Shown in pieces: positions 1-32,000 of a DNA stretch of 32,000 bases (positions are counted from its first letter, which is position 1; each line of letters opens with the position of its first letter). A model generated the notes under the pieces. The model was not told where the DNA came from and made no database searches. It saw only the letters and a list, made by a program, of their open reading frames with translations. Source of the DNA: Candidatus Thorarchaeota archaeon (GTDB lineage Archaea; Asgardarchaeota; Heimdallarchaeia; Hodarchaeales; Hodarchaeaceae); contig JBHLRO010000012.1 in the NCBI GenBank assembly GCA_048882505.1, positions 60,001 through 92,000 of the forward strand, read 5' to 3'. The translations under genes and the position numbers were made by a program.

Positions 1-2
1 TT

Positions 3-1925
3 CTGGGTCCTGACATTGTTGCGCCAGGTGTTAATATTTCATCTTATAATCATGATGGAATTCCTGTCCGTGGCTCGGGCACGTCTTTTGCAGCTCCATT
101 CGTTACTGGGGCCGTTGCTCTCCTTCGAAGCAATGACGCATTCCCCACCGCCCCACCTAGCCTCATTAAAGCGGCTTTGATGGAAGCAGCAGTGGCATTG
201 AACGACACTCCCCCGATATTGCAGGGGAACGGTTTTCTGAACATTTCTGGAGCCTATGAACGGTTGAAAACGCTACCTGTGTCCCCGTTGTTCTCATTTT
301 CCCCCAAGACGCTATCATCAAGTTTTCCATACTTCGGCCATGGAATAAACGGTATTACGCAGAAATACCGGATTGGTTTATACAGTTCATCGTCGAATGT
401 TACTCTAAAATCCATGAATTCCTCTTTTATTAGCCCTGTAGAAGTATCCATTGGCTTATTGCCGCTTTCTATCGTCAGAGGAGTAAATTTCCTGAATTTG
501 TCTTTATTTATTCCTAATGATGTCGCTATGAACCTTTACGAGGGCCCGCTCATCTTTAGTTTTGCTAATGAAACCATGGAATGGAATATCAATATGACGG
601 TAATGGTTAGAAATCATTACCAAGGAGGGAAGATTCTGTTCTATCAAGGCTATGATAATGACACATTTAGGTCATCAGGACCTGCAGGAACATATAGTCA
701 ATTACAGCTGTTCCTATCGGAATATTACGGAATGTCGGTGACTGGATTAATTCCCCCTGAAAGCTTCTTATCTTTAGGAGGAACCCTTGTCCGGACATCG
801 GAAAGAAAACTGACTTCTGAAGATTTGGAGGGTTTTAATGCACTCGTTTTGGCCGATATTGAGTGGGGAATTTCGGATGAGGAGATCGCCCTCATTCAAG
901 ATTGGGTGGCCGAAGGTCATTCTTTACTTGTTCTCTCTTATCCTTCATGGACAGATAACGAAGGATCGGAATTGTTCTCAAACCAGACCGCAATAAACCG
1001 ACTCCTTGAACCCTACGGAATAATGATTGACGATGATCCTTCCCTTTCAGGGATGCAGAATCCTTGGTTTCCTAGGTTTAAGGAGGCCAAACTACGCCCC
1101 ATAAATCCATTAACTGCAGACGATCAAGTACAAGAAGTTGAATTCAGCTACAATGGAACGTCCTTATCATTACTACCAAGTTCGGGGGCGCAAGTCCTGG
1201 CAACAGCCCCTGACCTTACAAACAATTCTTTTGAAGTTCCTGTTGGAGCATATTGGCAAGATAATACTTCTACTGGAAAAGTATTAGTTTTTGGGAGTGA
1301 ACTCCCGTTTAAGGATGGCAGCTACTCCCTAAGCAGTGCGGCATCAAATGTAGTGATAGCTATTCGGACGTTCCGATGGTTGATTGAAGATCAACGGATT
1401 CCACTTGAATTGTTACTCACCTCTAATCCAGTGGTAGGATCCGCAACGACTATCCAAATTAAGATTGAGGATCCAAGTTTTTTGGTGTCCCAATTTAACG
1501 GAACGGTTGTTGAATCCAACGGGTCCTTTAGTCAAATAATATTTACAAGATCGATTAATGTGTATGTTGGTTCATGGATACCCCAGGCTCAGGGTTTCGC
1601 GTTTCTTTGGTTGAATTTGGGTTCATCGGGTGGCATTCAATCTGGTGGTCCTTTTATCGTCGAAGTAATGGATCCTGCATCATCAAACCTCCTCTTCCTG
1701 ATGATTTTTGGAGGTATTGCTTTACTGGGCCTCTCTTTCTACCTCTATTCATCCCGACAGACGCCTCAAGGATCCCCTCTTGACAGAAGACTTATGGTTC
1801 TTCAAAAACAAAAAAAGGGAACCAAAAAGGTCAGTCTTGAAACCGCTTCAATATGTACAAAATGTCGTACGCCTCGTTACAAGGATAATTCAAAATATTG
1901 TTGGAATTGCGGGAAGGAACTGTAA
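3..1925 (+). CDS. Membrane-anchored subtilisin-like S8 protease (5'-truncated by the window) with Ig-like region, GIFT/GATase-like domain, TM helix and cytoplasmic zinc ribbon; site-1-protease-like layout
   Basis: The frame is open from base 3: LGPDIVAPGVNISS...GSGTSFAAPFVTGAVALL...LIKAALMEAA...QGNGFLNISGAYERL, which includes the catalytic Ser motif, so the ORF-track start at 177 is internal. GIFT-like segment FNALVLADIEWGISDEEIALIQDWVAEGHSLLVLS; TM LLFLMIFGGIALLGLSFYLY; C-terminal CTKC...CWNC. Confidence 0.88.
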   Translation: MGPDIVAPGVNISSYNHDGIPVRGSGTSFAAPFVTGAVALLRSNDAFPTAPPSLIKAALMEAAVALNDTPPILQGNGFLNISGAYERLKTLPVSPLFSFSPKTLSSSFPYFGHGINGITQKYRIGLYSSSSNVTLKSMNSSFISPVEVSIGLLPLSIVRGVNFLNLSLFIPNDVAMNLYEGPLIFSFANETMEWNINMTVMVRNHYQGGKILFYQGYDNDTFRSSGPAGTYSQLQLFLSEYYGMSVTGLIPPESFLSLGGTLVRTSERKLTSEDLEGFNALVLADIEWGISDEEIALIQDWVAEGHSLLVLSYPSWTDNEGSELFSNQTAINRLLEPYGIMIDDDPSLSGMQNPWFPRFKEAKLRPINPLTADDQVQEVEFSYNGTSLSLLPSSGAQVLATAPDLTNNSFEVPVGAYWQDNTSTGKVLVFGSELPFKDGSYSLSSAASNVVIAIRTFRWLIEDQRIPLELLLTSNPVVGSATTIQIKIEDPSFLVSQFNGTVVESNGSFSQIIFTRSINVYVGSWIPQAQGFAFLWLNLGSSGGIQSGGPFIVEVMDPASSNLLFLMIFGGIALLGLSFYLYSSRQTPQGSPLDRRLMVLQKQKKGTKKVSLETASICTKCRTPRYKDNSKYCWNCGKEL

Positions 1926-1927
1926 TA

Positions 1928-2842
1928 ATGCCACCCGCTAGGAAGCCACGAATTTTAACGCACACCGATATGGATGGCGTTTGCTGTGCTGCCCTCTTCA
2001 TACGAAAGTACGGAACAGACGTGGACATTACTTATGCGACAGTTAAACAGGCACACGAATTTGATAAGTCTCAGATCTCATTTGATTTTGTTTGTGACTT
2101 ACCTAAGGTAGGAAATGCAATAAACCTAGATCATCACAAATCAAATCACGAAAATCTGGTGGCGAGAAATCATCTTTCTTCGGAGGACATTGTTGATTCC
2201 CAGTCCCCTTCGGCAACTGAAATCGTATACAATTACTTAGATTTCAAGGGTGACGTCATAGCCAGCGAAATTAGAAAACTTGGGAATCTAGCTGATACGG
2301 CTCAACTACCCTCAAAGTTTCGTCCATTAGATGTAGTATTAAGTATGTTCGCAGATACGCCCACGATTTTAAGACAAATCAGCGCCCTTCTAGCGCAACA
2401 CGGGGATGGAATTCTGCTTTCTCCTTGGTTGAAGGAGAAAGAGGGCGAGATTCGAGAAGTATTCGAACAAACACACAAAACGATTGAAAATTTTCTGAAG
2501 AAGGCTCCTAAACTTGCCCCGATTCTTATTCTGGACACAAGGAACGTAATCCCAGGAAAATTAGCAAAAGAAGTAATCAAACCAATTTTCGAATTAGGAG
2601 TCGCAGTATTGGCCGTAATATATCAAAAATCTTCGGATGAGCCCATACGGGTTTCTTTTCGTGTAACCAAAGGCAAACAACAGGATTATGATGTTTCTCT
2701 GACTGCGATGACATTCGGAGGAGGAGGACATAGCATGGCCGCCGCTTGCTCTCCCGATAAAATGGACATTCCCACAAACCTCAAGAATGAACTTCGAAAG
2801 ATCGCTCTTCCAGGAGACAATATTCAATACTTGCACCTCTAG
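1928..2842 (+). CDS. DHH/DHHA1-family phosphoesterase (NrnA/RecJ-like)
   Basis: Motifs HTDMDG, CDLP, NLDHHK and C-terminal GGGGHSMAAA. ATG at 1928 lies 2 nt after the upstream stop. Confidence 0.85.
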   Translation: MPPARKPRILTHTDMDGVCCAALFIRKYGTDVDITYATVKQAHEFDKSQISFDFVCDLPKVGNAINLDHHKSNHENLVARNHLSSEDIVDSQSPSATEIVYNYLDFKGDVIASEIRKLGNLADTAQLPSKFRPLDVVLSMFADTPTILRQISALLAQHGDGILLSPWLKEKEGEIREVFEQTHKTIENFLKKAPKLAPILILDTRNVIPGKLAKEVIKPIFELGVAVLAVIYQKSSDEPIRVSFRVTKGKQQDYDVSLTAMTFGGGGHSMAAACSPDKMDIPTNLKNELRKIALPGDNIQYLHL

Positions 2843-2854
2843 GACGGTTAAATC

Positions 2855-4051
2855 TTGCGAATCGGAATCTTCTCAGATTCTTGGGTACCTAACCTAAATG
2901 GTGTTGTTATTTCGATAATTAATGAGATAATGAATCTCCGTAAAAAACATGAATTTGTAGTCATTGTTCCAAAACTAAAACAGAGAACCAGGTTTAGAAT
3001 AGAAGGAATCCCGATTTATGAGCTCAAAAGTTTTCCTTTCCCCCCTTATCCTGGCTATAACATCGCTTTTCCTGACAGGAAGTTAAGCCACGCAATACGA
3101 GACGAAAAACTAGATTTTATCCATTGTCATTCCCCTTTTTCCCTAGGATACGCAGCCGTGCTTAGTGCGCGTTTGTTTAATGATTTACCATTACTGAACA
3201 CGTATCACACCGACCTGGTTAAATACTCAGGTCATTTGATAGGAGGATTCCAAGCTAAAAGATTCACACGATGGTTTGAACGTTTTGCGTGGATATATGT
3301 TCGCTGGTTTTATAAATATTCTAATGTAATAGTAACTCCTTCAAAAACCTTACAGCAGGCCCTGAGCTCCCACGGAGTTTTCCCCGTTTATTCTCTCCCA
3401 AACATGCTGTCTAGTGTTTTTTTCTCGACACCTAAGAACGATGAAGTCGAGGCTTTTCAAGCCGAAATCCGTGATAGATTTGCAATTCCGTCTGCTTCTC
3501 GAATAATCCTTTATTGCGGCCGTGTTTCCTACGAAAAAAAGTTGGAAGTCCTCCTAAACGCATTCAAACGGATAGAAAAGGAACGAAATGATGTTTATCT
3601 CCTAATCATTGGTGACGGGCCTCATTTGCAGATGTACAGAAACCAAGCCAAGAGCTTGAACCTCAAACAGATTGCATTCACGGGCTTTATTAGCCACACG
3701 AAACTTCCTCTCGCTTATCGAATGGGAACGTTTATGGTTACCCCATCAGATACGGAAACCCAAGGCCTTACTGTGATCGAAGCTATGAGCCAAGGACTAC
3801 CTGTTATTGGAGTATCGGAGGGGGGAGTAATGGATTACATTGAAAATGGAATAAATGGGTTTTTGGTACCTCCTGGAGATGATGAAGCGCTTGCCAAGAT
3901 GATTGTACGACTATTAAATCAACCTGAACTGGTTTCTGAGTTCAGCCAAGCAGCCACAAAAACTGTAAAGAAGTTCTCTAGAGAAGGGTTTATTTCTCAA
4001 CTAGAACACGCGTTCCGAATCACTATTTCTCGTCACAGTGGAAGGGATTAG
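2855..4051 (+). CDS. GT4 glycosyltransferase, similar to bacterial monoglycosyl-diacylglycerol synthases
   Basis: N-terminus MRIGIFSDSWVPNLNGVVISI, IHCHSPFSLG, TYHT, CGRVSYEKK and EX7E motif ETQGLTVIE. TTG start. Confidence 0.88.
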   Translation: MRIGIFSDSWVPNLNGVVISIINEIMNLRKKHEFVVIVPKLKQRTRFRIEGIPIYELKSFPFPPYPGYNIAFPDRKLSHAIRDEKLDFIHCHSPFSLGYAAVLSARLFNDLPLLNTYHTDLVKYSGHLIGGFQAKRFTRWFERFAWIYVRWFYKYSNVIVTPSKTLQQALSSHGVFPVYSLPNMLSSVFFSTPKNDEVEAFQAEIRDRFAIPSASRIILYCGRVSYEKKLEVLLNAFKRIEKERNDVYLLIIGDGPHLQMYRNQAKSLNLKQIAFTGFISHTKLPLAYRMGTFMVTPSDTETQGLTVIEAMSQGLPVIGVSEGGVMDYIENGINGFLVPPGDDEALAKMIVRLLNQPELVSEFSQAATKTVKKFSREGFISQLEHAFRITISRHSGRD

Positions 4052-4152
4052 ATTCCTTAGTCTTACTCCTTTTTTTCGAAACCACCAATAGAATTAAATC
4101 CAATCTCGTGATAGCCTCTGATACTCATTAGAGAACATAGAACATTTGGATT

Positions 4153-4599
4153 GTGAAAAATATGATTCTTCAACAGAATATTGATTTGAGTGATATAACT
4201 ACACTTATTCTTTTGATCATTGCGATAATCTTGGTTGCAATATTCCTGTACATTGGAACTCGATTAATCGCTGGGAAAAAGGAAACTGATACTGGATACA
4301 TAATACGTCTGTTACTAGTGGCGGCAATAATCGTAATACTGGTTGCGGTCGTAATCGGTACGATCGTTGGTGTTGTTAGCCCCATACCTTATGTTGCTGA
4401 AGCTGCCGCGGGCCTCATACCTGTTTTTATATACCTTGCAATTGTTTATCTGATTAAATTTATCCTAATCCCTGAAAAAAGCGATTTAACAAAGTGGAGT
4501 GCGTCAGTTTGGATTGGAGTTATTACTCTCTTTCTGATATATCTTTTTAACGCTATCACTTTATCCCTTGGTTTTCCAAACATTATCGGAGGAATCTAG
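4153..4599 (+). CDS. Integral membrane protein (about 4 TM helices), unknown function
   Basis: Four long hydrophobic segments separated by short charged loops. Confidence 0.75.
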   Translation: MKNMILQQNIDLSDITTLILLIIAIILVAIFLYIGTRLIAGKKETDTGYIIRLLLVAAIIVILVAVVIGTIVGVVSPIPYVAEAAAGLIPVFIYLAIVYLIKFILIPEKSDLTKWSASVWIGVITLFLIYLFNAITLSLGFPNIIGGI

Positions 4600-4651
4600 A
4601 AAGGTTTTTTTCAGTACCAACCTTCTTTTCCCCTTTTTTTGGTTAGGAAAG

Positions 4652-5437
4652 ATGAAATTGTATCCGAAAATATCACGTCATCCTTTAGGTGTCTTAAAAT
4701 CATTACTTGTGATCTCAGATTGGATCCGTTTTGCTGATCCCGAAACCTCATCCTGGTCGTACAGAAATCAGTCTGTTACCTCAGTAGATCAATCTGTGTG
4801 TATCTTCATCCCCGTAGACTTTAGCCGCCTTATCGAAGATGGCATAACTTATCTTCTGTTGTATGGAGCAGGAATATATTGGACTAAATTCGTTATTACG
4901 CAAGGAATAACGACAGATTCACGTTTTCTTTCGGCCCTGGTGGTAATGGAGGAGAAATGGCTGAACAATCACTTCAATACTGAACCTTTTGTTTTTCCTC
5001 CCGATTTTCCTGGAATAGTTTCGGAAGAAATGCAAGAATTTCCATTCGCTGCAATGCAAAGACAGAACGATACTGGAAATTACGGGAGGCGCGCATTTGG
5101 AAGAGGACTGATTCTAGCTCAATTGGTATTTCCTTTTAAAGAGCCATTGGAGATGTTACGAAAGGCGGCACAGAGTTACGAGACATTTGATTCCCCCAAT
5201 GCGCCAATGAGGGTGCTGATTTCTGATTATGGTAGTATCTCGAACGAAATTATTCTTGAAAATCCAGATCCAGGGTATGAACTGACAATTCCTGGAGTCC
5301 GAGGTACTCGTGCCGTTTTAAGAGACGTTTTTCCCTCTCAATGGAGCAATAAACAGTATTTACAAGGGATAAAACGTGAAACAGCAATCATTGCAAAGGA
5401 TTTCGCTTTTATAGGAGCACCTATGATTCTTGATTAA
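4652..5437 (+). CDS. Hypothetical protein
   Basis: Long ORF co-oriented in the cluster. ATG 4652 avoids overlap with the upstream gene. No motif recognised. Confidence 0.65.
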   Translation: MKLYPKISRHPLGVLKSLLVISDWIRFADPETSSWSYRNQSVTSVDQSVCIFIPVDFSRLIEDGITYLLLYGAGIYWTKFVITQGITTDSRFLSALVVMEEKWLNNHFNTEPFVFPPDFPGIVSEEMQEFPFAAMQRQNDTGNYGRRAFGRGLILAQLVFPFKEPLEMLRKAAQSYETFDSPNAPMRVLISDYGSISNEIILENPDPGYELTIPGVRGTRAVLRDVFPSQWSNKQYLQGIKRETAIIAKDFAFIGAPMILD

Positions 5438-5828
5438 GGAAAAATTGAAAATGGGATCAGCCAAAGATAAATCTGTGAATTCTAGCATATGGAATGAGGA
5501 CCAACGCAAGCTGTTGAAATATAGCCTCTCGAATATTATGGCAACATACGCGGATGAACCACGATATCGATCTAAAAGGTATTTTCTTGCGACACCTTTC
5601 CAGGAGGCAACAGGATATCAACAATTTGACGTAGAGAGTGATTCTCTAGAAGAGATGTTATTTAAAGCGACAGAAATCTTGAAAACCAATGATTTTACTT
5701 CTTTGAATCTGGAAACGGAGGAAGGTGTCCCGATCCTTACAGTTAAATTGCGAAAGGCAGAAGACCGGTACACAGTAGTTGTCCACGACATCGTTACTGA
5801 TTTAAAAGTTTGTAGCATCCTTCTTTAG
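5430..5828 (+). CDS. Hypothetical protein (start 5430 TTG or 5451 ATG)
   Basis: ORF overlaps the upstream stop in operon style and has a protein-like composition. No motif recognised. Confidence 0.6.
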   Translation: MIKEKLKMGSAKDKSVNSSIWNEDQRKLLKYSLSNIMATYADEPRYRSKRYFLATPFQEATGYQQFDVESDSLEEMLFKATEILKTNDFTSLNLETEEGVPILTVKLRKAEDRYTVVVHDIVTDLKVCSILL

Positions 5829-6341
5829 TTCCTGAATCGTCAAATGGGTTAAATCCAATCGAACTAGTAGGGTATTTGCCGTACCAAGATGATCGAACTT
5901 CTTAAAACCCCATTTTGAGTAAAATCGTCGTGCTGGTATGTTATTGTTTTGCACTCCCAGCTCAATCGCGATTTTACCATTGCCAAGGGCTTCCCGAATT
6001 ATATATTCCATTATAAAACTCCCGATTTGTTGCCTCTGCCAATCTCTTTTTATTACAATGGCAGTAATCCAAACGATTTTGGGTTCCTCATTAAGCCAAA
6101 GGTAACCTAAGGCCTCCCCTGCGCCTTCTATAATAAAAACTCTGTGATATGGGTTTGTTATTGCCTCTGCTACATCTGCAAACCATTTCGACCAATTAAG
6201 CTTACCTTGCCAAGCTTCCACCAATATTGGTTGCATTTCCTTAAAAGAAACTTTTTCAATAAATCCCATGTCCGCGGAAGTTGCGCGACGTAATATAATT
6301 TCTGGATTCTTGGAAATCAATATGGAATCGATGTTGTACAT
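5802..6341 (-). CDS. GNAT-family N-acetyltransferase (RimI-like)
   Basis: LGYLWL, acetyl-CoA motif A IVIKRDWQRQQIGS, motif B LGVQNNNIPARRFYSKWGF. Confidence 0.88.
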   Translation of the reverse strand: MYNIDSILISKNPEIILRRATSADMGFIEKVSFKEMQPILVEAWQGKLNWSKWFADVAEAITNPYHRVFIIEGAGEALGYLWLNEEPKIVWITAIVIKRDWQRQQIGSFIMEYIIREALGNGKIAIELGVQNNNIPARRFYSKWGFKKFDHLGTANTLLVRLDLTHLTIQELKKDATNF

Positions 6342-6528
6342 TTTCTACTTTCACATTTCGGTCTATTTCTTGGAATGGTGGGTGCGTACAACAATTTCTA
6401 GGGTGAGATTAATAAACTGCTGCCGCCACTCTATGAACCTTGGTAAATGAATAAAGCAAACCGTGAGCTCCATAATAACCGTTGGCACGATCTTTTTCTT
6501 GCCATGTTCTATTTCAGGCGATTGGAAT

Positions 6529-7566
6529 TTGCGAGTAAATTTCATTCTTGATATGGAGAAGAGTCTCCGTGGTAGTGGGGTATATAGTTCCGCAGTACGG
6601 TTTGCTAGGGAACTTGAAAGACTTGGAGTTAATGTAGCTATCAATGGAAAATCCACCTCCTATGATGTTATCCATTTCCATACCTCGTTACCACAGTCGC
6701 TGCTTAAAGCCCAACTGATAAAACGGAGGAGGAGTACGAGTTCAAAATACCCTCAGATAGTCATGACTGGACACACTACTATAGAAGACTTTCGTGATAG
6801 TTTTCTTTTTTCCAATAGAGTGGATTTCGCACTTGTTCCCTACTTGACGAAGTTCTACGGCCTGGCCGACTACTTGGTGGCAGTAAGTGAGTATAACCGT
6901 TCGATTCTCCGGCGTTATGGTTTTAATTCAGATCAAATACACGTCATTTCCAATGGAATTGATTTGAACCGGATCAGAGAAAACAAGAATCTTAGGAGGC
7001 TGGCAAGAGAGTTTCTGCAAGTAAAAGAAAAGCAATTCTTGATAGTAAATGTAGGGATTTGCATTTATAGGAAAGCGCCTGATTTATTCGTTGATGTAGG
7101 TGTGAATACTCCAGAACATCGATTTCTGTGGATTGGGAAGTACTGGCCCTTAGGAACTATTGCCCATTCTCCTTACCTCAGAGAAAAGTTCCAGAAGGCA
7201 CGACAGGTTCCAAATATTCAATTTACGGGGTATGTGTCTCGACAGACACTAGAAGCCTTATGGAATGCTGCCGATATATTTCTTTATATGAGTAGAGAGG
7301 AAAATCAAGGAATTGCGCTTTTGGAGGCAATAGCATATGGAAAAATTCCAATTGTACGAGATCATCCCGTTTTTGATTGGTTAACACATAAAAAGGATTG
7401 TTTGAAGGGTGAAACTGTTCAAGAGTTCACAGAATTGATAAGAAAACTGAGAGCCCATCCTGATGAACTCCGAAAAATCCGAAAAAACGGGCAACAGATC
7501 GTTCAAAATCACGATATTCAAAAATCAATTCGTGAACTCGCAAATCTATATGCCGAGATCTGCTAG
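6529..7566 (+). CDS. GT4 glycosyltransferase, CpoA-like (diglycosyl-lipid synthase type)
   Basis: TTG 6529 gives MRVNFILD. Motifs SGVYSS, GHTTIEDFRDSF, ISNGIDL and EX7E motif ENQGIALLE. Confidence 0.85.
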   Translation: MRVNFILDMEKSLRGSGVYSSAVRFARELERLGVNVAINGKSTSYDVIHFHTSLPQSLLKAQLIKRRRSTSSKYPQIVMTGHTTIEDFRDSFLFSNRVDFALVPYLTKFYGLADYLVAVSEYNRSILRRYGFNSDQIHVISNGIDLNRIRENKNLRRLAREFLQVKEKQFLIVNVGICIYRKAPDLFVDVGVNTPEHRFLWIGKYWPLGTIAHSPYLREKFQKARQVPNIQFTGYVSRQTLEALWNAADIFLYMSREENQGIALLEAIAYGKIPIVRDHPVFDWLTHKKDCLKGETVQEFTELIRKLRAHPDELRKIRKNGQQIVQNHDIQKSIRELANLYAEIC

Positions 7567-7668
7567 AGGGAGATTGGAATTGGAAGCTATATTTATCTCC
7601 CTCACCCCTGTATCGCCCTTTTCTTACGTTATTGGTGCAAGATATCCACACTAGGCCACATAAACTAT

Positions 7669-10587
7669 TCATTGAATCGATCTGTTTAATCTTAACATAA
7701 ATCCAACAAATATAATACTCACTAGGATAAAGAATCCGAACCCCGCGATTCCTATGACCAGGTCCCCAAGAGAATCACCATCGGGTTGAGAAATGTGTGG
7801 AGCAACCACTTCGAAGGATATTGGAGGTTGGAGCGTCCGATTCCCGATTCCAATCATAAGTGAGTAATTGCCAAGAGCCATTTCCATATCGGTATCTATG
7901 TCTATCTTATAAACACCGGATTCTTCATAAACCACAAGATTGCCTAAGGAAGAACTAGATTCTATTAAGCCTACCAAACGTAAGCCACCAAGTAACCGAT
8001 CATTATCTTCCAATAAAACACTGAAGTTAACTGTAGTTTGCTCTCCCTGTTCAATTTGAAAATCGGGAACAGACCACTGTACAGTGAGAGACCCCTTTAG
8101 TTCAAAAACAACTTCGCTGATTGGTAAGAAAGCCTGGTCAGTTATATTTAGTATGAATGGTGTTTCCCACCTGATTTTTAGACTATAGAACCCAAGAGTA
8201 AGATGCGGATCAATTTGATCTAACCATAAGATTTTTTGACCAATAGTGTTGAAATGAAACCTCTGAGTGGGTTCTATTATGGCAGGCGTATTGTTTAGAT
8301 CATCCAAGAAGATACTAATTCTAAGATCTTCAATGGGTATGCCAATCTTTGAAGTAATGTTGCGATTCGGGAAGTCATCTTCCAAATTATCCCTAACGTT
8401 GAGAAATTCTAAGCTAATATTTCCATCTATATAATCCGTTAATACATATTCGGGATTAATCGGCAATATTTCGGCAGTGACATTAACATCAAATTTTACC
8501 AGGGGGAGGGTTACTGAAACATCAACGGTCAAGGCGGTTCCTCCCACTCCACCAGGCCGACTATTGTTTGCGATCAATAAGAATGAAAGTACGCCCGATA
8601 TATTTCCGAAAATCCCACGTTTTGGAACCTGAAAATTCAATCCTAGAGTGGTTTTATTAGCCAAGGGAGATGAGAAGTTTCCGTCTAAAAGAGTCTGAGC
8701 TTCCTCATCATTCGCGATAAAGCCAAAAATTGTCCAGGTTATATTTTCCTCACCTTGGATTGGATTTTGCCATAAGTATTCCGTCTCTAGAGACCCAATT
8801 TTCAGAAAGTCAAGGTCATACCATTCAGACGGAGTAGAATTGGCCTCCAGGAATCCAAGTAAAGTCACATTATCTCCCGGCGAAATTACTGAGACTGATG
8901 TTTCTTGTTCAAAATATTCGGTAAAAACAGAAGCGTTATTGATGGTTTGATTTGTGGACCCACGAAGAAGGAAAGTGTCCTGGATGACGAAATTCATCGC
9001 ATCTTCAACCATAAAAGAGAGATTGATTAATCTAACCGGAGTAATCGGGATGGCTTGGTCATCCTCCTGATGAATCTTGAAAACAAAAATCCAGGACCCG
9101 AAGTAGAGCTGGTGACTCGGAAGTTGAAGGCTTATAGTAGCGTGGCTATCAGCATAACCCGTTTCATCAGGAGTCTCGGCTTTTATGTTAAACTGGCTAG
9201 TTAAATTCTCACGGTAACCCCGATGAAACCAGGTTGAATTAACCTGACCAAGGGTACGTTGTTGAGAAATACTAGTTGCCTGGGCCGGTTTTGTGGCAAA
9301 ATTAACTGCAATATTATCAATACCCCAATATGCAGTAGTAATATTGGTAAGATCACTACCATCTTCAAGGATAAATCGAAAAGTTTTGCCGATTGGTGGA
9401 GCTGAGGTACCCAATTCGACATCATACAAAACAGAATCCCATTCATGAATTCCTGAGGTTAATGTGGTGTTTACCCACTCATTTCCATTACCCACATTAC
9501 CCCAGTACGAAAATATAAGTGATGGTGGCGCTTCTGCCAAGACCACTTCATCTAGTCTCCCAGTATAAAATCCATCAGCTTCTCCACCTGCATCAAAACC
9601 ACTGAAAGATGCACGAAGCTTTGTGGTGTTTTCAGGAGGAGGCCAGCGTAAAATCTTTAGAAACACATATCCCTTATCGTCTACTGGCTGATTTCGGGAG
9701 TCGACGGATTGTGTAGAACCAATCAGGTGACCGGTGGAATTGAACGCTTCAATTTTTAGACCCCAATAGTTGGCATCAGTAGTTCCAGTTGCTTTTGCGG
9801 AAAATGTAATAAGGGTACCAGGATTCCAAGCGGTGATATTTTGATATAGAATATAGTCTCCTGCAGTGGCGTTGATTTTGGCATAACTGCTGCCTTCAGA
9901 AGCATTTTCTGGCTCATTTGGGGTAGAAACATTACCTAGGTCACCCTGCCAGAAATTTAAACCGTCTTCAAATCCAGAATTATTTACGAGATTTGATCCC
10001 TGTGAAAAATAATCAAAGGATATTAGATATCTTGGATTAAAAAACCGGTAAATTGGATTATTGGGATTATAGAAGTAAACCTCATCTTGATCCAGATCCA
10101 CATCAGAGACCTTAGTCAAATTGAGAAATCCACTTGTTTCGTTAATCTCTCCAGTCCAATTGACGCCTATCCAATCCGTTACAGAGTTATTGTCAAATGA
10201 GGGGTCTTTAAAGATATCTTGATAACTACTATTGAAACCAAAGGCAACTTCACCGACGGGCGATTCAAGGTACCATTCCAAAGAGCCATTCATATCGTTC
10301 GTTCGGCTGTCTGCCTCTATTTCAACCCAATCACCAGGGGAGTATGTCTCTTTATCTGTTGTTAAGTTCGTTACTCCATCTGATACCACGATTCCTGTTT
10401 GAAAGGTGCTCTTTGACCCGTCGATGGTATTGAGAGGAAGACCACCTCTCCCGTTGGAAGTCATCAGCCGCGGACTAAAGTGACTGAGCGCATCAGGAAG
10501 AATTAACGAGTAGAGCGGAATTATTAGAGTTGCGAGTATCAGGAGGATGAAAAGTAAGGAGATCGGCTTTCGGAACATTGAACTCAC
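7669..10587 (-). CDS. Large secreted, C-terminally membrane-anchored surface glycoprotein with Ig-like and CBM-like (jelly-roll) domains
   Basis: N-terminal signal/TM (RKPISLLFILLILATLIIPLYSL), TTDKETYSPGDWVEIE Ig-type motif, NLVNNSGFEDG CBM-like start, dozens of N-x-S/T sequons, C-terminal TM LVIGIAGFGFFILVSIIFVGFML. Start at GTG 10587 or ATG 10578. Confidence 0.8.
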   Translation of the reverse strand: MSSMFRKPISLLFILLILATLIIPLYSLILPDALSHFSPRLMTSNGRGGLPLNTIDGSKSTFQTGIVVSDGVTNLTTDKETYSPGDWVEIEADSRTNDMNGSLEWYLESPVGEVAFGFNSSYQDIFKDPSFDNNSVTDWIGVNWTGEINETSGFLNLTKVSDVDLDQDEVYFYNPNNPIYRFFNPRYLISFDYFSQGSNLVNNSGFEDGLNFWQGDLGNVSTPNEPENASEGSSYAKINATAGDYILYQNITAWNPGTLITFSAKATGTTDANYWGLKIEAFNSTGHLIGSTQSVDSRNQPVDDKGYVFLKILRWPPPENTTKLRASFSGFDAGGEADGFYTGRLDEVVLAEAPPSLIFSYWGNVGNGNEWVNTTLTSGIHEWDSVLYDVELGTSAPPIGKTFRFILEDGSDLTNITTAYWGIDNIAVNFATKPAQATSISQQRTLGQVNSTWFHRGYRENLTSQFNIKAETPDETGYADSHATISLQLPSHQLYFGSWIFVFKIHQEDDQAIPITPVRLINLSFMVEDAMNFVIQDTFLLRGSTNQTINNASVFTEYFEQETSVSVISPGDNVTLLGFLEANSTPSEWYDLDFLKIGSLETEYLWQNPIQGEENITWTIFGFIANDEEAQTLLDGNFSSPLANKTTLGLNFQVPKRGIFGNISGVLSFLLIANNSRPGGVGGTALTVDVSVTLPLVKFDVNVTAEILPINPEYVLTDYIDGNISLEFLNVRDNLEDDFPNRNITSKIGIPIEDLRISIFLDDLNNTPAIIEPTQRFHFNTIGQKILWLDQIDPHLTLGFYSLKIRWETPFILNITDQAFLPISEVVFELKGSLTVQWSVPDFQIEQGEQTTVNFSVLLEDNDRLLGGLRLVGLIESSSSLGNLVVYEESGVYKIDIDTDMEMALGNYSLMIGIGNRTLQPPISFEVVAPHISQPDGDSLGDLVIGIAGFGFFILVSIIFVGFMLRLNRSIQ

Positions 10588-10740
10588 GGTAAGGGTATGT
10601 TTTCTCGGTATCTCATTTGGTGTCTTATCTACTCGGTGGTGAAGACGATATTGCTGAAGAAACTCTTAAAAGACGTCGGTCACGATGCTAAGTTTAAAAC
10701 TTTTAAGAACATCCCCACCACTTCCATTTGGAACCTAAAG

Positions 10741-12564
10741 ATGGACCAACAAACTTTGCTGGTTCAAATCAACCAAGCTAAACAAGATCTCTACCAGACC
10801 AAATATGATGATGCAATTAAGGGGTTTGTGAGGGCAATCGAGATTTCTAGACGAATCTCACCCAATTTATCTGGCATTATCGGAATTTGTCAGGCATATT
10901 TGGCTGTAGCTTACGGTAAGATAGGAGAACGCCAGAAAATACTTGAGAATATCACCATGGCTGAAGCGGCTTTCTCGAATCAAACCAAGAATCCGTCCGA
11001 TTACGCTAAGATTATTCGTACTACTGGGAAGGAACTCCAAGATATGAAGTATTTTGACAGTTCTATCATAGCCCTTCGATTAGCTTTAAGACTTGCTCGG
11101 AATTATGAAGGAGAAGGAAAATTAGATTTGGTCTCCATTATATCACGAGATCTTGGATTCTCGTATATGAAAGTGGGAAATCATCTTTCTGCGGCCAAAT
11201 TATTTCGTATCTCAGGAGACCTAGAAGATGATGAATCTTATGCGGTCAGTCTTTACCAAAATGCGGCCTACCTTTATTACCAAGAAAAGAAACGAAATAA
11301 AGCGCTCAATATATTAGAAACGGCTTTTAACAAGGCAGGAATAATAGGGAAACTCGAAATTCAGAAGGAAATTGCTCAATTTCAGTCAAGAATAGCCTAT
11401 GATTTGTTTAAAGAGTCTAAAGAAAGGGAATTACTTGATACATCGCTAGCTTACTGTGAACTATGCCTAGAAAAGCTTGAATTTCTCGGTAATATGGAAT
11501 GGATTGTGAGAATAAGGTACGAACAGGCATTAATATACTCACACTTAGGCCAGCGCCAAAAAACCCTTCAATTATTAACCGAGCTTGCACTGAAACCTCC
11601 TACCGTGGGTACGGAAGAGTATATCATAAAGGCCAATATTTTAATGACCATTTACTCATTGGAGTCCGATAGATACGGAGAAGCGACGTTTTATGTCAGG
11701 CAAGTTTCTGAGTCCCAATTTAAAAAGCTTGAAAAGACCCAGCCTGAATTAACACAAAAAATTAATGCTATTCGTACGTATTTAAAACGACTCGAAAGAA
11801 GGGGACAAATTTCTACTAGAATTAGATCATCTCGAAAAAAGCTGGATCTTCCCTTAGAAGACTTATTGCATGAGCTAGAACCAGTTCCTGAAGATCAACC
11901 TGTTTCTCCTAATCTAGAACTTTTACAGGCCCCTATCCTGGAGGTAACGCCTCCCGTAGCGAGAACTTTGCAAGAGCATCAATCCCCAACAATCGAGACA
12001 TTACAAGAATTATTTAAATCCACGGATGTCTCACGGAAAGCGACAGTTCATCCTGTAACTCCAGTAATTTCTCCCAAAACTCCCCCAATCGAAACACCTG
12101 TTAGTGTTGATCGCACACAACTCTTTAAAGCTCATCAAACTAGAGGAACATCGAAATCTATAAACCAGAACCGATTGGCAGCAGTTACGGACCAAAGAGA
12201 AGAACAATCAATATTAGAGGATTCCTCAACATTAGATAAGGATACAACGAGTAAAATCCTGGATAAACGGATGGAGGTTATTACCAGGCTTCAGCGTGCA
12301 GGATGGTCGATGCGTGTGAACTTTGCTGATAGTTCCAGAAGGACAGCTGAGCCAGATCTGATTGCAGAAAAAGGATTGATCCGAAAAACACGGCGTTTGG
12401 TTTTTTTTGCCGAGGATCCCACAGATGCAGAAATCTGTTCATTCCTCCTCCAATCTAGTCAAGATAGTGGGCAAAAGATAATATTCCTTCTAAGTGGTGA
12501 TCCTTTGGAAGCAAATATATCTCTGGATGTCAAGATTTTCACACAGATTGACCAGTTTTTCTAA
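10741..12564 (+). CDS. TPR/helical-repeat protein with Pro/Thr-rich linker and C-terminal PD-(D/E)xK-like domain
   Basis: Repeated A..Y..A helical-hairpin patterns in the first ~350 aa, a low-complexity P/T/E linker, and a C-terminal LQRAGWSM...EPDLIAEKG. ATG 10741 is preferred because the upstream in-frame part spans the AT-rich divergent promoter region. Confidence 0.72.
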   Translation: MDQQTLLVQINQAKQDLYQTKYDDAIKGFVRAIEISRRISPNLSGIIGICQAYLAVAYGKIGERQKILENITMAEAAFSNQTKNPSDYAKIIRTTGKELQDMKYFDSSIIALRLALRLARNYEGEGKLDLVSIISRDLGFSYMKVGNHLSAAKLFRISGDLEDDESYAVSLYQNAAYLYYQEKKRNKALNILETAFNKAGIIGKLEIQKEIAQFQSRIAYDLFKESKERELLDTSLAYCELCLEKLEFLGNMEWIVRIRYEQALIYSHLGQRQKTLQLLTELALKPPTVGTEEYIIKANILMTIYSLESDRYGEATFYVRQVSESQFKKLEKTQPELTQKINAIRTYLKRLERRGQISTRIRSSRKKLDLPLEDLLHELEPVPEDQPVSPNLELLQAPILEVTPPVARTLQEHQSPTIETLQELFKSTDVSRKATVHPVTPVISPKTPPIETPVSVDRTQLFKAHQTRGTSKSINQNRLAAVTDQREEQSILEDSSTLDKDTTSKILDKRMEVITRLQRAGWSMRVNFADSSRRTAEPDLIAEKGLIRKTRRLVFFAEDPTDAEICSFLLQSSQDSGQKIIFLLSGDPLEANISLDVKIFTQIDQFF

Positions 12565-12643
12565 TTAATCACTTAGGGGTTAAAATTGACTCTGGAGACT
12601 TGCAAAATCTCTCGTCATCTTGGTCGGTACCCTAGGATTATCA

Positions 12644-13297
12644 TTAGCCTTTTTCAATCCGTGAGCTAATGATATGATCCAGCTCGCCTTGAATTTCTTC
12701 AATTGTACCATCGCCAGATATAGGTTCCAAGAGACCTAAATCCCGGTAATATTCAATCAGTGGTTCTGTTTGCCGTTTATATGTTTCTAGTCTCTTTATA
12801 ACGGTCTCCTCCTTATCATCAGTTCGTTGGTATAATTCGCCAGAACAAATGTCACAGATACCTTGAATATTTGGTGGATTAAAGTCAACATGGAAGATGG
12901 CCCCACATTTCTTGCACGTTCGCCGACCCGTGATCCTTCTAACAAGCGTACTTTGATTTAGCTCAATGAGAATGACAAGGGTTACATTCGCGATTTTTTC
13001 AAGATCTTTTGCCTGTTGCAAATTCCGCGGATAGCCATCTAATATGAACCCTGTGTTGCAGTCACGTTTAGAGATCCGAATTTTTAATAGTTTTAGGACC
13101 AGCTGATCAGGTACAAGGTTCCCAGCATCAATATATTCTTGTGCTAGTTGGCCCAATTCACTCCCACTCTTAACAGCTGCTCTGAGAAGGTCTCCTGTAC
13201 TAATCTGGGGCAGGCCAAACTTCTTTGCAATAAATTTTGCTTGGGTTCCTTTTCCTGAACCAGGAGGACCTAGCATGATTAGAATGAATTTATCCAT
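12644..13297 (-). CDS. adk: Adenylate kinase (long, bacterial-type, Zn-lid)
   Basis: GPPGSGKGTQA, ISTGDLLR, FILDGYPRNLQQA, LID with CKKC...CDIC, QRTDDKEETV. Confidence 0.97.
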   Translation of the reverse strand: MDKFILIMLGPPGSGKGTQAKFIAKKFGLPQISTGDLLRAAVKSGSELGQLAQEYIDAGNLVPDQLVLKLLKIRISKRDCNTGFILDGYPRNLQQAKDLEKIANVTLVILIELNQSTLVRRITGRRTCKKCGAIFHVDFNPPNIQGICDICSGELYQRTDDKEETVIKRLETYKRQTEPLIEYYRDLGLLEPISGDGTIEEIQGELDHIISSRIEKG

Positions 13298-13336
13298 GGT
13301 GATATATCAGCCGCCAAGGGTAGGATTCCTGTTATT

Positions 13337-14083
13337 TTAACCCAGTTTTCTTGATTCCATTTTGGCATTGTTCAGCTTGAGGAGAATGTCTCGCGCTTTA
13401 CTGGCATGCTCTTCATTAATAACGAAAGTTACAATAAGCTGATTTAATTGATGTACTGTATGTATTCGATAAAGGGATATCGCTTGATCAGCTAAAAGCG
13501 ATGATACATGGGCAAGTATTCCTGGTATTTTTTCAGCTTCCTGAGGTAGCATTAGGCGGAGGTGACTCAGAGAATCCTGAAGTTTGATCTGTTCAACCCC
13601 AATTAATCCCGTAACATGACTGAGAAAGGATTCTTCTGCCATTTTTTTTGTATAGAGCTCTACGCCATTCCGATTGGGAAATGAAACATTATTAATGGAT
13701 TGGTGGTCCAATTGATCCAAAATGAAACTCAAAGCAGACATGATGTCCGTATCTTTTCGAAAGTTCAGTTTATAATGGATTTGGCCATCTACGACCTCTG
13801 TTGTCCCTTTCCGCAGTATATCATGTACACGTTTTACCCCCAGCAGTTCTTCCTGCCGTTGTCGAAGCTTTTTAAGATATCTTGTTATCGCGACGGCAAT
13901 ATTACCTTTCAGCTTGTCTTGATCTTTATCAAGAAAAAGCCCTCTATCAAGAAGCTGGCTCATTATTCTTTCTGCAATCTCTTTTTGAGCTGTTTTTCGT
14001 TGTTGTAAAGTATGAATCAAAGAGGGGTCTTGATCAAGAATTTCTCGAACGAGTCTTGATACAGGTTTTCCAGTAATCATCAA
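13337..14083 (-). CDS. Archaeal protein with N-terminal helical/HTH-like region and C-terminal ACT domain
   Basis: C-terminal IPGILAHVSSLLADQAISL...VTFVINEEHASKARDIL is ACT-like. Sits 40 bp upstream of adk on the same strand. Confidence 0.65.
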   Translation of the reverse strand: MMITGKPVSRLVREILDQDPSLIHTLQQRKTAQKEIAERIMSQLLDRGLFLDKDQDKLKGNIAVAITRYLKKLRQRQEELLGVKRVHDILRKGTTEVVDGQIHYKLNFRKDTDIMSALSFILDQLDHQSINNVSFPNRNGVELYTKKMAEESFLSHVTGLIGVEQIKLQDSLSHLRLMLPQEAEKIPGILAHVSSLLADQAISLYRIHTVHQLNQLIVTFVINEEHASKARDILLKLNNAKMESRKLG

Positions 14084-14273
14084 TAGCCTTCCAAACTGGA
14101 GATAGCACCAAATAATGTCGCCATTGGTGGAATTTATATAATTTCGTACTTTTCTGTAATCACGGAATAAATTAAAAATAAGTAAATATATGTCGAAATC
14201 AGTACGAATAAACGTTAAACTTCATTTGATAAAAGAAATCCAACAAAGGTTTTTCCTCTTGTCTGGAACTAAA

Positions 14274-15029
14274 ATGGACTTCTCGAACACATTTATACTA
14301 ATCCCCGCATTTAATGAGGAAAAAAATTTGCTTCGAGTTGTCAATCAACTCAAACGAGCTGGTTTCAATGGATCTCACCTGGTTTTAGCAGATGATGGAT
14401 CTAGGGATCAAACTGTTCAGATAGGCAAGGATCTTGGAATTCGAATAATCAGATCGCCCATAAATCAGGGTAAGGGGTATATCTTGTATCATGCGTTCGA
14501 TACGATATTAAACAGGTTCCCCTCCATCAAATGTATCATGACAATTGATGGAGATGGTCAACATGACCACAGAGAAATTCCACAGTTTATGAAAGCCATT
14601 AACAAGGGTGACTCGATTGGTATCGTCATCGGGCGGCGTGACTTCAATATAATGCCACACATAAATAAAATTTCAAATAGATTGACCTCGCTTTGGTGTT
14701 TATATTGGCTACAGTGGGACGTCCCAGATGTACAGTGCGGGTTTCGTGCATACCGGTCTTCCATTTTACGACAGATCTTGAATTACGGAATATCCACCAA
14801 AAAATTTGATTTTGAAACAGAACTGCTTTTTATAACCTGGTTGTTGGGTTTTGATATATCATCAATTCCAATTCGTACGGTTTATATCCAAAATAACAGG
14901 GAGTCATATATAGCTCCGATTACGGATACTCTCAGATGGATCAGATTAGCCTTCCGTTTTGGTTTTAATCCCTTATTCATGAGCAAAATTTGGCAACAAC
15001 GCCTCATTTCAAAAAAAAGGAATAGGTAA
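14274..15029 (+). CDS. GT2 glycosyltransferase, DPM1/polyprenol-phosphate glycosyltransferase-like
   Basis: LIPAFNEE, ADDGSRD, NQGKG, DxD motif IDGDGQH, DVQCGFRAY, FDFETE. Confidence 0.92.
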   Translation: MDFSNTFILIPAFNEEKNLLRVVNQLKRAGFNGSHLVLADDGSRDQTVQIGKDLGIRIIRSPINQGKGYILYHAFDTILNRFPSIKCIMTIDGDGQHDHREIPQFMKAINKGDSIGIVIGRRDFNIMPHINKISNRLTSLWCLYWLQWDVPDVQCGFRAYRSSILRQILNYGISTKKFDFETELLFITWLLGFDISSIPIRTVYIQNNRESYIAPITDTLRWIRLAFRFGFNPLFMSKIWQQRLISKKRNR

Positions 15030-15167
15030 ATATTCCTATTGATTTCGAAAATGAAAAAAATGCTCATTAGAGAAAAAGTGATCTGAAGAGAAACACTCTT
15101 GTAAAAAATTTCAAAGGATGGATAATTGATTCAGGACTCTTATATTGCTGGAAGTGGCGTTGTACTT

Positions 15168-15710
15168 ATGAAGCAGAAGCTTGTGCTCAAATTAGTTCTT
15201 TTAGGAGACCCTGGTGTCGGAAAAACATCGTTGATTTCTCAATTTGTACATGCGAGATTTAGAAATAGCTACCAGCTGACTGTAGGCCTTGATATTTCCT
15301 CCAAGCAGGTAAAACTAGATGATGGTAGGGTTGTAACACTCAGTATCAACGATATCGGCGGTCAGGCTAGGTTTGCCGCTATTCGGCATATGTTCTTCAA
15401 GGGATCTCACCTAGCCATGTTAGTATATGATGTTACTAGGGAAGATACGTTGCAGAACATAATTGAACCCTGGTTTGCCGAATTACAGGAATTCTGCAAT
15501 CAACCTGATGTTTCTAAAGTCCAGACGATTCTTGTGGGAAACAAGGCTGATCTTGAAGACTATAGAATGATCGAAGAAGAAGAGGGAAATGTTGTAGCAA
15601 AGGAAATCAACGCCATTAGTCATATTATCGCTAGTGCTAAGGAAAATCAGAATGTGGACATCGCGTTTAAAACCCTGGCTGAAGCATACTTTAGAGAGAC
15701 AAAAAGGTAG
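15168..15710 (+). CDS. Rab-like small GTPase (Ras superfamily)
   Basis: G1 GDPGVGKTS, G2 YQLTVG, G3 DIGGQARF, FFKGS, LVYDVT, G4 GNKAD, G5 SAKE. Confidence 0.95.
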   Translation: MKQKLVLKLVLLGDPGVGKTSLISQFVHARFRNSYQLTVGLDISSKQVKLDDGRVVTLSINDIGGQARFAAIRHMFFKGSHLAMLVYDVTREDTLQNIIEPWFAELQEFCNQPDVSKVQTILVGNKADLEDYRMIEEEEGNVVAKEINAISHIIASAKENQNVDIAFKTLAEAYFRETKR

Positions 15711-15764
15711 CAAAACCATCGTGCTTCGTTTCTCTATTATAATTTATGACAAGGAGTGATTAGT

Positions 15765-16646
15765 GTGGATACTCACGCGGATTATTCTTTTTTGGAGTAT
15801 TTTCCCACGCAGCTATTTTCTGCACTAATGGATGAATGGACAGCCCATGACATAGAAATTGATTTCGCGCCAAATGGTTTATTGTCCCCAGATAACCGCG
15901 AAGCGACCGTAAAACTTGCTCAAAGTGTCTCCTCAAACCGTTTTAAAGAATTACGGAAGCTTTCGAGATTTCTCGATTTTTCAGATATATGGTGGATGGT
16001 ATATCACATTCCGAGAACGAGGCAGGTTTCCAATCTCTTAGAACTCGACACATCAAATCTTGATGTTACCAAATATTCTCCCAAGAACGGCCCCAAGATA
16101 AATGGGAAAATTATTGTACAGGAATTATCAGAGCATGCTGTATTCGTGGCATTAGAGTTTCAATCTCGATCAAAATTTCTACGTCGGGCATTCAGACATC
16201 TATATCTCCCCTTTGCCAAAATAATACTCGTGGAACCGCAGGATCAAGCGATTGAGGTCTTAAAGAATGAGTTCCTCCCGTTTATAACTCAGGAACCAAA
16301 CCAGCTTACCCCTAAAAGAGCAAATGCTAGATTTATCAAAAATTTGACCAAAATGCACAAAGATGACGGTATTCCTCTCGTATTAACCCATCTCAAGATC
16401 AAAATCACGCTTGAAACCAGCGGTATTGAAGGATTAAGCGAGATAATAATCCAGGGCTCCGATGTAATTAGGGGAGCAGAAACATTGGAACAACGACATG
16501 AGATTTCGTTGAAATTCATGAATTCGGGTCCGTGGGTAGGAGTCGGAACTGAGGACTTTATTATCGAAGTCGGAAAAGGAGTCAAGATACAACGTCTGGA
16601 AAAATCATCTTTGAGAAGCTTGTCTGCAGTCCTTTCCGATATCTGA
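15765..16646 (+). CDS. Hypothetical protein; candidate CENP-N/Chl4-like (see findings)
   Basis: Solid ORF of about 293 aa. SD-like GGAGTGA at 15753-15759 favours GTG 15765 (GTG 15756 is the alternative). The CDS is secure; the family call is tentative. Confidence 0.6.
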   Translation: MDTHADYSFLEYFPTQLFSALMDEWTAHDIEIDFAPNGLLSPDNREATVKLAQSVSSNRFKELRKLSRFLDFSDIWWMVYHIPRTRQVSNLLELDTSNLDVTKYSPKNGPKINGKIIVQELSEHAVFVALEFQSRSKFLRRAFRHLYLPFAKIILVEPQDQAIEVLKNEFLPFITQEPNQLTPKRANARFIKNLTKMHKDDGIPLVLTHLKIKITLETSGIEGLSEIIIQGSDVIRGAETLEQRHEISLKFMNSGPWVGVGTEDFIIEVGKGVKIQRLEKSSLRSLSAVLSDI

Positions 16647-16671
16647 GCTCGATCACTGGAACCAGAAAAAT

Positions 16672-19149
16672 ATGAACATAAAACTCTCTGTTTTGCTACT
16701 GATATCTGTATTTGTCTTTTTTCTTCCACTTTTGCATCCTACCGTCTCAGAATCTGAATTAGTCTATTTACAGTCGTCAGGACATTTTGAAGCGACAGCT
16801 CCCTCCAATAACGTTTTTGGGCAAGAATATCTCGGACTTCTTGTACAATTTAAAGAAAAAATCCCGTCTTTGGAGGAATTTAAGGGTTTTATTAAGCATG
16901 AATACTCCTTTTTACCAATTGCCTTGGTGAAATTCCCGAACCGATATATGACTAATCAGTTTCTCTCTTCCTATAAGGATAAAATAGTGTCTGTTGAACC
17001 CAACAGAGCGTACCAAGCAGAACCTTTCTTATATCAATCCATATCTCGGGATTATATACCAAAGTTTAAGAGACATAATATAGCAACAGCGATACGTGAT
17101 TACACCGGAACCACATACCTTCATCAAAAGAATCTTACAGGAAAAGGTGTTAGGATAGGTATAATAGATACAGGGATCAATTATGTTGGGGAAATCGGAT
17201 CTCGTGTAATAGGAAGGGATGTTTTCGTATCCAAGCAATATGGATATTCACAGGATATCTCAGATTCTGGCGATGCGTGGCCCGGCGGGCACGGAACAAA
17301 GGTAGCGACGTTCGCAGCAGGAAGTTCAACTGGAATTGCCCCCGATGCCGAAATATTGAGTGCAAAGGTAATTCACGATGAGGCAACTTTGGGGGCGGGA
17401 GGAGGTGGAGGAGAAGAAACTTCTGCGGGAATGCTCGCCGCGATCGAATGGCTAGTTAACAACTCTGTCGACGTAATCAACATTTCACTTGGCCAATATC
17501 ATAATCTTCCAAGTGGACTAAGGGATAGGGTGATCAACCAAGTATCCATAGAAAATAACGTCGTTTTTACTATATCTGCTGGTAACTCTGGTACTGTATT
17601 CGAGGATCGGGGAACATTAAATAATCCATCCACAGCTCTCCAAGCTATTGCTGTTACTGCAAGTGATATCGGTGGGACATTTATTGCGAATTTTGCCTCA
17701 AAAGGTCCGAAAGTAGATTATTCAATGAAACCAGATATTGCTGCACCAGGTGTAAACCTTCCGGATCAAGGCACCTCATTCGCAGCGCCAATCGTGGCGG
17801 GTTCAGCAGCATTATTAATAGAAGGTCTAAGGAACTTGAGTTTATCTTACTCAGCTTCTACCATAAAAGCGGCTCTTCTTGATGGAGCTCGCTCCATGGG
17901 ATTTTCATCTTGGAAGGAGGGTGCGGGCTTTCTCAATGTTACAAACGCGTGGGAAAAACTGAGATCTGCTCCCACTGAAAATAATCGGCCTGATCTGGTT
18001 TATCTACACCCCAAACAGTTACCAATTGATCCCTACGAAGTCTTGTTCAAGGGGAGTTCCATTGCTCTTAATCTGACCGTAATAACTGGACTGGAGAAGA
18101 AAGTTCAGGATACAATTCTATCGTCCACTCTAATCCCGTATATAAGCCTAGAAGGAACTCCAATCGACATAAACAATTCCTTTCTATTACGTGTCAATTT
18201 TACAATCCCACTTAGTGCTGAAGAACAATTGGTACAAGGTAATCTGACAATTGGCACCCAAAAAATACTAATCAGCTTTGAGATAAGATCGCCACAAGCG
18301 CGGGTTCTATTTGATGAGACCCTTAATAGGATTGTACAACATGGGATTGGAACCACTTCTGCGGAAGTTAAAGGAGATACATCAAGTACGATAGGAATGT
18401 TCGCAGAGTTTACTAAATTTCTCGCTTACGATAACAATTACAGCGTAACGCCGCACGTCAAAGGTGATTTAACGATAGAGGAATTATCCAAGTTTGACGT
18501 TCTTATTCTTCCTAACCCATTTTCCCTCGCTAGTGATATCTATATGGATTGGGTAAGTAATCCAGGAAATTCCTATCTTATAGCCTCGCAAGAAAGCATT
18601 GATGCGATCCATCAGTTTGTTTCAAAGGGAGGTGGCCTTTTGGTTTTAAGTACAGATCAGGAAAACTACAATTTAACGGCACTAAATGATTTCTTAACTC
18701 CATTTAATATTCAGATTCAATCCACCGCCCCTGAGATTGTGACCGAGGCTATGATTATTGACAATTCGTTTAATTTCACTCAGAATGTCAATTCTTACCT
18801 GCATTGGGGTAATTATCTCTCAAAGATTGGAAATTCATCCAATGAACGAATATTAGCCACTTCGAACGGGGAACCAACACTTATCGCACATCTAAATCCC
18901 TCAGGGGGAAGGGTTGTCGTTTTTGGATCTGATCTGGTATTCGACAATATCGGGTTTTCTTCGGAGTTGTACGGTAACCAAGAAAAAAACAGGATATTTG
19001 CCTTCAATACGGTAGCCTGGTTAAGTCAAAAAAGCCTAAAACCAACCACAACCGATTTACCGGAATTTCCCCTCCCCTTGATGCTTTTTTTACTTTTTTC
19101 AGCTATCGCTATATGCTATATTATTTATACAAAAAAAAGCAATTCATAG
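16672..19149 (+). CDS. Membrane-anchored subtilisin-like S8 protease (signal peptide, I9-like prodomain, catalytic domain, Ig-like, GIFT/GATase-like domain, C-terminal TM)
   Basis: Catalytic residues IIDTG (Asp), GHGTKVA (His), SAGNSG (oxyanion Asn), GTSFAAP (Ser). Later RVLFDETLN...FDVLILPNP...IHQFVSKGGGLLVLS...GGRVVVFGSD; TM LMLFLLFSAIAICYII. Confidence 0.92.
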   Translation: MNIKLSVLLLISVFVFFLPLLHPTVSESELVYLQSSGHFEATAPSNNVFGQEYLGLLVQFKEKIPSLEEFKGFIKHEYSFLPIALVKFPNRYMTNQFLSSYKDKIVSVEPNRAYQAEPFLYQSISRDYIPKFKRHNIATAIRDYTGTTYLHQKNLTGKGVRIGIIDTGINYVGEIGSRVIGRDVFVSKQYGYSQDISDSGDAWPGGHGTKVATFAAGSSTGIAPDAEILSAKVIHDEATLGAGGGGGEETSAGMLAAIEWLVNNSVDVINISLGQYHNLPSGLRDRVINQVSIENNVVFTISAGNSGTVFEDRGTLNNPSTALQAIAVTASDIGGTFIANFASKGPKVDYSMKPDIAAPGVNLPDQGTSFAAPIVAGSAALLIEGLRNLSLSYSASTIKAALLDGARSMGFSSWKEGAGFLNVTNAWEKLRSAPTENNRPDLVYLHPKQLPIDPYEVLFKGSSIALNLTVITGLEKKVQDTILSSTLIPYISLEGTPIDINNSFLLRVNFTIPLSAEEQLVQGNLTIGTQKILISFEIRSPQARVLFDETLNRIVQHGIGTTSAEVKGDTSSTIGMFAEFTKFLAYDNNYSVTPHVKGDLTIEELSKFDVLILPNPFSLASDIYMDWVSNPGNSYLIASQESIDAIHQFVSKGGGLLVLSTDQENYNLTALNDFLTPFNIQIQSTAPEIVTEAMIIDNSFNFTQNVNSYLHWGNYLSKIGNSSNERILATSNGEPTLIAHLNPSGGRVVVFGSDLVFDNIGFSSELYGNQEKNRIFAFNTVAWLSQKSLKPTTTDLPEFPLPLMLFLLFSAIAICYIIYTKKSNS

Positions 19150-19209
19150 TGAAATAGGATGTTCATTAACGAACCTCTATTCCTTATCGTTCGGTGACTT
19201 ACAGTTAGA

Positions 19210-20301
19210 ATGAGAGCCTCCGAAATGTCTGAGACGCAATCCGATCGCCTCCGTACAGTTCTAATGCGTATCATTGAAGGATTTTCTGACTATTTCGTTT
19301 CTCGGGTTGCAGCTACCTATAATGAAACGCCTTCTAAGGTCAATGTTCGAAACATATCCGCTGAAAGAAAATTAGGGACCACCGGAATCCATATCGTTAA
19401 GGTCGCCCTTGAGTCTGATCTGGGGGAAGATGAGGCAAGCATAGCTGTCAAAATATACGAACAAAAAGACCAAGCTGCGGAAGTGGTAAAACGGATTAAC
19501 TCCCTTCAGCAGCGCATCACTCCGTATCGTAATTTGGGTGTTTCTTCCGCGGCAGTTATCTTCTTCTCCGGTAGTGTGGTTATTATGGAAGGTATTCCAG
19601 GTGATGTATTTCGTGACTCAAAAATTCCTAGACCACAGAAGTATAGATATGCTGGAAAGGCGCTAGCTGTGTTCCATGGAAACAAAAGGGAAAAAGTGTG
19701 GTTTGATAAGTATAAATTATTACTAAATCGTAGTTTGCAGAGCTTGCCAAATATTATTTCAAACTCTGGAAAAATTACCCTGAGAGATCGATTTAATGAA
19801 GTTTTACCTGCTGTAGAACGAGTTTCCGTGAACTCGGGGGCGATTACATTTGGTGATTTCCACCCAGGAAATGTGATTTTCGATATCAAATTGGGGAGAG
19901 CTCCCATGATTCAGACACATTTAATTGATCCGGAGTTCCTAGATATGACTAGTACTGATCATGAACGGCTCGAAGATATTTGTAACTTTTTTGCTGTAGA
20001 AACGGTGGATGTTTACAGGCAAGATCCAGAACTAAGAACGCTTCGTTTAAATTTAAAGTCTTTTTTATCTGGATATAAGGAATTTCTGGCGCTAGGGCAA
20101 TCTTCCTTGGCTGAAATGTATCCAAATGATAAGAATTATATTCCCATTAATTTTCATTTAGCATTGATGGTTTTAATGTCCATACTCAACATTCAAGGGA
20201 TGCCTGAATTGTTTGGGGGTGATCAGGGACTAAAGAAGGAAATATTATTACGGCAGGAGCTAATTGAGCGGCTTTTAACGTGGGAGTCTTTCCCCGATTG
20301 A
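19210..20301 (+). CDS. Aminoglycoside/choline-kinase-like (APH, ELK-fold) phosphotransferase
   Basis: IAVKIY, VIMEGIPG, GKALAVFHG, catalytic FGDFHPGNVIF, metal-binding LIDPE. Confidence 0.8.
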   Translation: MRASEMSETQSDRLRTVLMRIIEGFSDYFVSRVAATYNETPSKVNVRNISAERKLGTTGIHIVKVALESDLGEDEASIAVKIYEQKDQAAEVVKRINSLQQRITPYRNLGVSSAAVIFFSGSVVIMEGIPGDVFRDSKIPRPQKYRYAGKALAVFHGNKREKVWFDKYKLLLNRSLQSLPNIISNSGKITLRDRFNEVLPAVERVSVNSGAITFGDFHPGNVIFDIKLGRAPMIQTHLIDPEFLDMTSTDHERLEDICNFFAVETVDVYRQDPELRTLRLNLKSFLSGYKEFLALGQSSLAEMYPNDKNYIPINFHLALMVLMSILNIQGMPELFGGDQGLKKEILLRQELIERLLTWESFPD

Positions 20302-20582
20302 GCAAACCGTTTTTTCTTATAATAAAGAACAGAAACACAAAGAGAAAAGCCAAAATTCATTGAGTGTGGGAGAATTAAGCATTTTCCCGATTTGAGTCTG
20401 AAAGGTAATTTAAGGGGGAATATGTGATAATCGTTCCTCAACAACGACTGGATCCGATTATCGAGTAAGTATTTAAATAAAATTTGATCACATAGATTAA
20501 TCTAGGTAAAAGCACACTACAGATCTAAGGGTTTAAACCTTGGTAGGAGTTAATCCTTGGTTCCTTTCTGATGGCCTGTTAA

Positions 20583-21578
20583 ATGCTCTCGAATAGCTTT
20601 GTGAAAGATGTGGACAAAATTCGACGTGACACCGCAAGTGGTGCTGCAAAGATCGCAGAAGATTGCTTGCAAACATTGAAACGGGAGTGTGTTCGAAGGC
20701 CGATACTTTCGTTGAATCGGAGTTTGCTGAAAACTGCCATCCAGATGTTACTGAACACTCATCCAATGGCTACTATCGAAAACGCCCTTTTTCCTGTTTA
20801 TTTGCGGCTGGCAGAGATACTTCGTGCCAACGAAAATAGTAACCGTCGAGGGGTTGTCGAAATGGTCTTTAATACTCATATCGACCATTTGAGGCAAGGA
20901 GAGAAGAGAACCATAAACACATTGGCTGAAATTTTAAGACCTATTGACAAATTACTCACTTTTTCTTACTCGTCAACGGTTATTAAGGCTCTACTCCAGC
21001 TCGCGAGTTCAGAAGATCACGATAAAGACATTTATGTATTGGAATCACGACCGTTAAAAGAAGGTGAGAGGACCGCTAGAACCTTGGCCAACGCAGGATT
21101 TAACGTAACCCTAGGCGTTGATTTCGCAGTCAATGAATTCTCTCAACAAGTAACAACTGCTGTTCTGGGTTGTGACACAATTCATACTCATAATGGTAAT
21201 ATTTTAAATAAAATCGGTTCTGCTACTATTGCCCAAGTATTTAACACGCAATCCAAAGATGTAATTGTAGCAGGCTCATTTTCGAAGGTTTGTCTTTCTG
21301 GCCTGCTTTTCTCTCATGATCCAACCTGGGATATGCCGATTACAGAACGCAATCCCAAAGAAGTTTCTTCCATTGTTGGCCCCAATCTCGTCGTCTGGAA
21401 CAAATATTTCGAGTTAATACCCCCAGAATATGTTACGTTATTGGTATTAGACAAATTCGAAATCCCATCCCCAATTACAGATCACATACCCAAATTCGTC
21501 GAGAAGAATTATGGTGTTGCCTCACACATTGATGACCTGAGAGAAGTGTGGCTTGGTGCTGAATACTCTGTTGTGTAA
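20583..21578 (+). CDS. eIF2B alpha/beta/delta-family protein (aIF2B-like), probably non-isomerase
   Basis: D.ASGAAKIA, TFSYSSTV, VLESRPLKEG, LGCD, NKIGS, FELIPPEYVT. Confidence 0.88.
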   Translation: MLSNSFVKDVDKIRRDTASGAAKIAEDCLQTLKRECVRRPILSLNRSLLKTAIQMLLNTHPMATIENALFPVYLRLAEILRANENSNRRGVVEMVFNTHIDHLRQGEKRTINTLAEILRPIDKLLTFSYSSTVIKALLQLASSEDHDKDIYVLESRPLKEGERTARTLANAGFNVTLGVDFAVNEFSQQVTTAVLGCDTIHTHNGNILNKIGSATIAQVFNTQSKDVIVAGSFSKVCLSGLLFSHDPTWDMPITERNPKEVSSIVGPNLVVWNKYFELIPPEYVTLLVLDKFEIPSPITDHIPKFVEKNYGVASHIDDLREVWLGAEYSVV

Positions 21579-21608
21579 TATCCTGCTATAGAGTCAACAC
21601 AAGGTAGA

Positions 21609-23429
21609 TTACCACGGTTTTACCAGCTCAGGCTGGATAACGGGATTCTCAAAAACCAATGTACCACGATAAGGATCACGTTTCCGTCTAGGACGTATTT
21701 TGACAATAGTACCGGAAGTAATCATTAATTTCACGCTATCTTCGAGAACAGGTTTGAATCCACTGTCAAAAACGAGGTTCCAGGTTGAGTTGTTTCCTTC
21801 ATTCCAAGCAATCAGATGAATTTCATCTCTTTCAGGTGAATCTATTAGATCTAAAACATGATAAAATCCTTTGAACTGCCTAGCTGGGCCTTCCTCCTCA
21901 TCATGTGAATTAATTTCGATGGGAATCTCCTTGAGTAGAAGAGTCGGGATCCCACGTTTTGAATTATCTTTTGCTCTGTTTTTTAATTCCTTTTTAAAGA
22001 GATCTAGAACTTTCAGATCGAGTTCAACCAGATCTGGTCTGAGTCTCGAAAACACAAATAGTCGATAAAGAGACCTAGGCCCTTCTTCCGTCTTTTCAAA
22101 GTTTTTCACAACGAACTTGAGAATTTGGATTGCCAGCTCACGCTGACCATGAGTATATAGGTCCACAGCATAAGTATGGACAGAAGAAAGTACCCCTTCA
22201 ATCAGATCTGGATACCTTTTCACCAGAACTGCTGCGTTATTCTCTTGTCCTATCGCAACAAGTGAAACAGCAAGTCCTAGAAGTTGGGTGGATGACAATT
22301 CAGGGTCCATTGCGGGAATGCTCTTAAAAAGAGATAGAGCTTGTTCATATTCCCCTAACAATAGATAGAGAAGTCCTTGTAACGAAATAACATTTTCGAT
22401 GGCTTCCTTACCAACGGAGATAAAATTCATAAACACTCTGCATGCTTCGGCATGGACGAGCGCTTCAGTGACCTGATTTCGGGTTAACTTATAGTCTAGT
22501 AGCCAGGAGTGATGTTCAAATAGTTCTGAGCGCAGCATCCTCTCAACAATGACGCGTTGTTCAAGACTTCCGATCTGGTAAATTAGCTGTGAACTTGTTG
22601 CCAGGATTTCTGTAATTATATTTTCTGCCTCTTGGATGTTAAAACTTTCACGTGCATCTCTTGCTTTTATAACGAGCTGTTGAGCTACCAGCAATGCATC
22701 CTCAGGGGTGAGAATCTCTAATTGGTTTTTAATGGGAGAAGATTCAGCGGATATAATGTCCCCTTTCTCCCCTTTGTCACCAGAACTGAATTGCGCAGCG
22801 GTTCGAACGAACCGGGCCGTATCGCCCAGGTCCTTAATCAACATTGCTACATCAATATATCTTCTGGTTCGCTTTTTATAACTCCAAGAAGCGTGAAACA
22901 CCCTTTCAACAGTTTTATCAAGTATCTGACGCATTTTTGGATCTTTAACGGATGCTGAGAGAACCGAGACAAAAGATCCACATGAAAGATGGTCAATTCC
23001 CCGAAAGATGGCATTTTCTTTGATAATTCGGGCTACACCTTCGTCATCAGAAACACAGGCAACTTTGTTGTTGTCTATTAGTGTGAATTTTTTTGCCAGG
23101 ATTACTACATCTATATCTGCTGGATCCTTGTCGGCCCTTACCATGTGCTCCTTTTGAGAGTATGCCGCAATTTGAGTCCAGAGGTTAGATTTTCGATTAA
23201 CCGGTTCAAGTCTTACATATTTTGGTATACTGGTTCGCAGTTCCCGAAATTTCCCTGGAATGTCAGACTTAGGGATTTCTGCCGGGACCATGATTTCCAT
23301 CCCTACGGATCGTGCAATCTCCTGCAACTTCGGTAAAAGAGAGTTGATGACACCGGCGTTTAATAGTGAGATGAAAAAATTGGTATCTATTACAACAATA
23401 TCAAATACGGGCTTAGAATCAGCTGCCAT
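21609..23429 (-). CDS. PIN-domain protein with TPR-like helical repeats and a beta-rich C-terminal domain
   Basis: VVIDTNFFI, DPADIDVVILA and VSDDEGV provide the PIN acidic residues. YLLLGEYEQALSLFKSI and YTHGQRELAIQILK are TPR-like. Confidence 0.78.
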   Translation of the reverse strand: MAADSKPVFDIVVIDTNFFISLLNAGVINSLLPKLQEIARSVGMEIMVPAEIPKSDIPGKFRELRTSIPKYVRLEPVNRKSNLWTQIAAYSQKEHMVRADKDPADIDVVILAKKFTLIDNNKVACVSDDEGVARIIKENAIFRGIDHLSCGSFVSVLSASVKDPKMRQILDKTVERVFHASWSYKKRTRRYIDVAMLIKDLGDTARFVRTAAQFSSGDKGEKGDIISAESSPIKNQLEILTPEDALLVAQQLVIKARDARESFNIQEAENIITEILATSSQLIYQIGSLEQRVIVERMLRSELFEHHSWLLDYKLTRNQVTEALVHAEACRVFMNFISVGKEAIENVISLQGLLYLLLGEYEQALSLFKSIPAMDPELSSTQLLGLAVSLVAIGQENNAAVLVKRYPDLIEGVLSSVHTYAVDLYTHGQRELAIQILKFVVKNFEKTEEGPRSLYRLFVFSRLRPDLVELDLKVLDLFKKELKNRAKDNSKRGIPTLLLKEIPIEINSHDEEEGPARQFKGFYHVLDLIDSPERDEIHLIAWNEGNNSTWNLVFDSGFKPVLEDSVKLMITSGTIVKIRPRRKRDPYRGTLVFENPVIQPELVKPW

Positions 23430-23542
23430 TTATTAGGAACTCCAAGGAAATCTGTCTTCTCACCTTCAACAATTCACCCAGGAGCCGTTGGGAATATAGG
23501 AAGGTTTTTCTTTAAAAAGCCTGACATAGTTATCTAGAAAGT

Positions 23543-23548
23543 AAAAAA
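23543..23548 (-). terminator. Oligo-T tract directly after tRNA-Cys (archaeal-type terminator)
   Basis: AAAAAA on the + strand is TTTTTT on the tRNA strand, immediately 3' of the acceptor stem. Confidence 0.5.
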
Positions 23549-23619
23549 GCGGAGGGCGTGATTTGAACACGCGTTAAACTGCTTTGCAGGCAGCCCCATA
23601 ACCACTTTGGTACCTCCGC
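23548..23619 (-). tRNA. tRNA-Cys (GCA), intron-less, CCA not encoded
   Basis: Minus strand GCGGAGG-TA-CCAAAGTGGTTATGG-G-GCTGC-CTGCAAA-GCAGT-TTAAC-GCGTG-TTCAAAT-CACGC-CCTCCGC-T: 7-bp acceptor stem, 5-bp T-stem, anticodon GCA, U73 discriminator typical of tRNA-Cys. Confidence 0.96.
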
Positions 23620-23854
23620 AGGAGGATCAACGTTTGTTTAATGATTTTCTGTAAATTCAATTTTCAATTAATTCAATAGATTAGGAACCCTGACTTGAGA
23701 CGGTTCTCATTTTCAGCGGTACTAAAACTTTTTCCTCCATATGTGAAAAGGATTATTTATAGGAGGATATGGGTTTGGATAAAATACTTAGAAATCACTG
23801 ATTCACAATTTTTCGACAGATTAAATTATCAATATTTAGTCAAATGAAGGTAAG

Positions 23855-24742
23855 ATGATGTCTACACAACGTCTGTTCGTTTACTCTCCCTCTCTTGATG
23901 GGGAATACGTCCCCATAAAGTTTAATCCTGAAAAAGATATGATCGAATCCGAAGTACTTATTTTCTTGGACGATGAGGAGCGGCAGATTTTTATCTGGAC
24001 GGGGTCAGAAGCACCCGTTAGGAAGAGGTTTATCTCAAGCCAGATCGCTCGTCAAATGCGCCTCGAAAAGGGAATGACCTTTAGAGTTAGCACAGTTGAC
24101 GAAGGTAATGAAACCAAAGAATTTAATGCCCTGATTATGAGGATTGGCGCCGAAGGCATTAATCCAGGGCCGCTTCTGGAAGTTTCCCCGCCTCTTGGGG
24201 CTGCAGATCTTCCAGTACCCACTCCTGATGATTTAAAACCATCTAAGAAAGATCGAAAGAAAAAGAAATCAAAAGTAACAAAGGCAAAGACTTTAGCTGC
24301 CCTAAGAACGCCAACCTCGTCCAAACAAGCACCTCCCTCATTTCAGACACCAATCATCTCTTCTTCGCCAACAGTTAGCTCGCTAGCTTCTATTCCGTCC
24401 TCAAGCAATTCCAGGGGTTTTTATTATTCGGTTGACCAAGAGTCTGAGGTAACAAGAGATGAGGCTAAGATCATATTCCCTGCCGAAAGCCAAGATGTAA
24501 TCTTTACAACGTTATTGGTATCTACTCCATCGGAAAGCGGAAAAATTGAATTTTTCTCTTTAGCTGGAAAATCAAAAACAATTGAAGTAGAAAAAACGGA
24601 GGATCCCTTCCTGGTCATATACCTGACTCCCAAGGCACGTCCAGTTTATGAGCTAGATGATCTATATATTCCTATACCGAAAGGGAATTCTGTTTATCTC
24701 ACATGTCCTTCTCAAACATTTATAGGGATAAATTTGAAATAA
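23855..24742 (+). CDS. Single gelsolin-domain protein with Lys-rich and Ser/Pro-rich linker and an uncharacterised C-terminal domain (1DGelX-like)
   Basis: EVLIFLDDEERQIFIWTGSEAPVRKRFISSQIARQM...VSTVDEGNETKEFNALI matches the gelsolin repeat pattern (W.G...s...e; v..v.eg.E...F). Confidence 0.85.
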   Translation: MMSTQRLFVYSPSLDGEYVPIKFNPEKDMIESEVLIFLDDEERQIFIWTGSEAPVRKRFISSQIARQMRLEKGMTFRVSTVDEGNETKEFNALIMRIGAEGINPGPLLEVSPPLGAADLPVPTPDDLKPSKKDRKKKKSKVTKAKTLAALRTPTSSKQAPPSFQTPIISSSPTVSSLASIPSSSNSRGFYYSVDQESEVTRDEAKIIFPAESQDVIFTTLLVSTPSESGKIEFFSLAGKSKTIEVEKTEDPFLVIYLTPKARPVYELDDLYIPIPKGNSVYLTCPSQTFIGINLK

Positions 24743-24913
24743 TTGGATCTAACGATGACACCTATATGGCAGTAAGTCATTTGTACAGATTTGTTTGTCA
24801 GGTGGGGAGATTTAATCAAAGTCTTTCTTGACAATCCCCGGTAAGGTTACTCGGGGCCGAAATCTTCAAAATTATCAAATATAATTCGAAATTATTCCAA
24901 ATACTCTCTGGAC

Positions 24914-24921
24914 ATATAATT
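24914..24921 (+). promoter_or_regulatory. Possible TATA box for a near-leaderless HMG-CoA reductase transcript
   Basis: ATATAATT lies 25-32 nt upstream of ATG 24946 and there is no SD. Imperfect consensus. Confidence 0.3.
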
Positions 24922-24945
24922 TACGAAGATGCTGAGGCTTCCTTT

Positions 24946-26259
24946 ATGAGTAAACAGAAGACAAGTTCGAGACTCTCTGGATTTTTCAAGCTGAGTATTG
25001 AAGAGCGTCAAGTAAAAATCCAAAATTTGTGTAACTTAACGAAAGATGAGATCGAGTATCTAGCTTTGTCCACGGCAACCTTGGATAAAGCAGGCAAAGG
25101 ATATTACATCGAAAACCCGATCACTGTAATGCAGGTGCCGCTTGGGATTGCTCCCAATTTCAGGATAAATGGAGAGGATGTGTTGGTACCAATGGCAGTG
25201 GAAGAAGCCTCGGTAGTTGCAGCAGCTGCGAATTCAGCTAAGGTTGCTCGGGAAAGTGGGGGATTTTCGACCAGCGCGACAGATCCTATCATGATCGGAC
25301 AAATACAATTGGTTGAGGTACCTGATCCCTTTGCAGCAAAGGCAAAAATCTTGGAAAGCAAGCAAAAGATCGTTGAACTAGCCAACCAACAAGATCCAAT
25401 GCTGGTGAAATTCGGAGGCGGATGTCGAGATGTCAGGGTTAAAGTTCTAGAAGATACACTTCAGGGGCCTATGGTTATCACAGAACTTCTTGTAGACGTC
25501 CGGGATGCGATGGGGGCAAATGCCGTTAATACGATGAATGAAGCTGTCGCTCCTTTATTGGGTAATATTGCCGGAGGAAAACCGTTACTTCGAATAATTT
25601 CCAATTTAGCAGATAAGCGACTAGTACGTGCTACTGCACGATTTAAGGCAACTGAGTTGGCAACTGCGTCTCTTTCTGGAGAGGAAGTAGTCGAAGGAAT
25701 TTTAAACGCGTACGCATTTGCTGATGCGGATCCTTACAGATGTAGTACACATAATAAGGGGATAATGAATGGCATTGACGCAGTCGCTCTGGCAACGGCC
25801 CAGGACTGGCGAGCGATTGAGGCAGGTGCACATACTTATGCAGCCATGAAGGTTCCTGGAAAATATTCGTCTCTCACAACCTGGGAAAAGGATTCAAACG
25901 GAGATTTAGTGGGAACTATTGAACTCCCTCTTGCAGTTGGTGTGGTGGGTGGTATTGCCAGTATACATCCCCTAGCACAGATTTCGTTCAAAATCATGGG
26001 ATTAAGCGTCCCTGGTGGTGCTCAAAAGCTTGCTGAGACCATGGCTGCCGTGGGGTTAGCCCAGAATCTTGGTGCACTTCGTGCTTTGGCCACTGTAGGA
26101 ATACAGGCAGGCCATATGCGCCTTCATGCTAGAAATCTGGCCGCAAGCATGGGAGCTGAGGGCAATATTCTAGATAGGATCGTAGAGGAAGTAACAAAAC
26201 AGAATATCAAGGTAACATTCGATAACGTCAAAAAGATATATGATAAACTCAAAGACTAG
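24946..26259 (+). CDS. mvaA: Class II (bacterial-type) HMG-CoA reductase
   Basis: IENPIT..QVPLGIA, VPMAVEEASVVAAA, DAMGANAVNTM, THNKGIMNGIDAV, DWRAIEAGAH, QNLGALRAL, GHMRLHARN and the C-terminal flap domain. Confidence 0.96.
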   Translation: MSKQKTSSRLSGFFKLSIEERQVKIQNLCNLTKDEIEYLALSTATLDKAGKGYYIENPITVMQVPLGIAPNFRINGEDVLVPMAVEEASVVAAAANSAKVARESGGFSTSATDPIMIGQIQLVEVPDPFAAKAKILESKQKIVELANQQDPMLVKFGGGCRDVRVKVLEDTLQGPMVITELLVDVRDAMGANAVNTMNEAVAPLLGNIAGGKPLLRIISNLADKRLVRATARFKATELATASLSGEEVVEGILNAYAFADADPYRCSTHNKGIMNGIDAVALATAQDWRAIEAGAHTYAAMKVPGKYSSLTTWEKDSNGDLVGTIELPLAVGVVGGIASIHPLAQISFKIMGLSVPGGAQKLAETMAAVGLAQNLGALRALATVGIQAGHMRLHARNLAASMGAEGNILDRIVEEVTKQNIKVTFDNVKKIYDKLKD

Positions 26260-26299
26260 CACCCTAGGCGAATGAACTCCCTAGTTCTTCTCCTGAAAA

Positions 26300-26323
26300 G
26301 CGAAGCAGTTGGCTTTGCTTCGC
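26300..26323. other. Inverted repeat/hairpin downstream of the HMG-CoA reductase gene
   Basis: GCGAAGCA-N8-TGCTTCGC, a perfect 8-bp stem starting 41 nt after the stop. Function unknown. Confidence 0.35.
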
Positions 26324-26447
26324 GAAATTCAGTCCATGATGAGCTCTGGAATCGGTAATTCCAATATAACGTAGTTATTTTTTTCTCACCAAGACCTTTT
26401 ATTATTGGTTCATGGATTTGTCCCCGCTCATTTAGGGTGCATTGATT

Positions 26448-27095
26448 ATGGATATCCTCAGTACTGTCTTACTTCTAATAACTGGAATCCTTGCCCTCGT
26501 CATGGGCGCTCTTCTCATTAAGGAATACCTCTCGAGCAAGAATTTAGCTCATTTGGCCTGGAGTATAGGGTTTATAGTGCTATTTGCTTCCGGACTTCTT
26601 ATTATCATATTCGATTTCGCAATACTGACCGAACCTTTGGTACCTGTGGTGGCTGCCTTAATACCTGGTACTTTAGCAATCGGGCTGCTGTTTGCTGTTT
26701 GGCCAGATAAACCTTACGGGCTACTTTACACTATATATACCGTTGTGGTTGTTGGGTCGCTAGCAATAGTTCGAATAGCCCCTGAACTTTCAAGTTTCTC
26801 TACTCCTGTACTAATGGCAATTCATATCCCCAGTGGATTATTGATTGTCATCATTCCCATCATCACGGCTTGGCAAAAGGAAACAGAGATCACTAGTATA
26901 TTTTTCGGGATAGGCGGCCTTCTAATAAGCACAGGAGGAATACTACTAGCTTTTCTTAAGCTTGGTAGCCCCATACTAACTCAGGAACAGATTTTTGCTG
27001 TTCTCCCGTTACTTCTTGTATTGGTAGGGATTTTTTTTGTATTAGGGATAATCCTTCCTTCGAAATGGAAGATAGAAATCCCCTTGCTTGGCTAA
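26448..27095 (+). CDS. Polytopic membrane protein (about 7 TM), unknown function
   Basis: Nearly continuous hydrophobic helices; HLAWSIGF and HIPSGL polar intramembrane motifs. Start at ATG 26448 or TTG 26442. Confidence 0.78.
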   Translation: MDILSTVLLLITGILALVMGALLIKEYLSSKNLAHLAWSIGFIVLFASGLLIIIFDFAILTEPLVPVVAALIPGTLAIGLLFAVWPDKPYGLLYTIYTVVVVGSLAIVRIAPELSSFSTPVLMAIHIPSGLLIVIIPIITAWQKETEITSIFFGIGGLLISTGGILLAFLKLGSPILTQEQIFAVLPLLLVLVGIFFVLGIILPSKWKIEIPLLG

Positions 27096-27211
27096 ACGGT
27101 AGTTTCAAGAGAACTTCTCGTGAGAGAGCAGCCCTTACCTCTTTTCCCATGATCTTAAAATTTGATATAAATTAAGCGTCTTTAAATAACTGAAAGCATA
27201 CCATATTCAAT

Positions 27212-27895
27212 TTAGAATTCCAGGATACCACGTTTTCTTAGTGTTTCTAGATCTTGGTCAGCTAGCTCCACGGGCAACCAACGGAATAGGCCAAATATCT
27301 CGGATTGACAATTTTTGTCCAAAAGAAAGAAACGATTTAGAAAATCAACCAATATCCTTCCAGTTGCCCCCCAAATCTCTTCTTTCTTATAATAAAAAAA
27401 GGGAACCAGGAATTTGTTTCCTTGCCATTCACGAGTTCTTAAAGTAAAGTGATCTGGATTGGCCAGATGGGAAACAGGAACCTCCAAAATATACTCAATC
27501 TCGTTATGATTAATATTTTTGGCTTTTACATCCTCTTCGCTTACCACCCCGACAAATGGGGTGACAATATATTGGCTAATCGTCAAAATGTCATTAATAG
27601 AGCCAATAATCTGGACCTCATTTATGCCAATTTCTTCATATGTTTCTCTAAGAGCAGTATGGACAACATTTTCATCTGATTCATCTAATCTACCTCCTGG
27701 GAAAGAGATTTGACCAGGATGATTCCGTACATGCTCGGTTCTACGAGTAAATAGAAGATACCACTCATTTTTTCTTAAAAACAAAGGAATAAGTACTGCG
27801 GCCCGTTTAAATCCTTTGGGGAGAAGACCTCCAAGACGTTCCTCCTTATAGAGCACTCTACCAAATAATTGTAAGCATCTGGGGAGGGTCGCCAC
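27212..27895 (-). CDS. Nudix hydrolase, CoA pyrophosphatase (NudL/NUDT7-8-like) type
   Basis: RAAVLIPL, UPF0035-type motif LLFTRRTEHVRNHPGQISFPGG, Nudix box ALRETYEEIG, IWGATGRIL. Confidence 0.92.
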   Translation of the reverse strand: MATLPRCLQLFGRVLYKEERLGGLLPKGFKRAAVLIPLFLRKNEWYLLFTRRTEHVRNHPGQISFPGGRLDESDENVVHTALRETYEEIGINEVQIIGSINDILTISQYIVTPFVGVVSEEDVKAKNINHNEIEYILEVPVSHLANPDHFTLRTREWQGNKFLVPFFYYKKEEIWGATGRILVDFLNRFFLLDKNCQSEIFGLFRWLPVELADQDLETLRKRGILEF

Positions 27896-28032
27896 GCACG
27901 TATCACATCGAACTATTTTTTAAGAAAGTCATACTCAAACTCCCCCAGTCATAGAACTAAATAATAGGAATGAGCCTCAGGGGACTAACTTCATTGATTG
28001 TGAATAATATAATAAGTATGCGCCAAATCTAG

Positions 28033-28428
28033 GTGGATGAGGAGTCGATACTGCCTTTCATTAATGTTTCTTATATGGACGTTCTTGAGTCTCTTGGTAG
28101 CCCAGAAAGTGTAATTAGGTTACTAAAAACCAAGAAAATAAATCCAAAGGAGGCCGATTTTCTAGAAATTTTAGGTAGTTACATAAAGAGTCAAAATGAA
28201 ACCATTTTAAATACCATACGAGATTTATGTAACATACATTTTGGGGATCAAGGGGACGATGCATTCGAGAAGATTAAACGTTTTCTCGAAGGGCAAACCA
28301 GGGTTGCCTGGGTTATTTTCAGTCGACATTACCATAAAATCGATTTTGATGACCGTAACCCCCTCGAAGATTATCATCCCCGTATGTCAGAAGTCATTAT
28401 TGTCCATTTCAAATACAAGGTAATGTGA
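28033..28428 (+). CDS. Hypothetical protein, first gene of a 3-gene operon
   Basis: GTG start; its stop overlaps the next gene in a GTGA 4-nt overlap. Confidence 0.6.
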   Translation: MDEESILPFINVSYMDVLESLGSPESVIRLLKTKKINPKEADFLEILGSYIKSQNETILNTIRDLCNIHFGDQGDDAFEKIKRFLEGQTRVAWVIFSRHYHKIDFDDRNPLEDYHPRMSEVIIVHFKYKVM

Positions 28429-30239
28429 ATGCCATGGGTTCTGAAAAGTGTTCTGCCCTAGCCAACGAGGCAGAAGCAGCTTCCAAACATTCGCTGGACA
28501 TCGCTTCGAGTATTTATGAGGAAGCAGCAAGCTGTTATGATAAAGAAGGAGATAGACGTAAATCAGGTCAATTCCTGACGTTAGCAGGGGATCTGTTCCT
28601 TGAAATTAATAAGCATGATCAGGCTGCAACCTGTTATGGAAAAGCCATTTTACGATACCTGATGTCAGGGGATATTGAGACAGCCCAAATCCTCATAAAT
28701 AAAGGCGGAGAATATGGCTTCTCCTCTGCGAACCACCATTATAGAATCGCGATTGATTCATTGGAACGGCGGAAGGAGACGAAATTAGAAACAGAGGCCG
28801 CATTAGAAGAAAGTACGGCTGAAGAATGGATGATTGAAGAGGAATCTCTTCCAGAAGTGGAAATCATGCCGCTCGACGATGAAGAGCAGTTGATTACCCT
28901 GGAAATGGATGATATTCTCGATAAAGAGGATATTCAGATAAGGAAGCAGAATTTTGTCATCCCCCAGCTCGAAGTTGAGGATCCTTCGAGGGTGGGATCG
29001 TTTGCGGTTTTGGCTGCAGTTTCCCGAACTACTCGGGAATTGACCAGCCAAGACCAGCAGTTTATCCAAACCAATGCCGTGATACAGGATGCTTTAGGAG
29101 AGACCAAAATAATAGAACCGAAAATCACCATGTCACCAGTTAAGATAGCAGAAAGCGAAAGATCGGAGTTCTTTGAACTTTCCGAAACAATCACGACCGA
29201 AATCATGGGGGTTTCGTCTTTAGAGAATGAGGATTCAATAACAGATTCTTTAAATGGAACTTCAAACCTTGAATATCCTGATACATTAGATTTCGAGTAT
29301 TCAGGAAAAACTGAGATTGTAAACGAATATGCAGAAGAAATACATAACATTGAAGTAGTTGATACGATTCCCTTTCAGTGGCAGGTAATCGATGTTAAAT
29401 CAGATTTTGATCTAGAGAAGAAACACCGAACAAGTGAGGGATTAATCTATACATGGAAAAAAGATAGGATCTTACCTGGAAGAAAAATGGGAGTTGAATA
29501 CACACTACGAAAACGGGTTGAAAGGTCAATTGTCCTGAGAAAGGAGAACCAAGTATCAGTGTTGAATCTTTATCATTCTGTTCAAAAGGATTTAAAAGCC
29601 CAAATGGAGTTTGTTAACACAACGGGGAACTATTTCGAGGAAATTTTGATAGAAGATGTAATTCCGCCCGAATTGGTTGTGGTTCAGGCGACATCGGCTC
29701 AAGATATCAAACCAATTGCACTTCCAACTAATGATTCCACGTTATATCGATGGATTTTTAGCAGGTTACCTCCAGGTGAAACCTTTTCTGTAACCTACTT
29801 GTTTCGTGAAAAACCTATAACCAGATGGTATATACAGGAGATTGAATCTGAAAAAGGGATAGTAAAAGTAGAGAAGATTTCTCAACCTTTTGTTGATTCG
29901 AGACGATCCGAATATATCTGGATGTATCGAATCACTAATCCGATTTTAGATGAACTGCATATCGATGACAGGATTCCAGGTGATTATGAGATTGCCCTTG
30001 TAGAACCACCTCATTTGAGACCTTCGTTAACCATGAATGGAACTCATAAGGTTCTTAGTTGGAAGTTACCTCAGGAGTCAACAAACGAAGTCGTATTGAT
30101 TCGGATCTCTGGAAGCGAGTCTTTCACGCCCTTGGCGCCCGAAATTCATTTTTCACGGCTCGGAAAACCCCAGCTGGTTGAGAGAGGGGCTCAATCCCAC
30201 CGAAAGGTAATCGATTTTCGTAAAATACAAGAAGAATAG
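28425..30239 (+). CDS. Alpha-SNAP-like TPR N-terminus + acidic linker + three tandem DUF11/Ig-like repeats; no signal peptide
   Basis: ASSIYEEAASCY...KSGQFLTLAGDLFLEINKHDQAATCYGKA; E/D-rich middle; three repeats of pattern i.v.D.IP....v...........l.W.....PG....v.Y. Confidence 0.7.
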   Translation: MNAMGSEKCSALANEAEAASKHSLDIASSIYEEAASCYDKEGDRRKSGQFLTLAGDLFLEINKHDQAATCYGKAILRYLMSGDIETAQILINKGGEYGFSSANHHYRIAIDSLERRKETKLETEAALEESTAEEWMIEEESLPEVEIMPLDDEEQLITLEMDDILDKEDIQIRKQNFVIPQLEVEDPSRVGSFAVLAAVSRTTRELTSQDQQFIQTNAVIQDALGETKIIEPKITMSPVKIAESERSEFFELSETITTEIMGVSSLENEDSITDSLNGTSNLEYPDTLDFEYSGKTEIVNEYAEEIHNIEVVDTIPFQWQVIDVKSDFDLEKKHRTSEGLIYTWKKDRILPGRKMGVEYTLRKRVERSIVLRKENQVSVLNLYHSVQKDLKAQMEFVNTTGNYFEEILIEDVIPPELVVVQATSAQDIKPIALPTNDSTLYRWIFSRLPPGETFSVTYLFREKPITRWYIQEIESEKGIVKVEKISQPFVDSRRSEYIWMYRITNPILDELHIDDRIPGDYEIALVEPPHLRPSLTMNGTHKVLSWKLPQESTNEVVLIRISGSESFTPLAPEIHFSRLGKPQLVERGAQSHRKVIDFRKIQEE

Positions 30240-30248
30240 AAGGAGACC

Positions 30249-32000
30249 ATACTAACGTCCGAATCGATAAATAAACCAGGTATAGATTTAGCTGTTCTGG
30301 CTGTCCAATGGGATGAAATTAGTGGCCCCTCCATTATTTCCCTGTTCCCTCCTTCGGTGCTGAAAGACCCGGAATCAGTGGCCCTACAGATATATTTAGC
30401 ATCAGTAACAGTGTTTGGACAACATGGCCAGTCACAAAGAACTGAATTCTCTGTTCCTTTACTAAGCCTTGGTCAGGACGTTATTGCTCGTGTTGCCTTT
30501 GATTCATGGGAAGATGCGGATATTCGTGGCAAAGAGAGACCATTCTTTCTAGCATTCATTACTGGGGGTCAAACTAACGACTTATTGGGTCCTCATCTAG
30601 ATATTAATATTTTCGATTATTTAAACCAACTTAAGACTAAGGAAACCAATTTTGTTGCCAAGGAAATTTGGACTGTGCTTTCTGAACGAGTTTTAACAAA
30701 TGTTCCAGTTGAATCGATAGATAATAAAGATTTATCATATGAGACTTACTCCATTAAGGATGCACTTCAAGATCTGAAAACAGCGCATGAAGCTTGGGAT
30801 AAAACACAAGATAGAAACCAGTTGTGGACTGCCATACGCGTCGCAAATAAATTAGAAAACATAGATGACAATGCCGCCGGTCAGGCTTTCAATTTGGTTG
30901 GTACCATTTTCTTAGCTGGCAAGAACTACCACGAGGCCAAGGAGGCATTTGAACAGGCTACTAGTGCTTTTGGTCGTGCCCGTTTGTTCAATGATTCGGG
31001 CCAATCATCAGCATTAGCAGGAAAGTGTGCGTTTTATCTGGCTAATCTAGATGAAGCAATCGAATTTCTTCAGGGTGGAGTTCTGTGGGTAAAAGGAGAG
31101 GACAAACTTGCCTCGATTAATTTTGATATGGCAAGTGCATTGCATGCTAAAGAGCGATTCGAAGAATCCTATGTATATTTTGAAAAAGCAATCACCGCTG
31201 CCACGGGAGTAGATCCACACATCGCAGCTGAATATTCTGCAACCTACGCTAGCAGACTTATGAGTCATGCGGATAGTGTAAGAAACAAGAATCTTACTCT
31301 GAGCCAAGATTTAATTAGACGATCTGCAACCCAACGTGTCTCAGCAGCTCGCCTCTTATCCAAATCAGGAAACCCCCGTGAAGCAGCTAGTTCGTTAATT
31401 CTAGCGGGTAATGCGTTGCTATCGTTGAAAGATATAAGGGAAGGATGCGATAAGTTAAGAGAAGCTGCAGATCTATTTATTGAAGCGAACGATTATTCTT
31501 CCGCTGCAAGGGCTTTATACAATGGTGCCCGTAATATCAAGGATCCCAAAAGTTCTGACGAACTCCTTAGCAGAGCCATCAATCTATTGAAAGAGCATGA
31601 AACAGAGCAAAATTATCATACGTTGGGTCTCCTATTCTTTGAAAAGGGAAAAATCGAAACCAAGCGGCAGCAAATTGTCAAATCTATCCTATCTTTTGAA
31701 CAATCATCCGAATTTTTGACTCAGGCCCAAATAAAGGGTATTGAACTCTTCTCCATATATATCCAATTGGCCAACAATCATTTCAAATTAGAATCCTTTG
31801 AACGAGCCGCATTATCATTTTTTAAGGCCCATAATTCCTTAGCGGAGGCACCTAGACGGGGAAACTTAGAGGATCAGTACCAAAAAGCGTTTCTAAATGG
31901 CTTGATAAGTTTACGTCGTGCAAGTACCGTATACCACAATGCAGGAATCGTGGCTCTTCAAAATAAGGAAGAAGGTCGAGCACTCGATTTGTTTGGTCGA
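30249..32000 (+). CDS. uDENN/longin domain + long TPR/SNAP-like solenoid (3'-truncated by the window; absent from the ORF track; start codon non-canonical or uncertain)
   Basis: My translation is open from 30240 to the window end: ILTSESINKPGIDLAVLAVQWDEISGPSIISLFPPSVLKDPESVALQIYLASVTVFG...FDSWEDADIRGKERPFFLAFITG...AFNLVGTIFLAGKNYHEAKEAFEQA... AGGAG at 30241-30245 precedes ATA 30249. Confidence 0.8.
   Translation, partial: MLTSESINKPGIDLAVLAVQWDEISGPSIISLFPPSVLKDPESVALQIYLASVTVFGQHGQSQRTEFSVPLLSLGQDVIARVAFDSWEDADIRGKERPFFLAFITGGQTNDLLGPHLDINIFDYLNQLKTKETNFVAKEIWTVLSERVLTNVPVESIDNKDLSYETYSIKDALQDLKTAHEAWDKTQDRNQLWTAIRVANKLENIDDNAAGQAFNLVGTIFLAGKNYHEAKEAFEQATSAFGRARLFNDSGQSSALAGKCAFYLANLDEAIEFLQGGVLWVKGEDKLASINFDMASALHAKERFEESYVYFEKAITAATGVDPHIAAEYSATYASRLMSHADSVRNKNLTLSQDLIRRSATQRVSAARLLSKSGNPREAASSLILAGNALLSLKDIREGCDKLREAADLFIEANDYSSAARALYNGARNIKDPKSSDELLSRAINLLKEHETEQNYHTLGLLFFEKGKIETKRQQIVKSILSFEQSSEFLTQAQIKGIELFSIYIQLANNHFKLESFERAALSFFKAHNSLAEAPRRGNLEDQYQKAFLNGLISLRRASTVYHNAGIVALQNKEEGRALDLFGR

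What the first reader, a model, noticed from the sequence alone, without database searches (positions are those of the whole stretch)
28033..32000. Tightly coupled three-gene operon (unknown + SNAP/Ig + uDENN/TPR): possible proto-trafficking or GTPase-regulatory complex
Seen: gene 1 overlaps gene 2 by 4 nt (GTGA), and gene 3 begins within about 10 nt of the gene 2 stop, which suggests translational coupling and a stoichiometric complex. Two of the three carry domains tied to endomembrane traffic in eukaryotes. Longin domains usually need a partner (longin or roadblock), so the 131-aa orphan or genes beyond the window edge may supply it. I know of no described system with this composition; that is a statement of my knowledge, not a search result.
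Basis: inference. Interest (0 to 1): 0.6.

Follow-up and report, generated by a model that had tools for sequence, protein, structure and literature searches.

The report
Asgard three-gene longin-GAP scaffold operon
A close archaeal relative of eukaryotes (Hodarchaeales) keeps three genes together that probably build one soluble protein complex; one part resembles the domain that human SMCR8, C9orf72 and folliculin use to switch off small GTPases, but neither that activity nor a role in membrane traffic has been shown.

Summary
The operon is real and conserved. It is in order in 20 of 21 same-genus genomes and in five more distant lineages, mostly with different flanking genes. Gene 3 ends 186 nt past the window and a convergent gene follows; no GTPase, roadblock or longin partner is adjacent. 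Gene 1 models as a helical bundle with an extended tail, not a longin. Gene 2 has a SNAP-like helical head, acidic linkers and three DUF11-type beta-sandwiches, with no signal or membrane segment. Gene 3's head is not a DENN-GEF module. It resembles the GAP-type 'GP-motif' longins, carrying both the C9orf72 WD motif and an arginine in register with SMCR8's catalytic R147 (24/24 orthologs; direct E-values only 0.24-0.38). Genes 1+2 are the older core (also in Freyarchaeum); gene 3 is the add-on. Start codons need correcting: the GTGA overlap is not conserved, and gene 3 probably starts at ACG. Best reading: a cytoplasmic scaffold carrying a small-GTPase GAP (about 45%); a trafficking role is unsupported. 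The longin class is published; I found no paper on the operon. This scan already reported the operon from other genomes.

The parts
28033..28428 (+). Gene 1: Asgard-restricted orphan, probably 125 aa from CTG 28051 (ORF from GTG 28033 is 131 aa). Five-helix bundle (aa 14-99) plus a conserved extended C-terminal tail. Not a longin or roadblock. In every genome where both genes could be read it lies directly upstream of a gene-2 ortholog.
   Evidence: pLDDT 82; no match, best Z 4.9
28425..30239 (+). Gene 2: soluble scaffold, probably 601 aa from ATG 28434
28440..28811 (+). Gene 2 head: five-helix SNAP/TPR-like solenoid. In Heimdallarchaeaceae the homologous head sits on the upstream gene instead.
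   Evidence: SNAP E 0.0016, below cut-off; Sec17/gamma-SNAP Z 13-13.6, tied with Rap and HAP40 Z 13.1; HH 94%, E 1.3e-7
28785..29282 (+). Gene 2 middle: acidic linker (aa 121-170: 21 D/E, 1 K/R), conserved strand-helix-hairpin (aa 170-240), disordered variable insert (aa 243-286)
29286..30164 (+). Gene 2 tail: three homologous DUF11-type beta-sandwich units, related to the C-terminal domain of Asgard mu-adaptin-like proteins
30240..30257 (+). Shine-Dalgarno AAGGAG, 9-nt spacer and probable near-cognate ACG start codon (30255) of gene 3
   Evidence: same slot ACG x10, TTG x3, ATG x2; the spacer stays 9 nt when the gene-2 stop moves
30255..30700 (+). Gene 3 N-terminal GAP-type (GP-motif) longin: W-D at 30309-30314, G-P at 30324-30329, candidate arginine finger CGT 30525-30527
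   Evidence: C9orf72 E 0.38; SMCR8 E 0.24, R147 in register
30701..32000 (+). Gene 3 TPR/SNAP-like solenoid; the gene continues to window coordinate 32186 (about 643 aa in all)

Best explanation
The operon encodes a soluble cytoplasmic complex. Gene 1 and gene 2 form the ancient core: a small helical protein whose extended tail probably binds the multi-domain gene-2 scaffold (inferred). In Hodarchaeales this core recruits gene 3 through TPR/SNAP solenoid contacts (inferred). Gene 3's longin acts as a GTPase-activating module for a small GTPase encoded elsewhere in the genome. It probably pairs with a second copy of itself or with another GP-motif longin, because one chain carries both the WD motif and the arginine finger that eukaryotes divide between C9orf72 and SMCR8 (motifs shown; pairing and activity inferred). 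The beta-sandwiches on flexible acidic linkers would position the GAP at a target site. A weak ACG start may keep gene 3 below equimolar levels (inferred).
For: Order g1-g2-g3 is kept in 20/21 same-genus genomes, in G022, and in four divergent lineages at about 30% identity, three with unrelated flanks. g1-g2 are adjacent in six genomes of three other Asgard families, including Ca. Freyarchaeum deiterrae. The SNAP head moves from gene 2 to the upstream gene in Heimdallarchaeaceae. Sandwich-protein followed by longin-TPR recurs in two Lokiarchaeia families, including Ca. Harpocratesius repetitus (L078, L169). WD-x3-GP and the RG loop are present in 24/24 gene-3 orthologs, and the longin is the most conserved part (74% vs 37-54%). 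The best natural PDB hits of the family profiles are C9orf72 and SMCR8, with W33-D34, G38-P39, G68-P69 and R147 in register (residues from PMC12290439). Paralogs hit Pfam Folliculin (E 4.8e-5), and several paralogs sit next to small GTPase genes. The genome has about 39 small-GTPase-like ORFs. No membrane or signal segment was found.
Against: Direct E-values to C9orf72 and SMCR8 are not significant (0.38, 0.24), and the longin itself was not folded. No GTPase is linked to the operon. Gene 3 is separate from g1-g2 in G023 and was not found beside them in Freyarchaeum-type genomes. The Loki longin-TPR partners have lost the arginine, so the link with the sandwich protein does not need catalysis. 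The same WD+R signature occurs in receiver-longin fusions, so it may mark a fold family rather than an activity.
Confidence: 0.45

Rival explanations
1. The three proteins form a complex, but the longin is a non-catalytic sensing, dimerising or GTPase-docking module, as in the receiver-longin fusions of Asgard two-component signalling.
For: The closest paralogs are receiver+longin proteins and the cytoplasmic tails of giant surface proteins. Loki partners of the sandwich proteins lack the arginine. Liu et al. (10.1101/2020.10.19.343400) describe NPRL2-like longins fused to two-component domains.
Against: The arginine, WD and GP are invariant across 24 orthologs while the TPR part diverges, at the positions needed for catalysis in SMCR8 and C9orf72.
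Confidence: 0.25
2. Genes 1-2 act together, and gene 3 is only co-regulated with them rather than a subunit of the same complex.
For: Gene 3 is unlinked in G023 and was not found with this query in the Freyarchaeum-type or Heimdallarchaeaceae genomes searched. Its start codon is weak.
Against: The triple survives across lineages at about 30% identity with changed flanks, and the sandwich-then-longin-TPR order recurs in Lokiarchaeia.
Confidence: 0.17
3. A proto-coat or proto-trafficking adaptor that binds membranes or cargo.
For: The solenoid-linker-sandwich layout recalls adaptor appendages. The sandwich units are homologous to a domain of Asgard mu-adaptin-like proteins (HH 95-97%) and weakly to the part that matches Pfam Adap_comp_sub (60%). 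The best structural matches of the head are Sec17/SNAP.
Against: No membrane-binding, propeller or cargo module was identified. DUF11 and TPR folds are generic across prokaryotes. SNAP matches tie with unrelated TPRs. No ESCRT, coat or GTPase gene is adjacent.
Confidence: 0.13

Closest known systems
Eukaryotic longin GAP complexes (C9orf72-SMCR8-WDR41, FLCN-FNIP, NPRL2-NPRL3) and Asgard 'FLCN/SMCR8-type' GP-motif longins (PMC12290439)
   Same: GP motif, WD motif and an arginine in register with SMCR8 R147; top PDB hits of the family profile
   Different: WD and arginine are on one chain; the longin is fused to a TPR solenoid rather than DENN; partners are a helical orphan and a SNAP/DUF11 scaffold, not a second longin-DENN or a WD40 protein
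Asgard DENN operon (roadblock + Rab-like GTPase + DENN) and NPRL2-like longin fusions (Liu et al., 10.1101/2020.10.19.343400)
   Same: Asgard operon with a longin-type GTPase regulator; gene 3 is homologous to receiver-longin fusions
   Different: No roadblock, GTPase or DENN domain in this operon
alpha/gamma-SNAP (Sec17)
   Same: Helical hairpin geometry of the gene-2 head (Z 13-13.6); Pfam SNAP over cut-off for gene 3
   Different: The gene-2 head has only about 5 helices and is fused to sandwiches; Rap, HAP40 and TPR families score as well or better
DUF11 (PF01345) sandwiches and Asgard mu-adaptin-like proteins
   Same: N-x-D-x-I-P-type beta-sandwich repeats; HH 95-97% to the C-terminal domain of the Asgard mu-like proteins
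   Different: Cytoplasmic, no signal peptide; no Pfam mu-homology match for gene 2 itself

Membership tests
GAP-type (GP-motif) longins: SMCR8/FLCN/NPRL2/C9orf72 | GP motif at the start of strand 2 | tested here: met
   G26-P27 in 24/24 orthologs, aligned to SMCR8 G68-P69 and C9orf72 G38-P39
GAP-type (GP-motif) longins: SMCR8/FLCN/NPRL2/C9orf72 | Arginine finger at the SMCR8 R147 position | tested here: met
   R93 in 24/24 orthologs; profile alignment puts it on SMCR8 R147 with a shared D-x3-R-G-x2-R-P-F context; alignment E 0.24
GAP-type (GP-motif) longins: SMCR8/FLCN/NPRL2/C9orf72 | C9orf72-type WD motif | tested here: met
   W21-D22 in 24/24, same spacing to GP as W33-D34
GAP-type (GP-motif) longins: SMCR8/FLCN/NPRL2/C9orf72 | Significant profile match to the family | tested here: inconclusive
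   No direct Pfam hit; PDB E 0.24-0.38; transitive through paralogs that match Pfam Folliculin
GAP-type (GP-motif) longins: SMCR8/FLCN/NPRL2/C9orf72 | Longin fold in a structure model | not tested
GAP-type (GP-motif) longins: SMCR8/FLCN/NPRL2/C9orf72 | GAP activity on a small GTPase | not testable with these tools
   needs biochemistry
Tripartite DENN proteins | cDENN/dDENN after the longin | tested here: not met
   TPR/SNAP repeats follow the longin; no DENN Pfam hit at E 0.1
Asgard roadblock-GTPase-DENN operon (Liu et al.) | Adjacent roadblock and Rab-like GTPase genes | tested here: not met
   Neighbours are a divergent NUDIX gene and a convergent membrane protein
Longin/roadblock (for gene 1) | Central beta-sheet flanked by helices | tested here: not met
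   AF2 model (pLDDT 82) shows five helices and no sheet
alpha/gamma-SNAP | Stand-alone solenoid of about 290 aa passing the Pfam SNAP cut-off | tested here: not met
   Gene 2: 18.4 bits against a cut-off of 25, head about 125 aa. Gene 3: 29 bits, but fused to a longin and with TPR families scoring higher
alpha/gamma-SNAP | Binds SNAREs and NSF | not tested
   not examined
AP/COPI mu-homology domain | Sequence or fold match to Adap_comp_sub | tested here: inconclusive
   No Pfam hit for gene 2; 60% HH to the mu-matching part of Asgard mu-like proteins; fold searches were filled by the head domain
DUF11 repeat proteins | DUF11 beta-sandwich repeat | tested here: met
   Freyarchaeum ortholog passes the cut-off (25.0 vs 24.6 bits); 6 of 23 Heimdallarchaeia homologs match; Atlas neighbours are DUF11
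DUF11 repeat proteins | Secretion signal or membrane anchor, as in surface proteins | tested here: not met
   Maximum 19-residue hydropathy 1.2

The most novel reading that the evidence does not exclude
An undescribed Asgard complex in which a self-pairing longin carrying both halves of the C9orf72/SMCR8 catalytic site works as a true small-GTPase GAP, positioned by a mu-adaptin-related SNAP/sandwich scaffold. It would be a living model of the homodimeric ancestor of the folliculin, GATOR1 and C9orf72 complexes in the archaeal order closest to eukaryotes.
Probability: 0.2. Interest if true: 0.85.

Novelty: new variant of a known kind. Interest (0 to 1): 0.5.

Why it matters
Whether Asgard GP-motif longins are GAPs is an open question raised in PMC12290439. 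This locus offers a single-copy, soluble, strongly conserved candidate with defined partners and defined residues to mutate, in Hodarchaeales. It also shows a modular Asgard scaffold family (sandwich repeats recombined with SNAP-like, gelsolin-like and longin-TPR parts). A conserved ACG start makes gene callers cut off the key motif of gene 3.

Tried and rejected
Complex prediction gene 1 + gene 2: verdict 'no answer' (0.79, but a control with an unrelated chain scored 0.69); not used as evidence either way. Fold searches for gene 1 against PDB, PDB representatives and the Atlas gave nothing clear (best Z 4.9); this does not show a new fold. Whole-protein fold searches for gene 2 were filled by the helical head, so the sandwiches were barely tested. 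Gene 1 is not detectably homologous to the upstream gene or the N-domain of Heimdallarchaeaceae homologs. Direct Pfam and PDB searches with the narrow gene-3 longin profile found nothing. The promoter/terminator scan was at chance level. Read-through fusion of genes 2 and 3 was considered because they are in frame in most of the genus; rejected, since the frame follows from the fixed SD-start spacing and is lost in deeper lineages. Genome-wide SD enrichment supports CTG starts modestly (2.1x) but ACG hardly (1.4x), so the ACG case rests on the ortholog comparison. Same-genus synteny was discounted because flanking HMG-CoA reductase, NUDIX and PolB genes are equally syntenic. Literature searches found no description of the operon. 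One locus scan with the gene-1 alignment failed for lack of a conserved stretch. The PF00928 search of the own genome rang nowhere, controls included, so it is uninformative.
Full report
Source and observation. The window is contig C12:60001-92000 of a 4.3-Mb genome. Homolog names place it in Hodarchaeales, Asgard archaea. Three co-oriented ORFs lie at 28033-28428, 28425-30239 and from just after 30239 to window coordinate 32186. A divergent NUDIX gene precedes them and a convergent 748-aa membrane protein follows, so the unit has exactly three genes. No GTPase, roadblock or longin is adjacent; the nearest small GTPases are about 12 kb upstream and 16 kb downstream. Each of the three genes is single copy.

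Start codons. Orthologs start gene 1 at the codon equal to CTG 28051 and gene 2 at an ATG just after the gene-1 stop, equal to ATG 28434. The GTGA overlap is therefore not conserved. Gene 3 has no canonical start before its invariant motif. Nine bases after a conserved AAGGAG/TGGAG the codon is ACG in 10 genomes, TTG in 3 and ATG in 2, and the spacing holds when the gene-2 stop moves. I infer ACG 30255. One ortholog has TCG there, and several others also have a later ATG. A caller using GTG 30357 would remove the WD-GP motif.

Conservation. The order g1-g2-g3 holds in 20 of 21 same-genus genomes, some across contig breaks; G004 (74% complete) lacks all three. Flanking genes are equally syntenic within the genus, so deeper cases carry the weight. 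G022 keeps the triple across a contig break. Four lineages at about 30% identity keep it with gaps of -8 to 47 nt, three of them with unrelated flanks. In G023 genes 1-2 are together and gene 3 lies elsewhere. Outside the order, gene 1 was found in six genomes of three families, including Ca. Freyarchaeum deiterrae, always directly before a gene-2 ortholog and without gene 3. A profile search of 1.84 billion proteins gave only 24 hits for gene 1. Other Heimdallarchaeia carry the three-sandwich protein with a different N-terminus (59 of 61 genomes match). In Heimdallarchaeaceae the SNAP-like head is on the upstream gene instead (HH 94%), a domain swap that suggests the two products act together. 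In Lokiarchaeia, two-sandwich proteins (one with a weak gelsolin match) are followed by longin-TPR genes in two families (L078, L169), though not in all loci read.

Gene 1. The AF2 model (pLDDT 82) is a five-helix bundle with an extended, conserved tail. It is not a longin or roadblock. No fold or family match was found. The unstructured conserved tail suggests folding on a partner (inference).

Gene 2. The model (pLDDT 82) shows a helical head (aa 6-129), an acidic linker, a conserved strand-helix-hairpin segment, a disordered insert and three sandwiches. The head matches Sec17/SNAPs at Z 13-13.6 but also Rap and HAP40 at Z 13.1, so it is SNAP-like and not specifically a SNAP. The sandwiches are repeats of one unit. 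They are DUF11-type and homologous to the last domain of Asgard mu-adaptin-like proteins (HH 95-97%), with only a weak link (60%) to the part that matches the mu-homology family. None of the three proteins has a hydrophobic segment.

Gene 3. The first 150 residues carry invariant W21-D22-x3-G26-P27 and R93-G94 in all 24 orthologs and are the most conserved part of the protein (74% against 37-54%; numbering of P0002). The narrow profile found nothing. Adding Asgard paralogs (receiver-longin fusions and longin tails of giant surface proteins) made C9orf72 (E 0.38) and then SMCR8 (E 0.24) the best natural PDB matches, with the functional residues in register. Five paralogs match Pfam Folliculin (best E 4.8e-5). 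PMC12290439 reports that W33-D34 of C9orf72 and R147 of SMCR8 are needed for GAP activity. It also reports that the GP motif marks GAP longins and is absent from DENND, TRAPP and adaptin longins, and that GP-plus-arginine longins exist in Heimdallarchaeia. The rest of gene 3 is TPR/SNAP repeats with no DENN domain. The E-values are not significant alone; the assignment rests on motif register and transitive hits, and I did not fold this domain.

Mechanism. Shown: linkage, domain layout, motifs and solubility. Inferred: a g1-g2 core that recruits g3, and g3 as a GAP, possibly self-paired, for one of about 39 small-GTPase-like proteins in the genome. Against this: no linked GTPase, loss of the arginine in the Loki partners, and the same signature in receiver fusions. 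I put a physical complex of all three at roughly 0.65, GAP function within it at 0.45, and a membrane-trafficking role at about 0.13.

Novelty. The longin class is published (PMC12290439; 10.1101/2020.10.19.343400). The operon, the g1-g2 core and the ACG start were not found in the papers searched. Earlier reports of this scan reached a similar reading on other genomes; they are not independent support. Verdict: a new variant of a known kind, interest 0.5.

Noticed in passing
G000 C10:95218-125427, C35:9568-22596, C8:38567-50884, C1:14082-25136, C17:58675-68820, C4:109892-118849, C4:53159-57847, C9:124209-127031, C50:5921-8392: Nine surface-type ORFs (823 to 10,069 aa) end in a GP-motif longin with an ARGG-type arginine loop, after a predicted membrane helix in those I read; they look like receptor-style proteins.
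   Followed up: partly
G000 C14:6851-51040: A 14,729-aa open reading frame.
   Followed up: no
G000 C6:54848-55747 and L137-L148: Receiver + GP-motif longin fusions, several next to small GTPase genes.
   Followed up: partly
window 23855-24742: 295-aa protein with a weak gelsolin-type match, syntenic with the operon within the genus only.
   Followed up: partly
window 15126-15710: Rab/Ras-like small GTPase 12 kb upstream; linkage to the operon not examined beyond the flanks fetched.
   Followed up: no
L001:6220-8466 and L001:8621-13141 (beyond the window edge): Convergent 748-aa multi-pass membrane protein without a family, then a 1,506-aa family-B DNA polymerase; both syntenic in the genus.
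   Followed up: partly
L077, L080, L168, L170, L171 (Lokiarchaeia-type genomes): Tandem paralogs of two-sandwich proteins; in L080 and L168 they follow a small longin-like gene.
   Followed up: partly
L089 (G023:C657): A second module in the same order: longin-like gene, helical gene, then a sandwich protein with a duplicated Heimdallarchaeia-type N-domain.
   Followed up: no
G000 genome-wide: CTG codons near ORF starts are 2.1-fold enriched for an upstream SD motif, suggesting some CTG initiation.
   Followed up: partly

What the first reader, a model, noticed from the sequence alone, without database searches (positions are those of the whole stretch)
30249..32000. SMCR8/folliculin-type uDENN(longin) domain fused to a long TPR solenoid, missed by the ORF track
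Seen: an open frame of more than 580 codons running off the window. Its N-terminal ~130 aa has three blocks that match SMCR8/FLCN-type longin domains as I recall them. LAVQWDEISGPSIISLFP ~ ILISEFSEQVGPQPLLTIP; DPESVALQIYLASV ~ DLNYFSLRIMSV; WEDADIRGKERPFFLAFIT ~ LYDLEARGFVRPFCMAYIS. Knowledge: uDENN/longin modules of SMCR8-C9orf72, FLCN-FNIP and NPRL2/3 act as GAP or GEF platforms for Rag/Arf/Rab GTPases, and in FLCN the Arg of the ARG motif is the GAP arginine finger. The equivalent IRG Arg is kept here. Inference: a GTPase regulator that uses a TPR/SNAP solenoid as scaffold instead of the cDENN/dDENN lobes. Longin domains are known in Asgard, but this fusion and the retained finger deserve a look.
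Basis: partly seen in the sequence, partly recalled or inferred. Interest (0 to 1): 0.75.

Follow-up and report, generated by a model that had tools for sequence, protein, structure and literature searches.

The report
Asgard GAP-type longin fused to TPR
A Hodarchaeales (Asgard) archaeon encodes a conserved ~640-residue protein whose head has the fold and signature residues of the folliculin/SMCR8/NPRL2 domain that switches off small GTPases, joined to a long TPR scaffold. The domain class is already published, but this fusion, its three-gene operon and the missing normal start codon here were not found described.

Summary
Observation confirmed. The frame is open from 30240, directly after the TAG of the upstream gene, to a stop 186 bases beyond the window (648 codons). 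The ORF track misses the first 39 codons because no ATG/GTG/TTG precedes GTG 30357.

Residues 15-150 fold with pLDDT 88 as a longin. The best structural matches are NPRL2, a Lokiarchaeal longin, Lst4, FLCN and C9orf72/SMCR8. W24-D25-x3-G29-P30 and R96-G97 are invariant in the orthologues and kept in about 90% or more of 127 distant relatives. R96 lies in the beta4-beta5 loop, where the FLCN and SMCR8 arginine fingers lie. Residues 165-648 are an ordinary TPR solenoid with weak alpha-SNAP likeness.

Of 144 family representatives, 24 carry an Arf-like GTPase domain in the same chain. This supports a role in GTPase regulation. GAP activity, the partner GTPase and dimerisation remain untested.

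Asgard NPRL2-like or FLCN/SMCR8-type longins with the GP motif and arginine are already published (2020, 2025). This scan has also reported the orthologous longin-TPR protein on another genome (e1-5444074).

Specific to this locus: the gene is under purifying selection (dN/dS 0.11) although it and its sister species lack any canonical start codon.

The parts
30240..32000 (+). Open frame of the longin-TPR gene. It continues to a stop at window-equivalent 32184-32186 (648 codons counted from the upstream TAG).
   Evidence: orthologues of 636-657 aa cover 98% of it
30237..30239 (+). TAG stop of the upstream 604-aa gene. It is in the same frame as the longin-TPR frame and is the only stop between the two.
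   Evidence: same letters in an independent run
30255..30284 (+). Candidate non-canonical start region. ACG 30255 is conserved in the sister genome, with GGAG 9 nt upstream. ATA 30267 and ATA 30282 occupy the two positions that are ATG in same-genus relatives.
30282..30689 (+). Longin domain (residues 15-150), with topology beta-beta-alpha-beta-beta-beta-alpha-alpha.
   Evidence: AF2 pLDDT 88.2, pTM 0.84; fold matches
30309..30329 (+). W24-D25-x3-G29-P30 motif at the end of beta1 and start of beta2. It has the same spacing as C9orf72 W33-D34 and G38-P39.
   Evidence: motif definition in PMC12290439
30525..30539 (+). R96-G97-K-E-R100 in the beta4-beta5 loop. R96 is the candidate arginine finger.
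   Evidence: invariant in orthologues; R in 119 of 127 distant representatives; loop position versus SMCR8 R147 / FLCN R164
30732..32000 (+). TPR / SNAP-like helical-hairpin solenoid (residues about 165-648; it runs past the window end).
   Evidence: Pfam TPR_8/TPR_12/TPR_2/SNAP; profile versus PDB: consensus TPRs, then alpha-SNAP/Sec17 at E 4e-9 to 3e-7
28425..30239 (+). Upstream operon gene (604 aa). It has a weak SNAP-like N-terminus and a C-terminal half resembling DUF11/Ig proteins. It is a conserved neighbour.
   Evidence: synteny
28033..28428 (+). First operon gene (131 aa). It is a conserved small protein of no known family.
   Evidence: synteny

Best explanation
The gene encodes a cytosolic regulator of a small GTPase, most likely of the Arf/Rag-like group.

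Its N-terminal longin domain belongs to the class that in eukaryotes forms the catalytic platform of the folliculin, C9orf72-SMCR8 and GATOR1 GTPase-activating complexes.

Inferred mechanism:
- The longin pairs with a second longin, most simply another copy of itself.
- The WD-x3-GP face and the beta4-beta5 loop form the GTPase-binding pocket.
- Arg96 is inserted as an arginine finger to speed GTP hydrolysis.
- The roughly 480-residue TPR solenoid replaces the DENN lobes as a protein-binding scaffold. It probably holds the two proteins encoded just upstream in a conserved three-gene operon.

Shown: the fold, the motifs, their conservation, the TPR tail, the operon, fusion of the family to GTPase domains, and purifying selection.

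Inferred: GAP activity, dimerisation, the identity of the GTPase, and what the TPR binds.

In this species and its sister the gene has no canonical start. It is probably translated from a near-cognate codon, coupled to termination of the upstream gene.
For: - Fold: AF2 with 49 orthologues gives pLDDT 88 and longin topology.
- Foldseek top hits are NPRL2 chains of GATOR1 (E 2e-5) and a Lokiarchaeal longin, followed by Lst4 and FLCN.
- VIA-align Z scores: 12.4 for 8yqg, 11.4 for Lst4, 10.8 for FLCN (6nzd_H), 9.2 for the C9orf72-SMCR8 entry. SNARE, AP and TRAPP longins score 7-8.7.
- ESM Atlas neighbours carry NPR2, Folliculin, SMCR8 or Arf Pfam families.
- Motifs: W24, D25, G29, P30, R96 and G97 are invariant in orthologues. 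In 127 distant representatives W is kept in 124, G in 125, P in 109 and R in 119.
- R96 lies in the beta4-beta5 loop, as SMCR8 R147 and FLCN R164 do.
- GTPase link: 24 of 144 representatives have an Arf-like GTPase domain in the same chain, and all 19 with the order GTPase-longin keep RG.
- A paralogue in this genome lies beside a histidine kinase and a Ras-like GTPase. Another lies beside a Roadblock gene and reaches the Pfam Folliculin cut-off region at 22-23 bits.
- Scaffold and operon: TPR. The order 127-131 aa, then about 590-720 aa, then longin-TPR is kept in Hodarchaeales and in a 30%-identical clade.
- Selection: dN/dS against the sister species is 0.11 over the whole gene and 0.16 over codons 6-39.
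Against: - No Pfam family matches the N-terminal domain, even at E 10. Only 3 of 121 family members touch Pfam Folliculin, weakly.
- Sequence profiles do not reach FLCN, SMCR8 or NPRL2 in the PDB. The only related hit is C9orf72 at E 0.65, which is not significant.
- Residue-level superposition of R96 on R164, R147 or R78 could not be done. The equivalence rests on the loop position and the RG motif.
- No GTPase gene lies in the operon or within 10 kb in orthologous loci.
- Most longin domains in eukaryotes are GEF platforms or adaptors, not GAPs.
- The closest non-TPR relatives (order longin-GTPase) have mostly lost the arginine, 4 of 5. The domain can therefore function without it.
- A gene without a canonical start might be poorly expressed.
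Confidence: 0.5

Rival explanations
1. The longin domain is a non-catalytic GTPase-binding platform, acting as a GEF, effector or localisation module as in DENN, Mon1-Ccz1, TRAPP or Ragulator. The conserved WD/GP/RG residues then serve binding or folding, not catalysis.
For: - Roadblock, DENN, CPLANE, Mon1-Ccz1 and TRAPP longins also match at Z 7-9.
- Longin-GTPase fusion relatives lack the arginine in 4 of 5 cases.
- Most characterised longin platforms are GEFs (PMC10933270).
Against: - The best matches are the GAP-type longins.
- The GP motif is reported to be absent from non-GAP longins.
- The arginine is kept in 119 of 127 distant members and in all 19 GTPase-longin fusions.
Confidence: 0.2
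2. The domain is a signalling or adaptor module not tied to GTPases. It would be a ligand- or peptide-binding output/input domain of two-component-like pathways, here presented on a TPR protein-interaction scaffold.
For: - 21 representatives are receiver-longin fusions. Others are longin-PAS(-histidine kinase) or longin-zinc-ribbon.
- PAS/LOV and GAF-like folds appear lower in the Foldseek list.
- No GTPase lies in the operon.
Against: - 24 of 144 representatives carry an Arf-like GTPase in cis.
- The receiver-longin paralogue of this genome lies next to a Ras-like GTPase.
- PAS/LOV matches have TM 0.3 and rmsd above 10.
Confidence: 0.13
3. The operon encodes a coat- or adaptor-like assembly. 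A sigma/zeta-adaptin-like longin would sit on an alpha-solenoid. The neighbour would have a trunk, acidic hinge and beta-sandwich 'ear' layout, and the third component would be a small subunit.
For: - AP-3, AP-5 sigma and TRAPP longins match at Z 6.7-8.3.
- A solenoid follows the longin.
- The neighbour has a weak SNAP-like N-terminus, and its C-terminal half resembles DUF11/Ig proteins.
Against: - GAP-type longins match clearly better than adaptin sigma subunits.
- The WD-x3-GP and RG signature is that of GAP longins.
- No adaptin, clathrin or COP family was detected.
Confidence: 0.07
4. In this genome the gene is silent or decaying because its start codon was lost.
For: There is no ATG/GTG/TTG between the upstream TAG and the conserved first strand, in this genome and in its sister.
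Against: - The 648-codon frame is intact in both species.
- dN/dS is 0.11 at dS 0.56. Codons 6-39, upstream of the first canonical start, show 7 synonymous against 4 non-synonymous changes.
- A third same-genus genome also has ATA at the ATG position.
Confidence: 0.03

Closest known systems
Asgard 'NPRL2-like' / 'FLCN-SMCR8-type' longin domains (Liu et al., bioRxiv 10.1101/2020.10.19.343400; Traffic 2025, PMC12290439)
   Same: Same domain class: longin fold, a GP motif before beta2, and a conserved arginine in the same arrangement. It occurs in Heimdallarchaeia and is fused to two-component domains and GTPases.
   Different: Here the domain is fused to a roughly 480-residue TPR solenoid and sits in a conserved three-gene operon. 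Neither feature is mentioned in the papers I could search. Public records name these proteins only 'tetratricopeptide repeat protein' or 'hypothetical'.
Folliculin (FLCN)-FNIP, C9orf72-SMCR8-WDR41 and GATOR1 (NPRL2-NPRL3-DEPDC5): eukaryotic longin GAP complexes
   Same: The longin fold matches at Z 9-11. The arginine lies in the beta4-beta5 loop followed by Gly. The GP motif is present. WD-x3-GP has the same spacing as C9orf72 W33-D34 and G38-P39.
   Different: - There are no DENN lobes or NPRL2 C-terminal domain; a TPR tail takes their place.
- No paired second longin gene lies in the operon.
- One chain carries both the WD motif (C9orf72 side) and the arginine (SMCR8 side).
- No sequence-profile match above threshold.
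- Activity is untested.
Lokiarchaeal Roadblock-Longin protein, longin domain dimer (PDB 8yqg)
   Same: It is the best structural match (Z 12.4, rmsd 3.2 over 134 residues), it is archaeal, and it was solved as a dimer.
   Different: Only 12% identity, and it was not found by the family profile at E 10. It has a different architecture (roadblock-longin, no TPR).
alpha-SNAP / Sec17
   Same: The Pfam SNAP model matches residues 371-556 at 29 bits (cut-off 25). Alpha-SNAP and Sec17 are the best natural PDB hits of the tail profile, at E 4e-9 to 3e-7.
   Different: Designed consensus TPRs score far higher (E 1e-56 to 1e-20), and several generic TPR Pfam models score as well as or better than SNAP. 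The tail is about 480 residues against about 290 in SNAP. No NSF-related feature was tested.

Membership tests
GAP-type longin domains (FLCN / SMCR8 / C9orf72 / NPRL2 and the Asgard NPRL2-like longins) | Longin fold (beta-beta-alpha-beta-beta-beta-alpha-alpha) | tested here: met
   AF2 model with pLDDT 88.2: strands 3-11, 15-22, 54-59, 67-77 and 85-95; helices 30-45, 96-123 and 126-139.
GAP-type longin domains (FLCN / SMCR8 / C9orf72 / NPRL2 and the Asgard NPRL2-like longins) | Closest structures are GAP longins rather than SNARE, adaptin or TRAPP longins | tested here: met
   Foldseek top hits are NPRL2 chains. VIA Z scores are 11.4 for Lst4, 10.8 for FLCN, 10.0/9.6 for SEA/GATOR1 and 9.2 for C9orf72-SMCR8, against 8.7 or less for VAMP7, Sec22, AP sigma and TRAPP.
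GAP-type longin domains (FLCN / SMCR8 / C9orf72 / NPRL2 and the Asgard NPRL2-like longins) | Gly-Pro motif at the loop/start of the second strand (PMC12290439) | tested here: met
   G29-P30 lie at the start of strand 2. They are invariant in orthologues, and in distant members G is kept in 125/127 and P in 109/127.
GAP-type longin domains (FLCN / SMCR8 / C9orf72 / NPRL2 and the Asgard NPRL2-like longins) | Conserved arginine in the beta4-beta5 loop (FLCN R164, SMCR8 R147) | tested here: met
   R96 (model residue 82) lies in loop 78-84 between strands 67-77 and 85-95. It is invariant in orthologues and kept in 119/127 distant members. Residue-by-residue superposition was not possible.
GAP-type longin domains (FLCN / SMCR8 / C9orf72 / NPRL2 and the Asgard NPRL2-like longins) | Sequence-profile membership (Pfam Folliculin PF11704 or NPR2 PF06218) | tested here: not met
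   There is no Pfam hit for residues 1-165 at E 10, and PF11704 does not ring on this gene in the genome scan. Link by a paralogue only: the C2 446-aa protein matches both the family profile (E 8e-11) and PF11704 (22-23 bits, cut-off 23.3).
GAP-type longin domains (FLCN / SMCR8 / C9orf72 / NPRL2 and the Asgard NPRL2-like longins) | Works as a longin-longin dimer | tested here: inconclusive
   One co-folding job on two copies gave no verdict (see Tried and rejected). It gives no information either way.
GAP-type longin domains (FLCN / SMCR8 / C9orf72 / NPRL2 and the Asgard NPRL2-like longins) | Arginine-dependent stimulation of GTP hydrolysis by a Rag/Arf/Rab GTPase | not testable with these tools
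   This needs a biochemical assay.
DENN module (uDENN-cDENN-dDENN) | Central and downstream DENN lobes after the longin | tested here: not met
   Residues 165-648 are TPR/SNAP-like helical hairpins, and no DENN family was detected.
alpha-SNAP / Sec17 family | Specific match to the SNAP profile, beyond generic TPR likeness | tested here: inconclusive
   Pfam SNAP scores 29 bits against a cut-off of 25, over residues 371-556. TPR_8, TPR_12 and TPR_2 score 34-35 bits. In the PDB, consensus TPRs far outrank alpha-SNAP.
TPR repeat proteins | Multiple 34-residue helical-hairpin repeats recognised by TPR profiles | tested here: met
   TPR_8, TPR_12 and TPR_2 are above their cut-offs. The profile hits 8 stretches of an engineered TPR at E 1e-56.

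The most novel reading that the evidence does not exclude
This single chain carries both halves of the eukaryotic catalytic pocket: the C9orf72-type WD-x3-GP and the SMCR8/FLCN-type Arg-Gly finger. It may therefore act as a homodimeric GAP. That would make it a living model of the state before duplication produced the SMCR8/C9orf72, FLCN/FNIP and NPRL2/NPRL3 pairs.

It would be mounted on a TPR scaffold in a dedicated three-protein complex. In this lineage it would be made without a canonical start codon, by reinitiation at a near-cognate codon or by read-through of the upstream TAG into a fusion of about 1250 residues.
Probability: 0.18. Interest if true: 0.7.

Novelty: new variant of a known kind. 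Interest (0 to 1): 0.45.

Why it matters
Longin GAP complexes (folliculin, GATOR1, C9orf72-SMCR8) control nutrient signalling and lysosome biology in eukaryotes, and are linked to cancer and ALS/FTD. Their origin is traced to Asgard longins of this class.

This protein is a widespread, well-conserved, soluble-looking archaeal member with every signature residue. It has a simple architecture and two fixed operon partners. That makes it a practical target for testing three open questions:
- whether archaeal longins really are arginine-finger GAPs;
- which GTPases they act on;
- whether one chain can do what eukaryotes do with a heterodimer.

The missing start codon, shared by two species under strong purifying selection, is a small separate puzzle about translation initiation or gene coupling in Asgard archaea.

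Tried and rejected
- **Co-folding of two copies of the longin domain** (complex prediction). No verdict (score 0.00). This is not evidence either way.
- **Pfam on residues 1-165 at E 10.** Nothing.
- **Family profiles against PDB sequences.** A2 and the beta-core profile A4 gave nothing relevant. A3 gave C9orf72 at E 0.65 over the full domain, which is not significant and ranked below spurious helix hits.
- **Pfam over 121 family domains.** Folliculin matched only 3, weakly.
- **TAG recoding by pyrrolysine.** Aragorn found no tRNA with a CUA anticodon, with or without intron search. No PylS is above cut-off. The genome is 94.5% complete, so absence is not proven.
- **Natural fused form of the upstream gene with this gene.** No homologue of 1135-3240 aa was found. 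The tool itself calls this weak evidence.
- **RNA evidence.** No RNA holder was listed. This says nothing about expression.
- **Gaps in Logan contigs.** Contigs of three runs break or leave gaps between 30205 and 30347. This may hint at strain variation at the junction but cannot be interpreted.
- **The 131-aa operon protein.** No Pfam match. Atlas neighbours fall below the lead threshold. The AF2 model reaches only pLDDT 69 and is helical, with the conserved C-terminal third unmodelled, so no fold search was run on it.
- **The 604-aa neighbour.** Only a weak SNAP-like N-terminus and look-alikes carrying DUF11/Ig or SNAP families.
- **Single-sequence search of the TPR tail against the PDB.** Nothing.
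It is Ras/Rab-type and 14.5 kb away, and no GTPase lies within 10 kb of the orthologous gene in the loci fetched, which do not reach the position equivalent to 15126-15710. I did not pursue it as a partner.
- **Choosing a partner among about 38 small GTPase ORFs in the genome**. This was too ambiguous to justify a co-folding job.
Full report
**Observation**

The window is G000:C12:60001-92000. The frame at 30240 is open to the window end. On the contig it runs to a stop at window-equivalent 32184-32186, giving 648 codons counted from the TAG (30237-30239) that ends the upstream 604-aa gene. The mechanical ORF list starts it only at GTG 30357. No ATG, GTG or TTG lies between the TAG and that GTG.

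Fifty-seven homologues were found, almost all labelled Hodarchaeales, Hodarchaeota or Heimdallarchaeota. They are 636-657 aa long, 45-51% identical, and cover 98% of the frame. The stretch upstream of 30357 is therefore part of the protein. The organism is an Asgard archaeon of the Hodarchaeales.

**The N-terminal domain**

Pfam finds nothing in residues 1-165, even at E 10.

AlphaFold2 with a 49-sequence alignment gives pLDDT 88.2 and pTM 0.84. The order of elements is beta-beta-alpha-beta-beta-beta-alpha-alpha, which is a longin fold.

Structural matches:
- Foldseek against the PDB puts NPRL2 chains of GATOR1 first (E 2e-5), with a Lokiarchaeal longin, followed by SEA-complex, Lst4 and FLCN chains.
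- An independent all-against-representatives alignment gives Z 12.4 for the Lokiarchaeal longin 8yqg, 11.4 for Lst4, 10.8 for FLCN, 10.0 and 9.6 for SEA/GATOR1, and 9.2 for C9orf72-SMCR8.
- SNARE, adaptin-sigma, TRAPP and roadblock proteins follow at 7-8.7.
- ESM Atlas neighbours are archaeal clusters partly carrying NPR2 or Folliculin Pfam labels, an archaeal Arf-fusion cluster, and eukaryotic SMCR8, NPRL2 and DENND6/Avl9 clusters.

**Signature residues**

In the orthologues W24, D25, G29, P30, R96, G97 and R100 are invariant or nearly invariant.

A profile search of 1.84 billion representatives found 144 relatives. Across the 127 distant ones, W24 is kept in 124, D25 in 109, G29 in 125, P30 in 109, R96 in 119 and G97 in 107.

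A 2025 study reports that a Gly-Pro motif at the start of the second strand, together with the arginine finger, marks the GAP-active longins SMCR8, C9orf72, FLCN and NPRL2. It reports the motif absent from other longins and present in Heimdallarchaeial longins. It also lists W33-D34 and G38-P39 of C9orf72 as pocket residues (PMC12290439). The spacing here, W-D-x-x-x-G-P, is the same.

SMCR8 R147 lies on the beta4-beta5 loop of its longin domain and corresponds to FLCN R164 (bioRxiv 10.1101/2020.04.16.045708). R96 lies in the loop between strands 4 and 5 of the model.

The arginine is therefore conserved and in the right loop. I could not superpose coordinates, so its exposure and exact equivalence are inferred.

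**Limits of the homology claim**

Sequence profiles do not reach the eukaryotic proteins. The only related PDB hit is C9orf72 at E 0.65. Only 3 of 121 family domains touch Pfam Folliculin.

There is one bridge. A 446-aa paralogue on contig C2 matches both this family's profile (E 8e-11) and Pfam Folliculin at 22-23 bits, just at the cut-off. The Pfam match spans the region of its 'VRGKNR' loop.

**Link to GTPases**

I sorted the 144 representatives by domains recognised with Pfam on samples and phmmer on the rest:

| Architecture | Representatives |
|---|---|
| Longin only | 66 |
| Longin-TPR | 27 |
| Receiver-longin | 21 |
| Arf-like GTPase followed by longin (often then PAS and histidine kinase) | 19 |
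| Longin followed by GTPase | 5 |
| Longin-PAS(-histidine kinase) | 3 |
| Longin-zinc-ribbon | 3 |

All 19 GTPase-longin proteins keep Arg-Gly. Only one of the five longin-GTPase proteins does.

This genome has five members of the family:
- this gene;
- a receiver-longin next to a histidine kinase and a Ras-like GTPase;
- the Folliculin-like 446-aa protein next to a Roadblock gene;
- a 940-aa open frame;
- the C-terminus of a 10,069-aa open frame.

Such fusions and the label 'NPRL2-like longin' are already in the literature (bioRxiv 10.1101/2020.10.19.343400; PMC10933270).

**The tail and the operon**

Residues 165-648 match several TPR models and the SNAP model (29 bits). A profile of the tail finds designed consensus TPRs first, then alpha-SNAP/Sec17 at E 4e-9 to 3e-7, then Rap phosphatases and APC subunits. 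It is an ordinary TPR solenoid with weak SNAP likeness.

The longin-TPR architecture (about 670-700 aa) recurs in divergent representatives, including Lokiarchaeial ones. These are annotated only as TPR or hypothetical proteins.

In Hodarchaeales the gene order is fixed: a 127-131-aa gene, then a 584-601-aa gene, then longin-TPR, followed by a convergent gene of about 750 aa and a family B DNA polymerase. A 30%-identical clade keeps the triad as 125, 720 and 644 aa. Two more distant longin-TPR genes do not.

The small protein is strongly conserved but gave only a medium-confidence helical model. The 604-aa protein has a weak SNAP-like head and look-alikes that carry DUF11/Ig or SNAP families. 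No GTPase gene is in the operon or within 10 kb in the orthologous loci.

**The start codon**

Same-genus relatives begin M-E-x-P-R/G-M-D-L-T-I-L-A-V, with two ATGs, 7-12 codons after the stop of the upstream gene. The two ATG positions in the three genomes that lack them:

| Genome | First ATG position | Second ATG position |
|---|---|---|
| Window (G000) | ATA (30267) | ATA (30282) |
| Sister species (89% identical) | ATC | GCA |
| Single-contig genome G015 | GTT | ATA |

None of the three has a canonical start before the first strand.

The gene is nevertheless under purifying selection between the window and its sister:
- dN/dS is 0.11 over the whole gene, at dS 0.56.
- dN/dS is 0.16 for codons 6-39.
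- The five codons right after the TAG show five non-synonymous changes and no synonymous ones.

ACG at 30255 is conserved in both species, with GGAG nine bases upstream. In several relatives ACG is the first codon after the stop.

In 12 of 15 loci the upstream gene and this gene share a frame, separated by one stop.

I found no tRNA(CUA), no PylS over cut-off and no fused long homologue. Contigs from an independent study carry the same TAG and ATA letters.

The most economical reading is initiation at a near-cognate codon coupled to termination of the upstream gene. Read-through into a fusion is not excluded.

**Novelty and verdict**

The domain class, its arginine and GP motif, and its fusion to GTPases and two-component domains are all published. 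I found no paper describing the longin-TPR fusion or its operon.

This scan had already reported the orthologous protein on another genome with the same conclusion (e1-5444074).

I rate this a new variant of a known kind, of moderate interest. The features specific to this locus are the loss of the canonical start in a gene that stays under selection, and the presence of both the C9orf72-type WD-x3-GP and the SMCR8/FLCN-type arginine in one chain.

Noticed in passing
G000:C10:95218-125424 (+), outside the window: An open frame of 10,069 codons, rich in Thr/Ser/Gly/Asp/Asn, with a hydrophobic N-terminal segment. Its last ~160 residues are a longin domain of this same family, with 'KGPQP' and 'EARGG' motifs. 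A 14,729-codon frame lies on C14:6854-51040 (-). The scan has a similar 'giant receptor with folliculin-like tail' report on another genome (e1-5394717).
   Followed up: partly
L007 (G000:C6:53366-56791): 2435-3220 (-), 1483-2382 (-), 668-1387 (+): A histidine kinase gene, then a 299-aa receiver-longin protein (the best family hit in this genome, E 6.5e-43), convergent with a 239-aa Ras-family GTPase gene. This looks like a two-component system whose output is a GAP-type longin next to a small GTPase.
   Followed up: partly
L009 (G000:C2:280063-283521): 566-1057 (+), 1438-2778 (+): A Roadblock/LC7 gene followed by a 446-aa protein whose longin matches Pfam Folliculin at 22-23 bits (cut-off 23.3) and keeps 'VRGKNR'. 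An Arf-like 313-codon open frame lies about 4.4 kb downstream (C2:287185-288123).
   Followed up: partly
window 30205-30347: Logan contigs of three metagenome runs from two studies all break or leave gaps inside this junction between the two genes. X1 shows a unitig overlap at 30210-30239, X2 a gap at 30270-30278, and X3 a gap at 30205-30347. This may reflect strain variation at the stop/start junction.
   Followed up: no
G000:C16:65699-65815 (also reported by aragorn at 58002-58095 of a contig I did not identify): Aragorn reports a tRNA-Sec (anticodon TCA), so the organism may use selenocysteine. With intron search it also reports a doubtful 'tRNA-Stop(tta)' at C16:50366-50502.
   Followed up: no
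window 15126-15710 (+): A 194-aa Ras/Rab-type small GTPase (Pfam Ras E 7e-45). It is one of about 38 small-GTPase ORFs in this 4.3-Mb genome.
   Followed up: partly
window 28033-28428 (+): The 131-aa first operon gene is highly conserved ('KKINPKEADLLE', 'RVSWVIFSR', 'DDRNPLEDYxPRVSEV') but has no known family. Its conserved C-terminal third is not modelled with confidence. It could be an extended segment that folds on a partner such as the TPR groove; this is speculation.
   Followed up: partly
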